Below the pieces are notes generated by a model, which saw nothing but the letters and a program-made list of their open reading frames with translations, was not told the DNA's origin and did not search any database. DNA of 57,951 nucleotides from Candidatus Heimdallarchaeota archaeon (GTDB lineage: Archaea > Asgardarchaeota > Heimdallarchaeia > Heimdallarchaeales > Heimdallarchaeaceae). How positions within the stretch are numbered: the first letter of the stretch is position 1; the number at the start of each line of letters is the position of its first letter. The stretch is from contig DXJF01000149.1 of NCBI GenBank assembly GCA_019057375.1, positions 1-57,951 of the forward strand, given 5' to 3'. The translations under genes were made by a program, and so were the position numbers. Below are positions 1 through 57,951 of this stretch, one piece after another.

Positions 1-553
1 CAATCGTATGTTTCGTTATAGCCAATCCCGTTAGTTTTTCATACAATAGAACTGAAAAGCTTATTTTTTCAGCGGAAGCCTTCTTTTTCATTGTCACATA
101 ATCTCTACTAACAATAGCTTTTATCCAAGCATCAATTTCTTCCTCCAAGAATATTACATCATCTAATGGGTTCCAAGATCCTTTGTCCACTTGATTTCCT
201 TCAGCATCCAAAGAACCACTTGTATCAACTACATGAAGAAGAACATCAGCTTGTCTTAATTCATCTAAGAACTTGTTACCTAAACCTCTTCCTTCAGAAG
301 CTCCGGGTACTAGTCCTGCTACATCTAAAAACTGAACGGGGAGATATCTAATTCCATCCTTACATAGAGAGTTTTTTGGATTATCGTCAACACCTAAATC
401 TTTACAGACACAAGGACTTCTTACATAAGCAGTTCCTCTGTTTGGATCTACGGTTGTAAAAGGATAATCCCCTACTTTCGCATTAACCATTGTAAGGGCA
501 TTAAGAAATGTACTTTTTCCACAACTAGGTTTACCAACTATTCCAACTAACAT
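1..553 (-). CDS. ychF: Archaeal YchF/Obg-family P-loop NTPase, 5' part only (runs off window start)
   Basis: Manual translation from ATG at 553: MLVGIVGKPSCGKSTFLNALTMVNAKVGDYPFTTVDPNRG...CVCKDLGVDDNPKNSLC. G1 and G2 (YPFTT) motifs and the archaeal Cys-rich insert are present. Not in the ORF track. Confidence 0.9.
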   Translation of the reverse strand, partial: MLVGIVGKPSCGKSTFLNALTMVNAKVGDYPFTTVDPNRGTAYVRSPCVCKDLGVDDNPKNSLCKDGIRYLPVQFLDVAGLVPGASEGRGLGNKFLDELRQADVLLHVVDTSGSLDAEGNQVDKGSWNPLDDVIFLEEEIDAWIKAIVSRDYVTMKKKASAEKISFSVLLYEKLTGLAITKHTI

Positions 554-670
554 TATTATTAAAGTTACTTCTAAAAATAAAGACTTTTTGTATAAGAAGT
601 ATTTTTTGAATAAACCGGCAATATGCTACATAATCTCAATCTTTTTTAGGGTACTAAAGTTCAATGAATT

Positions 671-1024
671 ATGTCTGAAAGAAAAGGATCCAGAGATGAT
701 GGAGACAATAAAGAAGATTTCCAAAGTCACTTTCCAGGTCTATATAGGGAGATAATGGAAGGAGAGGACAGAATCCAAGAAGAGGAAATAAGAACTTCCG
801 CTGGATCCAAGAAAGTAAGAAAATTCAGAGGTCACACACCTGGTGTAATAGATTTTATATGTCGTTGTTCCACTGAAGAAGAAGCTTTAGAAATAATAGA
901 ATACATGTTTAAGAAAGGCGATGTTTCAGAAGGACATGCAAATGAGTTAAGAAAACAACTTAAAGAAAAAGGTTTAGAGTTTTTTGGTGAACATCGAAAG
1001 CCAGGTCATTATGAAAGAGCTTGA
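671..1024 (+). CDS. DUF2095-like conserved archaeal protein
   Basis: PGVIDFICRCSTEEEALEIIEYM...GHYER resembles the DUF2095 pattern. Confidence 0.65.
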   Translation: MSERKGSRDDGDNKEDFQSHFPGLYREIMEGEDRIQEEEIRTSAGSKKVRKFRGHTPGVIDFICRCSTEEEALEIIEYMFKKGDVSEGHANELRKQLKEKGLEFFGEHRKPGHYERA

Positions 1025-1044
1025 AAAAAAAGAGAGAAGGGATA

Positions 1045-2259
1045 TCATTCTTTCTTATAAGCGATTTCTCCATCTATTAATACGAGTTCATTTTCTGCAA
1101 AGAAATTCTCCAAAGGATGATCAGACCAAATAACTAAATCTGCATCTTTTCCAATATCAAGACTTCCTAAACGATCACTTATTCCGATCATTTCTGCTGC
1201 ATTAATTGTTATGGCTTTTAATGCTTCATTAACAGGAAGTCCTTCCTTAATAGCCATGCAAGGGAGTATCTGGAAATGTTTAAGGCGAGTAAAGGAATCA
1301 CTTTGGATTGAGATTTTGACACCAGCTTTCCACAATTTAGCCGGGGTTTCAAAACTAATATTACGAAGTTCAACTTTTTCAAAACCAACAAGAGAAGGTC
1401 CTACAGAAACAGGAACACCTTTCTTTGCAATATAGTCAGCAATTTTATGTCCTTCAGTAGCATGAACAAGCATGAGTTCTATATCAAATTCTTCAGCTAA
1501 ACGAATGGCAGTTACTATGTCGTTTGCTTGATGACAATGAAAATTCAAGGGCATTTCCTTTTTCAAAACCTTTAGGAGCATTTCATTGTTTAAATCTCTA
1601 TCTGGTTCTGAGGGTATCTTATCTAATTCCTCTTTTTCTTCTGCTTGCTTTTTCTTTAGTTTGTACTCTTCCCATTTCTTTCCGTAGTTTTGAGCATCTA
1701 CAAAGGCTTTCCTGAACACAGCAGCTGTCCCCATCCTTGTTGATGGTAGTTTTTTATCTGTTCCATAAACTCTTTTTGGATTCTCTCCTAGAGCTGCTTT
1801 CATAGATGATGGTGTTTTAACTATCATATCATCTACTATCTTGCTCTTACAGTATGTTTTGATTATAGTATCAGTTCCACCAATAACATTACCACTTCCA
1901 GGTCCTGTTTGAATTGTTGTAACTCCACCAATTCTGGCTTCTTCTAAACCAGGATCTTCAGGATTAATTGCGTCTAGTGCTCTAACATGGGCTGTGTTTG
2001 GGTCTGTCATTTCATTACCATCAAATCCTGCCCAACCAATACTACCATCAAACAAACCTTGATGAGTATGAGCATCAATGAATCCTGGGAAAACATGTTT
2101 TCCTTCTGCATCAATTATTTCATAGCCTTCTGGTATAGAAGAATCTCCTTCCAAAACGTTCTCTATTTTACTATTTTTGATTAAAATAGTACCCTTTTCT
2201 ATGATTTTTTCTTCTTTATTTACGGTATATATCTTACCATTAACAATTGCGTAATTCAT
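1045..2259 (-). CDS. Amidohydrolase superfamily metallo-hydrolase (imidazolonepropionase-like)
   Basis: PGFIDAHTH (HxH), HCHQA, HATEG, G.L..GKDADLVIW. Confidence 0.85.
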   Translation of the reverse strand: MNYAIVNGKIYTVNKEEKIIEKGTILIKNSKIENVLEGDSSIPEGYEIIDAEGKHVFPGFIDAHTHQGLFDGSIGWAGFDGNEMTDPNTAHVRALDAINPEDPGLEEARIGGVTTIQTGPGSGNVIGGTDTIIKTYCKSKIVDDMIVKTPSSMKAALGENPKRVYGTDKKLPSTRMGTAAVFRKAFVDAQNYGKKWEEYKLKKKQAEEKEELDKIPSEPDRDLNNEMLLKVLKKEMPLNFHCHQANDIVTAIRLAEEFDIELMLVHATEGHKIADYIAKKGVPVSVGPSLVGFEKVELRNISFETPAKLWKAGVKISIQSDSFTRLKHFQILPCMAIKEGLPVNEALKAITINAAEMIGISDRLGSLDIGKDADLVIWSDHPLENFFAENELVLIDGEIAYKKE

Positions 2260-2366
2260 CTTAATTTTCTTCTTTCAAAGGAATTTTTAAACTGATTCAT
2301 TCGTATGTAGCTTTCCAAACCTCAAAGAGAGGAGGATTTAAAAATTAAATTATCTGTTTACCCTCA

Positions 2367-2708
2367 GTGAATATTATGACAACAGATCTAACAGAAAGAC
2401 TGAAAGAATTTAGTAAAGAAATGAAAGACTGGGATAAAAAGAAGACAAGTGTCTCTGGAGTAACTATAGTTAAACTACCTACAAAAGGTGATGATACTAA
2501 CTTTGGTTTAGAAATTATTCCTGTCAGAGATGATGGAACTCAACTCAAGCGTAAAGGATTATTTGTTACATCACTTGAACAATGGGAAGCATTTAAAGAA
2601 ATTTTTTCTAATCCTAAAGCTTTTGATCTTATTCAAAGCATTAACAATTTACGAGCTCCAAGGGCAGCAACTCCTGAAGAAGCAGAAGGAGAAGTTTTCG
2701 AAGTTTAA
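2367..2708 (+). CDS. Conserved archaeal hypothetical protein (start probably ATG 2376)
   Basis: 113-aa ORF with normal codon style, leading the operon with the nucleotidyltransferase; KDWDKKKTSVSGVTIVKLP-type N-terminus. Confidence 0.6.
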   Translation: MNIMTTDLTERLKEFSKEMKDWDKKKTSVSGVTIVKLPTKGDDTNFGLEIIPVRDDGTQLKRKGLFVTSLEQWEAFKEIFSNPKAFDLIQSINNLRAPRAATPEEAEGEVFEV

Positions 2709-2735
2709 CCACTTCACTAAAGGTGACAATAAAAG

Positions 2736-4037
2736 ATGAAGGTTGTTATATTAGCAGCAGGTGAAGGCATTAGATTAAAACCTTTAACCGATTCAATTCC
2801 AAAACCATTGTTGAAGGTTTTAGGAGAACCAATCTTAAAGAGATCAATTAATGGGTTTCTTAAATTTGGAATCAATTCATTTGTAATTGTCACCCACTTT
2901 ATGGAAGAAAAGATCAAGGATTATTTAGCAAAGGAATTTCCTACTATAGAATTTACTTTTCTTCATCAGGAAGAGATAAAGGGGACAGGGAATGCATTTC
3001 TTTTAGCAAAAAACGAAATTAAAGAGGATTTTTTCATTGGTGTTAATGGTGATTGTATATATTCTGAATCCCTTCTGGAACAGACAGTAAATGCTGCAAG
3101 GAATGGTTTTGTCTCATTAGGAGGGAAGCATACTAAAGAAACAGAGAATTTCGGAATTATTATAGTAGATGAAAAAGAAAAGCCCATCAAGATTATTGAA
3201 AAACCAACAAAAGAGGATGTTCCCGAGGGATATGCAAACATTGGTTTGTATTCTTTAAACAAAGATATATTCGAAATACTTGAAAATCAACACAAAAACA
3301 ATGAAATTTCTTCTAGAGGAGAATACGAGATTCCAGATGCTGTAAACTTCTTACTTACTAACAATAAGTTTCCAGCTAGTTTAGTGAAACTTAATGAGGA
3401 TGATTATTGGTTTGACTTAGGTCGTCCTTGGTCTCCGTTAGAAGCAAATGAATCTCTTTTATCAAAAATCCATGAATTACGTGAAGGGACAATCGAAGAA
3501 AATGTGCAAATCAAAGGTAATATTATTCTCAAAAAAGGAGCTGTTCTAAGAAGTGGGACTTATATCGAAGGTCCTGCGTTCTTTGATGAAAACGCAGATA
3601 TTGGACCTAACTGTTACATTCGAAAATTCTCTTTCTTTGGTAAAAAATCCAGAATTGGAAATGGTTGTGAGGTTAAAAATTCAGTAATAGGCAATAATAC
3701 ACACGTTGCTCATCTTTCCTACTTAGGTGATTCAATTATTGAAGATAATTGCAATCTAGGAGCAGGAACTCTTACAGCGAATTTACGCATAGACAAAAAA
3801 TCCATTCCTGTAACTGTAAAAGGAAAAAAAGAGGATAGCGGAAGGAGAAAATTAGGTGTAATAATTGGTGAGGGTGTGGAAACAGGTATTGGAGCTTTAC
3901 TAATGCCAGGAGTAAAAATTGGGAGTAACTCATGGATTGGTGCGGGAACAATAGTAAAGGAGGATGTTCCCCCAGAATCAATCTATTTTAGTACTCAAAA
4001 TTATACTGTAAAAAGGAAAAGAAAAGATGCAGATTAA
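2736..4037 (+). CDS. glmU: Bifunctional sugar-1-phosphate nucleotidylyltransferase/acetyltransferase (GlmU-like)
   Basis: LAAGEGIRLKPLT..PKPLL nucleotidyltransferase motif; C-terminal hexapeptide left-handed beta-helix repeats; HLSYLGDS. Confidence 0.88.
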   Translation: MKVVILAAGEGIRLKPLTDSIPKPLLKVLGEPILKRSINGFLKFGINSFVIVTHFMEEKIKDYLAKEFPTIEFTFLHQEEIKGTGNAFLLAKNEIKEDFFIGVNGDCIYSESLLEQTVNAARNGFVSLGGKHTKETENFGIIIVDEKEKPIKIIEKPTKEDVPEGYANIGLYSLNKDIFEILENQHKNNEISSRGEYEIPDAVNFLLTNNKFPASLVKLNEDDYWFDLGRPWSPLEANESLLSKIHELREGTIEENVQIKGNIILKKGAVLRSGTYIEGPAFFDENADIGPNCYIRKFSFFGKKSRIGNGCEVKNSVIGNNTHVAHLSYLGDSIIEDNCNLGAGTLTANLRIDKKSIPVTVKGKKEDSGRRKLGVIIGEGVETGIGALLMPGVKIGSNSWIGAGTIVKEDVPPESIYFSTQNYTVKRKRKDAD

Positions 4038-5640
4038 AGAACTGAATGCAATAAAGAAAAATTGGACCCACGAAAAAGTCAAAATCGGTTTAATTTATCC
4101 AAATACTTATCGAGTAGCTATGACAAGTTTGGGTGTTCAGTTACTATATTTTCTATTTAACGAAAGAGAGGAGATAATTTGTGAACGAATTTTCAAACCC
4201 CTTGATCATAAAATAGCCCCATATTCTCTGGAAAGCCAAAAGAAACTAGCAGATTTTGATATTCTAGCTATCTCGATTCAATTTGAGCAGGATTATATCC
4301 AAGCAATTGAGCTGTTGTTAAGAGGAGGAATAAATCCAGATGTTAGGCAAAGAAAAGAATCAGATCCACTTATTATTTTGGGGGGACCATCAGTCACTGC
4401 AAATCCTTTTCCAGTTATATTTGTAGGAGATATTTTTTTCTTAGGAGATATAGAACCAGTTAGTGAGGCATTCATATCGGCTTTAATGAATAATTATAAA
4501 AAAGAAAGAATAGAAGCGTTAGTTTCGGTTCCAGGAATTATAGCTTATGCTCACCATTTTTCAGAAAAAGGGGAATGGATAGGAGACAATGTAAAAAGTG
4601 TTAAGCTGAAAGATATTTCTAATTCATTCTTCCCAATTAAACAGATCATACCTGAGGGTGTTAAAGGCACTAAGAATGAACCTATTTTTGGTAAAGCATA
4701 CTATCTAGAAACAGATAGAGGATGTTCTGAAAGATGTAAATTCTGTTTTGTGGGTCATTGTAGATTTCCTAGAACATCCAGAAGTTTGGATAGTCTTATT
4801 GATATAATTGACCAAGCTAGTGAAGTAAATGATTTTGAAAAAATAGTACTTTACGGAAGTGCAATTGCTCAGTCTGGCATTCTTGATGAACTAATGGAAT
4901 ATATCGTAGCTAAGGGGTACGAAGTATCGTGCTCATCATTTAGAGCAGATTATCTCACAGAAAAATTACTGAAGACACTCAAAAAAGGAAAACAACGAAC
5001 TATAGCTCTTGCTCCTGAAACAGGAGACGAAAAACTCAGATTAGCTTTAAATAAAAGAATGAATGACGAAACCATTTTTTCAGCTCTTAAACTAGCTTGG
5101 GATGCAGGTTTTAGGAAATTAAAAATGTACATGATTTATGGATTCCCTTGCGAAGGAGAGGAAATAAAGGTTGCAACAAAGGATTTTGTGAGTACAATTA
5201 GAGAAAGATATTTCCCTACAGGCAAAATAGGCATTTCCATGAATCAATTCATCACAAAGGCACACACTCCTTTTCAGTATTCCGCCATGATAGGTGTTAA
5301 GGAATCTAAAGAAGAACAAAAGTGGTACAAAAGCAATTTATACCAAATCAAAAATATTGATTTATCTCTTTATGCGCCTGAGTGGTCAATAATTCAAAGG
5401 GTTTTGTCCTTACAAAATCACGAATATTACCCTGTTATTTATCAAATTGCACAAGGAAGAAATACAGTCGGTAGCTGGAAAGTAGCTTTAAGAGAAGTTG
5501 AAAGTAATCTAGAAAAAGAAGCTGAATGGAAATACAATGTAGATGAATCTCTTCCTTGGGAACACATTACACACACTTTAGAAAAGAAAACCCTTATTTC
5601 TTCTTATATGAAATATCTTGAGATAATGGACTGCAAATGA
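4027..5640 (+). CDS. Radical SAM protein with N-terminal B12-binding-like domain
   Basis: RGCSERCKFC (CxxxCxxC); YPNTYRVAMTSLG and LGGPSVTANP N-terminal motifs; LAPETG. Confidence 0.85.
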   Translation: MQIKELNAIKKNWTHEKVKIGLIYPNTYRVAMTSLGVQLLYFLFNEREEIICERIFKPLDHKIAPYSLESQKKLADFDILAISIQFEQDYIQAIELLLRGGINPDVRQRKESDPLIILGGPSVTANPFPVIFVGDIFFLGDIEPVSEAFISALMNNYKKERIEALVSVPGIIAYAHHFSEKGEWIGDNVKSVKLKDISNSFFPIKQIIPEGVKGTKNEPIFGKAYYLETDRGCSERCKFCFVGHCRFPRTSRSLDSLIDIIDQASEVNDFEKIVLYGSAIAQSGILDELMEYIVAKGYEVSCSSFRADYLTEKLLKTLKKGKQRTIALAPETGDEKLRLALNKRMNDETIFSALKLAWDAGFRKLKMYMIYGFPCEGEEIKVATKDFVSTIRERYFPTGKIGISMNQFITKAHTPFQYSAMIGVKESKEEQKWYKSNLYQIKNIDLSLYAPEWSIIQRVLSLQNHEYYPVIYQIAQGRNTVGSWKVALREVESNLEKEAEWKYNVDESLPWEHITHTLEKKTLISSYMKYLEIMDCK

Positions 5641-5641
5641 G

Positions 5642-6304
5642 ATGACCTCGCACTTTCCTCAAACTATTCAAGAATCTAAAGGTTTTCAAAAAAAAATAGC
5701 AAATGAAGTTATTTTAGAAGACATGTTTTCTGAAATTACAACGATAGGAGCTTTTGATATATCTTATAAGCAAGACAAAGCTTTCACGGCCGGTATTATT
5801 ATCGACAATGTAACTGAAGAAGTCTTGGAGGAAGAGGTTATTGTAAGCGAAATTCAATTTCCTTACATCCCAACCTTCTTATTTCTACGTGAAGTTCCTT
5901 CCTTCATCTCCTTATTATCAAAGATTTCGATCAAACCTGATTTAGTATTAATTGATGGCCATGGTATTGCTCATCCAAAAAACGCAGGTTCAGCTACAGT
6001 TTTTGGAGTATTAGCTAACATCCCTTCAATCGGTGTTGCAAAGAAACCCTTGAAATTCTTCGAATATAGATCATCTGAAGTCAAGTATTTAAAACAAGTT
6101 TTCTTAAATGATAAATTGGTAGGACACAGATATCAACCAAATACAAATTGGAATCCAGTTTTCATATCTCCAGGAAATATGGTTTCAATAAAATCCTCAT
6201 TTACACTTATTCAAAATCTTTTCAAAAGTCGTTTCAAATTGCCAACTCCACTACATAAAGCACATAACTTAGCTACAGAATTTAGAAATAAACATCACAT
6301 TTAG
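5642..6304 (+). CDS. nfi: Endonuclease V (deoxyinosine 3' endonuclease)
   Basis: GAFDISY, FPYIPTFLFLRE, LIDGHGIAHP, PSIGVAKK, PVFISPG. Confidence 0.9.
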   Translation: MTSHFPQTIQESKGFQKKIANEVILEDMFSEITTIGAFDISYKQDKAFTAGIIIDNVTEEVLEEEVIVSEIQFPYIPTFLFLREVPSFISLLSKISIKPDLVLIDGHGIAHPKNAGSATVFGVLANIPSIGVAKKPLKFFEYRSSEVKYLKQVFLNDKLVGHRYQPNTNWNPVFISPGNMVSIKSSFTLIQNLFKSRFKLPTPLHKAHNLATEFRNKHHI

Positions 6305-6808
6305 TTGAAGAATCAACTGCATTTTTTCTTTTTTATATCGCTGATTCAATTTCTCCCCTCAAGTTTTCATTATATCCTAATTCCTTATTGTGGCAAAAAA
6401 TTAAACATGCACAAAATACGTATTTTGAAAGCTAATTATCATTGTAATGTTACTTATTTATGGAAAACGCCCAAAATACTGATATTCATAAGTGTAGATA
6501 GAAACTGACCTTTTTTTATGTGTGAAAGAATAATATGTGCTCAAAATTTCTTTTGTTCTATGAAAAACATTAGATAAAGAGTAAAAAACATATACGGCTC
6601 AAAAACGGACTATTTTGGACTTTAAACACATTTGTGCAATTATTTAAACTTGTAGTTTTAAAACTGTTTTTTTTTGTAGTTTTTCTTTGTGGAGTTAAAA
6701 AAATGTGAAAACGGCTTTTAACTCAACAAATCGGTTTAACTTTGCCGAATTCATTTTAAATAACTTTAAAAAGGAAACTTGGCGAATATTGATTAAGCAA
6801 GCAAGGAA

Positions 6809-7063
6809 ATGGTTAATGTGGCTGTAGCTCTTGAAAATCCAAATTTAAGTCAAAATCTTCTAACAGGTTTACCCCCTAGCGCTGTTACAATTTATAAGAT
6901 AGTGATTGGTAAAGGTCCTATTACTAGTTGCGAAATAGTCGATTTATGCAGTTTAGCTCCAAGAACTGTTCGTCATGGACTAAAACTGTTAGTCAGAGCT
7001 GGTTTAATTCAAAAACTCCCTCACTTACTTGACATGAGATCATGTAAATTTTATGTTGATTAA
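6809..7063 (+). CDS. Small winged helix-turn-helix (MarR-like) regulator
   Basis: LPPSAVTIYKIV..KGPIT..EIVDLCSLAPRTVRHGLKLLVRAGLI...DMR: typical archaeal wHTH pattern. Confidence 0.75.
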   Translation: MVNVAVALENPNLSQNLLTGLPPSAVTIYKIVIGKGPITSCEIVDLCSLAPRTVRHGLKLLVRAGLIQKLPHLLDMRSCKFYVD

Positions 7064-7094
7064 AGCAAGCATAATTAATCTAATTGCTTTAATC
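7058..7094. terminator. 11-bp perfect inverted repeat between convergent genes
   Basis: gattaaagcaa (7058-7068) and ttgctttaatc (7084-7094), 15-nt spacer. Confidence 0.45.
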
Positions 7095-7127
7095 ATATTT
7101 ATTTTTAAGAAATAGTAGAAGATGACT

Positions 7128-9425
7128 TCATACCTCTACATCACTCGAATGGAATAAGACATCCCTATTAATTGCAGATTTAAAGAGACCTAGAAGTAAC
7201 TCATTTGAAGTTCTCACTGCTATAGGTACTGAATCTGCAGTTAAGAAAGCGAATACAGCTTCGTGATTGCCATCCAAAATTCCACAGTAGACATCTTTCT
7301 TATCATAGTGTTTCAGTTTCAATCCTGTAAACCTTTCTGAAAGCGGTCTAAGGATAGATTGATGTCTTTTGTCAAAATATGAAACTAATGTTACTCGCTG
7401 AGCTTTTGTGTATTGCATCATTTCTTTAAGAAGATCTTCATCAACATCTGGTGTAACAAGAAGGAGTTCATAATTAGACCTCATTGCAATGTCTGTAATA
7501 CCGGCTTTGATGGCTTCTTCTCCAACAATAATAGAAGTATCATGTTGTCCATCAAATGAATATGATGACGCAGCACCATCGATTTGCCTTAATTCATCTT
7601 CTCTTGTGTTAACAACTTGGTAGAAAGTCATTGCTTTTTCCAAAAGAGAATCCATTTGAGAATCTAATATTTCATCAACATCTTTTATTACAGCTGCAAC
7701 TTGAGATACTAGGGTGTTGATTTGGATCTCTTCGCCTTCTGAAATCTGTTCTATTATCTGTTCCTTTTGTTCATCCTTATATTCCTTAAGATGTTGTTTT
7801 AGTTCAGTTAGCTGCATAGCTAATTGATTTCGTTTTTCTTCTGATTTCTGCTGAAAATGATTTAAAGAATCTTGTATTTTTTCTTTTAATTCAAGTGCCA
7901 TTTTCTCTGAATCTTGTTTTGATTTGCTTAATTCTTTAATAGTATCATTTTGAATTTTATTAATAATCTGAGTTTTTTCGCTATCGTGAGACTGAAAATC
8001 TTTTAGAATTTGATCTTTAGTGGCATTTAGCTGATCCACGGTGTTTTGTTTTAACTTTTCTGTCACATCTGAACAAGAATCATATGAAGAGGTGGCATAC
8101 ACTTCTGTTTGATTTTGAAGCGCTTCCAAGAGATTCTTGGGGAGCAAATCAATCTTTTCTATAGTTGTATCAGTTAGTTCATTCTTCTTTGTTCGAATGG
8201 TTGTTTCTCCTGTTATCTGAAAATGGTCCAATTTAGAACGTAATGCTTCCCTAACTTCATTTAAGGATAAAACATGTTGATCTATCAATTGTAATCCACT
8301 CTCATTCAAATCATTAGCTAAGTTTCGAACGGTGTCTCTTGCATCTTGGAGAGGAACCTCAACTAACTTTTTCCCTTTACCCAATTTCATCATAGTAGAA
8401 CCTTCTAGACCGTTTAAAGCTTCAGCAATTTTTGAAGACAAAAAGTTTGTTTGCCTGTCGATTTGCTCAACACTTCTTCTAAGCTCTTGAGTCTGTTTAA
8501 TTTGGTCAGAGAAAATGTTATTTACTTCAGAAGAGAGTTCGTCGACAACTTTTTTCGACTCTAAGTTCCAAGCAGTATAAGATTCTTGCCAAATTCTATT
8601 ATAATTCTCGAGGAAAGATTCTTGAATTTCAGTCACATCATTAACAAGGTCTTTGAGTGCATTATCCAAATCTGGAGCTAGTTTTTCTAGAAATTCCTTA
8701 TGATTTTCTGTATGTGAACCTAAACCATTGTTAATAATCTGTGTTAGATTTTCAAAAGAACTTTGTATTTTTTCTTCAGTTGTTTGGACTAAAACATCAC
8801 TATTATGTTTTGCTGTATGATGAAACTGTTTTACAAAAGCATTAAGTTCTTGCACAAAAGTTTCCAACTGTGTAGAAAACAGGAAGGGCTGATCCATCAC
8901 TTTAGTCAAATACCCAGTTACTTCTTGTTCTGTTTCAGTTATGAAAGCAGAAGCTGAGTTTTCAGTTTGTTCGCTATGCTCAACATATTGTTGAAATAGC
9001 GCCTCGACTACTTGTTTAATTAAACCACTAACTACGTGAATGTCAAAAACAGAACCTTCACCAGTTAATTCTAATGTTCCCCCGAATTTGGTTTTCTTTT
9101 CTCTATACTCTTCCTTTGCACCCTTTAATGCTGTTATTACTCCATCTAAGGAGTATAAGGCGTCTTTTTCTATAATTATGTATTCTTTAAGAAAGGGGAG
9201 CATAGCAAAGTACTGAGGGGTTTTTCCTGCTGTTTTCTTCAAGAAACCCAATTCTTCCAAATTCTTAACTGATTGAATGAGAGTAAGGGGATCTAAACCT
9301 GTTACTACTAGTAATTCACCTATAGTTACTTTTCCTAACCCAAGTGTAGCAGAATACACTTTTATATCAATTTCATTAAAACCTATACGAGTTAATAGTG
9401 GGGGGAGTATCTCGATTCTTGACAT
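7128..9425 (-). CDS. TrmB-like N-terminal wHTH + about 500-aa helical/coiled-coil region + C-terminal alpha/beta (TrmB/PLD-like) domain
   Basis: N-terminal IGFNEIDIKVYSATLGLGKVTIGEL...LEELGFL..YFAMLP; long amphipathic Q/E/L-rich middle; C-terminal GEEAIKAGITDIAMRSNYELLLVTP. Confidence 0.65.
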   Translation of the reverse strand: MSRIEILPPLLTRIGFNEIDIKVYSATLGLGKVTIGELLVVTGLDPLTLIQSVKNLEELGFLKKTAGKTPQYFAMLPFLKEYIIIEKDALYSLDGVITALKGAKEEYREKKTKFGGTLELTGEGSVFDIHVVSGLIKQVVEALFQQYVEHSEQTENSASAFITETEQEVTGYLTKVMDQPFLFSTQLETFVQELNAFVKQFHHTAKHNSDVLVQTTEEKIQSSFENLTQIINNGLGSHTENHKEFLEKLAPDLDNALKDLVNDVTEIQESFLENYNRIWQESYTAWNLESKKVVDELSSEVNNIFSDQIKQTQELRRSVEQIDRQTNFLSSKIAEALNGLEGSTMMKLGKGKKLVEVPLQDARDTVRNLANDLNESGLQLIDQHVLSLNEVREALRSKLDHFQITGETTIRTKKNELTDTTIEKIDLLPKNLLEALQNQTEVYATSSYDSCSDVTEKLKQNTVDQLNATKDQILKDFQSHDSEKTQIINKIQNDTIKELSKSKQDSEKMALELKEKIQDSLNHFQQKSEEKRNQLAMQLTELKQHLKEYKDEQKEQIIEQISEGEEIQINTLVSQVAAVIKDVDEILDSQMDSLLEKAMTFYQVVNTREDELRQIDGAASSYSFDGQHDTSIIVGEEAIKAGITDIAMRSNYELLLVTPDVDEDLLKEMMQYTKAQRVTLVSYFDKRHQSILRPLSERFTGLKLKHYDKKDVYCGILDGNHEAVFAFLTADSVPIAVRTSNELLLGLFKSAINRDVLFHSSDVEV

Positions 9426-9549
9426 ATTATCAGCCTTTTTTTTAACTATAATATATTAGCATTAGTTTACTACATAAATTTTATTGCAGTAAAAAAATAA
9501 GTAATCTTGCTTAAAAAGAATATACAAAAGGCAACCTCGTTTTTATCGC

Positions 9550-10200
9550 TTAATCGATTTCCACTCCAGTTTTAGGACAATAAGATTGCAAAAGGCATTC
9601 GATACATTTGGGTTTTTGTGCTTTACAGATAGCTCTGCCATGTGAGATAAGTAGATGAGTAATTTTTCCCCATTTCTCTTGAGGAATTATTTCCATCAAA
9701 TCCCTTTCTATTTTGATAGGATCAATATTATTTGTCAAACCCAATCTGAAGGATATACGTTTTACGTGGGTATCAACGGCAATCCCCTCATGAATTTCAA
9801 ACCAATCATTTAGAAGAACATTAGCAGTTTTCCGACCTATCCCGGTTAAATTGGTTAATTCCTGCAAGGATGTTGGAATTTTAGAATCATACTTTTCAAT
9901 CAATTCTTTTGACATTTCATGAATGAATTTTGCTTTGTTCTTGTATAATCCAACTTTAGAAATATTTTGCTCAATTTCTATAATAGAAGCACTTGCAAAA
10001 GCTTGGGGGTCTGGAAAAGAGGAAAATAATTCCTTAGTAATAGAATTAACTTGTTTATCTGTGCTTTGTGCACTTAGAATAGTAGCAACTAACAACTGAT
10101 AAGGAGAAGTATAGTTAGTCAATCCACTCTTAAATGTAGGATAGTATTCCTCTAGTTTTTCTAAAAATAATAATGTTCTCTTTTTTAATGAAGTACTCAT
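9550..10200 (-). CDS. nth: Endonuclease III (HhH-GPD DNA glycosylase/AP lyase)
   Basis: LLVATILSAQSTD, LTGIGRKTANV, IAVDTHV, and the 4Fe-4S motif CKAQKPKCIECLLQSYC. ATG at 10200 preferred over the ORF-track start 10260. Confidence 0.93.
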   Translation of the reverse strand: MSTSLKKRTLLFLEKLEEYYPTFKSGLTNYTSPYQLLVATILSAQSTDKQVNSITKELFSSFPDPQAFASASIIEIEQNISKVGLYKNKAKFIHEMSKELIEKYDSKIPTSLQELTNLTGIGRKTANVLLNDWFEIHEGIAVDTHVKRISFRLGLTNNIDPIKIERDLMEIIPQEKWGKITHLLISHGRAICKAQKPKCIECLLQSYCPKTGVEID

Positions 10201-10535
10201 CAAAGAAGAAGAAGAGATATGTAATTTATATGTTTTCAAAAGACAGAAACTAACAATCACAGGTACAATTCTTGAAATAATTAAGAATTTAAAAAAATAG
10301 AATAAAAAATAGCATCAATCATCTTCATATAGTTCTCATTTCAGAGATCCATGTATTGAGGTATTTACCCTCCCCAAATATTAAAAAATAACTCCCTTTT
10401 TTCTTTTTCTTACCTAAGTCACAAGATTGCTGTAAATAGTGTTAGATATATCCAAGAAACATATACGCAAAGAAATATCAAATAGTTTAAATAGTATCCA
10501 AGACTATAAATAAATTGTATAAAGGGGAATATAGA

Positions 10536-11105
10536 ATGGGTGCCGGACAACGGAAAATCTTCAAAATTACCTTGCTTGGGGACGGAGCAGTTGGCAAGAC
10601 AAGTCTTCGAAAAACTTATCTAGGAGAGGGCTTTAAAGATGGATATTCAATGACTATAGGTGCCGACTTCGCCGTTAAACGATTAAGAATAGATGACCAA
10701 GATTTTGTTGCTCAGATTTGGGATTTAGCCGGTCAACAAAGGTTTTCTGCTGTTCGTGAAGTTTATTATCGCGGAACATCTGGATGTTTATTAGTTTTTG
10801 ATATTTCTCGACGTTCAAGTTTTGAAAACATTCCTTCTTGGATAGCAGAACTTCTAAAGAACAACAGTAATAGAGTTGTACCAATAGTTCTCATAGGCAA
10901 TAAAAGCGATCTTCGAGCTACAGCTAAGGATCCAATTATGCGAGAACAATCTGAAGAATATGCACGCAGTCTTTCAGCTTGGTCAGGTTTTACTGTTCCT
11001 TATATTGAAACTTCTGCTAAAACTGGTGAAAATGTTGATGAAGCATTTAAGACCTTGTTAAAGAATATTGTTTTATTTTACGAAAAATTATATGCTCAAC
11101 AATAA
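10536..11105 (+). CDS. Rab-like small GTPase (eukaryotic signature protein)
   Basis: G1 GDGAVGKT, G2 TIG, G3 WDLAGQ, G4 GNKSD, G5 ETSAK; YYRG RabF-like motif; no C-terminal prenylation Cys. Confidence 0.92.
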   Translation: MGAGQRKIFKITLLGDGAVGKTSLRKTYLGEGFKDGYSMTIGADFAVKRLRIDDQDFVAQIWDLAGQQRFSAVREVYYRGTSGCLLVFDISRRSSFENIPSWIAELLKNNSNRVVPIVLIGNKSDLRATAKDPIMREQSEEYARSLSAWSGFTVPYIETSAKTGENVDEAFKTLLKNIVLFYEKLYAQQ

Positions 11106-11133
11106 GGAATTTCCTTTTCTTTTCTTTTGTTTG

Positions 11134-11937
11134 TTACTGATTGTTGATTCGTATATTCATTGTATCCTCATCAAATTCAGTATGAAGTGAAACTGTTCCA
11201 TCTTCATTTACATTTAAAATTTTCATCTGTTCTAGTTCTAAAATATACTTCTTTGTTTGTGAAAGAGAAACCCCAAGTACAAAAGACAGCTGAATTGGAG
11301 CAATTACACCCATTCTTCTAAGAAGATTTATGATGTTAAATCTTGGATCAGTGGTTACTATTCTTTCTAGAATATTTTTTTGCTTCATCCATTTATCCAT
11401 GTCTTCTTTGATTTTCTTCATCTCATCTTCTAATCTCTTTTTTTCTGCCTCAATAGCAACAACTTGGTCTGATAACTCATAAATTAAAGATTCTCTTTCT
11501 TCTAGAAGTAGATTGAGCATATCTTTTTCTCTTTGAAATTCCTCTAAAACACCAGTGTCTATACTCTCGCCACTTTCGGTAGCATCGTTAGATTTTCTTT
11601 GAATCATCCTTCTATCTTGTTGATAAGGAGATACTGAGAACATGCTTGATAAGAAATTAAACAATCGAAAGAATTCTGATTTCATCTCAGCTATTACTAC
11701 GTCTGAAGAGTTTTCCAGAAGTTCACTAACATACTGTATTGCGGGGTCTAATTCTAGAGTTGAAGTCTGATTTTTTTTCTTGGCTTTTTCCGCTTTAGCT
11801 TCTTTTTTTCCTGGTGATTTGAGATTTTCCTTTAATTCTTCAACTTCTTCAGAAAGCTTAGATATTTCTGTAGCGATTTCTTGAAATTCATCATCATTCT
11901 CAGATTTTTTCTCATAATAGTTTTCCATCAAAATCAT
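11134..11937 (-). CDS. Coiled-coil protein with C-terminal winged helix
   Basis: Heptad-rich segments; C-terminal DPRFNIINLLRRMG..APIQLSFVLGVSLSQTKKYILELEQMKIL. Confidence 0.6.
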   Translation of the reverse strand: MILMENYYEKKSENDDEFQEIATEISKLSEEVEELKENLKSPGKKEAKAEKAKKKNQTSTLELDPAIQYVSELLENSSDVVIAEMKSEFFRLFNFLSSMFSVSPYQQDRRMIQRKSNDATESGESIDTGVLEEFQREKDMLNLLLEERESLIYELSDQVVAIEAEKKRLEDEMKKIKEDMDKWMKQKNILERIVTTDPRFNIINLLRRMGVIAPIQLSFVLGVSLSQTKKYILELEQMKILNVNEDGTVSLHTEFDEDTMNIRINNQ

Positions 11938-12768
11938 CTATATTTTTGCAGTTGATTCAATCTTGAAGCCTTCGGCTTCAGAGGGGGTAATATCAAAGTT
12001 CTCACTTACATAGGCTACGCCCATTAATTTTGTAATTGCAAAAGTATCTTGTATTCTGCTTCCGACGGTATTTCTTGAAAAATAAAATATCCCCTGAGCA
12101 GCATTCATGATTATTCTTTCAGCTACAGAATCTAGCACATCTTGAGGTAATAAGAAGAAATGCACACCACCAATCTTAGTTAAAGACATTATTGTTCCTT
12201 TTAGAAATGTGATCAGAGTATTTGAATCTTCATCCAATCTATCTTCTTTCATCCACAATAAATCATCAAAAACACTAAAACATCGTTTATTTTGATTTTC
12301 TTTTACATGAAGCATTCTATCAATAATTTTCTTAACATAAGTTTTTCTTTTTACTTCAATCTTTCCTAGTTTAAGAGAAGAAGCCATTGAAGAGCTGGAA
12401 AGATCAAACATATTTTCAAAATACCAGTTCTTACCTTCGAAAGGTTTCACATCCCACTCATAAGCGTTGAATGAATTTAAAATATGAGCATACGGACGAG
12501 TACTATGAACATAGAAAATTACATTATTAGAGTTTTGAGCCCAATTCAGAAGAATCCTCTGTATAAATAACGTTGGTATCACTGTTTCAGAAGGATAACT
12601 TACCAATATAAGCGATCCTTGGGGTAACCCTTTTCTTGCGGACATCTCCATCCCCAATTTTTGATCAAGTGATCTAATACCAGTTTGAATTAAATCACCT
12701 CTTGCATCCTTTGAGGGGTTTGACTTTCCTATACGTTCTGTCCCCCCAGATGGTGAGTTCATATCCAT
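11938..12768 (-). CDS. KaiC/RAD55-like RecA-fold protein with degenerate Walker A
   Basis: IQTGIRSLDQKLG...GLPQGSLILV start typical of the RAD55/KaiC family, but the P-loop reads SYPSETVIPT (no GKT); FDDL at the Walker B position. Confidence 0.7.
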   Translation of the reverse strand: MDMNSPSGGTERIGKSNPSKDARGDLIQTGIRSLDQKLGMEMSARKGLPQGSLILVSYPSETVIPTLFIQRILLNWAQNSNNVIFYVHSTRPYAHILNSFNAYEWDVKPFEGKNWYFENMFDLSSSSMASSLKLGKIEVKRKTYVKKIIDRMLHVKENQNKRCFSVFDDLLWMKEDRLDEDSNTLITFLKGTIMSLTKIGGVHFFLLPQDVLDSVAERIIMNAAQGIFYFSRNTVGSRIQDTFAITKLMGVAYVSENFDITPSEAEGFKIESTAKI

Positions 12769-12796
12769 TGAACATTCCTCAAATAACTGTAATTAG

Positions 12797-13309
12797 CTAA
12801 AATTGCTCTAGCTCCCGTAATGCAAGTTCTAAATCTGATATAAATTCATCTTGAACCTTCTTCTCTTCTTCAACAACAACAGGTTTGGCAGCTACTATAG
12901 GTTGAACTTCCGGAGCTGGGACGGGTTTTGCTTCAACGTCCAATATATTTCTGATCTTTTCTGCTGCTATTTTCATGGTTCTTCTAACCATTCCAAGAGC
13001 TACACCGGCATCTGTAATTAAGCACACAACTGTACTTCCACAACTTGCTACTAAAATCAAGCCATCTGAAAATTCAGATATAATTATATCTAGCTCAGCT
13101 AATCCAACATTTGTACCTTGCTGTTCACTGGCTAAGTAAACTGCGCTTGCTATAGCTCCAAGAGCTTCTGTTTCAAATTCATCAAAAGCGAATCTTGAAG
13201 AATAAGCCAATGTTAATCCTGTCTTATCAGCTAATATAACGTGATTAATATTAGCATCACTTGTTATAATTTCATGAAGTATTGTATTTATTTGGTCAGC
13301 ACCATACAA
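12797..13309 (-). CDS. Roadblock/LC7 (MglB-like) domain protein with acidic C-terminal tail
   Basis: VILADKTGLTLA...EALGAIASAVY..SEQQG..VGLAEL..IISEF.DG; TTG start at 13309 follows a GGTGA SD-like motif. Confidence 0.85.
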   Translation of the reverse strand: MYGADQINTILHEIITSDANINHVILADKTGLTLAYSSRFAFDEFETEALGAIASAVYLASEQQGTNVGLAELDIIISEFSDGLILVASCGSTVVCLITDAGVALGMVRRTMKIAAEKIRNILDVEAKPVPAPEVQPIVAAKPVVVEEEKKVQDEFISDLELALRELEQF

Positions 13310-13426
13310 GCAAATCACCAAGTATTTTACGACATCTCTTAATGTCTATTTGTTGTTTAATATATTTAAAGATTTCAACAGCTGTAGTCTTACTATCTTT
13401 TATCAAGCAACGTTTTTAAACATGTC

Positions 13427-14119
13427 GTGAAAATTAGCTCCATGATTAAGATATCATATCCCGTAATTATACTGAATTTTAAGAATTATGATCAAACGAT
13501 TGGTAACAAGGGGCTTTATCTTTCCAAGATTGCAGAAGAAGTTGCTAGAGAATTAAGTGTATCAATTGCAGTTTGTCCTCAAACTGTTGACTTAAGGAAA
13601 ATCGCAGAAGAGGTTGATATTCCTGTTTTAGCACAGCATGTAGATGCCACTGATTCTGGAAGTTATACAGGAAATAATCTTATTCAAGCCGTAAAAGAAA
13701 CTGGAGCAATTGGTTCTCTTGTTAACCATTCTGAACATAGATTGAAGTTAGCTGATATTGAGAAAATAGTCGATAAAGCAAATACTCTAGATTTCTTCAC
13801 TTGTGTGTGTTCTAATAATCTCCAAACAAGTAAAGCAATAGCCGCTCTTAATCCAGTAGCTTGTGCTATGGAACCACCTGAACTAATTGGCAGTGGAGTA
13901 TCAGTTACTACACAACCAAGTTTGGTAAAAGACACTATCAAAGCTATTTCTGACATTAATTCAAACGTTCAACCTTTAGTGGGAGCTGGAGTTTCGACCA
14001 ATAAAGATGTTTTTGAAGCTTTGCAATTAGGAGCAAAAGGAGTTCTTTTAGCCTCAGGTTTTGTGAAGGCTAAAGACCCAAAAGAAGTACTAATAGAAAT
14101 GGCAAAAGCAGTTTTGTAA
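13427..14119 (+). CDS. tpiA: Triosephosphate isomerase, archaeal type
   Basis: ILNFKNY, AQHVD, LVNHSE, MEPPELIGSG, VGAGVS, GVLLASG. Confidence 0.95.
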   Translation: MKISSMIKISYPVIILNFKNYDQTIGNKGLYLSKIAEEVARELSVSIAVCPQTVDLRKIAEEVDIPVLAQHVDATDSGSYTGNNLIQAVKETGAIGSLVNHSEHRLKLADIEKIVDKANTLDFFTCVCSNNLQTSKAIAALNPVACAMEPPELIGSGVSVTTQPSLVKDTIKAISDINSNVQPLVGAGVSTNKDVFEALQLGAKGVLLASGFVKAKDPKEVLIEMAKAVL

Positions 14120-14130
14120 ATTTCAGTAAG

Positions 14131-14157
14131 TAAGAGAAATCTAAGAGAAATCTAAGA
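14131..14157. repeat. 11-bp tandem repeat (taagagaaatc x2.5) between convergent genes
   Basis: Read directly from the sequence at 14131-14157. Confidence 0.6.
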
Positions 14158-14161
14158 AAAA

Positions 14162-14641
14162 TCAGTTCTCTACTATTCTCTTCCACATTGTTTTTTCGCC
14201 CTGTTGAATCTGAGTAAGGATTCCAGCATCTGTCATCTGTTCTAAGGATTTGATAAATTCTTCCTTAGAAATTGGAGGATTTCCTTGCTTCAATGCAGCA
14301 AATTGACAAGCAGCAAATATTGCATCTTCAAACATGAATTTAGAAGAACCATAGGATTCAAGAATGATGTCCTTATTTGGAATATCGGGTCCCTTAACTG
14401 CAACCTTTACCTTTGGTGTTTCCTTGACTCCAGTTCCAGGCTTGGGCTTAGAATGCACAACATCAGCAATTAAATCTTTCAAACTCTTCCCTTCAGATTG
14501 TTCACCAAAACCATATAATTCAGCTATCCAATGAATAGCATGATTAACAAATGAATCAATAGATTCAAAATTCTCCTCATTAACGAGTTTCTCTATATAT
14601 TTATACAGTTTTTCAGGAATTTTTGCTTCAAAAGATTTCAT
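14162..14641 (-). CDS. Hypothetical protein: N-terminal ribbon-helix-helix-like domain and C-terminal wHTH-like domain
   Basis: MKSFEAKIPEKLYKYIEKLV....F.SIDSFVNHAI (RHH pattern); C-terminal ISKEEFIKSLEQMTDAGIL..W. Confidence 0.55.
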   Translation of the reverse strand: MKSFEAKIPEKLYKYIEKLVNEENFESIDSFVNHAIHWIAELYGFGEQSEGKSLKDLIADVVHSKPKPGTGVKETPKVKVAVKGPDIPNKDIILESYGSSKFMFEDAIFAACQFAALKQGNPPISKEEFIKSLEQMTDAGILTQIQQGEKTMWKRIVEN

Positions 14642-14880
14642 ACGTTTTGCCCCTATTGAATGTACTTAACGTTAAAATATTCTTCAATCTGTTTTAAATC
14701 TTTTTTATCTAGGTATGATGCCTTAAGAAAGAAATGAAAAAAAAGTATTGATGATGGCGTCCTTTGATCTTTCTATCATGTGTGTGAAGAGCACATCTAA
14801 GCCGTCTCAATCAGTCATTCGCCTAATTATATTAAGAAGCAAATGAAGTATAAATTTTTCTGTAAGAGTTTAAAATTTTA

Positions 14881-15048
14881 TTAAGAGGTTTTACGACCAC
14901 GTTTATACTGGGTGAAACCACATTTTCCACAAGTTTGACGATCTGGATGTTCAGCCATATATACTGCATCTCCACAACGTTCGCAAATCTTTTTTGTTCT
15001 AATTATCTTGTCTCCTTCAGCTTTGTACCTTTTGTGTATTTCGCTCAT
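14881..15048 (-). CDS. rps27ae: Ribosomal protein eS31 (S27ae), not fused to ubiquitin
   Basis: Manual translation of 55 aa: MSEIHKRYKAEGDKIIRTKKICERCGDAVYMAEHPDRQTCGKCGFTQYKRGRKTS; follows rps24e as expected. Below the ORF-track cutoff. Confidence 0.95.
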   Translation of the reverse strand: MSEIHKRYKAEGDKIIRTKKICERCGDAVYMAEHPDRQTCGKCGFTQYKRGRKTS

Positions 15049-15057
15049 AGTTTGCAC

Positions 15058-15354
15058 CTATTCTTTTTTGTCTTCTCTAATACCAGATCTTTTTAGTAAA
15101 TATTCTCTTTCAACTACAATAGCACGTTCTTGAGAATCATAAGCATGAATTATAGCGTGACTGATACCAATTCCATATTTTGCTTGCATTTTAATAAGGA
15201 CAACTTGGTTTTTCTCTCTATTAACCTCAGCTGCAACTCTACCAAGAACAGCATCTCTTGTAGGAACAGGCTCTCCTTGATGTTCAATCTCCACATCAAG
15301 TTCCACCCTATCGAGTAGTTTATTTTCTGTTTTTTTAACGATTTTAATTTTCAT
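15058..15354 (-). CDS. rps24e: Ribosomal protein eS24
   Basis: NKLLDRVEL...PTR..V...YGIG.S..IIHAYDS; conserved gene order. Confidence 0.93.
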   Translation of the reverse strand: MKIKIVKKTENKLLDRVELDVEIEHQGEPVPTRDAVLGRVAAEVNREKNQVVLIKMQAKYGIGISHAIIHAYDSQERAIVVEREYLLKRSGIREDKKE

Positions 15355-15895
15355 TGATTTTCACCATTTTCTGAATTAAGCTCTTCACTTTTTTCTTAAT
15401 TGCTTCTGTGACTGTGACTACTACTAGTCCTTCATTTGGTTGTCCATATAAGACTTTTGAATTATAAGGCGTTTCATATATCGCTGGAAGCACCAGTAAA
15501 TCCTCTTCACCACTTATTTTTATAATGATTTTGATATCATCCTTTTTTAGAACTTTTTGAATCATATTCCATGCTTCTAAAGTAATAGTTCCTGCGGGAT
15601 TTTTTGCTTCTACCACGGTGAATTTAGACATATCTACTATTTCAGCTCTATTTCTTTGAATACGTTCATCAATAATTGCAACATTGGGAATAAGTCCTTT
15701 GTTTAGAAGGGTTTGAGTACTTGCATCTCCAACTGTAATAATCTTACAATCTTCTTGACTTGCTTTTAGAATGTGAATAAAATCCTCAATTTCCTCGTCT
15801 GTACTAAGAATAATATCTAAGGGCTCTTTAAAATAATTTCTTTCATCTTCAGGTAAAATGTAGTAACCCTTATTGAAAAAACCCACTAGTTTCAC
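15344..15895 (-). CDS. GTP-dependent dephospho-CoA kinase (DUF359)
   Basis: ITVGD, IIDERIQR, NPAGTI, GEEDLLVLP, YGQPNEG. Confidence 0.9.
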   Translation of the reverse strand: MKLVGFFNKGYYILPEDERNYFKEPLDIILSTDEEIEDFIHILKASQEDCKIITVGDASTQTLLNKGLIPNVAIIDERIQRNRAEIVDMSKFTVVEAKNPAGTITLEAWNMIQKVLKKDDIKIIIKISGEEDLLVLPAIYETPYNSKVLYGQPNEGLVVVTVTEAIKKKVKSLIQKMVKINEN

Positions 15896-16080
15896 CGAAC
15901 TCTTAGTGCATAGTGTCCTTTCTTGTTAATTTTCATTCTTTGAGATACTTCACTATCTACAGGATTTAAAATAAAAATTTCTCCAGTGTATTCAGAAGAG
16001 AGATCTTGTGTTTTACAACTTGGACAGATATTGGCTGTTTTCTCAGCAATATGGTGACATACTCGACATGCTTTTGACAT
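15892..16080 (-). CDS. spt4: Transcription elongation factor Spt4 (RpoE'')
   Basis: KACRVCH...CPSC...SEVS..M.I.KKG.YALRVR. Confidence 0.93.
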   Translation of the reverse strand: MSKACRVCHHIAEKTANICPSCKTQDLSSEYTGEIFILNPVDSEVSQRMKINKKGHYALRVR

Positions 16081-16081
16081 A

Positions 16082-16657
16082 TTATTTAGCCTCCTCAGCA
16101 TTCTTTTTAGGTTTCTTCAAATCTCTTTTCCATTCTTCTACCCAATCAATTGCTCCAAGAGAATCTTGACGCATAGTTAACCCTACACGAATTGCTGTTT
16201 TGCCTATGCTTACAGCTATTATTCTTGATCGAACTTTTGTATTAACTAATAAATCACGTTTAGATTTATCCCCTCTTAAAACAGCATTCTTTGGAATATA
16301 ACGGAAATAGTCATCTGCAATTTGAGAAACATGACATAGTGCATCAATGGTTCCTATTCTTATAAATGCTCCAAAATCAACACATTCAACTACTTCTCCT
16401 GTTACAATTTCTCCAATTTCTGGTAAATAGCACAATAAACCGAAATCAGTTTCATAATATGCTCCCCCATCTCCTGAAATTAGTTTACCTTGATATATTT
16501 TATTAATCTCTGTAACTGCAACAATAAAGCCCACATCAGGGTCGATTTTACCTTCGAAACTTTCTCTTGCGATTTCTACTAAAACTTGAGAAAGATTTTC
16601 ATCGAATCTGTTTGGAGGTACTCTAAGTGTATCTTTTACTTTAACACTATAATACAA
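16082..16657 (-). CDS. rpo7: RNA polymerase subunit Rpo7 (RpoE')
   Basis: RVPPNRF, GDGGAYY, GEVVECVDFGAFIRIG, GLTMRQ..LG. Confidence 0.95.
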   Translation of the reverse strand: MYYSVKVKDTLRVPPNRFDENLSQVLVEIARESFEGKIDPDVGFIVAVTEINKIYQGKLISGDGGAYYETDFGLLCYLPEIGEIVTGEVVECVDFGAFIRIGTIDALCHVSQIADDYFRYIPKNAVLRGDKSKRDLLVNTKVRSRIIAVSIGKTAIRVGLTMRQDSLGAIDWVEEWKRDLKKPKKNAEEAK

Positions 16658-16786
16658 GACGACATCACTCTCTTTCTTCTACAGTGCTCGTTCTTATCTA
16701 TTGCTTTTAAATATAGTTATATTAAATATTTTTTCTAAACAATTAGAAAGGGGTTGGGGAAAAAATAGTTAAATTTAGATTTTATC

Positions 16787-16815
16787 AAAGTTAGCTGAAA
16801 TAAAAGTTAGCTGAA
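16787..16815. promoter_or_regulatory. Tandem 13-bp direct repeat (aaagttagctgaa, 16-bp period) in the divergent rpo7/aIF2g promoter region
   Basis: Exact copies at 16787-16799 and 16803-16815; degenerate third copy near 16819. Confidence 0.4.
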
Positions 16816-16895
16816 CGTAAAGTTTTTGATGTATTAGTATAGTTTGGGTATCAGTCTTGAATAAATAAGCATTAAAAACTGCAAAATAATTTCAT

Positions 16896-18230
16896 TTGAG
16901 CACTAAGAGAACTATTGAGGAAAAATTTATGAGCGAAGAAGATTCCCCAGAAAAGCAAGAAAGTACCCCCACAACAGCTAAAAAGGAAGAAAAAGTCATC
17001 AGACAACCAGTAGTTAATATTGGGACTATAGGACATGTAGACAATGGTAAATCTACTTTAGTCCAAGCTTTGACAGGCAAATTCCCTGATGATCACTCAG
17101 AGGAGCTTAAAAGAGGGATATCAATAAGATTAGGATACGCAGATACAGAATTTCGCAAGTGCCCTAAGTGTCCTGAGCCCGAAGCTTACACAATCGAAAA
17201 AACATGCCCAAAATGTGGAAAACCTTCTGAATTTTTACGAAGAGTTTCTTTTGTTGATTGTCCCGGACACGAGGTTCTAATGGCAACATTGTTATCTGGA
17301 GCAACATTAATGAATGGTGCAATCCTTCTGATAGCTGCAAACTCAAAATGCCCACAACCACAAACAAGAGAACATCTTGCAGCGATGGAGATTCTTAAAA
17401 TACAAAATATAGTCGTTGTTCAGAATAAAATTGAACTTGTAAGTGAAGAAGAGGCTGAAAGAAATTATAAAGAAATTCAAGATTTTATTAAAGGAACTAT
17501 TGCTGAAAACGCTCCAATAATACCAATGAGTGCAATGCATAAAGCAAATCTAGATGTTTTAATTTGTGAAATTGAAAAAAACATTCCTACACCAGATTTA
17601 GACATTGACAGTCCTCTGGAAATGCATGTTGCTAGATCTTTTGATATAAATAGACCTGGAACAAAAATCAATAAAATAAAGGGAGGAGCTCTTGGGGGAA
17701 CAATAATCAAAGGACAAATCAGAGTAAATGAAGAAATAGAAATTGTGCCAGGTTTACCAGTAAAAAAGACAAATAAAGTAGTTTACACGCCAATAAGGAC
17801 CAAAATTACTAGTATAGCAATAGGAGAGCAAGGTCTTGTTGAAAACGCCCATTCTGGTGGCCTTGTTGCCATTGGAACAGAATTAGACCCTTCGTTTGTA
17901 AAAGCAGATAGAATGGCAGGTAATGTTATTACCGCTCCTGGTCATGCTCCTGAAATTCTTTCAGAACTAAAATTAAAATTTCAGTTAATGGAATTTGTAG
18001 TAGGCTCAGAAGAAATAACAAAGGTTCAACCATTAGCCCAAGGTGAGACTTTGATGTTAAATGTTGGAACTGCAAAAACTGCAGGAGTAATATCTGAAAT
18101 TAAAGGGAAGGAAGCTTCCATAAAACTTAATCGTGAAGTAGCAGCAAGAGAACAAAACAAAGTAGCTATCTCAAGAAGGATATCAGGTAGATTCCGTCTA
18201 ATAGGGGTTGGCGAAGTACTTAAGCCGTGA
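16896..18230 (+). CDS. eif2g: Translation initiation factor aIF2 gamma subunit (start TTG 16896 or ATG 16929)
   Basis: NIGTIGHVDNGKST, RGISIRLGY, CPKC zinc knuckle, FVDCPGHE, QNKIE, RRISGRFRLIG. Confidence 0.96.
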   Translation: MSTKRTIEEKFMSEEDSPEKQESTPTTAKKEEKVIRQPVVNIGTIGHVDNGKSTLVQALTGKFPDDHSEELKRGISIRLGYADTEFRKCPKCPEPEAYTIEKTCPKCGKPSEFLRRVSFVDCPGHEVLMATLLSGATLMNGAILLIAANSKCPQPQTREHLAAMEILKIQNIVVVQNKIELVSEEEAERNYKEIQDFIKGTIAENAPIIPMSAMHKANLDVLICEIEKNIPTPDLDIDSPLEMHVARSFDINRPGTKINKIKGGALGGTIIKGQIRVNEEIEIVPGLPVKKTNKVVYTPIRTKITSIAIGEQGLVENAHSGGLVAIGTELDPSFVKADRMAGNVITAPGHAPEILSELKLKFQLMEFVVGSEEITKVQPLAQGETLMLNVGTAKTAGVISEIKGKEASIKLNREVAAREQNKVAISRRISGRFRLIGVGEVLKP

Positions 18231-18236
18231 AATCAC

Positions 18237-18623
18237 ATGTTAATTATTATAGATTCTAGCATGCTAATGCTTCCTCTTGAAAAAAAGATAAATTTATCTT
18301 ATGAGATAGAACGATTGGTGCAAACAAGTTTTGAAATTGTTGTACCACAAATTGTTTTTGATGAATTAGAGAGATTATCAGAAAAAGAAAGCCCTTCTAT
18401 TAAGCAAAAGGCAAAACTAGCATTAGAATTGGCTAACGGGTTTGTAAAAATAGAATCAAACACTAATTGCCATGCTGATGAAGAAATATTACGATTGGCA
18501 TTAGAAAAAAAAGCAATTGTTGCCACAAACGATACTGAGCTGCGTTTGAGGTTACGGGAGAAGGGGATTGTAGTTATTTCTTTACGTGGGAAGAATAAGC
18601 TTTCTTTGTTCGGTGATATCTAG
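18237..18623 (+). CDS. PIN-domain ribonuclease (Utp24/Fcf1-like)
   Basis: IIIDSS, VFDEL, ADEEI, VATND; conserved position after aIF2g. Confidence 0.88.
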   Translation: MLIIIDSSMLMLPLEKKINLSYEIERLVQTSFEIVVPQIVFDELERLSEKESPSIKQKAKLALELANGFVKIESNTNCHADEEILRLALEKKAIVATNDTELRLRLREKGIVVISLRGKNKLSLFGDI

Positions 18624-18764
18624 GAGAACGAAGCTAAGATTTAGCGCGGTATAAATCACAAATTTTAATTAGATTGTGTTATTGTGTTTTTCAATCCTTA
18701 TTTGAAAGCAAATATTGGATTAAGAATGAGATAAAGATTATTACAGCTATATGGGGTTATATGA

Positions 18765-19331
18765 ATGGAAATTGAAAGTTTATTTCCTGAAATTAAAGAA
18801 ATCAAGAATATTGATTTGCTGAATAAGGTAGCGAAATCTCTTGAAAAAGCAATTCAACAAGGTGGATGGAGCACACAAGATCTTCACAAAATTCCTTTCA
18901 CACTGTTAATTCCCGACTTAGTCAATGAAGATCTTACAGTGAAAATATCAATTATAGATCATATTCGAGCTGTAACACAGATGTGTTTAGCCACTTATGA
19001 AAGATATGAGATGCTTGGTCTTGGAGATAAGTTAAATAGAGATGAGCTAATCGCAGGTGGATTACTACACGATGTAGGAAAATTCATCGAGTATGAAAAA
19101 GACGAAACTGGACATATAATTCAGACAGCGGAAGGAAAATACTTACGTCATCCAGCGATGGGTCTTGAATTAGTTTATGAATATTCTTTACCACTGATTG
19201 TTAGACAAGCTATTGTTTTTCACAGTAAAGAAGGAGATAAAATTCCTAGATTAAAAGAAGTAGAAATTATTCATCGCTGTGATTTTCTTTGTTTTGCTCC
19301 AATAAAACAAATATTTGAAGAAAATAAATGA
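18765..19331 (+). CDS. HD-domain metal-dependent phosphohydrolase
   Basis: DHIRAV, GGLLHDVGK, LRHP, FHS, HRCD. Confidence 0.85.
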   Translation: MEIESLFPEIKEIKNIDLLNKVAKSLEKAIQQGGWSTQDLHKIPFTLLIPDLVNEDLTVKISIIDHIRAVTQMCLATYERYEMLGLGDKLNRDELIAGGLLHDVGKFIEYEKDETGHIIQTAEGKYLRHPAMGLELVYEYSLPLIVRQAIVFHSKEGDKIPRLKEVEIIHRCDFLCFAPIKQIFEENK

Positions 19332-19350
19332 GGAAAAGGTGTTTTTTAAA

Positions 19351-20484
19351 ATGAAGAAATACAAAATTGCAGTTTTACCAGGTGATGGTGTTGGTGTTGA
19401 CGTAACAGAAGCAGCAATGAAAGTTTTGGATGCTGTTGGATTCAGTGAAAAAGCTGAATATACCTATGGAGATATAGGCTGGGAATTTTGGTGTAAGGAA
19501 GGAAATCCTTTACCAGATAGAACAATTGAGCTTCTAAAGAATTCAGACTGTTCTTTGTTTTCAGCTATCACATCAAAACCAAAAGAAGAAGCTGAAAAGG
19601 AATTAGTTTCAGAATTACTAGGTAAAGGGTTAATTTACTTTAGTCCTATTGTGAGATTACGACAACTGTTTGACCTTTATATCAACTTACGTCCTTGTAA
19701 AGCTTATCCGGGTAATCCTCTTAATTACAGGGATGATATTGATTTGGTAGTTTTTCGTGAAAATACTGAAGGGCTTTATGTCGGAATAGAATGGCATCCT
19801 GTCCCAGAAGCAGTAATGAAAACAATTATTGAAAATCATCCCAAGGCAAAACGATTTGAAGAAGCGAATCTTGATGATGTAGCCATATCTACTAGAATAT
19901 TCACTCGAGAAGGAGTTCAACGTATTCTAAAGGCTAGCATGGATTATGCGAAGGAGTTTGACTACCCTACTGTAACTGTTGTAGAAAAACCAAATGTTAT
20001 CAGAGAAACAGGCGGTTTAATTATACGAGAAGCAAGAAAACTGATACAAGATTATGACAATATAGAATTGTGGGAAACCAACATCGATGCAATGGCTATG
20101 TGGTTAGTAAAAAATCCACAGAATTACGGAGTTTTAGTAGCTTCTAACATGTTCGGAGATATTGTTTCAGACCTAGCAGCTCAGTTAATAGGCGGATTAG
20201 GTTTTGCTTGCTCAGGAAATATAGGCGAAAATTTTGCTGTTTTTGAGCCAACCCATGGATCTGCTCCAAAGTATGTGGGGATGAATAAAGTAAACCCAAT
20301 TGCACAAATTCTTGCTGCAAAAATGATGTTGGGCTGGTTAGGTGAAAAACACATGGCCAACAAGATTGAAGATGCAGTAGCAGCTGTAATTGTTGAAGGA
20401 AAATATCGCACTTATGATATGGGTGGAAATACAACAACTTCTGAAATGGCAGATGCTATTTGCGAGAAAATAAATTCTCTTTAA
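19351..20484 (+). CDS. Isocitrate/isopropylmalate dehydrogenase family, homoisocitrate dehydrogenase-like
   Basis: LPGDGVG, YFSPIVRLRQ..DLY.NLRP, RENTEGLY, NMFGDIVSD, EPTHGSAPK. Confidence 0.85.
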   Translation: MKKYKIAVLPGDGVGVDVTEAAMKVLDAVGFSEKAEYTYGDIGWEFWCKEGNPLPDRTIELLKNSDCSLFSAITSKPKEEAEKELVSELLGKGLIYFSPIVRLRQLFDLYINLRPCKAYPGNPLNYRDDIDLVVFRENTEGLYVGIEWHPVPEAVMKTIIENHPKAKRFEEANLDDVAISTRIFTREGVQRILKASMDYAKEFDYPTVTVVEKPNVIRETGGLIIREARKLIQDYDNIELWETNIDAMAMWLVKNPQNYGVLVASNMFGDIVSDLAAQLIGGLGFACSGNIGENFAVFEPTHGSAPKYVGMNKVNPIAQILAAKMMLGWLGEKHMANKIEDAVAAVIVEGKYRTYDMGGNTTTSEMADAICEKINSL

Positions 20485-20577
20485 CTTGTTTTTTCCTTCA
20501 TTTTTTTCTTATACCATTTTCTATGAAAATCAATACCCCATAAATACATAAGGATAATCTTATTACTTCTTTATTAG

Positions 20578-21864
20578 TTGGTGAAACTGAGCGAAATGAC
20601 TAGCTTCACACTTATTGAAAAAATCATTAGAAATCGTACAGATTCTTCAGATAGTGAAATCTATCCAAACAACATAGTATGGATTGATCTTGATTTGGTC
20701 ACGGCAAGAGATTATGCAGGACCTCAAGTCATAGATCTATTTCAAAAAAATTATACTGGTTCTAAAACATTCAATAATGAAAAAATTATCTTTACTCCAG
20801 ATTGTTATCCTTATGGCAATGATCCAAAGCATGCAAAAGATCAAGAAAAAATTCGTGTATTTGCAAAAGAACATGGAATCAAGGTAACTGATCTCGGATC
20901 AGGTATAGGGTCTCATTTATTGTTTCGAAGAGGTTTTTCAAAACCAGGAGATATAGCTATTGGAGCTGATAGTCATTATAATATTCTTGGAGCTTTAGGA
21001 ATCTTAGGTCAAGGAGCGGGAGATGTCATGCTTGCTTTTGCTTTGAAAACAGGAAAATCATGGATAAAAATTCCTGAAACTGTAAAAGTTATCTTAAAAG
21101 GAGATTATGAGTGGCCAACAACAGCAAAAGATTTAGCTCTTTATGTTCTTAAAGAACTTCATGAATATGGAATTACAGGTAAAGCTGTCGAATTCTATGG
21201 TGAAATTATTGACAAGTTATCAATTGAAGAAAGAGTGACTTTATGTTCTCTGATTACAGAAGCTTCAGGCGTTATTGGATTTGTACCTGCTGATAAAATT
21301 ACAACTGATTATTACTCCGAGAATGGAATCGAGATAGAAATGTTATCCGCTGATGAAGATGCAAGATATGTCTCAGAATTAGTCTTAGATATTCAAAATT
21401 TAGGCCAATACATTGCATGTCCTCCACATCCACATAATGTCAAAAAAATTGAGGAAGTAATTGGTATTCCTATAAATTCTATTGTTATTGGTTCTTGTAC
21501 AAATGGAAGTTCAGCAGATATTCATGATGCTGCAAAGATTCTAAAGGGACATAAAATCAACCCAAATGTGAGATTTGGAGTAGTTCCTGCAACTAGAGAG
21601 GATTTCGTTTCAATCAATCTAAATGGTGATATGGCAATAATTCTAGAATCTGGTGGAAACTTTTTTGGTGCAGGCTGTTCAACCTGCGCGAAAGGACAAT
21701 ATGGTTTAACTGGGGGTGAAACAGCTGTAACTCTAACAACAGGAAACAGAAATACTCAAGGTAAAATTGGTCCCGCAGATGTTTATTTAGCTAGTCCTGT
21801 TGTAGCAGCAGCTACAGCAATTGAAGGAAAAATTGCTGCTCCTAAAGAGGTGGTTAAAAGATGA
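20578..21864 (+). CDS. Divergent LeuC/HacA-type aconitase-family large subunit
   Basis: GADSH, IGSCTNG and GAGCSTC (three Fe-S Cys) and TGNRN are kept; several substrate-site His residues are replaced. Confidence 0.8.
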   Translation: MVKLSEMTSFTLIEKIIRNRTDSSDSEIYPNNIVWIDLDLVTARDYAGPQVIDLFQKNYTGSKTFNNEKIIFTPDCYPYGNDPKHAKDQEKIRVFAKEHGIKVTDLGSGIGSHLLFRRGFSKPGDIAIGADSHYNILGALGILGQGAGDVMLAFALKTGKSWIKIPETVKVILKGDYEWPTTAKDLALYVLKELHEYGITGKAVEFYGEIIDKLSIEERVTLCSLITEASGVIGFVPADKITTDYYSENGIEIEMLSADEDARYVSELVLDIQNLGQYIACPPHPHNVKKIEEVIGIPINSIVIGSCTNGSSADIHDAAKILKGHKINPNVRFGVVPATREDFVSINLNGDMAIILESGGNFFGAGCSTCAKGQYGLTGGETAVTLTTGNRNTQGKIGPADVYLASPVVAAATAIEGKIAAPKEVVKR

Positions 21865-22367
21865 ATAAAGAAACAATCAAAGCTAAAGCAAAGCTAGTCA
21901 TGGTAGATGACATTGATACTGACCAAATATTTCATCAATCCTTATTAACAATTCATGACCCCAATGAAATAAAACCGCATATTTTCGGGAATCTTGAAGG
22001 GTATAAGAGTTTTGGAAAGGAAAACAATGTTGGGAAAATACTATTGGTTGGTAAAAATTTCGGTAAAGGATCCACAAGGCAACAAGCTGTAACAGGATTT
22101 CTAGCTCATGGAATCAAAGCAATAATTGGTGTATCTTTTGGACCAATTTATTATAGTAATTCTGTAAATTCAGGTTTACTCCTTGTAGAAGTACCAGGAA
22201 TATCTGAATTCAATGTTAAAGAAGATGATGATCTAGAAATAGACATAACTCAATCATTAATTATCAACCAAAATAATGGGGAGACCATTAAATGTGCTAA
22301 AATACCTCAGCCAGTATTAGATATAATGAAAGCTGGTGGTCTTTTAAAACTTGGAGAAATAATGTAA
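21861..22367 (+). CDS. Divergent LeuD/HacB-type small (swivel) subunit
   Basis: DDIDTDQI, GKNFGKGSTRQQA (canonical GxNFGCGSSREHA). Confidence 0.8.
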   Translation: MNKETIKAKAKLVMVDDIDTDQIFHQSLLTIHDPNEIKPHIFGNLEGYKSFGKENNVGKILLVGKNFGKGSTRQQAVTGFLAHGIKAIIGVSFGPIYYSNSVNSGLLLVEVPGISEFNVKEDDDLEIDITQSLIINQNNGETIKCAKIPQPVLDIMKAGGLLKLGEIM

Positions 22368-22370
22368 GAA

Positions 22371-24230
22371 GTGGGATATATGAATGGTAAAACATTTTCA
22401 GAAAAACTTTTTTCGTTTAAGTCAAATACACATGTGAAAGCTGGTGACATTGTTTATGCAGAACCTGATTTAATTCTGTCACACGACAATTCAGCATCAA
22501 TAGAAAAAACTTTTCAAAAAATGGGTGGAACAAAAATCAAATTTCCTGAACGTCTTGTAATCGTCTTGGATCATGATTCCCCACCAACGAGTGCCAAGAT
22601 AGCAAATGATCATAAAAGTATTAGAGAATTAGTTAGAAAGCAAAATATCACTAATTTCTATGATGAGGGGAGGGGAATCTGCCATCAATTGATGTCCAAC
22701 CATGCTTCACCTAATATGCTCATTGTTGGATCAGATTCTCATACATGCACAAGTGGTGCATTTGCTACATTTGCAGCAGGAATTGATAGAACAGAAACAG
22801 CAGGATTGTGGTTAACAGGAAAGACTTGGTTTAGAGTACCTGAAACAATCAAAGTTGTGCTAAATGGGAAATTGTCTTTGGGTGTTTATGCAAAAGATAT
22901 TGCTTTATGGTTAATGAATAAAATAGGCGCTGCTGGAGCGACCTATTATGCAATTGAGTTTCATGGAAAGGGAATCGAAACTTTGTCTATATCTGAAAGA
23001 ATGACACTAACAAACCTAGCTTCAGAGATGGGTGCTAAAACTGCTATTTTTCCACCAGATAAAGTTTTAATCAATTGGTTAAAGGAGAAATATAGTTCAT
23101 CTGTAATTCCACAAGATAAACTATTCTGGTCAGACAAAGATGCAATATTCAGCAGAGAAATCATTCTAGATTTAGGCAAATTGGAACCTTTAGTTGCAGT
23201 TCCACATCAAGTAGACAATACACAATTTGCCAAAAAACTGGAAGAAACCCCCATTCATCAAGCTTTTCTGGGAACTTGTACAAATGCCAGATTAGATGAT
23301 TTAGAGATTGCTGCAAAAATAATCAAAAATAAAAAAGTGAAAAACGACATAATATTTCTTGTAGCTCCAGCTTCGAATAAGATCTATCTTGAAGCATTAG
23401 AGAAGGGGATTATTCAAACACTTGTTAAGGCAGGCGCAACAATACTTTCATGCAGTTGTGGTCCTTGTTTAGGCAAAGGACAAGGAATACCGGCTGACGA
23501 TTGGAATGTTTTATCTACTGCAAACAGGAATTTTCTAGGAAGAATGGGAAATAAAAATGCACGTATATTTTTAGCATCTCCAGCTACTATAACAGCTTCT
23601 GCAATTGAAGGAAAAATTACAGATCCCAGAAAACATCTATCATCTAGAGCCATAAGAGAAGAAACTGAAATAGTGCTACAATATAGAGATGTAGAAACTA
23701 AAACCCTTGAAATAGACTCTAAAGACGATAGATACAGCATGTATGTTTGGGATTATAGTGATATTGATGATTTCAACACAGATCAGATGTTTGCTGGAGG
23801 TCTTACATACGACATTAAGTCTTCAGAGGGGGATAAAATAGTACCACATCTATTCAAAGGCTTAGATGAAACTTTTGCAGCTAGAATTAAGAAGGGGGAT
23901 ATTGTAATAGGTGGCGAAAATTTTGGATGTGGTTCATCAAGAGAACATCCAGCTGTAGGACTTGCAGCTGCAGGTGTGAAAGCTGTTATTGTAAAATCAG
24001 TCTCTCGAATCTTTTATAGATCTGCAATTAACCAAGGATTACCAATCATTGTACATCAAGAGTTTGTCGATAAATTTGATAAAACACAGCAAACAATAAT
24101 TGACTTGGAAAAGGGCCAAATTACAAATGGAGGTCAAGTTTATTCTTTCCCAAAACTACCAAGTGAATTACTAGAAATATTCACAGCTGGAGGACTTATC
24201 AAATATTATCAAAAACAATATTCAAACTAG
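22371..24230 (+). CDS. Single-chain (fused large + small) homoaconitase/isopropylmalate isomerase-like hydratase
   Basis: SHDN, LDHD, GICHQ, GSDSHTCT, GTCTNAR, CGPCLG, TANRNF.GRMG, then DDFNTDQ and GENFGCGSSREH. Confidence 0.88.
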   Translation: MGYMNGKTFSEKLFSFKSNTHVKAGDIVYAEPDLILSHDNSASIEKTFQKMGGTKIKFPERLVIVLDHDSPPTSAKIANDHKSIRELVRKQNITNFYDEGRGICHQLMSNHASPNMLIVGSDSHTCTSGAFATFAAGIDRTETAGLWLTGKTWFRVPETIKVVLNGKLSLGVYAKDIALWLMNKIGAAGATYYAIEFHGKGIETLSISERMTLTNLASEMGAKTAIFPPDKVLINWLKEKYSSSVIPQDKLFWSDKDAIFSREIILDLGKLEPLVAVPHQVDNTQFAKKLEETPIHQAFLGTCTNARLDDLEIAAKIIKNKKVKNDIIFLVAPASNKIYLEALEKGIIQTLVKAGATILSCSCGPCLGKGQGIPADDWNVLSTANRNFLGRMGNKNARIFLASPATITASAIEGKITDPRKHLSSRAIREETEIVLQYRDVETKTLEIDSKDDRYSMYVWDYSDIDDFNTDQMFAGGLTYDIKSSEGDKIVPHLFKGLDETFAARIKKGDIVIGGENFGCGSSREHPAVGLAAAGVKAVIVKSVSRIFYRSAINQGLPIIVHQEFVDKFDKTQQTIIDLEKGQITNGGQVYSFPKLPSELLEIFTAGGLIKYYQKQYSN

Positions 24231-24240
24231 AGGGATAAAA

Positions 24241-25557
24241 ATGAAATTATACGAATATGAGGCAAAACAGATTTTTGAGCAGTTTAACCTTAAAATTCCT
24301 AAACAAATAGCAATAATAGAAAGCGTTGAAGATTTAGTTGATATATCTTTAGAATTTCCAATTATGGTTAAGGCTATGGTTTTGATTGGAGGGAGGGGAA
24401 AAGCAGGAGGAATAAAGAAAGCTGAAACTATTGAGGAAACAGAGAGCATCATAAAGGAAATGTTGGGTTTAACAATTCATGGTTATCCCATAAAGAAAAT
24501 TTTACTTGAGGAAGCTGTTGATATTGCAAGTGAAATCTACTTATCCATAACCACCGATCCTGCAACTTTTGATATAGTATTGGTGACATCTGCAAGTGGG
24601 GGTGTTGATATAGAAGAAGTTGCTCGAACTAAACCAGATGAAATATGGAAGAAAGTACTAAGAAATAATGATAAATCTTTGAATGTTGAAATAGGAAAAA
24701 AAGCTGCAGAATTTCTAGTAGATAAAAATCAAAATCTCAAACCAGTGAGTGAAAAACTCCAACAAACTATTGAATCTCTTTATTTGGCTTTTCAGAATGC
24801 TGAAGCAAAAATTTGTGAAATAAACCCTCTAATTGTAACAAAAAACGGAGATATAATTGCTGCTGATGCAAAATTTGTACTTGATGATAACAGCTTGTAT
24901 AGACAAACACCTTTGCTGAAATCAATTGGAATAGATCCCGGAAGTAAAAGACACGATGTTTCAGAGCAAACAGTTTTTGAAGCAAAAGCATATCAAATCG
25001 GTTTTCCGTTTCTTGATTTACTTGAGAATCCAGAGAATTTCGTGAAAGATGAAGAGAAACTGTATGTAGGTCTTGTTCCAGGAGGAGCAGGATATGGAAT
25101 TTTTTCTGTAGATGAAACTGTTAATGTTGGAAATCGATATTTCAATGGTAAGGTTATTCCAATAAATTTCATGGATAGTGGTGGCGGCCCTTCAATAAGC
25201 AAGGTTGCAGATATGTTTCATCTCCTAATGGATCATCCCGCAACAGATCTGATTATAACTAGTCGTTTTGGGGGGATATCTAGTTGTGATGTCTTCATTC
25301 AAGGATTGATTATGTCATTAAGAGATAGATTCATTGCTAAGAAAAGGATGATACCAGTTTTTGGTCGAATGGTTGGAACTGATTTAGCAGCTGCAAAAGC
25401 TTTCCTTGAGAAAGCTAAGCTAGAAACTCCAGAACCATTGATAGACCTACACATCATTGTTGGAAATCAAAAGATAATGGCTGATGTCATTAAAGATGGA
25501 ATTGAATATGGGTTTAAAGTGAAAAAGCAAAGTGAGAACAAGGAGGGTATTAAATGA
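24241..25557 (+). CDS. ATP-grasp acyl-CoA synthetase beta subunit (SucC / ATP-citrate lyase beta-like), divergent C-terminal domain
   Basis: MKLYEYEAKQIF, GGRGKAGGIK, SASGGVDIEE, EINPL, ADAKFVLDDN; C-terminal PGGAGYG and NFMDSGGG. Confidence 0.82.
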   Translation: MKLYEYEAKQIFEQFNLKIPKQIAIIESVEDLVDISLEFPIMVKAMVLIGGRGKAGGIKKAETIEETESIIKEMLGLTIHGYPIKKILLEEAVDIASEIYLSITTDPATFDIVLVTSASGGVDIEEVARTKPDEIWKKVLRNNDKSLNVEIGKKAAEFLVDKNQNLKPVSEKLQQTIESLYLAFQNAEAKICEINPLIVTKNGDIIAADAKFVLDDNSLYRQTPLLKSIGIDPGSKRHDVSEQTVFEAKAYQIGFPFLDLLENPENFVKDEEKLYVGLVPGGAGYGIFSVDETVNVGNRYFNGKVIPINFMDSGGGPSISKVADMFHLLMDHPATDLIITSRFGGISSCDVFIQGLIMSLRDRFIAKKRMIPVFGRMVGTDLAAAKAFLEKAKLETPEPLIDLHIIVGNQKIMADVIKDGIEYGFKVKKQSENKEGIK

Positions 25558-27695
25558 TAACTGATAAACTAGCTGTGGATCAAGGACTTCTCTATTATCT
25601 CATCAAACACATTCATCCTGAACTCGCTCAGAAAATATCCGGAAAGAAAACAATTGAAACAATGATTGTTGGATTAGGAAGACAAGGAACTCGACACGCA
25701 CAACTTATGATGGAATATGGGACCAACGTTACTTGTGGAGTAGCACCAGGCAAAGGTGGTACATTTGTTCATGAAACTGTTCCTGTTTATGAATCTGCTG
25801 ATGTAGCAAAAAGGAAACACCCTGATATAGCGGTAGCAAGTATATGGAAACATTATTCTTCTGCTAAAGATGCTACAATTGAAGTTATTAGATCAGGAAT
25901 TCCTATTGTTGTTCTAATTTCAGAATTTATTCCACTTAAGGATGTAAGAGACATTCTAGTTGAAGCTAGAAAACATAAAACAATCTTATTTGGAGGTAAC
26001 ACACCAGGAATAATATTTCCTCCAGAAGGAATAAAAGTGGGTATGCTTCCAGATATTTTTCAGGCTCAGAAAACTGATAACAAAATTGGTCCTAAAGGAG
26101 TGACAATATTATCACGAAGTGGAGCTATTCTATATCATTTATCTGATGCACTAGCTAGTGCAGGAATTGCTCAAAATGGAGTTTTGGGGGTAGGGGGAGA
26201 TGGAGCTATTGGTTCTCGCTTTATAGACCTTGTATCAAGAATAATGCGATACGAGCACACAGATTTAGTTGTTATCGCTGGTGAAATTGGTGGAATGCAG
26301 GAAGAATTGCTAGCCCAAGACATGAAAGCAAATCCAGAAAAATATCAAAAACCCCTAGTTGCATTAATATCCGGAGCCAATGCTCCGGAAGGAAAAACCA
26401 TGGGTCATGCTGGAGCTGTAATTTCTCCCGGGCAAAGTTATGGTACTTATCAATCAAAGAAGGAATCCTTGGAAAAAGCAGGAGTAACAGTGATAAACCA
26501 TCAAAGAGATTTAATAGATGCTGTAAAGTCAAAATTAAATCGAACATATTTTGATATTGAGGAATATTACTCAAAAATGCGCAAAAAATGGGATGCTAGA
26601 CCACCAGTGAAAACTTGGGGGACTTTAGTAACTAATGTAATGCCAAACAATTTGATAATTCGAGGATATCCTCTACAAGAAATTATAGCAAAGAAAGGAT
26701 TTCTGGAAACGTCATATTTACTCCTTAAAGGAGAATTCCCTGAAGAAGCTCAACTTAAAGAGCTTGAGGATACTGCAAAGAAAGCAACAAAACAAGAATT
26801 CACAGACCTTAAATCGATTACCATAAGTTCAGACATATCTAAAACCCTTGGAACATTGATGTTGGTCGATAATAAACTTGCAGATTTTGTAAGAATGAAT
26901 TCTGAAGAAACAAAAATCGCAGCTTATACATTGGGAAGAGTCTTGAAGTATTTTGCATATATTCTAGGCAATTTAGATCATCTAGAATCTTCTTCAGTTT
27001 CTGAAACATCGTTCTCAGAAATGATATATCTAGGATTGGTCAAAGAAAAAAACCCAGACACACTTAAAGTTAAGCTGTTAGAAGCAATGATTACTGCTTG
27101 TGTAGATCACGGAATCACACCACCATCTGCTCAAGCGACAATAATCCTAGCGTCGACTAGAGCTAATTATGAAGTAGCTGTAGCTGGAGGTTTACAAGCA
27201 ATTACTGATGTTCATGGTGGTGCAGGACAAAAGGCAGCTAAATTCTTCTTATCAGTTGTTGAAAAAGCTGAAAAAGAAAAATTGGAACTCGATGAATCCA
27301 CCTTCAAATTGATACGTGAAACAATCAAAACCGGCAAAAGAATTGAAGGTTTAGGTCACCGTATTCATACACAAGATCCTAGAAGAGATGTTTTATGGAA
27401 ACTTGCAGAAGATGCAGGATATGCAAAGAGTTGTGTCGATGTTTCAAAAATGATTAGCAGTACTTTCCACCGTGTGCGAGGAATGAACCTTCCTATTAAC
27501 GTAGATGGGGTTATTGCTGCAATTACAGCTGACATGGGATTAGACCCAAAACTTGCAAAAGTTATTTTTGTATTTGGAAGAACAGCAGGATTGGCTGCAC
27601 ATTATTTTGAGGAAATTAATACTCAACCTCAGATGAGAAGGATAGCGTTTGATAACGCTACTTACAAAGGACCATCAATTAGAGAAATTAAATAG
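25554..27695 (+). CDS. Fused SucD-like CoA-binding/phospho-His domain + citrate-synthase-fold (citryl-CoA lyase-like) domain; ATP-citrate lyase alpha-type architecture
   Basis: GVAPGKGG, SRSGA, EIGG, GKTMGHAGA (phospho-His); then IIRGYPL, DHGITPPS, VHGGAG, GLGHRIH..DPR, INVDG, GRTAGLAAH. Confidence 0.82.
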   Translation: MITDKLAVDQGLLYYLIKHIHPELAQKISGKKTIETMIVGLGRQGTRHAQLMMEYGTNVTCGVAPGKGGTFVHETVPVYESADVAKRKHPDIAVASIWKHYSSAKDATIEVIRSGIPIVVLISEFIPLKDVRDILVEARKHKTILFGGNTPGIIFPPEGIKVGMLPDIFQAQKTDNKIGPKGVTILSRSGAILYHLSDALASAGIAQNGVLGVGGDGAIGSRFIDLVSRIMRYEHTDLVVIAGEIGGMQEELLAQDMKANPEKYQKPLVALISGANAPEGKTMGHAGAVISPGQSYGTYQSKKESLEKAGVTVINHQRDLIDAVKSKLNRTYFDIEEYYSKMRKKWDARPPVKTWGTLVTNVMPNNLIIRGYPLQEIIAKKGFLETSYLLLKGEFPEEAQLKELEDTAKKATKQEFTDLKSITISSDISKTLGTLMLVDNKLADFVRMNSEETKIAAYTLGRVLKYFAYILGNLDHLESSSVSETSFSEMIYLGLVKEKNPDTLKVKLLEAMITACVDHGITPPSAQATIILASTRANYEVAVAGGLQAITDVHGGAGQKAAKFFLSVVEKAEKEKLELDESTFKLIRETIKTGKRIEGLGHRIHTQDPRRDVLWKLAEDAGYAKSCVDVSKMISSTFHRVRGMNLPINVDGVIAAITADMGLDPKLAKVIFVFGRTAGLAAHYFEEINTQPQMRRIAFDNATYKGPSIREIK

Positions 27696-27703
27696 GATGT
27701 TGA

Positions 27704-28519
27704 TTGGAGAAAAGAATGAATGATCTAGCATTTGAGATAATTGGAGATATATTGATTATCAGAGATGATTCGGATGAAAATTCTTTGAAAGACTTTGCAG
27801 AAGAAAAAATTCAAAAACACTCTTTTATTAAAACAGTATTGCTTCAAACCTCCAAAATCCAGGGACAAGAGCGAAAAAGAAATCTCAGGTATGTTATGGG
27901 AAAAAACAAATCAGAAACAATACACAAAGAGCACGGAAATTCATTCTTAGTGGATCTATCTGAAGTATTTTTCTCTCCTCGCTTGAGCTACGAAAGACAA
28001 AGAATTGCTAATTTGGTTGTAGAAAACGAAATAATCCTAAATTTCTTTTCAGGAGTTGGTCCGTTTAGTATAGCTTTGGCATCGAAATGCAATTCATGTG
28101 TTGTTCATAGTATTGAAATAAATAAAACAGCATATGATTATTTTCTAAAAAATATTGAACTAAACAAATGTCAGGAAAAAGTTATTCCTTATTTCGGAGA
28201 CGCTTTTGAGATTGTTCCAAAAATGTTCATCAACAGTGTAAATAGAGTTTTGCTTCCTTTACCCCTAGATTCAGATAAAGCCCTTCCAATAGCTTATCAA
28301 ACTCTGAAAGACGGAAGAGGAGTTATTCATTGGCAAATTACAGAAAGAATAAGCTCAAAAAAGATAAGAGAAGAAATGATTACTGACAGAATTAATAGAA
28401 TCCCTCATTCGTACATTTTCTCTACGAATTATACAATTACAAATATGAGATTGATTAGATGGTTAGGTCAAAAAATAGCACATATTGCAGTAGATTTAAG
28501 TTTTAAAACTCTTGAATAG
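27704..28519 (+). CDS. Trm5/Tyw2 (Met-10+) family tRNA-modifying SAM-dependent transferase
   Basis: FEIIGDILI, HKEHG..F.VD...VFFSPRL..ERQRI, NFFSGVGPF, IEIN. Confidence 0.85.
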   Translation: MEKRMNDLAFEIIGDILIIRDDSDENSLKDFAEEKIQKHSFIKTVLLQTSKIQGQERKRNLRYVMGKNKSETIHKEHGNSFLVDLSEVFFSPRLSYERQRIANLVVENEIILNFFSGVGPFSIALASKCNSCVVHSIEINKTAYDYFLKNIELNKCQEKVIPYFGDAFEIVPKMFINSVNRVLLPLPLDSDKALPIAYQTLKDGRGVIHWQITERISSKKIREEMITDRINRIPHSYIFSTNYTITNMRLIRWLGQKIAHIAVDLSFKTLE

Positions 28520-28937
28520 AACTAACGTAATCTGCGTATTCCTCAAGTTCTTTAAAATAATCTTCCGATGTAAAGATATATTCATTTGAGTTATTAATAT
28601 CTCGAATAATTTGTAAGAAATCCTGAAGAGATAAAATTCCATTAGTAATTAATAAATCGAAATTCACAATTAAACAGACAGCATTTTTCATTACACTTAA
28701 GGTATCAAATAAAGTGTTTCTGACATTATTCACTGTTTCATTAGATTCAATTATTACATATGGGATAGAGTCTTCTAGCTCTAAATCCGGAATCCAAGTA
28801 AAAGAATTATCAACAATGATTATTGATACTGGTATTGAGTGCCCTTTTGCTCTTAAAATTGATCCTAATCCAGTATGAAAAGCTCCTTCTCTCACACCAA
28901 AATAGTAATGGGTTAAGTAAAGATCTGTCATAATCAT
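28503..28937 (-). CDS. Degenerate CobO/BtuR-like protein lacking the P-loop
   Basis: GLGSILRAKGH and GILSL..FL.II...EYIFTS......LEEYADYV align by eye with BtuR motifs, but GxGKGKT is replaced by GVREGAF. Confidence 0.45.
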   Translation of the reverse strand: MIMTDLYLTHYYFGVREGAFHTGLGSILRAKGHSIPVSIIIVDNSFTWIPDLELEDSIPYVIIESNETVNNVRNTLFDTLSVMKNAVCLIVNFDLLITNGILSLQDFLQIIRDINNSNEYIFTSEDYFKELEEYADYVSSIQEF

Positions 28938-28944
28938 CTACTTA

Positions 28945-30351
28945 CTAATTTGATTGACTTTGTAATTTTGCCAAGTATCGCTTGTATCCATCTAAAGTGT
29001 CTTCAACTCTCAACATATGCCTTTCTGCTTTAATTCGTAGTTCTTGCCATTCTTCTTCATCGATTTTCTCCGAATTTAGAGCATGTTCTAATTGTTGGAT
29101 TCTCTCTATGGCCTTTTGTCTTCGAGTTCCGAGGTGTTTGATAACGTTCTCAATATCTTCGAATTGAATAGGAGTTTTATCTGTTTCTCCAGATTCTGCC
29201 TCAATAATTTTAGTTAACGGGGATTTCTCTTCTGCTTCGAGATCTTTTTCCTTGGATACATGTGCTATTGTTTCCTTTATCGAAGATACAAAATCAGCAG
29301 CTGTTTCTCTCTGCTGGGGTGTCGACAAAACTTTATTTAACCTAGATATAGAAGAACGAAATTCATGGACTTCAGCTATTTCTTTCTCACTTAATCCTTC
29401 TTCACTTATCACGCTTTCTTCAATAGAGGGGGTGCTCGGAAGCTTAGTTTCTCCTTCTTCATCACCAATTGACATTAGCTTTTCTGTTAAAGGAGAAATA
29501 ACTGAATCGTCTCCTGGATCCAAAGCAGATAACAAACCTGCTAACTCTTTCAAAGCTTCTTGTTCTGTTTCTATATTTTGCATAAAGGGTTCTTGCTCAA
29601 ACTCATATTGGGAAGCAAGTTCAATACCTTCAATCAGGTCTTTAGCATCATCCATCAAATCCTTTTTAGGTTGTTCAGTTGTCTTTGAAATATCATCCAA
29701 AGGATCAGAATCCACTGGTACAGAATCCAATTCAACTTCTTCAATAATTTCTTGTTCTTTAATTTCCTCAACTTTAGGCTTTTCTGTTTCAGCTTCAATC
29801 TGTTCTTCAAAAACTTGAACATCAGAATCGTCTTGGTTTTTTTCCTCTTTTTGCTTTAGAGGAATTTGTTTTGATGGTTCAATTTCTGTAATTTGAATAT
29901 TGCTTCGTTGGAGCTGTAACAAAGCTGCTGTTTGTTGTTTCAGATTTTTTGTCTCTTCACGAATAGAATTAATGTTAAGCTCTAACGTTTCAAGTTTTGC
30001 ATTAATGAACTGTAATGTGTCGTTTTCAGTACCACTGAATCTATGATATTCTATTTGTAACATATTAGCATATGTGATTACATTGTAAACTGTATCAATC
30101 ATTTCAGGTAATTCTCTAAACCAAGGTCCTGCGCTGTCGAACTTCAGAAGAATATCCTTAGCAGTTGAAAAGTGTTTTTCGTACTCTTTTTGCTGCTCTG
30201 GAGGCAAACAAGTTTTAACATATGAGGAAAGAGTTGCCAGATTGGTTATAAGGTGAGTTTTAACATCCTCCTCTTCTTCTGGATTGAACTTGCCTTTTAG
30301 AACACCCCAAAACATTGTTTTAATTTCTTCAATTGCTTTCTCAAGGCTCAT
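28945..30351 (-). CDS. Hypothetical acidic protein (helical N- and C-terminal domains, long disordered middle)
   Basis: 468-aa ORF; E/D/S/P-rich centre; coiled-coil C-terminus. Confidence 0.65.
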   Translation of the reverse strand: MSLEKAIEEIKTMFWGVLKGKFNPEEEEDVKTHLITNLATLSSYVKTCLPPEQQKEYEKHFSTAKDILLKFDSAGPWFRELPEMIDTVYNVITYANMLQIEYHRFSGTENDTLQFINAKLETLELNINSIREETKNLKQQTAALLQLQRSNIQITEIEPSKQIPLKQKEEKNQDDSDVQVFEEQIEAETEKPKVEEIKEQEIIEEVELDSVPVDSDPLDDISKTTEQPKKDLMDDAKDLIEGIELASQYEFEQEPFMQNIETEQEALKELAGLLSALDPGDDSVISPLTEKLMSIGDEEGETKLPSTPSIEESVISEEGLSEKEIAEVHEFRSSISRLNKVLSTPQQRETAADFVSSIKETIAHVSKEKDLEAEEKSPLTKIIEAESGETDKTPIQFEDIENVIKHLGTRRQKAIERIQQLEHALNSEKIDEEEWQELRIKAERHMLRVEDTLDGYKRYLAKLQSQSN

Positions 30352-30353
30352 TT

Positions 30354-31367
30354 TTAAAACCCTAAATTAATTGTTCTTCGTTTAGTAAAATCATGAGGTA
30401 ATGAAGGCTCTAAATAAACTTTCTCGACTTTCAAATCATCTTTCAGCTGAATAGTAACATCGAGTTTTTCTTTCGAATCAATGTTCCAGAAATATAGAGA
30501 CGGTTTTATCCCTGATCGAGAATACTCACTTAATATAGAAAATGAACTTACCAGATGTTGATATTCGGGACTGCTTTTAGCAGGAAAAGATTCACTCCAT
30601 GGATTTACATGGATGATTATATTATTTGTAATCTTTGCTAATTCTGTGATATTTTGACCAAAGAATTCATTAGCTCCAGTAATAAAACCAGTTTCTTTAT
30701 CAGCTTTTAATACAAAAGAAATATCGATGTTCTTTAGATTTTTCACAGTATCTGTAATTTCTTTTAATGTTTGATTAATGTAGGTAGACCTTTCATCATT
30801 CCAATTTACTATCAAGTCTCTGGTTTCAAGATATTCAAAACTGAAATCTCTTTCAATATTCCACTTGCTCGCAAATAATCTTCTGCATCTATCACAGAAA
30901 CAAGTTCTTTTGCTTGCCAACATCAAATCATCTAATACCAAACCTTCTATTGGGTAATGAGCTATTTCTGATGCTATAGCTGCTGAATATTTTATCAAAC
31001 TTTCTTGGCTTGGACAAGAATATGAAGCAATAGTAGCCCCATCGCTACTACTTAGTTGAAAATCAGTATTTTGAGAAAGAAAATTATCTCCATGTACATA
31101 AGTAACCGCATCCACTTTTATTCCCATATTATCTGAAATTGTACAAAATGAATGAAAGAAGACACCGTTTGTTTTATCTTTTGGAGCACTATTGCTTTGG
31201 TAGAAAGTAAAACCAGATCTTCCTTTTGCAACTAATGATAAGGTATCCACCATATGTCCATAATGATCCAAAAAATCATCAGGATTTGTCTGAATGACAG
31301 TAGGGTCAACAACCAATATCGCTCCGCTCTCTAGTATTTCTTGAAGTATATCTGACACTATAATCAC
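30354..31367 (-). CDS. Glycoside-hydrolase-like TIM-barrel protein (GHL10-like)
   Basis: SCPSQ...EIAHYPIEGLVLDD...CFCDRCRRLF. Confidence 0.55.
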   Translation of the reverse strand: MIIVSDILQEILESGAILVVDPTVIQTNPDDFLDHYGHMVDTLSLVAKGRSGFTFYQSNSAPKDKTNGVFFHSFCTISDNMGIKVDAVTYVHGDNFLSQNTDFQLSSSDGATIASYSCPSQESLIKYSAAIASEIAHYPIEGLVLDDLMLASKRTCFCDRCRRLFASKWNIERDFSFEYLETRDLIVNWNDERSTYINQTLKEITDTVKNLKNIDISFVLKADKETGFITGANEFFGQNITELAKITNNIIIHVNPWSESFPAKSSPEYQHLVSSFSILSEYSRSGIKPSLYFWNIDSKEKLDVTIQLKDDLKVEKVYLEPSLPHDFTKRRTINLGF

Positions 31368-31516
31368 GATGCTATTTTTAATAAGATAAACTCATTTCGC
31401 CTTATTAAAAGTTTGTTAGAGGATTATCTTTTAACTCATGGAAGAATTGGTAGAGAAGAAGAAAAATAAGCAATTTCATGGAATTCATAGACTAAGAAGA
31501 GAATACTGAGTCATTA

Positions 31517-31951
31517 TCACAAATTGAGTAACAATAATTTAAACTCATCATCTAGCGCTCTAGTAAGTGTTGTTTCTGTCTCAAAAATTACAAATTCTCC
31601 TGTAACAGTAATCTTGTTACCAGGTAATAAATGTCCCCCAAAGGTGTTTCCTTCTTGATCACCAACTAACATGTGTAGATGTGCCATGTAATCCTTAGTC
31701 TCAGCGTTTTTAGCAATGTTACCACTGCAATTAAGTATCTCTGCATTAAAATCATAATCATTTTGAAGATAGATTTTTTTATCTAAGTCAAAATAACCTA
31801 AAGAGGGATTACATACGGCTCCTATTCCAAGGACTGCTCCCGATGACACTTCGTTATCCTTACAGTAGGAAACTATGCTTTCTAGTATATCATCACCTTT
31901 CTCAAGCTTAAGATAGTGTACCCTTTTCAATTTATCAATTGTTGATTTCAT
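31517..31951 (-). CDS. PPC/DUF296 domain protein
   Basis: LEKGDDIL, GIGAV, EILNCSGNI, HLHMLVGD..G..FGGHL, TGE. Confidence 0.9.
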   Translation of the reverse strand: MKSTIDKLKRVHYLKLEKGDDILESIVSYCKDNEVSSGAVLGIGAVCNPSLGYFDLDKKIYLQNDYDFNAEILNCSGNIAKNAETKDYMAHLHMLVGDQEGNTFGGHLLPGNKITVTGEFVIFETETTLTRALDDEFKLLLLNL

Positions 31952-32164
31952 GAGATAAACATAAATTAGTATTAAATAAAATTAGTGGGAATAAGTTACA
32001 TCTGATGAATTTATTAAGGTAAATAAATGTTATAAATTGGATTATGTAAATTGGTTTGAATGTCAATAATAGTAAAAATATATATTTAGTATGTTTAACT
32101 AACAATAAAGCTAGCGTGTGCAATTTAGAGATGAGCATCAAAATGGAAAGCGGGTAAATCTATC

Positions 32165-34951
32165 GTGAAAAATGATAATAAAAATTCTCATAATAATCTA
32201 ATGAGTTTCATTCAAGATTCAAACAAAGTAGATTCTGATAACGAGAAAGAAGGAGATTTGAGTTCAAAAATTAATATGAAAAACAATAAGGAATCAACTT
32301 CAAATAAAGGAGCTTCTCTGAACACAAATAAAAAACCAGCTGATAATACTAAGGGGGAATCCTTTGGAGAAAAGGGAAGCCGTTATGTTCATCTTGCTCC
32401 CGAAAATCTATCCCCTTCCTATCTTATTGATGTAAAATATGATGGCAAAAAAGAGAAGGCATATGTAAAACTGTTCAACCCAGAACAAGGTAAAGTTTTC
32501 AGATGGTATGATACAACAAACCACCTACCATATTTGCTCACTACAGTAAGTAAAGCTGAAGTAGAAAAAAAACTTGCAAATGAAAAAGAGTTTATTGGTT
32601 GTGAGGTTCTCAAGAAATATAGTCTACTTAATGAAAAGGAATTAACTCTAACAAAGGTAATTGCAACAAATCCGCTAGTAATTGGGGGGAGAGATGATAG
32701 TTATAGGGAAAAAATCAGCCCCTCTTTTGAGGCTAATATTAGATATCATTTGAATTATATCTATGACAATGAACTAGTTCCGGGATTGTTCTATGAAGTT
32801 AAAAACAACAAACTACAAAGAGTGGAACCTAAAATATCCAAAGAAGTTAAAGATAACATCCTTGATATCTTTAAAGGACAATCTCACGAAATTTTGCAAT
32901 TAGCTGAGCAGTATCTTCCTATATTCTTTGCTCCTATTCCTAAAATAAGCAGGTGTTCAGTAGATATAGAAGTTGAGAGTGAAAAAAACAAAATCCCCGA
33001 TCCTCATGCAGCCATACAAAAAGTAATCTCAATAGGCTTAACAAATGAAGAAAGAGAAACCACTGTTTTTGTGCTTAATGAAGAAAAAAAACAAATAGAT
33101 CAAAGTAAAATTTCAATAAAGGTTAAAGAGTTTGATGATGAGAAAGAGTTGCTTCTAGCAGTTTTTGATGAAATGAGCAAATATCCTATTGTTATTACAT
33201 TTAATGGGGATAGTTTTGATTTCTTGTATTTAGATAATAGAGCAAAAAGACTTGAAATTGATGAAGAGTTGAATCCATTTATACGAACAAGATCTCAAGA
33301 CGTTTACCTTTCCCACTCAATACATCTTGATTTATATAGATTTTTTAGACAACCTGCTATTCGAATTTATGCATTTGGAGGTGTTTACGATAGAGTAACC
33401 CTTGATGAACTTGGAAAAACAATTCTAGACAAGGAGAAACTTAAGATTGAAAAAGATATTTGGGAATTGGATTTGGAGGAACTTATCGAATACAATGGAA
33501 GAGATTCTGAAATAACTTTTGAATTAACCAGTTTCAATAATGATCAAGTAATTAACTTAATAGTAATGCTTTCCCGAATTACAAAAATGCCAATAGATGA
33601 TTTTACTCGAGCAAGTATTAGTATATGGATTCAGAATTGGATGTACTTTGAACACAGACTCAGAAATTATTTAATCCCAAGAAGAGAGGATATTCTTCAA
33701 TTAAAGGGAGGTACATCAACTGAAGCCATCATTAAAGGAAAGAAGTATCAAGGAGCCATTGTAATAGATCCACAAGTTGGTGTATGGTGGGATGTTCATG
33801 TAATGGATTTTGCTAGTCTCTATCCTTCCATCATAAAAACTAGAAATTTGTCGTATGAAACTTTGAATTGTAACCATACTGAGTGCAAGAAGAACAAAAT
33901 ACCAGAAACCAGTCACTGGATATGTGAAAAGCATGTAGGTATAAGTTCCATGTTAATTGGATTCATAAGAGATATCAGGGTTTACTGGTTCAAAGATAGA
34001 GCAAAAGATCCATCGTTAAGCGAAGAAGAAAGAAAACTTAGCGATGTTACACAATCTTCTCTAAAAGTACTACTTAACGCCTCTTATGGTGTTTTTGGTT
34101 CGGATAATTTTGCTTTGTATTGTCCTCCAGTGGCAGAGTCAACTGCAGCTCTTGCTCGAGAAGCAATTTCTAAAACAAAGATATATAGCGAAGAGAAATT
34201 AGGATTGCAAGTTCTGTATGGGGATACAGATAGTATTTTCATACACAAACCAACCCCTGAAAATATCGAGGAATTGGAAAAATGGAGCATGGAAACCTTT
34301 CAGATAGAATTAGGAACTGATTATGTATTCCGTTATTGTGGACTTTCAGATAGAAAGAAAAACTACTTTGGAATCACAACTAAAGGATATCCAATAGTAA
34401 AGGGTTTGATGGGTAGGAAGAAAAATACGCCAATTTTAGCAAAAAGACCATTTGAAAAAGCTTTAGAAATTTTAGCAGAGGTTCATACCCCAGAAGAATT
34501 AGAAGAAACTAAGAAGAAGATAATAAGAATAATACAAGCTGTTAACCAAAAGATATCAAAACGGAATTTTGAACTTGAAGATCTAGCAATTCATGTAACT
34601 CTATCTAAGAAAATTGAGCAATATGATAGTTGGACTCAACCTTTACAAGCTGCAATTCAACTTATGTTAGCATTTCCTGATGGTGAAAGGCCAACTGTAG
34701 GGTCTTTGATTAGTTTTATCAAAACTAAACCATTTAAGATACAAGCTCAATCCATTAAGCTTTCTGATAAAATTAGCAGAAGCAAAGAATGTTCTGTAAA
34801 ACCAATTCAATTAGCAGAAAAATCAGATGTGGATATACCTAAAGTTAAAGAACTACTTAAATCTACATTAATACAGCTGCTGGATACCATAGGTATTTCC
34901 TGGGGAGAATCAATTGAAGGTCAAAAATCTCTTGATTCTTGGTTTAGTTAA
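32165..34951 (+). CDS. polB1: Family B DNA polymerase, PolB1 (Dpo1)-like, with low-complexity N-terminal extension and C-terminal PIP box
   Basis: ExoI VDIEVE, ExoII FNGDSFD, ExoIII YNGRDS; DFASLYPSII, KVLLNASYGVFG, YGDTDS; ends QKSLDSWFS. Confidence 0.93.
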   Translation: MKNDNKNSHNNLMSFIQDSNKVDSDNEKEGDLSSKINMKNNKESTSNKGASLNTNKKPADNTKGESFGEKGSRYVHLAPENLSPSYLIDVKYDGKKEKAYVKLFNPEQGKVFRWYDTTNHLPYLLTTVSKAEVEKKLANEKEFIGCEVLKKYSLLNEKELTLTKVIATNPLVIGGRDDSYREKISPSFEANIRYHLNYIYDNELVPGLFYEVKNNKLQRVEPKISKEVKDNILDIFKGQSHEILQLAEQYLPIFFAPIPKISRCSVDIEVESEKNKIPDPHAAIQKVISIGLTNEERETTVFVLNEEKKQIDQSKISIKVKEFDDEKELLLAVFDEMSKYPIVITFNGDSFDFLYLDNRAKRLEIDEELNPFIRTRSQDVYLSHSIHLDLYRFFRQPAIRIYAFGGVYDRVTLDELGKTILDKEKLKIEKDIWELDLEELIEYNGRDSEITFELTSFNNDQVINLIVMLSRITKMPIDDFTRASISIWIQNWMYFEHRLRNYLIPRREDILQLKGGTSTEAIIKGKKYQGAIVIDPQVGVWWDVHVMDFASLYPSIIKTRNLSYETLNCNHTECKKNKIPETSHWICEKHVGISSMLIGFIRDIRVYWFKDRAKDPSLSEEERKLSDVTQSSLKVLLNASYGVFGSDNFALYCPPVAESTAALAREAISKTKIYSEEKLGLQVLYGDTDSIFIHKPTPENIEELEKWSMETFQIELGTDYVFRYCGLSDRKKNYFGITTKGYPIVKGLMGRKKNTPILAKRPFEKALEILAEVHTPEELEETKKKIIRIIQAVNQKISKRNFELEDLAIHVTLSKKIEQYDSWTQPLQAAIQLMLAFPDGERPTVGSLISFIKTKPFKIQAQSIKLSDKISRSKECSVKPIQLAEKSDVDIPKVKELLKSTLIQLLDTIGISWGESIEGQKSLDSWFS

Positions 34952-34956
34952 ATGAG

Positions 34957-35679
34957 GTGTTTTCGCTGCCTGAAGCTACAATGATTAGAATATCACAAAA
35001 ATCTCTCAACATTGATAGCCTGAATGATTTGTATTCGGCTCTTGAGGAAGAACCCGTAACAATAAAACGCTTGTTTGATCCTCGTTTCTCAAGATCAGGT
35101 GACGATCTAGTTATTGAGGGTGACATCGACAAAGTTTTAGAGAAATTAAATCAAGATTTACCACGAATCATTTCAGTTAGATTCAAAACAAATGATCTCA
35201 ATACGATCCTAGAATCGAAATCAGTTTTGAATATTGAACATGGAGATACCAAAATCTTCTTTGGTACATCACTGGTTGATTATGAACATTTATACTCTAG
35301 ATTGCGTATAAATGACAAAACAAAGATACTTTCCTTGCTTTTTCGATCACAATTAGGTGGTCAATTTATTTCACTTATGCCCGTAAAAATCAAAGGGATT
35401 GTAGTAACAAATAGAATCAATAACAGTGTTGAGTTCATTCTACCCTCTCAAAGAATTGTTACGCTACGAAATTGGTTAGAAGTACTCGAAATTAACTCTA
35501 ATGTTAATTTTGATACACTTGTCGATATATTTCGATTAACAGACCCAAGTATGCGGAAAAAAATGGAAGATGCCATGAACTGGATTAATCTTCAACTTCC
35601 TGAAATAGTAGCAAAATCATCAGCAATTGAAAATATTGATATAGTTAAAGCTTTTCAAAGCACCCTTAATTTGATGTAA
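34957..35679 (+). CDS. Hypothetical protein directly downstream of polB1
   Basis: 240-aa ORF, GTG start 5 nt after the polB stop; no motif recognised. Confidence 0.6.
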   Translation: MFSLPEATMIRISQKSLNIDSLNDLYSALEEEPVTIKRLFDPRFSRSGDDLVIEGDIDKVLEKLNQDLPRIISVRFKTNDLNTILESKSVLNIEHGDTKIFFGTSLVDYEHLYSRLRINDKTKILSLLFRSQLGGQFISLMPVKIKGIVVTNRINNSVEFILPSQRIVTLRNWLEVLEINSNVNFDTLVDIFRLTDPSMRKKMEDAMNWINLQLPEIVAKSSAIENIDIVKAFQSTLNLM

Positions 35680-35753
35680 GCTGGTAGTTTACTGACAACA
35701 AGAGTTAAAGTTAAAAACATTCCTACTTTTTATGCTCTGAAGGAGATAAATCA

Positions 35754-36437
35754 ATGAAATCAAAGAGTAAGATTCTCTTGTTAGTAGTTCTCACATCAGT
35801 AATTTTCTATGCTCATTTTGCAGCTAGTTACGTATCAGAACAACAATTAATAGTTAGTCAAGTAGTTTTTGATAAAACAGCTGTTCAAAACGAAAATTTA
35901 GAAGTTAGTATCATAATCAAGAATTATTTAAACTACACAATCACCAATATTACTGTTTCTTTAGATTTCACAGATTCAGCTCCATTAACCCTCAATTCAA
36001 GTATGTTTGGGCGATTAACAAACGGTAATATTACTCTCAATTCAACAATGCAAACACCAGAAGAATATGACTTTACTCCAGTAAATATCACATATGGATT
36101 CATGACAACAGAATACTTGGAATTTAATATTACACAATTAGAACCTGGTACAAGTATTATATTCTATTATAACTTAACTTCAGATAGTATTATTTCTAAA
36201 GTTATACCTCCCGTAGATATGTCATATCTTGATAATTGGGGGGATTTACAGGAAATATCTCGTCTAAGTCAGATTCTAGTTGATTTCGTTTCAGCTGATC
36301 CAGATATAAATACTGTCTTACCACAATGGAATTTGGGTAAGTCAATTTCCACAGCATGGGCATTGGTTATTTTTGCTTTAGTGCCTGCTGTAATTGCAGG
36401 ATTATCTGCATTTCTATTATATTTTAGAAGGAGATAA
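35754..36437 (+). CDS. Secreted, membrane-anchored beta-sandwich protein
   Basis: N-terminal signal peptide, Asn/Thr-rich beta strands with many NxT/S sequons, C-terminal TM helix followed by RRR. Confidence 0.7.
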   Translation: MKSKSKILLLVVLTSVIFYAHFAASYVSEQQLIVSQVVFDKTAVQNENLEVSIIIKNYLNYTITNITVSLDFTDSAPLTLNSSMFGRLTNGNITLNSTMQTPEEYDFTPVNITYGFMTTEYLEFNITQLEPGTSIIFYYNLTSDSIISKVIPPVDMSYLDNWGDLQEISRLSQILVDFVSADPDINTVLPQWNLGKSISTAWALVIFALVPAVIAGLSAFLLYFRRR

Positions 36438-36470
36438 CTGATTAACTCCTTTATTTTATTCTTATCAATT

Positions 36471-37331
36471 CTATGAAGAATATTTGTAGAAACCCTCGCC
36501 AGATTTTCTACCCAATTTACCCTTTTCAACCATTTTCTTTAGAAGTGGAGCTGGATTATACATTTCTCCATATTTAGTTGCTATGTAACTTCCAATATCT
36601 AGCATAACATCCAAACCTATGTAATCTGAAAGTTCAAACGGTCCCATTGGATGATTAAGTCCAAGTTTTACTGCAGTGTCTATGTCTTCTTTTTCCGCAA
36701 CTTTTGTTTCTATTAGTTTATAGGATTCATTCAAGAAAACCCAAAGCAATCTATTAACAATGAAGCCTGGAGCTTCGTTTGAAGGTACTGGTGTTTTACC
36801 CAGTTTTTGACAGAGGGACATTATTTTACTAACAGTTTCATCATTTGTTTCATTTCCTTTAATTACTTCAACTAATTTCATCAACGATGGTGGATTGAAG
36901 AAATGAAGTCCTAAGAATAGTTCTTGTCTATTCGTTACCATTGCAAGATCAGTTATACTAATTGCAGAAGTGTTGCTTGCAAAAATGACATCCTTTTCAC
37001 ATATTTCATCAAGCTCTGTAAACAATCTTTTTTTTGCTTTAGATTCTTCAATGATTGCTTCAATTACTAGTTGAACATCTTTTGTAGATTCAGCTAAAAT
37101 AACATTAAAGGAAATTTTGCTTTTTATCTGATTGGCTTCTTCCTCTGTTATTTTCCCCCTTTTCATACTTCCCTTGAGAAATTTATCTATTTGTTCCTTT
37201 CCTCTTTCCAGATATTCTTCACTTATATCATTGAGATTAACGTTAATTCCAGCTTTTGCTAAAACCATTGCAATACCGCTTCCCATTGTTCCCGAACCAA
37301 TTACTGCAATTTTCTTGAACTCAAAACTCAT
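36471..37331 (-). CDS. hbd: 3-hydroxyacyl-CoA dehydrogenase (3-hydroxybutyryl-CoA dehydrogenase-like)
   Basis: VIGSGTMGSGIA, EAIIE, ASNTS, GLHFFNP, PGFIVNRL, HPMGPF.L.D.IGLD. Confidence 0.92.
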   Translation of the reverse strand: MSFEFKKIAVIGSGTMGSGIAMVLAKAGINVNLNDISEEYLERGKEQIDKFLKGSMKRGKITEEEANQIKSKISFNVILAESTKDVQLVIEAIIEESKAKKRLFTELDEICEKDVIFASNTSAISITDLAMVTNRQELFLGLHFFNPPSLMKLVEVIKGNETNDETVSKIMSLCQKLGKTPVPSNEAPGFIVNRLLWVFLNESYKLIETKVAEKEDIDTAVKLGLNHPMGPFELSDYIGLDVMLDIGSYIATKYGEMYNPAPLLKKMVEKGKLGRKSGEGFYKYSS

Positions 37332-37580
37332 ACATCAACTTACTCAGCTTTATTATTTAAGATTTCAGCAAGAAATATGGTTGTTAAAACATAATTATCC
37401 TAGTTATGTTCCCACAATCGTATTAACATATGGTTTCAAGTAACCGCTTAGATTAAAGTAGTCGAAGGATGCAATTGCATAAAGAATACATAAACAAATG
37501 AGAGGAGAGGAAATGCAACTACAAAGAACTGATTTTTCCCGAGTTTAAATATCATTTTGTGGATAGTATTGTGAGAGAAG

Positions 37581-39521
37581 ATGGTCACGCAAACTGCAAC
37601 TAAACAACAGGTTCTTCACCCCTCTAGTTCAAAAGGAGTGATGAGAAACTATCAAGTTGGTCTGAAGTGCGTGGATCAATCCCAACGAGAAGAAATAAAT
37701 CAGAGGATACGAGATTTAGAAAACCAACAACATCACCTACTTACTCCTCAACTGATTAAACAAGCAGTAAAACTATACAGAACCAATCCAAAAGAAGGAT
37801 TCTTCACCCGCCAACTCTGCAAAAAAATGTGAAAAAGTCCCAATATTGCAGAAAGTGCTTTTCATTGGTTGTACATAGCTATCAAAGGCAAGATAGATAA
37901 GGAAAAGAAAGTGCAAGGATTACTTAACTTTATGCTGAAGAATCCCCAACAGTTAGTGGAATGGATAATTTTTGGTCGGTCACCTTATACTGAAAGAAGT
38001 TTGGAGAAGTATTGGAAACTGAAAAGAAGATATATTATCAACCTTCTCATCAGTACGAGAACTCAAACCGATTCTTATCGGAGAAAAAAACACAAGCACA
38101 ATTATTCAATTAACTTCCAACAGTTCAATGCTCTCCTTCCAACATATTCTCAATCTGAAGTTCTACAGTCTCTAGATGATGCAGTGTTCTACCAACAGAA
38201 CGAAGTCTCATTCAACCCACAACCTACCAAGAATCAGCAAACATTTCTGAACAAACTCCAATTCTTGAAAAAAGAACAGAATATTGTAATACCTTTTCTA
38301 ACTTCATGGATTAATAGTCTTCAATCTTCTCGATGGAAAAGTCTCAAAGAACTCGCAGAACAACTAGCAACAATTATGGGAAACCCTTCCCGAAAACTCT
38401 TTTCAGCAGTTAGACAGATTGTAGTTTTCACACTCTTTGACCATTACATGCAGAGTGTCCCTCAGTTAGTAAAGGCTCTCCCTTTAGCTAATATTGTCCC
38501 CCAACCATTTAAACAAAAAAAGAAAGGAAGATTACCAATTAAGCTATTAATGAAAAAAAGTTATGTTATCACCCGTCAAGGGAACGCACAAGAATTAACT
38601 GACCAAGTAAAGAAGCAAGGATGGACTGAATTTGGTTTTCCAAAGAAGGGAAAACAGCGACTAACAGCTCAAGTTAACTTCCCTCCAAAATTATTAGAGT
38701 ATCTAAATAATGGTGCCCACATTAAAGTCTTTCAAATAAGTAGTGGACATGCACCTAGTTATAAACCTAGAGTAGATGCGGTACTTGAAGGAGTGCATGA
38801 TTGTTTCCATTCCTCTACGCTTCTTCACAGCTATCTTTCGCAGATTCCTGGAAAGAAGACCTCTGTTATAAGAGTAGACATTAACCGTATAGGACAATAT
38901 ATGGCGGTGTTTAACATTCCAGTCCCTCTTCCTAATGATTTACTGAATTTAGCAAATCACTATGACCACCTCAGTACGAAAGTAATTACCGAACTTAACC
39001 AAGGATATCTTAGAAAACGAAAAGAGTATGATACTCATGGAAGTTGTAAACTTAAAAATGAACTCCTCCGCGTCTATTCTCGTCGTCATCGCATTCTTCG
39101 CGAGATCACCCGTCTCTTTCCCCACTTTCTTGCTGCAGTGCTGGTTAAAAAGAAGTGTAAAGTGCTAAAAATTGAACGCTTAACAGCTAACCCCACCAGT
39201 ACCCGAGGTGCTTTAGCTAAAGCTATCTACACCATGCCTGATAGTTTGTTCATTTACAAAAAGGCAGTGTGGTTAGCTTCCCTAGAATTAGGGTACGATG
39301 TAAAGTTAGAAACAGTTTCCCCCTATCAAACAAGTACTATCCATTATAGGTGTGGTGGTTCTCTCATACGACAACAAGGTCAGTATGATGTTGCTCCTTG
39401 TACTAAATGTAGTCAACAGGTCAACACTCACTTCAATGCTGCCCAGAATATCGCTTCCCTCCAAGGTAACTTTCTCCCTAATAATCTCTTCCCCTCATCG
39501 CACATGAGGGGACCCACTTAA
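37581..39521 (+). pseudogene. tnpB: Large TnpB/Cas12f-like RuvC + Zn-ribbon protein (646 codons), interrupted by one in-frame TGA at 37830-37832
   Basis: ORFs 37581-37832 and 37869-39521 are in the same frame with 12 open codons between them. RuvC-I VDIN (Asp 38877), RuvC-II IERL (Glu 39174), HYRC...CTKC, and NTHFNAAQNI. Confidence 0.72.
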
Positions 39522-39554
39522 ACGACGGTTAAAAAGCCTTTGGCAAGTTTAACC
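39490..39554 (+). ncRNA. Putative omega/reRNA scaffold or right-end hairpins of the tnpB element
   Basis: 9-bp stem tcccctcat/atgagggga (39490-39512) overlapping the ORF end; 7-bp stem ggttaaa/tttaacc (39527-39554) with an inner gcc/ggc pair. Confidence 0.45.
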
Positions 39555-39628
39555 AAGTTTCATGATGTGCGCTTAGTATTACATCGTCTTTTATTAATTT
39601 TTCAGAGGTTTACCTTGGTGCTAACTTC

Positions 39629-40180
39629 ATGAATTCTAAAGTGGAAGTTAAATTCCGAGATTACGATATATACAAGTTAGCCATATGTGGACCAGGTAGA
39701 TCAGGAAAAACAACAATTTGCAAAAGAATAACAGAAAATATTTTTCTAAAACATTATAAGCCAACTGTAGGAGCTGAATTCCATACTTATTCATTTAAAA
39801 CAGGCAAAGGAAAAGCAGTAGCACTGTTTTACGATATGGCAGGACAACAAAGATTTGGAGTAGTTAGGAATCTTCTTTATTCAGGAACCAATGCTGCAGC
39901 AATTATTTTTGATGTATCTAGGAAAGAATCATTCAAAGAGTGTGCAAACTGGATTAGGGAACTTAGACAACAAAATCTTGATTTAGATATTACAATTGTT
40001 GGTAATAAAACTGATGCAAAACGTGAAGTTTTAAGAGGAGATGCAGAAAGAATATCTAGAAAACTAGGCTGTAAATATCTTGAAACATCAGCATTAACTG
40101 GAGACGGAGTAGGAGAATTAGTTAAAACTCTTCTAGGAAATGCAATAAAAAATGAAACTTTGAAACGAGCAGGAAGATAA
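39629..40180 (+). CDS. Rab/Ras-like small GTPase
   Basis: G1 GPGRSGKT, PTVG, YDMAGQ, GNKTD, ETSAL. Confidence 0.9.
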   Translation: MNSKVEVKFRDYDIYKLAICGPGRSGKTTICKRITENIFLKHYKPTVGAEFHTYSFKTGKGKAVALFYDMAGQQRFGVVRNLLYSGTNAAAIIFDVSRKESFKECANWIRELRQQNLDLDITIVGNKTDAKREVLRGDAERISRKLGCKYLETSALTGDGVGELVKTLLGNAIKNETLKRAGR

Positions 40181-40273
40181 GATAACCGGATAAAGATTCT
40201 GATAATTTCTTCTTTGTTCATTCTCTTCATAAGCACAATATTTTTCAGCGTTTAAACAAATATTCAAACAATA

Positions 40274-40735
40274 ATGAAAGTAAAAAGAAGAGTTTCGAAT
40301 ATAAGAATCTATGCTATACAATATTCTATCTTTCTATTTGGTGGCATTCTGCTCATTGTAGGACTATATATGTATGATAAAGCTGTTGCTGTTTATGAGG
40401 AGAGTGGAATTGATGCAAGAGGACTAGAAATAGCAGGGTTCATTACTGTTGGATTAGGTGTTTTATTTTTACTACTATCATATATTTATGCAAGATCAGG
40501 TGCTAAGGTTATAGGGACAAATTGCCCTTATTGTTATGGAACGGGTTATGTAGATGCCGGACCAAAAAAAGAAGCTAGAAAAGATGTTTGTCCAGTCTGT
40601 AGTGGAACTGGAAAATTGAAAGACAAAGGGTTAAAGCATTTAGAAGAAGAAAAGAATAGACAGATAAGGGAAAAAGAAGAAAAGAAACGTAAAAACAATG
40701 AAACCAATCTTGATCAAGAAGAAATACAAATCTGA
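40274..40735 (+). CDS. Two-TM membrane protein with a DnaJ-type zinc finger and charged tail
   Basis: Two hydrophobic helices, then CPYCYGTG and CPVCSGTG. Confidence 0.7.
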   Translation: MKVKRRVSNIRIYAIQYSIFLFGGILLIVGLYMYDKAVAVYEESGIDARGLEIAGFITVGLGVLFLLLSYIYARSGAKVIGTNCPYCYGTGYVDAGPKKEARKDVCPVCSGTGKLKDKGLKHLEEEKNRQIREKEEKKRKNNETNLDQEEIQI

Positions 40736-40837
40736 ATCTATGAACCTTCCAATCCATTATATCCAAATATGTTTTAATTTAGATTGTAGAGACTCTTTTA
40801 GTCAATGTTTAAAAGAGATAAATCCATTTTTCAAATA

Positions 40838-41347
40838 ATGGTTAAGATTACCTTCATAGTGGGAGAAGGGAAGGGAAAAACAACAACAAGTATGGGTCAT
40901 ATTTTTCAAAAGCAAAGAGAAGGAAAATCTATTTTAGTAGCTCAGTTTCTAAAAACTGGAAAAAACTGTGGAGAATGTAATTTTTTTAAGAATAAGGATA
41001 ATGTAAGGTGGTTTACATTTGGGGAGGATAGATTTTATCAATCGAAGGATCAGAAAGATGAATATATAACTTTGATGAACAATGGTATCAGTGCTCTAAA
41101 AGGAGAACTAAAGAAAGCTCAAGTTGAGATACTTCTTTTGGATGAAGCAGGAATCGCTCTCTCATTTGGATTACTTTCTTGGGATCAATTGAAGGGGATC
41201 TTTTCTTATGTTAGTGATGAGATTATCTTAACTGGAAGAAAATTTCCAGAAGGACTAAAATCAAAAGCTGATACAATCATTAAAGTTAAAGAAATTAAAC
41301 ATCCTTACACCAAGGGTATTGTAGCAAGAAGAGGGATAGATTTCTAG
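40838..41347 (+). CDS. cobO: Cob(I)alamin adenosyltransferase (CobO/BtuR type)
   Basis: GEGKGKTT, QFLKTG, LLLDE, ILTGR, AD......EIKHPY.KG..ARRGIDF. Confidence 0.85.
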   Translation: MVKITFIVGEGKGKTTTSMGHIFQKQREGKSILVAQFLKTGKNCGECNFFKNKDNVRWFTFGEDRFYQSKDQKDEYITLMNNGISALKGELKKAQVEILLLDEAGIALSFGLLSWDQLKGIFSYVSDEIILTGRKFPEGLKSKADTIIKVKEIKHPYTKGIVARRGIDF

Positions 41348-41511
41348 AAATAAGCTTTTTTTTAGATGAAAAACCAGTTCATTTAATCAGTTCATTACTT
41401 TCAAAATACGGTCTCCCTTCAAAGAAGTTAAATTTAAGGAATAATAAGTGTAAAATGAGTATTATCTTTAAATACTCTAACCTCTTCGGAGTAATAGCAG
41501 TGGTGCATAAT

Positions 41512-42822
41512 ATGAGTAAAGAAACACAAGAAGAAACCACTAAGCCTGATTCAAAGGAAATTGGAGAACAATACGAGGAACATTTAATTGAGATAGAAGA
41601 ACAGGAGAATTCCAAGAAGAAAAAAGCAGGTGCTGAACTTAAACTTAAGGATGTTCCAGGTTTAGGAAAAAAAACCCTGGAAATTTTAATAGAGAATGAA
41701 ATCACAACTATTGAGGGATTAATGACAACAAGACTCATTGAATTACAAACAATGGGAATTCAAAGAGCAATTGCGAAGAAAATTAGGGTGGAAATAAGTT
41801 CTACAGTACCAAAGTATAGATTTTTCAAAGAAGAGATCGGTTTAGAAGATTTACCAGGAGTAGGAAAAACTACTGCAGACATGTTAAGAGAGAAGGGATT
41901 AAACGTTTATCTTCTTGAAACAACTCCAATAAGAGAATTAGAAGAAAAGTATGGGATTACAGAAAGCGCTGCAAAAAAATACAAGCAATCTCTTACTGAG
42001 GCACGTGGAGGAATTGAGTTCATTAACGCCTTTGAGATAATGGAAAAACAGAAGGGATCTCCAGCTTTTTCTTATGGGATTAAAGCATTAGACGCGTTAA
42101 CCACTATTGAGGAATTAGATGTTGCTGGAGTAAGGCTTGGAGAGACTATAGAACTTTTTGGACCTTTCCGCTCTGGAAAATCACAATTATGCCACCAGCT
42201 TTGTGTAACTGTTCAACTTCCACCAGAATTAGGAGGAGTTGGAAAGAAAGCCGTGTTTATAGATACTGAGGGAACATTTTCTCCTAGTAGAATTAAAGCA
42301 ATTCATGGTAAATTACAAAATGATTTAGGTTGGGAGAAGAATTTTGAGGATGTTCTTAGAGACATAACTTACGCAAGAGCTTATAACTCAGATCATCAAA
42401 TGACTCTAGCAGAAAGACTACTTGAATTGTTTTATAATCACAAGGATGAATATGGGCTTGTTGCTCTTGATTCTGCTACAGCTCATTTTAGAGCAGAATA
42501 TGCAGGAAGAGGAACTCTTGCTGAGAGACAACAAACAATCAACCATCATTTAGGGATTCTTGGAAGATTAGCAGACACCTATAATGTAGCTGTTGCAATC
42601 ACAAACCAGGTTCAGTCAAATCCTGCAGCCTTTTTTGGTGATCCAACTCAAGCGATTGGTGGAAATATCCTTGGGCACTGGGCTATAACTAGATTCTACT
42701 TAAGAAAATCCAAAGGCGAGAAGAGAATTATCAGAATTTATGACTCACCATATTTACCAGAATCAGAAGCTGTATTTGCAATAACACCGGAAGGTTGTGT
42801 TGACGTAGAGGGTTCAGACTAA
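41512..42822 (+). CDS. radA: RadA/Rad51-family recombinase with a duplicated N-terminal HhH domain
   Basis: Walker A GPFRSGKSQ, FIDTEGTF, RAYNSDHQ, DSATAHFRAEY.GRG.LAERQQ, TNQV, GGNILGH. ATG 41512 preferred. Confidence 0.88.
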   Translation: MSKETQEETTKPDSKEIGEQYEEHLIEIEEQENSKKKKAGAELKLKDVPGLGKKTLEILIENEITTIEGLMTTRLIELQTMGIQRAIAKKIRVEISSTVPKYRFFKEEIGLEDLPGVGKTTADMLREKGLNVYLLETTPIRELEEKYGITESAAKKYKQSLTEARGGIEFINAFEIMEKQKGSPAFSYGIKALDALTTIEELDVAGVRLGETIELFGPFRSGKSQLCHQLCVTVQLPPELGGVGKKAVFIDTEGTFSPSRIKAIHGKLQNDLGWEKNFEDVLRDITYARAYNSDHQMTLAERLLELFYNHKDEYGLVALDSATAHFRAEYAGRGTLAERQQTINHHLGILGRLADTYNVAVAITNQVQSNPAAFFGDPTQAIGGNILGHWAITRFYLRKSKGEKRIIRIYDSPYLPESEAVFAITPEGCVDVEGSD

Positions 42823-42830
42823 CCTTTAAT

Positions 42831-43478
42831 CTACTGCATATGAGTGCCACAAGTTCCACAAAACTTCCATTTCATATTAACAACAGATTTGCAATAGGGA
42901 CATCTTCCCTTGTATTCTAAAGGGATGTGAGAAACATCTATATTCATCGATTCGCCATATTTAGTTACAGGGGACACACCCATCATTTCAGCAGGTTCAT
43001 GTTCTAAATCATCGATTAAGCTGGTTCTTAGAACAGAACTATTCTGATGCTCATCATATGGTAAAACTGTCTCTCCGATGGATGAATCTGAAAGAAGACT
43101 TTGAATATCCATATTGTTAATATCCATTTGAACGGGATCAGTATAAAATCTGTTGGGGGGAGATTGAGATAGACTAGAATTTAGATTAGGTGATTGTGAA
43201 TCTAAGTCAATGTCATATGATGTTAATGAAGAATCCGTTAATTCTCTTTTTGATAGGTTTAGTTTTTCGAAAATCTTACAGTGGGTAGATATTGGACAGG
43301 ATTTGCTCCTAAATTCAAGGTTTGGTGCAGGATCAATAAAAGTTCTCCCAATTAGTAAGGAACCATTTAAAGGATGGATTTTCAAACCTTGTTCAAGAAG
43401 AGCCCTAAGAACCTCTTTTGGATCATAAGACTCACCATTTATCTCTATGATGCCCTTAATATCACTTAGATTCATCAT
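42831..43478 (-). CDS. Hypothetical protein with C-terminal zinc ribbon
   Basis: Ends CPYCKSVVNMKWKFCGTCG; S/D-rich linker. Confidence 0.65.
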   Translation of the reverse strand: MMNLSDIKGIIEINGESYDPKEVLRALLEQGLKIHPLNGSLLIGRTFIDPAPNLEFRSKSCPISTHCKIFEKLNLSKRELTDSSLTSYDIDLDSQSPNLNSSLSQSPPNRFYTDPVQMDINNMDIQSLLSDSSIGETVLPYDEHQNSSVLRTSLIDDLEHEPAEMMGVSPVTKYGESMNIDVSHIPLEYKGRCPYCKSVVNMKWKFCGTCGTHMQ

Positions 43479-43562
43479 AACATGTACATATTTAGATTTA
43501 GTAAGTTAAAAAATAAGTATTATATCAATATGGACGGGGGTATTACTATTCAAAAAGAAAGC

Positions 43563-44252
43563 CTATCCATCTTGATATTTTAAGTGAATTGCTTTAGTTA
43601 CTCTTGTTAACCAATCATCTAGTTTACCAATTAACTCAGAATGAACTTCAGGAAGAAGTACATCTGCTTGAGGCATTTTTGAAACTCTTTGAACCCAAGA
43701 GTTTAGCTCATATAACATTGGTGACATTCCGACATGAGTTTCGACCTCATCCCTTAAATCCTCTATCATCTTTGATATGTTCCCACAACTACTAGTGGGG
43801 CTAACCATTTGTGTTATATGTTTAAATTTCTTGGAAACAGCATTAAAAGCTGCATCAGCTTCAGCTGATACTCCTTCTCCGGCATCTTCTTCAGCTATAC
43901 CTGGAGAAGTATATTCTTCAGGAGCTGGTTCAGCTGGTACTGCAACTGAAGGAGTAGATTGTTTTTTGGCTTTGGCTTTGGATTTTGCAGGAGATGCAAC
44001 CGCAACTGACCCCAACAAATCAATCTTAGAGTTTAAGTTTGTGATCATTTCCTTAATTCCAGGGATTTCACCAAGTTTAAGACCTACCTCAGAAACCTGA
44101 TTTTCAACATTAGAAAAACCTGTCATCTTTGTTTCTAATTGTGTAATTTGGGTAGATAGTTTAGAAATCGCATCATTTACATTTTGAACAAGAGTTGAAA
44201 GCTTATTGATTGAGTTAATTAGTTGAACTAACATTTCCTCTGGGTTACTCAT
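43563..44252 (-). CDS. Hypothetical protein: N-terminal coiled coil, Ala/Pro/Glu linker, helical C-terminal domain
   Basis: 229-aa ORF with heptad pattern; ATG preceded by a promoter-like AT tract. Confidence 0.65.
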   Translation of the reverse strand: MSNPEEMLVQLINSINKLSTLVQNVNDAISKLSTQITQLETKMTGFSNVENQVSEVGLKLGEIPGIKEMITNLNSKIDLLGSVAVASPAKSKAKAKKQSTPSVAVPAEPAPEEYTSPGIAEEDAGEGVSAEADAAFNAVSKKFKHITQMVSPTSSCGNISKMIEDLRDEVETHVGMSPMLYELNSWVQRVSKMPQADVLLPEVHSELIGKLDDWLTRVTKAIHLKYQDG

Positions 44253-44404
44253 ACATATTCACATATAGTAATCGGTATCAAATTAAAAAAATTTTTGGAT
44301 TAGGCGTAATCAAAAACTAGCTTCCGTTTATCAGCTGAATCAAATTTCGTTTAGGAGAGACATAATCTTAATATATCTAGCAAACTTTTCATAGATGAAG
44401 GCTA

Positions 44405-44569
44405 ATGAGCGAAAGAGACATCGTGGAATTACTAGTTAGATGGCGTTCTGTGGCAATGATGTTAGAAAGAAAAGAATTTGAGAAAATTGCAGGAGATCAA
44501 AAAGGATTAATTGCAGCCATACTCATGATACTTCTAGAGATGCAGAACAAGGGTTCAGGAGGATACTAG
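44405..44569 (+). CDS. Small 54-aa helical ORF upstream of the E2 gene
   Basis: Manual translation MSERDIVELLVRWRSVAMMLERKEFEKIAGDQKGLIAAILMILLEMQNKGSGGY; purine-rich (gaagg) motif before the ATG; fills an otherwise empty gap. Confidence 0.5.
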   Translation: MSERDIVELLVRWRSVAMMLERKEFEKIAGDQKGLIAAILMILLEMQNKGSGGY

Positions 44570-44610
44570 TTACAACCGTCCTTTTAAAAAAACATACCGG
44601 ATATGAATTA

Positions 44611-45078
44611 ATGTTAGCAGAAGAAGAATTTTGGCCTAGAATAGCAATCGAAGCCAACGAATTGAAAAAGGAATTGCCAACATTTAAACCAATAGACGGA
44701 AATACACTTCAATGGAGGGGTTTTATTTTTGGAGCAGGCTTATATGAAAATGGTGTTTTTGTACTTGATATTGAAATTCCGAGAGAATATCCATTCAAAC
44801 CTCCAAAGGTAAAAATGCTAACAAAGGTTTTTCATGCTAATGTATTTGATACAAGAATATGTGTAGGGGTTTTAGGGGTAGATTGGACTCCAGCAAACAA
44901 TCTAGTTGATGTTATAGAGTCAATTCGTTTCATTTTAAGTAATCCAAATCCTGATGATCCTTTAAATTCAACAGCTGCCAATCTGATGAAAAGAGACCCT
45001 AAGGAATATGCTAGAAAGGTTCGAGAATATGTAGAAAAATATGCTACATTTGATCAGATAGGTAAGTACAGTTTATAG
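44611..45078 (+). CDS. Ubiquitin-conjugating enzyme E2 (UBC fold)
   Basis: W.G.I.G...YENGVF.L.I.IP.EYPFKPPKV, FHANV...ICV (catalytic Cys), W.P, PNPDDPLN..AA. Confidence 0.93.
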   Translation: MLAEEEFWPRIAIEANELKKELPTFKPIDGNTLQWRGFIFGAGLYENGVFVLDIEIPREYPFKPPKVKMLTKVFHANVFDTRICVGVLGVDWTPANNLVDVIESIRFILSNPNPDDPLNSTAANLMKRDPKEYARKVREYVEKYATFDQIGKYSL

Positions 45079-45157
45079 CAAATCATCTTTTATTTCAGCA
45101 TAACTGAATCTATCATCATAAGGAATTTTTATTTAGAGTTAAGAAAATAATATTTCA

Positions 45158-45967
45158 ATGTCACAAGGTTATATACAGGAAATATTCTCTAGTTTCCAAG
45201 GTGAAGGAGCAGCAGTTGAGGGGAGTTGTTATGGATTAAGGCAGATTTTCATCAGATTCTCAGGATGTCCTCTTGCTTTAGGTGTTCATGGAACAAAGGG
45301 TTGTATCTGGTGTGATTCTCCTAAGTCTTGGAGTGCAACTCCATCAAAATGTTTTGTGGAAACACAAGCTGGAACTCAATCCTTTGAAGAAATGGCTAAC
45401 CCTTTGACGCCAGAAGATATTTTAGATTTTGTGAAGAATCTTTCTACTAAAGATTTACATTCTGTAAGTTTGACAGGAGGAGAGCCCTTGTATCAGGAAT
45501 CATTTGTTGAAGATATCGTTAGCCTACTCAAAGAAGCAGGATATAAAACATATTTAGAAACTGCATATACAGATAATTTTGTTTTTCTAGAGAAATTATC
45601 AGAAAGAATTGATTTTGCAAGTGTAGATATAAAAGACAAAACAGCGAATGCTGCTTTAGAATGGGAGAATCTTGTAAATCAGGAAGTAGAAATGAGTAGG
45701 ATACTAAAAAACTCAGGAACTAAAGTATTTGCAAAAACTGTAATAACCAAAGCCTCAAAAAAAGAAGATTTTGAGATTATAGCAAAGAAGTGTGGAACCA
45801 TAGATCTTCCCATTGTTATCCAATTTGTTACACCAACAGTTAATTCTAAGGTTAAACAACCAACATGGAATCAAGTGAATGATTTCTCTCAAATTGCTGG
45901 GAAATTTCTTTCACCTGAAAAAATAGGGATTTCAATACAAATGCACAAAGCCATAGAAATCTTGTAG
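45158..45967 (+). CDS. queE: 7-carboxy-7-deazaguanine synthase (radical SAM)
   Basis: EIFSSFQGEG, QIFIRFSGC, CIWCDS, SLTGGEPL, QMHK. Confidence 0.9.
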   Translation: MSQGYIQEIFSSFQGEGAAVEGSCYGLRQIFIRFSGCPLALGVHGTKGCIWCDSPKSWSATPSKCFVETQAGTQSFEEMANPLTPEDILDFVKNLSTKDLHSVSLTGGEPLYQESFVEDIVSLLKEAGYKTYLETAYTDNFVFLEKLSERIDFASVDIKDKTANAALEWENLVNQEVEMSRILKNSGTKVFAKTVITKASKKEDFEIIAKKCGTIDLPIVIQFVTPTVNSKVKQPTWNQVNDFSQIAGKFLSPEKIGISIQMHKAIEIL

Positions 45968-45976
45968 GGAATAAAG

Positions 45977-46945
45977 ATGAATCTAAATAGCAAAAAATTA
46001 TCAGATGTTCAAGCGGATGAGTCAAAGATTCAGATAGGTATTAGGAGAGTAGGAGTAAGTGATATTCCAAAAATTATTCGTAGGAAACGTTTTGGTGAAT
46101 ATAATGAATTATCAGCAAAAATAGATGTTTATGTCGATTTATTACCTTCAAAAAGAGGAATTCACATGTCCCGAAATCTAGATGCAATTAATGAAGTTAT
46201 ATCAACACTTACAGGGGAAGTTATTTCTGATTGTGAAGAATTATGTTCTCAGATTGCAGAAAAAGTTCTTTCTATTCAACCAGGAGCAACTAATGCTGAA
46301 GTAATATTAATTGCAGATTATGAAATGGAAACTTATTCAGAAGCTATCGGAAGGAAGAAATCCAGTGTTCACAAATTAAGAGCTGGAGCTCTTGCGAATA
46401 AAAATGGAGAAAATATTACGATTACTAAAATAATTGGTGCAGAAGTTGAAGGAACAACAGTCTGCCCCTGTTCTCAAGAACTATCTAGGGATTTTACTAA
46501 GGAAAAACTCACAGAAAAGGGGTTCACAGAGGAACAAGTAAATTACGTACTTGAAACTATTCCTTTAGCTTCGCACAATCAGAGATCAAAATCAATTTTA
46601 GTACTTGAGCAACCAAGAGATGCAGAAAGAATAGAACTTGAGGATATAATTGGAATACTTGAAACATCGATGAGTTCTCCTACTCATGAAGTACTAAAAC
46701 GGAAAGATGAACAAGTTGTTGTTCTCTATGCACATCAACATCCAGCCTTTGTAGAGGATGTTGTAAGATCGATTTTACAAAAAGTTTCTAAAAAATACTC
46801 TAATCAGCCTCCAGAAACAGTAATTTGTGTCAAGCAAATCAATTATGAGAGCATTCATCAACATAATGCAGTTGCAGAAGTTAAAATTTCTTTAAAGAAA
46901 CTAATGGAACAACTTAATGGGTTGGAAGGAAATGAAAACAATTAA
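45977..46945 (+). CDS. mptA: GTP cyclohydrolase MptA/FolE2 family
   Basis: RGIHMSR, TVCPCS, SHNQRS, FVEDVVR, ESIHQHNA. Confidence 0.9.
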   Translation: MNLNSKKLSDVQADESKIQIGIRRVGVSDIPKIIRRKRFGEYNELSAKIDVYVDLLPSKRGIHMSRNLDAINEVISTLTGEVISDCEELCSQIAEKVLSIQPGATNAEVILIADYEMETYSEAIGRKKSSVHKLRAGALANKNGENITITKIIGAEVEGTTVCPCSQELSRDFTKEKLTEKGFTEEQVNYVLETIPLASHNQRSKSILVLEQPRDAERIELEDIIGILETSMSSPTHEVLKRKDEQVVVLYAHQHPAFVEDVVRSILQKVSKKYSNQPPETVICVKQINYESIHQHNAVAEVKISLKKLMEQLNGLEGNENN

Positions 46946-47549
46946 CAAACCGCCATATCATATCGTTGTAGAAGATTTTGCTAATCAAATGATTTACGAT
47001 GGATCTCAACTTTCCAGTCATTTCACTGCAGAAAAATATGGTATAATAGGTGATAGTATTCTTGTTTTCAGAGGGGGAATGAAGCTTTCTCCAAAGGAAA
47101 TGGTTGATATTAAAGATATTCTCAGAGAATCACACTTGAGTAATATCTTAATAAGCTCTGATGATTCCCTACACTTCATAATTGAGGAATTTGATATACA
47201 ACCACCAAATATGGAACTAGAATATTACAGACTCCGAATATTAGCTCAAACAGTCATCGATATTCTGAAGGAAAAAGATATAGAAATTGAAAGAAAAGGA
47301 ACAGATATTTTCGTTAATGGAAAAAAACTAAATGTGGGAATCGCTACAGTAGGAGTATCAAGCAGTAAAATCCACTTTGGAATAAATATCCTTAGCACAG
47401 GAGTTCCTGAACATGTTCAAGCTATTGGTTTAGCTGATCTTGGAGTAAAAACAGAAGAAATACAAGACTTTGCAATTCAAATAGCTGAGAAATATGTAAG
47501 TGAAATATCCAGAATTAAAGAGGATATTGCAAAAACTAGAACAATATAG
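46932..47549 (+). CDS. DUF366 family protein
   Basis: YDGSQL, GDSI.VFRG.M...EMVD..D, I.S.D.LHFIIE.FD, R.G.DIFV..KKL.V.IA. Confidence 0.8.
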   Translation: MKTINKPPYHIVVEDFANQMIYDGSQLSSHFTAEKYGIIGDSILVFRGGMKLSPKEMVDIKDILRESHLSNILISSDDSLHFIIEEFDIQPPNMELEYYRLRILAQTVIDILKEKDIEIERKGTDIFVNGKKLNVGIATVGVSSSKIHFGINILSTGVPEHVQAIGLADLGVKTEEIQDFAIQIAEKYVSEISRIKEDIAKTRTI

Positions 47550-47557
47550 GTGATAAA

Positions 47558-48010
47558 TTGAAATTAAAAATTTCTGGTGACAAATTGACTTTCGCTTCAG
47601 CACATATGTTAACAAGACATGATAAATGTGCACGCCTTCATGGTCATAATTATGTGGTTGAAGTTGAAATTGAAGGAAAAATAGATGAAAATAATATGTT
47701 AATTGATTTTGGGATCTTCAAAACAGCTGTTGGGAAGATAGTAAAAAAATATGATCACAGAATTCTTATTCCTGAATTTAACGAGGACCTAAACATAACA
47801 ACAACAGATAAACAAGTCACAGTCGATTCATGTGAAGGAAGATATTATCGTTTTCCAAGAGAGGATGTAATCCTACTTCCTTTAAAAGCAACTACTGTAG
47901 AGCTATTGGCCAAATATTTTCACAGCCTAATAAAAAAACAATATCCTCAATTCAAAATAACTATTACAATGGCAGAGACACCTACAAGTGTTGTAACATA
48001 TACAGAATGA
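47558..48010 (+). CDS. queD: 6-carboxy-5,6,7,8-tetrahydropterin synthase
   Basis: FASAH, KCARLHGHNY, DH, TTVE.LA, ET. Confidence 0.92.
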   Translation: MKLKISGDKLTFASAHMLTRHDKCARLHGHNYVVEVEIEGKIDENNMLIDFGIFKTAVGKIVKKYDHRILIPEFNEDLNITTTDKQVTVDSCEGRYYRFPREDVILLPLKATTVELLAKYFHSLIKKQYPQFKITITMAETPTSVVTYTE

Positions 48011-48065
48011 GATGTTTAAGGAGAAAATAATACGTGAATAATACGAAAATATCAGTAAATAACAG

Positions 48066-48791
48066 GTGAAAAATATGCGAAAAGCAATTGTCTTGTTTTC
48101 GGGGGGAATGGATTCCACCGCATGTTTATATTGGACAATACAGAAATATGATGAAATAATTCTGCTAAGTTTTCTTTATGGTAGTAAGGAAGATCAAACT
48201 ATTATCAAGGTCAACAAAAAGTTTTCCTCCCTGCTTTCTGTTGAAACTAAGATTATCAATTTGCCTTTTCTAGAAGAATTTTCCCAAGAAGCTGGTTCTA
48301 GTCTTACAAAATCTGAAAAGAAACCTCCGGAAATTAGCTCATTTGAACAATTAGATAGGGGGGATTTAACCTTACAGACTGCTAAAGAAGTCTGGATCCC
48401 AGGAAGAAATATTCTCTTTCTTTCAATAGCAGCTTCTTTAGCAGATAGCTCAAAAGTACCAACAGATATAATCTTTGGAGCTAATAAGGAAGAAGGAACC
48501 ACATTTCCAGATAATACTTTGGATTTTGTTAACAGGATGAATAAATCAGTTGAATTAGGGTGTTTAAATCAAGTTACAATTCAAGCTCCATTTCATGATT
48601 CAGACAAGAAGGACATAGTTGTATTTCTTACTGAAAACAATGCCAAAATGGCTTTTTCATCATCTTGCTACCAAATAGAGGAATGGACAAATGAAGGAAA
48701 ACCAATTCATTGTGGTACCTGTGAATCGTGCCAAAGGAGAAAGAGAGCTTTTCTTCAAGCAAGTATAGACGATCCCACAGAATACAAATAA
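48066..48791 (+). CDS. queC: 7-cyano-7-deazaguanine synthase
   Basis: LFSGGMDST, WIPGRN, FPDN, SCY, HCGTCESC..R. Confidence 0.93.
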   Translation: MKNMRKAIVLFSGGMDSTACLYWTIQKYDEIILLSFLYGSKEDQTIIKVNKKFSSLLSVETKIINLPFLEEFSQEAGSSLTKSEKKPPEISSFEQLDRGDLTLQTAKEVWIPGRNILFLSIAASLADSSKVPTDIIFGANKEEGTTFPDNTLDFVNRMNKSVELGCLNQVTIQAPFHDSDKKDIVVFLTENNAKMAFSSSCYQIEEWTNEGKPIHCGTCESCQRRKRAFLQASIDDPTEYK

Positions 48792-48849
48792 CTTTAGAAA
48801 AAATGTTTTTATGTGTGAACATACATAGTGTTGACACTGGGGTATTATC

Positions 48850-49488
48850 ATGGGTCTTCGGATTTTTTCAGTTAGGAGAGATGGCAGTTATAGTGAAGTA
48901 CCTGCAAAAAGAGAGAGTTTTTTTGAAGATAATGGAGCATACTTGATTATAGACAGAGTAGAAAGAAGAATCTATGTCTATAGAAAAGATGGGATTCCTT
49001 CCTCCTTAGCTTATTGGGCAGGAAGAGCAGCGACGAATCTTAATACAATAAAAGGATCAAAATACAAAGTCATCAACATAGAACAAGAAGAAAGGGATAG
49101 AATATTACCTGAATTGATACAGAAGTTAGAAGAAACTGCCTATTCAGAATCCTCTACAATTACAAAGACAGATTTAGGGGGAAGTGCTTATGTTTATGGT
49201 GAAAAAATAGTTCCAGAATCTCAAATCCTTAGCAAAACAACGAGTGATATCAAGTACGAAAAGGGATTAACAAAACCAGAACCAAAACAAGAACCAAAAC
49301 AAGAATCTAATCAAATGATGCAAGGTTCAGAAGCATATGACTTTGAGGAAGTGACTAGAACTCTAGCATCCAAAATTCTGTTTGATTCAAATATAGAACA
49401 TATGAAAAAAATTGAAAAACCACCACGAAATAAGCTTAGAAAAGATTTAATTGGAAAAATCGATGATTTATTAGATAAGATGTACTAG
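48850..49488 (+). CDS. Gelsolin-like domain protein (N-terminal) with helical C-terminal tail
   Basis: F...GAYLIIDRVERRIYVYRKDG..SSLAYWAGRAA..L: gelsolin-homology pattern. Confidence 0.6.
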   Translation: MGLRIFSVRRDGSYSEVPAKRESFFEDNGAYLIIDRVERRIYVYRKDGIPSSLAYWAGRAATNLNTIKGSKYKVINIEQEERDRILPELIQKLEETAYSESSTITKTDLGGSAYVYGEKIVPESQILSKTTSDIKYEKGLTKPEPKQEPKQESNQMMQGSEAYDFEEVTRTLASKILFDSNIEHMKKIEKPPRNKLRKDLIGKIDDLLDKMY

Positions 49489-49509
49489 AAATTTAAAATC
49501 TCTTTAAAA

Positions 49510-50835
49510 TTACTTCCTTTTTCTAATTTTCGCAATAAAGAAGCCTTCAGTTTCATGCAAATGGGGATATAATTCCTGTACTTCTCCATGTGGTGTAGTT
49601 CTTAGAGTTCCAATGATAGGCAGAGGTGTTTCTAAATAAAAATCCTCATTCTCTTGTAGAAAGGATGAAATTATGTTCTGATTCTCATCATGAAATAATG
49701 AACAAGTTGAATACACCATAGTGCCATCAGGTTCAATTAAGTGTGCGGCTTCTTTCAACAAATCAGTTTGTAAGTCAACATACCAACGTAAGTCTCTTTG
49801 TTTCATTTTCCATTTGTTTTCTGGTCGTGAGGAATATGTTCCTGAACTAGAACATGGGGGATCAAGTAATATTTTATCAAAAGTATCGGTGGTTATTTTA
49901 CTGAATTGTTTAGCATCACCTTGAACAATTTCTATTGGATGAACACCAAGCATCTTCATTCTGTTTTTCAAAATTTTGATGCGCTCATCGTTTATATCTA
50001 CAGCAATAATCCTTGATTTATTATTTAACAAAGCAGCAATGTGCGATGTCTTACTTCCTGGAGAAGCACACATATCAAGAATGAGTTCATCTGATTTAGG
50101 ATTCAGAACAAGTGAAGCCAAAGCCGAAGCTTTTTGTTGAATCACAATCTTACCATTTTGAAACTCCATTGTGCGGGGTATTGGAATGGGGGTTTCTTCA
50201 ATTCTTAGTAGATTTGGAATTTCATTATCTCTTGTAAAAGCAATTTCTTGTTCTTCAAATCCAAGAGTTATTTCCTCCATGTTTGATTTTAAATCGTTAA
50301 CCCGAACGTACATAGGAATAGTTGCTAGAAAAGTTGAAAGGATTTTCTCTGCAAAATCCTCTCCCCATTGTCCGATAAATTTTCTTATTATCCATGTGGG
50401 AGTAAAATATCTCAGAGCTGCTTTGGATGCAAAATCATGCCTATTTTCATAAAGTACCTCCTCCTGTAAATTGTTTATAAAATGAAGAATATCCTCTAGT
50501 TCTAAATCGTTAATTTTCTTATAATGGGGTTTAAGTAATTCAATTACATGATTTATGGTTTCTTTTTCTATTTTGAGAAGTTGAGTAGCTAATCTGAGGA
50601 GAGCTCTCATTCTGAAACTAATTTTTCTCAAGGAAAAGGAGGAGGAGCTTGTTTTAATATACAAATCAATCAGATTTAGCTTTCTATATATTTCAAAAAC
50701 ATGATAATATATCAAGGATTCATCATAACTTGTTAAATCATTTTCTTGAATGTGATATCTGAGAATAGTTCTAATTGAACGACCTTCATCTACTTGTTCA
50801 AGTGAAGTTAGAATTAACGGAATTAGTGTATTCAT
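49510..50835 (-). CDS. RsmB/NOP2 (Sun/Fmu) RNA m5C methyltransferase
   Basis: IQQKAS, LDMCASPGSKT, LLDPPCSSSG, VYSTCS. Confidence 0.92.
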   Translation of the reverse strand: MNTLIPLILTSLEQVDEGRSIRTILRYHIQENDLTSYDESLIYYHVFEIYRKLNLIDLYIKTSSSSFSLRKISFRMRALLRLATQLLKIEKETINHVIELLKPHYKKINDLELEDILHFINNLQEEVLYENRHDFASKAALRYFTPTWIIRKFIGQWGEDFAEKILSTFLATIPMYVRVNDLKSNMEEITLGFEEQEIAFTRDNEIPNLLRIEETPIPIPRTMEFQNGKIVIQQKASALASLVLNPKSDELILDMCASPGSKTSHIAALLNNKSRIIAVDINDERIKILKNRMKMLGVHPIEIVQGDAKQFSKITTDTFDKILLDPPCSSSGTYSSRPENKWKMKQRDLRWYVDLQTDLLKEAAHLIEPDGTMVYSTCSLFHDENQNIISSFLQENEDFYLETPLPIIGTLRTTPHGEVQELYPHLHETEGFFIAKIRKRK

Positions 50836-50887
50836 ATTCTCCCCCTAATTTTATGATGGATTCTTATACTACTTAAGTTTATCATCG

Positions 50888-51691
50888 TTATTGCAAATCT
50901 TGATATCCTATCCACTCTTTTGCTTCAAAAGGATGGAAAAGAACTTTTTCATTTGTTTCAAGTTGGAGTACTTGAGCAAACTTACGTAAAGCTATATTAG
51001 AATAATCAATAAACGGAATAAAAAGAAAGTTCATTCTGTTCTTTTGATATATTGGAATGGAACTTGAATCCAAACTGAAACCTATAATGGTATTAATTCC
51101 TGCATCTCTCAACTCTTGAAAATCTGAACTTAAGAATTTTTCATTTTCTAATACAAATGATAATTTATCCTCTGGTCGTCCAAACGTATGAACAATCCAT
51201 TTTTTGTTTAGATGACTCAAAGATGCAAGAAAATCTTGAAAACTCATTTCAGGCAAATTCCATATTGTTAATTTCTTACCAGTTTCTGTAACAAGGCTTG
51301 AATTCTCCATTTTACTTAATCCTAGAGTTTGAAGAAAGTAGGGAATGCTTCCTTTTACTGAATGAAGCCATTTGTGGGGTAATCTAATTGTTTTGATGTT
51401 ATTTGTAATTAAAGACCTTAATAATTCAAAGTCTATTTCTGAAAGAGGAAATTTATTCTCTATGATGGATAGAGGTAACAAAGTTACTGCAACATTTGCT
51501 TTGTTATCATTCATAAAATGAACGAGTTTCAGATTCATCAAAGGTGAAACAGCGATGCATTTCACATTAGTAGCTTTTAATTTATGTGGGGAAAAAGTAC
51601 CAAATTCAATACCAAAATCTTTTGAATGTTTTGTTTCTCTATCACAAATATTGGCAACTGATCCGAGAATTCCATCTAATGATTTTGTCAT
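50888..51691 (-). CDS. Degenerate NIF3-like protein
   Basis: DFGIEFG...VKCIAVS......V...NANVAVTLLPL resembles the NIF3 N-terminus but lacks the HH metal ligands. Confidence 0.4.
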   Translation of the reverse strand: MTKSLDGILGSVANICDRETKHSKDFGIEFGTFSPHKLKATNVKCIAVSPLMNLKLVHFMNDNKANVAVTLLPLSIIENKFPLSEIDFELLRSLITNNIKTIRLPHKWLHSVKGSIPYFLQTLGLSKMENSSLVTETGKKLTIWNLPEMSFQDFLASLSHLNKKWIVHTFGRPEDKLSFVLENEKFLSSDFQELRDAGINTIIGFSLDSSSIPIYQKNRMNFLFIPFIDYSNIALRKFAQVLQLETNEKVLFHPFEAKEWIGYQDLQ

Positions 51692-51838
51692 TCTAAATCA
51701 AAGAAATATTAACAGCTTAAAAAACACTTTGGGGGCTTAGTTGAAACTGAAAAATAACAAAAACTATGATAAGCTTTGTCAATCATTAGAAGCTTCCTTG
51801 GCAATGGGTTTTTATTCAACTTTGAATGAAATTTCTTA

Positions 51839-52723
51839 ATGACAGGTGCAATCATCCTTGCAAATATTGCTGCTGATATTCCTTCAAACTTAACAGAAAA
51901 GTACAACATTTTCACTATACAAGTACCTGTGGAGTTTCCAGACACTAATGAAGATCTATTATATCCAAGTGAAATCACTTATGATGAATTTTTAAAGAGA
52001 ATCCATACCAGTAAAAAAATTCCTAAACCCATTCAACCAAGCATAAATTATTTTGTAAACAAGTTCAAACACTTGGAAGAGGAGGGATATACTGATCTCT
52101 TCATAATTAATATGACATCAAGAGGTACTGGAATAGTTAACACTGTCAAAGCGAGTATCAACAAATATCATAAACAAGGAGGAAAGAGCAAATTCCATCA
52201 ATATGACTCTAAAGAGGGATCCTTTGGAGTTGGTATTTCAGTAATAAAAGCAGCTAAACTTCTTAGCGAAGGAAAGGATTTCACAGAAATAATTTCTCAC
52301 TTAAATAAGTTTAAGAGTACTGAACTAAAAACTACTTTTACTTTTGAAAGCTTAAAATACTTACAAAGAAGCGGTAGAATAGGGCTTATCAAATTCGTTA
52401 TGGGGTCTCTTTTGAATATTTATCCTTGTTTGGAAGGAACACAAGATGGTGGGATTAACTCTTTTAATCAGGCAAAGTCATATGAAGAAGCAGTAGAAGC
52501 CATTGTAACTCAAGCATATAACTCGATGAAACACATTGAGAATTTGGGATGTTATATCGTTTCTGGGAATGCAGAAAAAGGATCAACTCTTGCAAAACAG
52601 ATTCTAACTAAACAATTTCCTGAAGTAAATTTCTATGGGATTATTCCAATGAGCGGCATAACATATAGTTTTACAGGTCCTGGTTCTGTGATTGTTGTCA
52701 TGTTTAAAGACTTTGAACATTGA
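51839..52723 (+). CDS. DegV family fatty-acid-binding protein
   Basis: PKPIQPS, INMTSRGTG, YDSKEGS.G.G, L.YLQRSGRIG, G.LLNIYP, TGPG. Confidence 0.88.
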   Translation: MTGAIILANIAADIPSNLTEKYNIFTIQVPVEFPDTNEDLLYPSEITYDEFLKRIHTSKKIPKPIQPSINYFVNKFKHLEEEGYTDLFIINMTSRGTGIVNTVKASINKYHKQGGKSKFHQYDSKEGSFGVGISVIKAAKLLSEGKDFTEIISHLNKFKSTELKTTFTFESLKYLQRSGRIGLIKFVMGSLLNIYPCLEGTQDGGINSFNQAKSYEEAVEAIVTQAYNSMKHIENLGCYIVSGNAEKGSTLAKQILTKQFPEVNFYGIIPMSGITYSFTGPGSVIVVMFKDFEH

Positions 52724-52755
52724 AATGAATAATTATTGGAAAATACAGATAAGAT

Positions 52756-53586
52756 TTAGATTGCTATAACTTCATACCATTTTTTTAGTGATAATGCCTT
52801 CCATTGCTCTCTTTTTGGGGGATAATAATCAATTTTATCAGCTTGTTCAAGAATTTCTTCTTCGGTTTTTCCTTCGACGATCATTTCCTTCATAAGTGAA
52901 ATAACTTTGTTAAGATAAGCTAAAAACTCTTCTAAAGGTTCCTTTCCAGATATTGAACCATGACCTGGGATATAGTTCTCTACATCTAGTGATAGATATT
53001 CTTGTATAGATTCTACCCATTTCAAAGGATCTGAAGTAGGAGTTCCTCCCCATGGAAAGCTGTGATTAAAGAGGTTATCTCCCGCAAACATTACTTTGTA
53101 ATTGGGGCAATAAACATAACTGGATCCCGCTGTATGTCCACCTGTTCTCTTTACAATAACCTTTACATCACGATCTACTAATTCATACTCATCTGCAAAT
53201 GTTTTGTTAGCAAGAACTATCTTTAATCCATCCAAAGCTAAAGGGTCTTCTGAATTCTTTTTCCATTCTTCTAAAGCTTCTGGAGTCCAATTATTCTTCT
53301 GTGAGTCAACCATTGCTTCATGGGTTAACTCAGAAGTGATGATTTTACAATCTTCAAAGATCTGATTACCAAAAACATGATCTCCATGAGCGTGAGTTAT
53401 AAAGAGAATAGAAGCTTTCTTTCCTGTTTCTCGTTCAATATGTTCTCTAAATTTCTTTATGAGGGGGATATGCATACCAGAATCAACAAAAACTATCTGA
53501 CTAGGTAGAACATAAGCAGCAACATTACCACGAGTACTACCATCAGTTATAGCATAAACACTTTCTTTGACTTTTTCAATAGACAT
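52756..53586 (-). CDS. Metallo-beta-lactamase fold hydrolase (cyclase-like)
   Basis: THAHGDHVFGN, GGHTAG, AGDNLF, IPGHG. Confidence 0.9.
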   Translation of the reverse strand: MSIEKVKESVYAITDGSTRGNVAAYVLPSQIVFVDSGMHIPLIKKFREHIERETGKKASILFITHAHGDHVFGNQIFEDCKIITSELTHEAMVDSQKNNWTPEALEEWKKNSEDPLALDGLKIVLANKTFADEYELVDRDVKVIVKRTGGHTAGSSYVYCPNYKVMFAGDNLFNHSFPWGGTPTSDPLKWVESIQEYLSLDVENYIPGHGSISGKEPLEEFLAYLNKVISLMKEMIVEGKTEEEILEQADKIDYYPPKREQWKALSLKKWYEVIAI

Positions 53587-53649
53587 TGAAGCACCTAATT
53601 GCAAAAAGAATTGGATATAGAAAAAACTTTGGTCGAAGAGAGAAATACT

Positions 53650-54399
53650 TTATTTCTGTAATCTCCAATGGGTTATTGCTTTGGAAACAAGTTTTTCCTT
53701 CTTACCTTTAATTAACCGATGAAATGCCTTGATAGTTTCATTATCCTTTTCTTTCTGAATTTCTGATTCTACAGTAATGTCGTCTTCATGAAATACTTGT
53801 TCTTTATAACTTATCTCCAGCTTTTCCAGTTCATATCTCTTAACTGTTTTTTCTGGCATTCCTTCAATTATCCAGTGGATATGGGCTATGTGATTTACAT
53901 GTTGATTAATATCTAGGTCTTGCTTTCTTACTCTAAGTGATTGTCTTGTATCTATTTTCTTAGGCAATTGTAAACCTGGAAAACCATAGTTTAGAGCTCT
54001 TTTTTCTTCTACAGAATAATTTGACCAATAATCTATGTAATCTACTGGTTGTCTTTTTCGATAATTGAATAGTAACCAACTTGTTGTAGCTTTGCAGATA
54101 ATATTATTGTTTTCATCAACAATTTCGAAATCTCTAACTGTATATTTTGGACTACCTGATTCAGCAACCCAACTTGATGCTTTAAGTACTTCATCTAATT
54201 CAGGATAACGGGCAATTTCAACGGTGTATCTCAAAAGCAACCATGTTAAACCTTTGTGGAAAACTTGTTGATGACCAATGCCTAATTGATCAGCATGTTT
54301 GTAAGCTACGTGTTGTAGATAATCCATCAAAGCGGTAATCTTTGCCTTCCCATTAGTATCAATTTCACTTATTCTAGGAACAAAAGTCATTTCATACAT
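53650..54399 (-). CDS. Acyl-ACP/acyl-CoA thioesterase (FatA/FatB-like double hotdog)
   Basis: R.SEID, W.LLRY...I.RYP, DLDINQHVNH. Confidence 0.88.
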   Translation of the reverse strand: MYEMTFVPRISEIDTNGKAKITALMDYLQHVAYKHADQLGIGHQQVFHKGLTWLLLRYTVEIARYPELDEVLKASSWVAESGSPKYTVRDFEIVDENNNIICKATTSWLLFNYRKRQPVDYIDYWSNYSVEEKRALNYGFPGLQLPKKIDTRQSLRVRKQDLDINQHVNHIAHIHWIIEGMPEKTVKRYELEKLEISYKEQVFHEDDITVESEIQKEKDNETIKAFHRLIKGKKEKLVSKAITHWRLQK

Positions 54400-54493
54400 A
54401 AACTATCACAAACAAATCTGTCCTAGTTTAGATTTATTTAAGAGTTATTAAAAAAATGAAAGAAAAATAAAAAGAGGAAGGATTTACAATCCT

Positions 54494-54516
54494 TTACATT
54501 CTGCGGCCTCTACGGC
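54494..54516 (-). repeat. Orphan copy of the last 23 nt of rps11 (distal boundary repeat)
   Basis: ttacattctgcggcctctacggc vs ttacattctacggcctctacgac at 56823-56845 (21/23); encodes RRGRRM-stop on the minus strand. Confidence 0.85.
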
Positions 54517-54565
54517 TTTTGAAATAGTATAGAACATTAAAGAAAATTCTGTCAATTTACATTAG

Positions 54566-55468
54566 TTATTCAAGATTTTCTCTATGCTGCCAATCATGAA
54601 ATCTCATCGCAAGAGGTATCACAGTGTTTTCAACTATTTCTATTGTGTCTTCAAGATGATTTAGAGTTGTAATAATCACTGGAACATAGGGAGATCTTTT
54701 CGATAATATGTTTTTTTCAGTTTCTATTAATTGATAATTATGAATTAGAAATTTAGTTTTGTAAAGATTTCCAGAAGTAATCTTTTCCGTAAACACATAG
54801 GACAATAAGTCAAATTTACGCCCTAGAATAACGATTGGAAGACATAAATCACCTACTGCTTCAATGGATTCTTTTCTACTTATTGGATATTTTTGACCAT
54901 ATTTCTCCTTCATATGCCAGTTTATACTGGATACTATTTGACCAAATCCTTTCTCTATTTTTTCTTTAATTTTATCTTTCGTATTTGGATAAATTATATC
55001 TGTACATATTATCGACTCGAATTCTTTAGTTAACTCCCCATACATAAACTCATAAATCCGATCAAAACCAGTCCAATTCTTGAACATCTCCATCACACTA
55101 TAATTATATAGTTCAATAGGATTAAAACCAATTATTGGTTCTTTTTCTTGTTGATCATACTGATCATTATACTTTACTTCTGCGTAAAATACTAATCTAG
55201 TCATTAAAAATCCCGTAATTCCTGGTTCAAATTCTTTATGTTTGAATATCTTCTGGGCAAAAACATCTAACTGTCTGTTTTTCTTCACTAACTCTCCTGC
55301 TTCCAATGCTGTGTCTTCATAAATTAATTCATCTACATCATAGCCTAATTTACTGAAGATTTTTCTGCTTTTATATTCTGTTGAACCAGCTTGTCTTATA
55401 ATTTTTTTAATAGTGTTTTCCTTCTCTTTATCCACTATTTCTTCAATTATAAACGATTTTTCTTCCAT
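54566..55468 (-). CDS. PD-(D/E)xK restriction-endonuclease-like protein
   Basis: Helix STEYKSRKIFSKLGYDV (E31), QLDVFA (D68), YAEVKY (E97-x-K99). Confidence 0.6.
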   Translation of the reverse strand: MEEKSFIIEEIVDKEKENTIKKIIRQAGSTEYKSRKIFSKLGYDVDELIYEDTALEAGELVKKNRQLDVFAQKIFKHKEFEPGITGFLMTRLVFYAEVKYNDQYDQQEKEPIIGFNPIELYNYSVMEMFKNWTGFDRIYEFMYGELTKEFESIICTDIIYPNTKDKIKEKIEKGFGQIVSSINWHMKEKYGQKYPISRKESIEAVGDLCLPIVILGRKFDLLSYVFTEKITSGNLYKTKFLIHNYQLIETEKNILSKRSPYVPVIITTLNHLEDTIEIVENTVIPLAMRFHDWQHRENLE

Positions 55469-55534
55469 CGATTAAAATTATGTTATCACAAATAAGAATG
55501 TTTGGAAACAAAAACTACACTCTACAGCTATATT

Positions 55535-56731
55535 TTAAACCTGTTTACTTATTTCCTCAGAAAATTCATCTAAGAGAGTTTGTCCTTTGAATTCCAGTCC
55601 TTTCTTCAATAACTGTACTTTCATTACTAGATTATCTACGAGATTCTGATTTTCATCTGTTCTTTTCTCCATTAACAAATCAACTATCTCTTGACTGTCC
55701 TTTGCTTCAAACCCTTCCTCCTCTTCAAACATCCCCTCAGCTTTACCGTAGAGACACCAGAACTCCACCTTCTCAGCTACTTTTGGGTATACTTTCAAAT
55801 CTTTCTCCTTGAATATCGCTTGAGTAGATCTCTTAGCATCAATGATTCTTATCGTATTATTTTCGTAGTATACAACTATTTCAGGCTGAATCCAACTCTG
55901 TTCTTCAATATCAGTAGTATCAATCTTAGGTTTCCACTCCCAATCTAAACCTTCTAACAAAACCTCAGCGATTTCTTTACACAGCTCTTCCCACTTGTAA
56001 GCTGTAGTTCTAGTAAACCAACAGGCTTCAGCTTTTTTGTGACCATACAAGTGACTTGGGTCAGCAAAACCCCTACCACAGTTCTCACAAACAAAAGGTT
56101 TCTCATCAGTGTGCATAGCAATAATGTGAAGTTTTAATCTTCTGGAATGAGAAAATGAAGCACCACAATCTTCACAGACATGAGGACGGTGGTTCTGATG
56201 AACTACCTTGATATGATCATTAAGATGTTGAGGAAGTTTAAAGGCGAAACCACATTCTTCGCAAACATATGACCGCTTATTAGAATGCAAGGAAATCAAA
56301 TGCTCTTTTAGATGTTGGGGTAACTTGAAAGCAGCACCACACTCTGTACATATGTGAGGTCTTAAATCCAAATGAATTGTCTGAACATGTCTTTGAAGAT
56401 TATCTTCTCTGAAGAAAAAAGAATCACAATGGAGACAAGCATATTTCTCTTTTTGTGTGTGAATAGAATTGATATGTCTTCTTAGAGATTTAGCTTGTGA
56501 AAATCTCTTACCGCATAGTTCACAAATATGTGCTCTTATCTTCTCATGAACTTCAATTAAATGACGATTAAGAGAGTCTTTTCTAGTTGTTGAGAAATCA
56601 CAAGAATTACATTGATAAATCTGATCTATTTCATGAATTGATTTTTTGTGCCTTGTAAGGATATCTTTTCGAGAAAATGATTTATTACAGATTTCACATC
56701 TATGTAGAGCTATTTCTTTTTTCTTTTCCAT
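55535..56731 (-). CDS. Tandem C2H2 zinc-finger array (7 C2H2 + 1 C2HC) fused to a PD-(D/E)xK nuclease-like domain
   Basis: Seven Cx2Cx12Hx4H units at a 29-aa period, eighth unit Cx2Cx12Hx5C, TDEKPF linker; C-terminal WEELC..(E248), QPEIV (P283-E284), IIDAKR (D298-x-K300). Confidence 0.85.
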   Translation of the reverse strand: MEKKKEIALHRCEICNKSFSRKDILTRHKKSIHEIDQIYQCNSCDFSTTRKDSLNRHLIEVHEKIRAHICELCGKRFSQAKSLRRHINSIHTQKEKYACLHCDSFFFREDNLQRHVQTIHLDLRPHICTECGAAFKLPQHLKEHLISLHSNKRSYVCEECGFAFKLPQHLNDHIKVVHQNHRPHVCEDCGASFSHSRRLKLHIIAMHTDEKPFVCENCGRGFADPSHLYGHKKAEACWFTRTTAYKWEELCKEIAEVLLEGLDWEWKPKIDTTDIEEQSWIQPEIVVYYENNTIRIIDAKRSTQAIFKEKDLKVYPKVAEKVEFWCLYGKAEGMFEEEEGFEAKDSQEIVDLLMEKRTDENQNLVDNLVMKVQLLKKGLEFKGQTLLDEFSEEISKQV

Positions 56732-56822
56732 TTATTTCTATAGAACTATCTAGATTTTCAAATAAAAACTCCAATAATACATAATAAAAGAAAAGAAAAA
56801 TAAAAATGAGAAAAGGACAAAA

Positions 56823-56845
56823 TTACATTCTACGGCCTCTACGAC
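56823..56845 (-). repeat. rps11 3' end (proximal boundary repeat)
   Basis: Matches 54494-54516 at 21/23 nt. Confidence 0.85.
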
Positions 56846-57578
56846 CGCCTTTTCTGCGACATCCGTCATGTGGAAGGGGGGTCACATCTTCTAGTCTTAG
56901 TATTCTCATCCCTGACCTTTTTAGTGCCCTTAATGCTGCTTGTGTTCCTGGTCCAGGTGTTCTGTTCTTATGTCCTCCTGGCGCCCTATAACGTACATAC
57001 AGCTGGTATATTCCTTTACTTTGCGCTTCTTGTGCTGCGGAGTTTGCTGCTTTCATCGCTGCATATGGACTTGATTCATTTCTGTCTGCTTTAACAAACA
57101 TTCCTCCACTTTTACGGCTGAATGTTTCAGCACCTGAAATGTCGGTGATATGAACGATAGTATCATTGTAACTGGAAAAGATATGAGCGACACCGTATTT
57201 AGAATCTCTTCTTCTTGATCTAGACCTAGCTTCAGATTCAGGTTTAGGTTTAGCTTCGGGTTCAGCTTTCTCTTCAGATTTAGCCTTTTCTTCGGGTTTA
57301 GCTTCTTCTTTGGTTTTAGATTTTTCTTTTTTAGGAGCTTCGGTTTTTTCTTTCTTGGGTTTAGCTTCTTCCTTTGCTTCTTTATCTTTAATCTCTTTAG
57401 GTTTCTTTGACTCGGCTTTCTTTTCTTCTTTGGAAGGTTCTGTTTTTTCTTGCTTCTTAGTAGTGGAGGTTTTCTTCTCTTTCTTAGGAACTTCAACTTT
57501 CTCTTCTACTTTGGGAGTTTCAACGTCTTCCTTAGTTTTCTTAGCCGATTCTTTCTTTTCTTTTTTATCTTCACTCAT
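56823..57578 (-). CDS. rps11: Ribosomal protein uS11 with an about 120-aa Lys/Glu-rich N-terminal extension
   Basis: [58 protein letters not shown]. Confidence 0.96.
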
Positions 57579-57586
57579 AAAATCAC

Positions 57587-57951
57587 CTACTTAGCTTCCT
57601 CCTTACTTTTGGCTAACAAATTCTTAGCCTCTTTGTTCATAGCTTCAGCAGTGGCAGGACCAATTCCTGGGACTTTGGAAAGATCTTCAACTGTAGCTTT
57701 AGCAATTTTATCGACTGTGTTGAAACCATTTTCTTTGAGAAGCATTGCTGTTTTAGCACCAATACCTTTAATCGATGAAATATCAGCTTTTGGTGCAATA
57801 GGTATTTTCTCTGCAGGTTTCTTAACAGGAGGTTTTTTCTTTGGTGCAGCTTCAGGTGCCGCTTTAGGTTTGACTTCAGCTTTTGGTTTAACTTCAGCTT
57901 TTGGTTTAACTTCAGCTTTTGGTTTAACTTCAGCTTTTGGTTTAACTTCAG
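57587..57951 (-). CDS. 3' part of an upstream gene (probably uS4, by synteny) ending in AEVKPK repeats and a helix-hairpin-helix domain
   Basis: Manual translation: (AEVKPK)n...[53 protein letters not shown]...stop at 57587-57589. The uS4 core is outside the window. Confidence 0.6.
57873..57951. repeat. 18-bp coding tandem repeat (acttcagcttttggttta x4.4, truncated by window end)
   Basis: Exact units at 57873, 57891, 57909 and 57927, partial unit at 57945; encodes AEVKPK. Confidence 0.9.

Follow-up and report, generated by a model that had tools for sequence, protein, structure and literature searches.

Which hydroxy-acid is made or split by an operon that joins an ATP-citrate-lyase-like ligase/lyase to two hydratases and a β-decarboxylating dehydrogenase? 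The question is raised by a locus of Candidatus Heimdallarchaeota archaeon, a Heimdall-group member of the Asgard archaea (GCA_019057375.1, DXJF01000149.1), analysed here in a window comprising the whole stretch of 57,951 nt. The operon resembles the citrate-splitting arm of central metabolism and, judged from its sequence, may act on homocitrate, which is one carbon longer.

Organization and conservation of the operon

Seven ORFs, co-oriented and almost abutting, occupy positions 18765-27695 of the + strand:

18765..19331, + strand: HD protein (HDIG), 188 aa; Pfam HD 39.9 bits, TIGR00277
19315..20484, + strand: β-decarboxylating dehydrogenase of the Iso_dh family, 389 aa as listed; PF00180 295 bits
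20578..21864, + strand: HydL, large subunit of a divergent aconitase-superfamily hydratase (HydLS clade); PF00330 225 bits
21861..22367, + strand: HydS, small subunit of the HydLS hydratase; PF00694
22371..24230, + strand: HydF, fused LeuC/HacA-like and LeuD/HacB-like hydratase, 619 aa; Pfam Aconitase and Aconitase_C, PRK00402 493 bits
24241..25557, + strand: LigB, SucC-like ATP-grasp subunit, 438 aa; ATP-grasp_2 150 bits, Ligase_CoA
25554..27695, + strand: LigA, SucD-like and citrate-synthase-fold fusion, 713 aa; Pfam CoA_binding, Ligase_CoA and Citrate_synt

The tight linkage of these genes had been described in the initial annotation, and the ORF coordinates and Pfam/NCBIfam domains agree with that description. 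HydL and HydS overlap by 4 nt, as do LigB and LigA. The dehydrogenase probably starts at 19351, because its orthologues begin at M13. A PIN gene (18237-18623) lies upstream and a Trm5/Taw-like gene (27704-28519) begins 8 nt past LigA; since both are co-oriented and close, the transcription unit may be longer than seven genes. All seven genes occur in this order in four further genomes of the same family, f1, and on metagenome contigs, and the linkage is therefore not due to chance. The most constant core is HD-LigB-LigA, which most of the 80 metagenome loci of sufficient length contain. An HD homologue lies in the cluster, mostly adjoining LigB, in 37 metagenome loci, and adjoins the dehydrogenase or HydL in families f1, f5 and f19. 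The HD protein is thus a conserved partner of the ligase, for which PDB and Atlas searches returned generic HD matches only.

Structure of the ligase and lyase

LigA comprises CoA-binding and phosphohistidine domains (approximately residues 30-330) followed by a citrate-synthase (CS)-fold domain (approximately residues 340-713), and the phosphohistidine motif GHAGA, with H285, is invariant. Against solved structures, LigB scores 176 bits with the β subunit of succinyl-CoA synthetase (SCS), 80 bits with CCS and 48 bits with AclB; the corresponding values for LigA are 179 bits with SCS, 101 bits with CCS and 110 bits with AclA. The LigB loops NFMDSGGGP and RFGGISSCD are likewise SCS-like, their counterparts in ATP-citrate lyase (ACL) being NYGEYSG and GGIANFT, and a Pfam search of LigB found no PF16114, the citrate-binding domain of ACL.

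The C-terminal domain of LigA aligns along the full length of citrate synthases, with a PF00285 score of 155 bits against a cut-off of 27 and the catalytic His, His and Asp in place. Its AlphaFold model (pLDDT 92.7) matches citrate synthases and methylcitrate synthases in Foldseek with TM scores of 0.70-0.77. Residues H519, H554, H602, R610, D651 and R676 are invariant, as is R695 in 40 domain sequences. In addition to the catalytic residues, two oxaloacetate-binding residues, the equivalents of Arg329 and Arg401, are kept; the domain's site for oxaloacetate's distal carboxylate differs from that of both CS and citryl-CoA lyase (CCL). The loop from H602 to R610 is one residue shorter than in CS and CCL, and the third arginine, R695, occurs about four residues earlier. 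The domain reaches no citrate-synthase equivalog cut-off and forms its own clade, with 100% SH-aLRT support, apart from CS, AclA and the short CCLs; its best solved match is the Hydrogenobacter citryl-CoA lyase, at 125 bits. To our knowledge, all characterised CS-fold enzymes use oxaloacetate.

The ACL-type architecture proposed earlier is therefore present as a SucC-like subunit and a SucD-like/CS-fold fusion, but the pair is not canonical ACL. That assignment is rejected by the lack of PF16114, by ligase scores nearer to SCS and by a full-length CS fold in a clade of its own.

Two different hydratases

By NCBIfam profiles, the hydratases are of the LeuC/HacA rather than the AcnA/B type, as first annotated. 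Membership of the LeuC/HacA and LeuD/HacB families is clear for HydF, which passes the PRK00402 subfamily cut-off (493 versus 385 bits; hacA_fam 483, IPMI_arch 480) and contains all canonical Fe-S and catalytic motifs, including the three Cys ligands and GSSREH, while reaching no equivalog cut-off. Its small-domain loop reads IKSS where HacB has LRTT, and in the tree HydF clusters with split LeuCD-like genes from other clusters. In contrast, HydL falls below the subfamily cut-off (359 versus 385) and the HydLS motifs are altered. HydL keeps the three Cys ligands. The HydLS clade (SH-aLRT support 100%) has ARD in place of the (S/T)HD of LeuC and the TQD of aconitase, and CxxC (C-S-T-C in the window) in place of the CGPC of LeuC; most other members have GKQG where LeuC has GRMG, the window's HydL having QGKIG. 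HydS has GSTRQQ instead of GSSREH, and LLTI at the position of the HacB loop YLRT.

The dehydrogenase

The dehydrogenase sequence shows the catalytic motifs with Tyr, Lys and Asp. Its best NCBIfam model is the homoisocitrate dehydrogenase (HICDH) AksF2 (320 bits versus a cut-off of 540), with AksF at 282 versus 500, and its best PDB match is Thermus HICDH (222 bits); the curated HICDH cut-offs are not reached. Neither are those for isocitrate dehydrogenase (IDH), whose best model scores 266 versus 510. The loop YFSPIVRLR, which had been likened to the segment YSSPIVALR, presumably that of fungal HICDH, is present, and within it S110-P-I112-V-R114 lacks the Asn of IDH. In IDH, the S-x-N motif binds the γ-carboxylate of isocitrate. 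S-P-I occurs in all module dehydrogenases compared (f1, f5, f19 and metagenome), whereas every bona fide IDH compared, including those of related f5 and f19 genomes, has S-x-N, which bears out the placement of the enzyme outside canonical IDH. Arg85 of Thermus thermophilus (Tt) HICDH is not kept, Val113 being aligned there with Arg114 adjacent.

Genome context

Both in its genome and across f1, aconitase-, Iso_dh- and citrate-synthase-family genes are confined to the operon; we found no canonical citrate synthase or ACL in f1. PF16114 occurs in 45 of 201 Asgard genomes, none being that of the operon or any of the 21 in its family. The module is dispensable, as it is missing altogether from both closed f1 genomes of genus g3. 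Other Asgard families have canonical AclAB, and in f5 it shares genomes with the LigB/LigA pair; there, G139 and G217 carry an AclB-AclA-Iso_dh-aconitase cluster, its aconitase scoring 975 bits on PRK07229 and past the cut-off, plus AcnA and, in G217, a citrate synthase. Beside this canonical citrate set, both genomes carry the module as LigBA, HD-DH', HydLS' and LeuCD'. Family f19 likewise has a bona fide NADP-IDH and AcnA in addition to the module.

Every cluster with a LeuCD-like hydratase has a second dehydratase, either HydLS or a PrpD-like protein of the MmgE/PrpD family; the remaining clusters have one hydratase or none inside 10 kb. HydL-type and dehydrogenase-type genes occur without LigA in some genomes.

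The initial annotation noted no homocitrate or isopropylmalate synthase; no HMGL-like synthase (LeuA, HCS or CimA) was found in the whole genome, which is 89% complete, or in f1, f5 (G139, G217) or f6 genomes with the module. LysW and DapA were not found in the operon's genome, its family or f5, with lysW searched for in G133, G139 and G217, and IlvD was not found in the operon's genome. Since homocitrate synthase, LysW and DapA were not found, lysine synthesis by the module is unlikely, and the biosynthetic homocitrate role once suggested is not borne out. No route from lysine to 2-oxoadipate, or other source of 2-oxoadipate, was identified; the family's saccharopine-dehydrogenase-like gene adjoins an MFS transporter and occurs also in genomes without the module.

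A proposed module and its substrate

We propose a self-contained module that would interconvert two pairs of compounds, a 2-oxo-dicarboxylate with acetyl-CoA and the next higher 2-oxo-dicarboxylate with CO2. The intermediate would be a hydroxy-tricarboxylate of the citrate type, and the C-C bond step would be coupled to ATP/ADP as in ATP-citrate lyase. Family chemistry and the conserved residues suggest that LigB, together with the SucD-like half of LigA, would phosphorylate His285. On the tricarboxylate's CH2-COO- arm the two would then form an acyl phosphate and a CoA thioester, and the CS-fold domain (His519, His602, Asp651) would split the thioester into acetyl-CoA and a 2-oxoacid; alternatively, the reaction could run in reverse and yield ATP. 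The two different (de)hydratases, HydLS and HydF, would shift the hydroxyl through a cis-ene intermediate, and the dehydrogenase would carry out oxidative decarboxylation or reductive carboxylation.

Substrate, direction and physiological role are here read from the observed gene content, conservation, residues and fold. The most likely reading, held tentatively, is a homocitrate-type lyase that interconverts 2-oxoadipate + CO2 with 2-oxoglutarate + acetyl-CoA, the full reaction being 2-oxoadipate + CO2 + NAD(P)H + ATP + CoA <-> 2-oxoglutarate + acetyl-CoA. On this reading the module would probably run catabolically, in a lysine auxotroph that ferments peptides. The reading is favoured by the ACL-like architecture with intact phosphohistidine motif and CS catalytic residues, by related genomes in which the module stands beside a full canonical citrate set (f5) or a bona fide NADP-IDH and AcnA (f19), by the S-P-I of the module dehydrogenases, whose best models are methanogen homoisocitrate dehydrogenases, by the altered distal-carboxylate site of the lyase domain and by the absence of an HMGL-type synthase from the f1, f5 and f6 module genomes. 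In Thermus and yeast, conversion of homocitrate to homoisocitrate takes two enzymes, which the second (de)hydratase of every LeuCD-like cluster would match. Against it stand the use of oxaloacetate by known CS-fold enzymes, a citryl-CoA lyase as nearest characterised lyase relative, the missing lysine-to-2-oxoadipate route, the loss of Tt HICDH Arg85, the HydL- and dehydrogenase-type genes without LigA, and the position of the operon as its genome's only possible citrate/isocitrate route. A more specific proposal, to be taken with somewhat greater reserve, is that LigB/LigA may be an ATP-homocitrate lyase and that the module, with both hydratases and the dehydrogenase, may reverse the first half of the aminoadipate pathway and turn 2-oxoadipate + CO2 into 2-oxoglutarate + acetyl-CoA. 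If true, archaea and bacteria of sediments would have a route for lysine-derived carbon that needs no oxygen and has not been described, and LigA would be the first CS-fold enzyme to act on 2-oxoglutarate instead of oxaloacetate.

An alternative is a citrate branch built from non-canonical enzymes, which we consider possible though doubtful. LigB/LigA would then represent either ATP-citrate lyase of a third kind or a citrate synthase that yields ATP, such as Desulfobacter has, with HydLS and/or HydF as aconitase and the dehydrogenase as NAD(P)-isocitrate dehydrogenase, linking acetyl-CoA + oxaloacetate to 2-oxoglutarate for glutamate synthesis or reductive glutamate fermentation. The retained catalytic triad and Arg329/Arg401 equivalents, the Hydrogenobacter relative and the lack of other such genes across f1 all fit, and Thermus-type HICDH, which lacks the Asn, still uses isocitrate. 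However, such a branch would be redundant with canonical ACL, aconitase, IDH and CS in f5 and with IDH and AcnA in f19, a coexistence that argues against it; the dehydrogenase lacks S-x-N, the g3 genomes dispense with the module, and one aconitase would suffice, yet a second dehydratase accompanies every LeuCD-like hydratase. ACL-like chemistry on a different hydroxy-acid, perhaps a citrate homologue, longer or substituted, or else some compound outside those considered so far, is less probable still, with HydLS or the PrpD-like protein as a specialised first dehydratase. It would account for a ligase, lyase domain, HydLS and dehydrogenase that all lie below every curated equivalog cut-off, for a PrpD-like partner scoring just 113 bits on PrpD models, for an HD partner without counterpart in known citrate or homocitrate pathways and for the rebuilt HydLS substrate site, with Arg in place of the LeuC His or aconitase Gln and, in most other clade members, Lys in place of the LeuC Arg; the three invariant arginines of the lyase domain nonetheless point to a three-carboxylate substrate.

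The remaining two explanations carry little weight. An ordinary SCS whose α subunit is fused to a citrate synthase, which would have two separate TCA activities and form no intermediate of the citryl-CoA type, would fit the higher SCS scores and the full CS fold, but is very improbable: the ligase parts fall below the SCS cut-offs (SucC 238 versus 370, SucD 214 versus 353), a standard SucCD pair lies elsewhere in the genome (contig C63), the substrate loops are altered, with GGISSCD in place of the SCS motif (AGITRCD in that genome's own SucC), the lyase domain is nearest CCL rather than CS, and LigB/LigA are kept beside hydratases and a dehydrogenase, not other TCA genes. Least credible of all is biosynthetic 2-oxoacid elongation for leucine or lysine, which the LeuCD/HacAB-type hydratases and IPMDH/HICDH-type dehydrogenase might suggest; LeuA/HCS/CimA, IlvD, LysW and DapA were not found in the genome, nor LeuA/HCS, LysW and DapA in the f5 module genomes.

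Comparison with known systems

With the upper α-aminoadipate and methanogen Aks pathways, the operon shares a HacAB/LeuCD-type hydratase and a HICDH-like dehydrogenase; unlike them, it lacks an HMGL-type synthase and a LysW-type downstream pathway, with an ATP-coupled CS-fold enzyme at the place of the synthase. Clusters of pattern B, where a CS-family enzyme is accompanied by an aconitase-family hydratase and a PrpD-family dehydratase, recall the 2-methylcitrate cycle (PrpC, PrpD, aconitase, PrpB), but the PrpD-like protein lies far below PrpD cut-offs (113 versus 575), the synthase is ATP-coupled and a β-decarboxylating dehydrogenase replaces methylisocitrate lyase, which was not found among the recurrent neighbours of the module. 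2-Methylcitrate as substrate is excluded on chemical grounds, since a dehydrogenase could not oxidise the tertiary alcohol 2-methylisocitrate.

CcsAB and Ccl of Hydrogenobacter thermophilus (PDB 6hxq, 6hxp) likewise pair an SCS-like ligase with a CS-family lyase that acts after it. There, CcsA and CcsB are separate proteins and Ccl, of about 260 aa, stands alone, whereas LigA fuses small subunit and lyase, with about 105 residues beyond Ccl that complete the CS fold; both ligase subunits match SCS better than CCS, with which they score 80 and 101 bits. The two-subunit AclAB (Chlorobium, Methanothrix; PDB 6hxj, 6hxi) shares the SucC-like subunit, the SucD-like/CS-homology lyase fusion, the GHAGA phosphohistidine and the presumed ligase-then-lyase sequence. 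It differs in that LigB lacks PF16114, scores are low (LigB/AclB 48 bits, LigA/AclA 110 bits), the lyase is a full CS fold of about 370 aa in a separate clade rather than the roughly 260-aa module, and LigB/LigA have an HD partner. Lastly, type II ACL or ccsB-ccl fusions have been postulated in Magnetococcus (Mmc1_3638/3639), tubeworm symbionts and Planctomycetes but never purified (PMC3522073, PMC6783814, PMC5459899). Compared by description only, LigB/LigA resemble these as a non-canonical two-gene citrate-cleavage candidate with the small subunit fused to the lyase, and fusions of 555-575 aa, possibly of this kind, are only distant relatives at 242-283 bits.

Organisation of the operon

The window, with a GC content of ~33%, belongs to an Asgard archaeon of the Heimdall group; the closest named proteins are from 'Candidatus Heimdallarchaeota'. 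The ORF listing places seven plus-strand ORFs at 18765-27695, with overlaps or gaps of no more than 93 nt, and this listing, together with domain models, confirmed the linkage, common orientation and domain types described in the initial annotation.

Genes of the operon
First gene, + strand: HD, an HD-domain protein of 188 aa
Second gene, + strand: DH, a dehydrogenase of the Iso_dh family; real start probably 19351, because orthologues begin at Met13
20578-22367, + strand: HydL and HydS, a split aconitase-family hydratase (HydLS)
After HydS, + strand: HydF, a fused LeuC-LeuD-like hydratase of 619 aa
After HydF, + strand: LigB, a SucC-like subunit of 438 aa
Last gene, + strand: LigA, 713 aa, with CoA_binding, Ligase_CoA and Citrate_synt domains (with LigB, the pair LigBA)

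Searched against the PDB and ESM-Atlas, the HD protein gave generic HD matches only. The operon is flanked by translation and tRNA genes, namely aIF2-gamma, PIN and a Trm5/Taw-like gene. The PIN_9-domain gene (18237-18623) lies between the aIF2-gamma and HD genes, co-oriented with both. The Trm5/Taw-like tRNA methyltransferase gene (27704-28519) is on the same strand and starts 8 nt past the LigA stop; co-transcription with the operon is possible, given that a 270-aa homologue likewise lies 3' of LigA at six loci of the same lineage in metagenomes.

The ligase and lyase domains

From its architecture and residues, LigBA is likely to catalyse a ligase-then-lyase reaction of the ATP-citrate lyase (ACL) type. 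Against solved structures, LigB scored 176 bits with succinyl-CoA synthetase (SCS) beta, 80 with citryl-CoA synthetase (CCS) and 48 with AclB, and the SucD part of LigA scored 179 bits with SCS-alpha, 110 with AclA and 101 with CCS; both fell under the curated SCS cut-offs. By motif comparison, the substrate loops of LigB, NFMDSGGGP and RFGGISSCD, have an SCS-like but altered shape, unlike NYGEYSG and GGIANFT of ACL. The phosphohistidine of LigA, His285, is conserved. A plain SCS identity was rejected because of these scores and because the genome has one other SucCD pair (contig C63, 30-33% identity).

The lyase domain, the C-terminal 374 residues of LigA, best matched the Hydrogenobacter citryl-CoA lyase (CCL; 125 bits), but unlike that protein (268 aa) and the ACL module, it aligns along the full length of citrate synthase (CS). 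Its AlphaFold model (pLDDT 92.7) gave TM scores of 0.70-0.77, in both directions, to citrate and methylcitrate synthases. The equivalents of CS residues His274, His320 and Asp375 are kept as H519, H602 and D651, and H554, R610 and R676 are also conserved. The H602-R610 loop, however, is one residue shorter than in CS and CCL, where the distal oxaloacetate carboxylate binds, and the Arg of the CS 'RPR' and CCL 'EER' motifs has no aligned counterpart; R695, invariant in 40/40 lyase-domain sequences, lies ~4 residues upstream.

The initial annotation had proposed an ACL-type architecture, with a SucC subunit and a SucD-lyase fusion. The domain order is indeed present, but a domain search of LigB did not find the ACL citrate-binding domain, and the lyase is a full-length CS fold. 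The phylogeny it had suggested was run for the lyase domain: in a quick maximum-likelihood tree, fused domains and stand-alone relatives formed one clade with 100% SH-aLRT, distinct from the citrate synthases and AclA modules of Asgard archaea and from short proteins resembling CCL. For this tree and that of the hydratases, both built by quick search, branch support is limited to SH-aLRT values. CCL is the nearest solved relative. The full-length stand-alone relatives (350-380 aa; P0125, P0128 and others) are nested within the fused clade, a pattern suggestive of several fusion or fission events involving SucD. The ligase/lyase family extends to bacteria (Aminicenantales, 52% identity), and none of the database sources examined gives it a tested name.

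The hydratases and dehydrogenase

In the quick tree, HydLS (window, L037, L038, L152 and others) forms a distinct, well supported clade of the aconitase superfamily. Its signature 'ARD' places Arg at the position of LeuC His and aconitase Gln, the three Cys ligands are retained, and the Arg of LeuC NRNFxGR is replaced by Lys in most members other than the window HydL. Asgard genomes encode HydLS as two proteins and other metagenome lineages as a single fused one (~585 aa), and it alternates with a PrpD-like protein across clusters. All module dehydrogenases compared (50-90% identical) carry Y-x-S-P-I-V-x-x-R; the same loop reads S-A-N or S-V-N in the isocitrate dehydrogenases (IDHs) of related genomes of Asgard families f5 and f19, and V-V-L in a LeuB-like paralogue. 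The best curated models for the module dehydrogenases are methanogen homoisocitrate dehydrogenases (HICDHs), with scores under cut-off.

Conservation and cluster types

The survey of conservation proposed at the outset showed that the full seven-gene order recurs within the window's family (f1) and in metagenome loci. Among the sampled f1 genomes, the same 18 and the window genome each carry LigA together with HydL-type and DH-type genes, and all three are missing from the rest, including two closed genomes of genus g3, which have no aconitase-, Iso_dh- or citrate-synthase-family gene whatsoever. A metagenome scan with lyase-domain motifs yielded 80 loci, among which HD-LigB-LigA was the most constant core.

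Cluster patterns
Pattern A, metagenome loci: HD-LigB-LigA, then fused HydLS (585 aa)
Pattern A2, metagenome loci: HD-LigB-LigA, then a B12 radical SAM gene
Pattern B, metagenome loci: DH, LeuCD-like pair, HD, LigB, LigA, MmgE/PrpD-family protein
Pattern C, metagenome loci: HD, fused HydLS, LeuCD-like pair, LigB, LigA
Pattern D, window operon type: the seven-gene operon

Clusters with a LeuCD-like hydratase always have two (de)hydratases, one LeuCD/HacAB-like and the other HydLS or a PrpD-like protein; in patterns A and A2, at most one hydratase lies within 10 kb. The B12-binding radical SAM gene (439 aa) lies directly 3' of LigA, on the same strand, at L144, L161, L170 and 13 other loci of one metagenome lineage, and these loci have no hydratase or dehydrogenase within 10 kb. 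Pattern-B flanks contain hydrogenase, 2-hydroxyacid dehydrogenase and FrhB-like genes; lysine genes were not found there. In f5 and f6, LigBA neighbours include IOR, a 4HBT thioesterase, an opposite-strand CitF-like gene and methyltransferases, with no clear linkage. The CitF-family (citrate lyase alpha / CoA-transferase) gene at L021 (8133-9713, G139:C9) is convergent to LigA and follows an IorA-4HBT-IorB-like set; an ORF similar to it lies upstream of LigA in G136 (L027).

Genome context

In the window genome (3.47 Mb assembly, 89% complete; gene absences rest on it and on sampled relatives), the operon holds the sole Iso_dh, aconitase-family and citrate-synthase-family genes. The lack of a homocitrate or isopropylmalate synthase, noted initially for the window, extends to this genome: no HMGL-like synthase (LeuA/HCS/CimA), lysW, DapA or IlvD was found. 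With the missing synthases and five 2-oxoacid:ferredoxin oxidoreductases, the organism appears to be a fermenter that is auxotrophic for amino acids. A role of the operon in leucine or lysine biosynthesis was rejected, because neither the synthase nor the downstream genes were found.

In the f5 genomes G139 and G217 (closed), the module is split, with LigBA at one locus and homologues of HD-DH (56% identity), HydLS and the LeuCD-like pair at another. Both also have AcnA and a canonical AclB-AclA-Iso_dh-aconitase cluster, and G217 has citrate synthases; an HMGL-type synthase was found in neither. The canonical cluster is compact at L036 (G139:C1:84000-98000) and L043 (G217), with an Iso_dh of 397 aa bearing the S-A-N loop and a PRK07229-type fused aconitase (975 bits on that model). 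In family f19, DH-LigB-LigA and HD-HydLS occur alongside AcnA, a stand-alone CCL and a bona fide NADP-IDH. At L040 (G041:C5:364500-368500), in a genome without a canonical citrate synthase, a gene with weak similarity to HMGL (496 aa) adjoins a bona fide NADP-IDH, and the two may form a Re-citrate-synthase-type pair.

The substrate of the module

Homocitrate is our tentative candidate for the substrate of the module, with citrate a somewhat unlikely alternative. The CS fold, the kept catalytic residues and two oxaloacetate-binding residues fit citrate chemistry, CCL is the nearest characterised relative, and the window genome has no other link from acetyl-CoA and oxaloacetate to 2-oxoglutarate. 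A plain citrate branch, however, sits poorly with f5 and f19, where the module accompanies canonical citrate enzymes, and with the S-P-I loop and HICDH-like model matches of the module dehydrogenases. Citrate also needs a single aconitase, whereas LeuCD-carrying clusters have two (de)hydratases; in Thermus and yeast, homocitrate conversion is known to require two enzymes, and so is that of 2-methylcitrate. The methylcitrate cycle was rejected, as 2-methylisocitrate is a tertiary alcohol and therefore not oxidisable by the dehydrogenase, and no PrpB was seen among the recurrent neighbours.

Homocitrate faces objections of its own. We know of no CS-fold enzyme that uses 2-oxoglutarate, no route to 2-oxoadipate was found, and some genomes of f5, f6 and f20 have HydL-type and DH-type genes but no LigA. 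A saccharopine-pathway check in f1 gave no support; the saccharopine-dehydrogenase-like gene of this family adjoins an MFS transporter and is present also in genomes without the module. The biosynthetic role first envisaged for homocitrate did not hold up, as no lysine pathway was found in f1 or f5, which would leave a catabolic role or some other role outside lysine synthesis; the direction and physiological role of the module are ones that we infer. Another acid as substrate is improbable, and SCS plus CS activity or biosynthesis jointly share the little that is left. If homocitrate is the substrate, the module would represent a new catabolic pathway, widespread among protein-degrading sediment microbes.

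Relation to known citrate enzymes

Enzymes of citrate cleavage and synthesis serve as markers of carbon fixation and of Krebs cycle history, also in Asgard archaea, the group to which eukaryotes are known to be most closely related. Sources name LigBA-type proteins 'succinyl-CoA synthetase alpha' or 'citrate synthase'. Judged by its sequence, LigBA is neither of these, nor the canonical ACL of other Asgard lineages, and metabolic reconstructions of organisms carrying it may therefore misrepresent this step. The 'ACL' reported in Asgard archaea (bioRxiv 10.1101/2022.10.25.513756; PMC11976288) is most likely the canonical enzyme, because the citrate-binding domain occurs in 45/201 sampled Asgard genomes and in 0/21 of f1; it is probably the compact AclB-AclA cluster seen in f5. 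Bacteria have been proposed to carry a 'type II ACL' and ccsB-ccl fusions, which are uncharacterised (PMC3522073, PMC6783814, PMC5459899) and may belong to the same family as LigBA. Within an incomplete coverage of the literature, we found no paper describing a SucD fusion to a full citrate synthase, an HD partner or an ATP-homocitrate lyase. Verschueren et al. (2019, as cited in PMC11237513) reportedly proposed that citrate synthase arose from citryl-CoA-lyase-like lyases, and a SucD fused to a complete CS fold, nested among CCL-like proteins, bears on such an origin.

Follow-up and report, generated by a model that had tools for sequence, protein, structure and literature searches.

In engineered zinc-finger nucleases, the cleavage domain of FokI is joined to a C2H2 array. 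The protein of the R2 non-LTR retrotransposon unites C2H2/Myb domains, a reverse transcriptase, a CCHC motif, and a PD-(D/E)xK nuclease (RLE), and I-Ssp6803I is an intron-encoded homing endonuclease of the PD-(D/E)xK type whose nuclease body itself reads the DNA. Free-standing homing endonucleases of fungal mitochondria, termed mORFs, are known from atp6 of Allomyces macrogynus and from atp6, atp9, cox2, and nad3 of Glomus; elements composed of an inserted C-terminus, the endonuclease, and the native C-terminal remnant of the host gene are documented among them (PMC3630166). In Asgard archaea, C2H2 arrays were described on Tn7-like TniQ target selectors in a 2025 preprint (bioRxiv 10.1101/2025.07.27.667033), which weakens the premise of the preliminary description of our locus that long arrays are purely eukaryotic. 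Our literature search found neither a natural C2H2 homing endonuclease nor a natural DNA-only counterpart of zinc-finger nucleases.

The window analyzed here is a whole stretch of 57,951 nucleotides from a Candidatus Heimdallarchaeota archaeon. It encodes a 398-aa protein, P0001 (ORF and translation, positions 55535-56731, minus strand), which is probably a homing-type zinc-finger endonuclease borne on a small cassette at rps11. P0001 appears to be a natural and selfish equivalent of the engineered zinc-finger nucleases, because its cassette adjoins the very rps11 sequence that the fingers are predicted to read. The Pfam content of the protein is limited to zinc fingers: an eight-finger array with a period of 29 aa (56021-56698, minus strand) matches zf-C2H2 in eight stretches (E 2.6e-35) and also zf-H2C2_2 (E 5e-35). 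A regex search of the translation returned fingers that start at aa 12, 41, 70, 99, 128, 157, 186, and 215, of which the first seven follow the pattern C-x2-C-x12-H-x4-H and the last follows C-x2-C-x12-H-x5-C; the period implies linkers of seven residues. The seven C2H2 fingers, the terminal C2HC finger, and the seven-residue spacing proposed in the preliminary description were thus borne out, and spacing and linkers of ~7 residues are those of a classical Kruppel-type C2H2 array. Among 25 orthologs no variation occurs at contact positions -1, 2, and 6, while the framework varies (entropy of 1.6-1.85 bits in fingers 1-4), and the base-reading helix positions are hence under constraint.

The gene lies, as had been stated, between archaeal genes, with rps11 upstream and an orphan ORF, an acyl-ACP thioesterase gene, and an MBL hydrolase gene downstream (Pfam). 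Pfam detected no reverse transcriptase in P0001 or the neighbouring genes, Pfam and the locus itself gave no DNA methyltransferase or defence partner among the neighbours, and TnsB, TnsC, and TniQ genes were absent from all cassettes examined (~2.3-2.6 kb or smaller). Orthologs of about 390 aa are present in 20 of the 24 species of this Heimdallarchaeota genus and always adjoin rps11. Residence at this one locus in so many species also fits long vertical inheritance or domestication and, as such, counts against homing. A hint of horizontal spread comes from the comparison of P0050 with P0001. The eukaryotic look of the fingers could point to an assembly chimera or to eukaryotic contamination, and a misassembled eukaryotic fragment had been named as the finding that would overturn the initial proposal. 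This reading, to which we assign a negligible probability, is already refuted: the locus is syntenic in the 20 congeneric genomes, assemblies made independently in other studies run through the orphan ORF and the nuclease gene into rps11, the GC content of the nuclease gene (0.33-0.36) equals that of the remainder of the window, and the nuclease domain is also found in other archaeal fusions.

The C-terminal domain of P0001 (aa 236-398; 55538-56026, minus strand) is, by modeled fold and by motif, a member of the PD-(D/E)xK superfamily and represents an undescribed family. Single-sequence AlphaFold modeled the domain poorly (pLDDT 51), and an alignment-based AF2 model of aa 232-398 was used instead (pLDDT 90.8), which displays an alpha-beta-beta-beta-alpha-beta core. 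Nearly all of its structural neighbours are PD-(D/E)xK proteins, including EcoO109I, the R2 RLE, AF1548, Can1/Can2, R.BspD6I, EcoRII, McrC, and FokI. EcoO109I is the best Foldseek match (E 2e-4) and R2 RLE domains rank 2-3 (E 2-3e-3); the top VIA matches are AF1548 (Z 9.2), Can1 (8.8), and Can2 (8.2), with nearly all of the top 50 in the superfamily. The restriction-endonuclease-like fold anticipated earlier for aa 238-398 is therefore what model and neighbours returned. The predicted catalytic core (55832-55990, minus strand) contains the columns that are best conserved when 36 family sequences are aligned, i.e., E248 (codon at 55988-55990), P283-E284 (55880-55885), and D298-A-K300 (D298 at 55838-55840, K300 at 55832-55834), which appear in the family as WE, P[ED]I, and I[DE]xK. 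P283 is invariant and K300 is conserved in at least 90% of these sequences; the residue positions given in the preliminary description were exact. In the model the motif residues lie on helix 1, at the start of strand 2, and on strand 3, and the core is almost invariant in the 25 orthologs (0.39 bits). The domain had no match in Pfam, NCBIfam, or PHROGs, a profile search of PDB sequences gave nothing significant, and tblastn of a phage collection gave no match. Prediction of a homodimer of the nuclease domain scored 0.00, which is no verdict either way.

P0001 shares with engineered zinc-finger nucleases a tandem C2H2 array, long recognition, and a C-terminal restriction-type PD-(D/E)xK domain, and FokI is among the structural neighbours of this domain (Z 6.5). 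Unlike them, it is natural and has eight fingers on a single chain, and the helix of finger 8 continues in the AF2 model into the first helix of the nuclease domain, so that a cut would be expected immediately beside finger 8. Like R2, P0001 combines zinc fingers with a restriction-like endonuclease, has a Cys/His knuckle immediately before the nuclease domain, and appears to belong to a site-specific selfish element at a gene of the translation apparatus; unlike R2, it has no reverse transcriptase or RNA intermediate, and its identity to the R2 RLE is only 12-16%, which demonstrates homology no further than the shared superfamily. The PD-(D/E)xK fold, a predicted target in a conserved gene, and predicted wobble tolerance are features in common with I-Ssp6803I and other homing endonucleases, whereas the separate modular finger array sets P0001 apart from I-Ssp6803I. 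As described for the Asgard TniQ proteins, eukaryote-like tandem C2H2 fingers would select an insertion site at conserved genes. However, the fingers of P0001 reside on a nuclease without transposition genes and not on a TniQ that acts with a TnsA/B/C transposase.

The nuclease gene is an insertion with duplicated rps11 ends, a point that is newly recognized here. Its host gene rps11, which contains the predicted target, encodes ribosomal protein S11 (56823-57578, minus strand; Pfam Ribosomal_S11, E 3.4e-43). Direct-repeat families D7 and D8 and a junction alignment define copy L (56782-56843, minus strand), which consists of the functional rps11 3' end (last 21 nt, 56823-56843) and ~40 nt downstream. 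Copy R (54449-54514, minus strand; 0 matches expected by chance) is a remnant of the rps11 3' end (20/21 nt, 54494-54514) followed by native intergenic sequence, and the rps11-end motif of copies L and R occurs in only these two places in the genome. A degenerate middle copy (15/18 nt; 55511-55528, minus strand; 0.10 matches expected in the window) begins 6 nt past the stop of the nuclease gene and is located at the same position in other species, too (L004, L008). Between the middle and the last copy lies an orphan passenger ORF of 300 aa (54566-55468, minus strand), which lacks a family match in Pfam, NCBIfam, and PHROGs and has only three homolog clusters. It is present in only some species and replaced by unrelated genes in others, and cassette arrays are present in other species. 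Passenger genes have their own rps11-end scars but no nuclease; the insertion of such nuclease-less genes is not accounted for by homing and counts against that reading.

In the close relative G018, rps11 is followed directly by the thioesterase gene and the flanking proteins are 94-97% identical, which makes G018 the empty site for the rps11 cassette. The resulting anatomy resembles that of mORF elements: the 3' part of a conserved gene has received an endonuclease gene, upstream of which the functional end lies while the native end persists downstream as a remnant, this remnant is nearer to the sequence of relatives than the functional copy (copy R 81% and copy L 72% similar to the empty site of G018), and the element is present or absent among close relatives. 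Unlike the LAGLIDADG or GIY-YIG mORFs of organelles, P0001 joins a C2H2 array to a new PD-(D/E)xK domain on an archaeal chromosome, its gene forms no in-frame fusion with the host gene, and the rps11 locus has accumulated serial scars and unrelated passenger genes. Contigs of four sequencing runs contained no direct rps11-to-thioesterase joint, no circular junction, and no excised form, and in none of these runs were empty and occupied alleles found together in the contigs of one sample. A single backward 'joint' in the contigs is accounted for by the repeat itself.

The eight fingers are predicted to read, from F8 to F1, the 24-bp target 5'-GAC ATC CGT CAT GTG GAA GGG GGG-3' (56858-56881, plus strand), which is antisense to the rps11 codons T-P-L-P-H-D-G-C; the recognition code is weak at fingers 5-7, whose contacts are non-canonical (Leu or His at -1). 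The contacts of F1-F4 (R-D-x-R, R-D-x-R, Q-x-x-R, R-D-x-R) predict the 12-mer GNGGNAGNGGNG, and its one match in the 58-kb window (0.23 expected) is within rps11. This rps11 site lies within a few nt to ~15 nt of the repeat boundary, with the nuclease end toward this boundary. Its finger triplets are in register with the rps11 codons, such that codon positions 2 and 1 are opposite finger positions -1 and 6, and the wobble base is opposite position 3. An invariant His3 marks the three fingers at two-fold Y wobbles, and position 3 is variable in the five fingers at four-fold wobbles (8/8 concordant). The site to be expected for the finger array alone is written G-R-C A-N-C C-R-T C-R-T G-N-G G-N-A G-N-G G-N-G. 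A scan for variability patterns that does not make use of the recognition code ranked the predicted site 1/458 (r = 0.89). Unique 12-mer match, codon register, and variability scan support in silico the earlier claim of recognition of ~24 bp, and the configuration typical of homing endonucleases, i.e., a long site (14-40 bp) in a conserved host gene at or beside the element's insertion point, is found in silico at rps11. By eye, no convincing inverted second half-site, such as a dimerizing, non-specific cleavage domain of the FokI type would require, was apparent near 56823-56857.

Beside the resident nuclease gene the predicted rps11 site is intact, with the same sequence as in the empty site of G018. 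Simple co-variation of the position-3 residues with the resident wobble bases was not seen, and the opposite trend, self-avoidance, was tested next. Position-3 residues match the wobble bases of their own host in 5/36 cases as compared to 32% for the alleles of other species (permutation P ~0.007), in a test that uses a fuzzy code and related species. Because the site in the window is intact, immunity there would have to come from these position-3 residues alone, which is a weak argument.

A second family member, ZFN385 of another species (G013), is encoded in a 2.56-kb cassette whose boundary is an 89-nt duplication of the 3' end of a ferredoxin-like gene. Its fingers have H-x3-H spacing and TGEKPY/F linkers. 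The 22-mer predicted for ZFN385 has a single match, with one mismatch, in the genome studied here (reversed-pattern control, 0 matches), and this genome lacks the G013 cassette and provides its empty site; the candidate target site is GTTTAGAATGTGGGACATGTCG. The match is located within the empty site at the start of the segment that is duplicated in G013, and the predicted site is lost from both copies at the occupied locus. Predicted target and insertion boundary therefore coincide at two loci, and at both the cassette is polymorphic in presence and absence among close relatives, with precise boundaries. At the G013 locus each repeat copy differs from the other about as much as from the empty site, so the insertion event is old. 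No flanking repeats were found around the further family members L031, L032, L034, L035, and L036, which are on short contigs, or around a DUF4379-fused paralog (L028, L029), for which short contigs or many repeats are a limitation. The 633-aa protein next to this paralog is one of a multi-copy family (up to 15 matches per genome), so that the empty site of the paralog is not definable.

Homing by P0001 would proceed as follows. The eight fingers would read ~24 bp within the conserved 3' end of the rps11 coding sequence (T-P-L-P-H-D/N-G-C, antisense strand), and the fused PD-(D/E)xK domain would cut one or both strands beside finger 8. The nuclease gene is borne on a small, integrase-less cassette that is located at this predicted cut site and provides the rps11 3' end of the host, older rps11 ends remaining as downstream scars. 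Cassette-free rps11 alleles would likely be cleaved and then repaired from a cassette-bearing copy, and self-cleavage might be limited because the wobble bases of the resident allele fit their own nuclease poorly.

Similar anatomy could arise if the nuclease drove site-specific integration and not classical homing, in that paired or staggered cleavage of the rps11 end would allow a small, possibly circular element with 60-90 bp of target homology to integrate and to leave long direct repeats as target duplication. The direct repeats of ~66 nt and 89 nt do resemble att-type or target-duplication repeats, the empty site of G018 has the appearance of a left/right hybrid, which recombination between the repeats would generate upon excision, and the nuclease-less passenger cassettes also end in rps11-end copies. 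Yet the contigs held no circular or excised form, the cassettes encode neither transposase nor integrase, and the mORF precedent accounts for the same anatomy with no need for a new mechanism. We thus regard such an integration module as unlikely.

Retention of the gene at one locus in 20/24 species and the intact predicted site in the resident genome would suit a domesticated DNA-binding regulator, the fingers of which recognize the 3' end of rps11 or some other site, e.g., for regulation of the ribosomal operon, while the nuclease fold serves without cutting or for dimerization. This seems quite improbable to us: the residues of the catalytic motif are conserved across orthologs and distant family members, presence/absence polymorphism and gene-end scars fit a mobile element, a second member is arranged likewise at an unrelated gene, where the occupied allele has lost its target, and the family exchanges DNA-binding modules like mobile nucleases. 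Resemblance of the fold to restriction enzymes and CRISPR-ancillary nucleases also brings to mind a defence or restriction-type nuclease that acts against foreign DNA (viruses, plasmids) and is placed beside rps11 by chance. The lack of a methyltransferase or defence partner nearby, the lack of matches in PHROGs and the phage collection, and the position of both predicted targets in conserved host genes at cassette boundaries make this very unlikely.

If cleavage by P0001 is confirmed, it would establish a new class of homing endonucleases with a partly readable recognition code and a compact, single-chain specificity of 24 bp, and would reveal a selfish element that tracks an essential gene via codon positions 1 and 2 and ignores the wobble bases. 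Long canonical (TGEKP-linked) arrays acting on DNA would then be placed in the closest archaeal relatives of eukaryotes, and finger arrays in Asgard archaea bear on the origin of the largest eukaryotic transcription-factor family. More tentatively, it is possible, if somewhat doubtful, that Asgard archaea harbour re-targetable natural zinc-finger nucleases, i.e., selfish cassettes that exchange or rapidly diversify fingers, or swap in other arrays, and thereby direct one conserved PD-(D/E)xK blade to the 3' ends of different conserved genes (e.g., rps11 and a fixX-like ferredoxin gene). In that case, long Kruppel-type arrays in the archaeal relatives of eukaryotes would have served early on, or originally, in site-specific mobile elements and not in transcription factors. 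The nuclease-domain family has only 47 representatives among 1.84 billion proteins. The domain is combined with one to nine C2H2 fingers, DUF4379 treble-clef arrays, multi-HTH arrays, or a homing-endonuclease-associated repeat. P0001 is the sole multi-finger C2H2 protein of this 3.47-Mb genome.

The description that fits the feature best is that of a homing-type zinc-finger endonuclease cassette directed at rps11, whose cleavage and mobility we infer. Its nuclease gene is an ORF on the minus strand (55535-56731) encoding the 398-aa protein P0001, which carries eight zf-C2H2 units (Pfam, E 2.6e-35), namely seven C-x2-C-x12-H-x4-H fingers and a terminal C-x2-C-x12-H-x5-C finger arranged in a strict 29-aa period. 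The gene has the same GC content as the remaining window, and no other gene of the 3.47-Mb genome encodes a multi-finger C2H2 protein. Close homologs are annotated at source as coming from Candidatus Heimdallarchaeota / Heimdallarchaeaceae. Orthologs of ~390 aa are present in 20 of the 24 species of the genus, in all cases directly beside rps11; none was detected in the other searched genera of the family, and their occurrence elsewhere in the phylum is sporadic (27/400 genomes, 6/85 genera). Independent assemblies of other studies span the orphan ORF of the outer cassette, the nuclease gene, and rps11, which, together with the synteny beside rps11 in 20/24 species, rules out that the gene is chimeric or came from a eukaryote. 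In a cold-seep metatranscriptome library, one 173-nt contig corresponds to the nuclease tail (55598-55770) with one mismatch; because this contig could stem from DNA carry-over, it hints only weakly at transcription of the gene.

The last 160 aa of P0001 had no family match in Pfam, NCBIfam, PHROGs, or PDB sequences, and an exhaustive search of 1.84 billion representatives recovered only 47 relatives of the C-terminal domain. Among these relatives, the domain is nearly always C-terminal and its N-terminal partners vary, comprising C2H2 arrays of 1-9 fingers, DUF4379 treble-clef arrays, multi-HTH arrays, and a homing-endonuclease-associated repeat. Conserved in the family alignment are W247-E248, P283-(E/D)284, I-(D/E)298-x-K300, K307-D308, and F-W-x-L. 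The AlphaFold model obtained with this alignment (pLDDT 90.8) has an alpha-beta-beta-beta-alpha-beta core, and its structural neighbours in Foldseek and VIA-align are almost exclusively PD-(D/E)xK nucleases. EcoO109I was the best Foldseek match (E 2e-4), followed by R2 RLE domains, Cdn1, AF1548, McrC, Card1, Bax1, and Can2; VIA-align Z scores were 9.2 for AF1548, 8.8 for Can1, 8.2 for Can2, 7.5 for R.BspD6I, 7.2 for EcoRII, and 6.5 for FokI. Alignment conservation, model core, and structural neighbours together show the fold and motif of the modelled domain to be PD-(D/E)xK, and P0001 is predicted to be catalytically active. The preliminary description had noticed a C2H2 array with a C-terminal domain in an archaeon, which is confirmed; the putative catalytic residues it had named are conserved across the family, and its interpretation of a PD-(D/E)xK nuclease fold is supported by the model.

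The same domain is found in a 523-aa paralog in this genome (contig C12, L028:6885-8456, minus strand), where it follows five DUF4379 treble-clef zinc fingers and shares 37% identity with that of P0001. The neighbours of this paralog are not the same in the congener G001, and it is therefore probably mobile too. It adjoins a gene of 633 aa whose family is multi-copy (as many as 15 matches in one genome) and probably consists of TnpB-like proteins.

The nuclease gene is an insertion. In G018, a close relative whose flanking proteins are 94-97% identical to those of this genome, the thioesterase gene follows 91 bp after rps11, whereas 2.33 kb separate the same two genes in the window. A direct repeat marks both ends of this block: the final 21 nt of rps11 (56823-56843) are found again at 54494-54514 (20/21), as are the neighbouring 25 nt (56782-56806) at 54449-54473 (88%). 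The number of such repeats expected by chance is zero, and the motif is found nowhere else in the genome. A third, degenerate copy of the rps11 end (55511-55528, 15/18) lies 6 nt past the stop of the nuclease gene. Other species have the same pattern, in that each of the genes lying between rps11 and the one for the thioesterase has an rps11-end copy of its own at its end, and these passenger genes are mutually unrelated. The downstream remnant is more similar to the empty site of G018 than is the copy attached to rps11 (81% vs 72% identity). The rps11 cassette has the same anatomy as the mobile endonuclease ORFs of fungal mitochondria, in which an inserted C-terminus is followed by the endonuclease and the native C-terminal remnant (PMC3630166). 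One passenger, a 248-aa ORF of secreted or membrane type in another locus (L008, reverse strand, 2081-2827), runs through a degenerate rps11-end copy (RRGRRM*) and takes its stop codon from it, with the terminus ...YRGRRL*.

Across 25 orthologs, fingers 1-4 combine a highly variable framework (1.6-1.85 bits) with invariant contact positions -1, 2, and 6 (R-D-x-R, R-D-x-R, Q-x-x-R, R-D-x-R), and there is almost no variation anywhere in fingers 5-8 or in the nuclease core. The target of fingers 4 to 1, taken from the standard recognition code ahead of the search, is 5'-GNG GNA GNG GNG-3', which has a single match in the window (0.23 expected), at 56870-56881 within the 3' end of rps11. At this match, the C-terminal nuclease end points to the cassette boundary, and the homology of the remnant to rps11 starts ~1-6 nt past the edge of finger 8. 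The predicted full 24-bp site, 5'-GAC ATC CGT CAT GTG GAA GGG GGG-3' (56858-56881), is antisense to the codons T-P-L-P-H-D-G-C, which encode the S11 motif of highest conservation. Because the finger triplets are shifted relative to the codons, contact positions -1 and 6 face codon positions 2 and 1, respectively, and position 3 faces the wobble base. The invariant position-3 His of fingers 5, 6, and 8 lies opposite two-fold pyrimidine wobbles (His, Asp/Asn, and Cys codons) and the variable position 3 of fingers 1-4 and 7 opposite four-fold wobbles (Thr, Pro, Leu, Pro, and Gly codons), so that variability and wobble degeneracy are concordant in 8/8 fingers. In a code-free test, the entropies of the 24 contact residues were correlated with DNA column entropies in all 24-nt registers of 252 aligned nt, both strands included; the site at 56858-56881, in its strand and register, ranked 1/458 (r = 0.89, next best 0.81), which lends in silico support to the previously proposed recognition of about 24 bp.

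The predicted rps11 site is intact in the window and the same as that of G018. Position-3 residues matched the wobble bases of their own host in 5/36 cases and the alleles of other species in 32% (10 species, residues with a defined code only; permutation P ~0.007), which fits nucleases directed at differently spelled rps11 alleles, although the test is a modest one, given a fuzzy code and related species. Several congeners have a 125-158-aa ORF with five C2H2 fingers and no nuclease between rps11 and the nuclease gene (L007:382-831; L008, reverse strand, 382-831), which is absent from the window. It shares the frame of the nuclease gene and ends in a true stop, TAA in one species and TGA in another; it may be a remnant or may serve to protect the site. 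Identity between P0001 and its closest relative, P0050, falls from 100% in the tail to 94% in the nuclease core, 78% in fingers 5-8, and 51% in fingers 1-4, a gradient suggesting that the N-terminal fingers are exchanged by recombination or diversify very fast.

A second C2H2 member, ZFN385 of species G013, has H-x3-H spacing and TGEKPY/F linkers. Its insert of two genes (2.56 kb) lies between copies of an 89-nt segment, duplicated from the 3' end of a ferredoxin-like (fixX-type) gene, and the corresponding empty site is present in the genome of the window. There, the code-predicted 22-mer (G NNN NGA ANG NGG GAC ANG GNG) has one match with one mismatch (L033:1715-1736; 0.02 expected), and the duplicated segment starts at 1720. 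It is the only match at <=1 mismatch in this whole genome (reversed-pattern control, 0). The occupied locus has no match at <=2 mismatches because both copies diverged there.

The orphan 300-aa ORF of the outer cassette (54566-55468, minus strand) has D68 and (E/D)97-V-K99 invariant in three known homolog clusters, within hydrophobic stretches (LDVFA ... FYAEVKY), by sequence a PD-(D/E)xK-like motif. Its nearest named ESM-Atlas cluster is a PDDEXK_GAPS4 nuclease (0.83), which serves as a lead only; the ORF may encode another nuclease, left by an older insertion. S11 of the window (56823-57578, minus strand) has 251 aa, with a ~125-aa N-terminal extension rich in Lys and Glu; S11 has 131-152 aa in other genera and some congeners (G027, G025, G004). 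Upstream of rps11, an ORF running off the window end (57587-57949, minus strand) has tandem KPKAEV repeats and, after them, two helix-hairpin-helix-like motifs.
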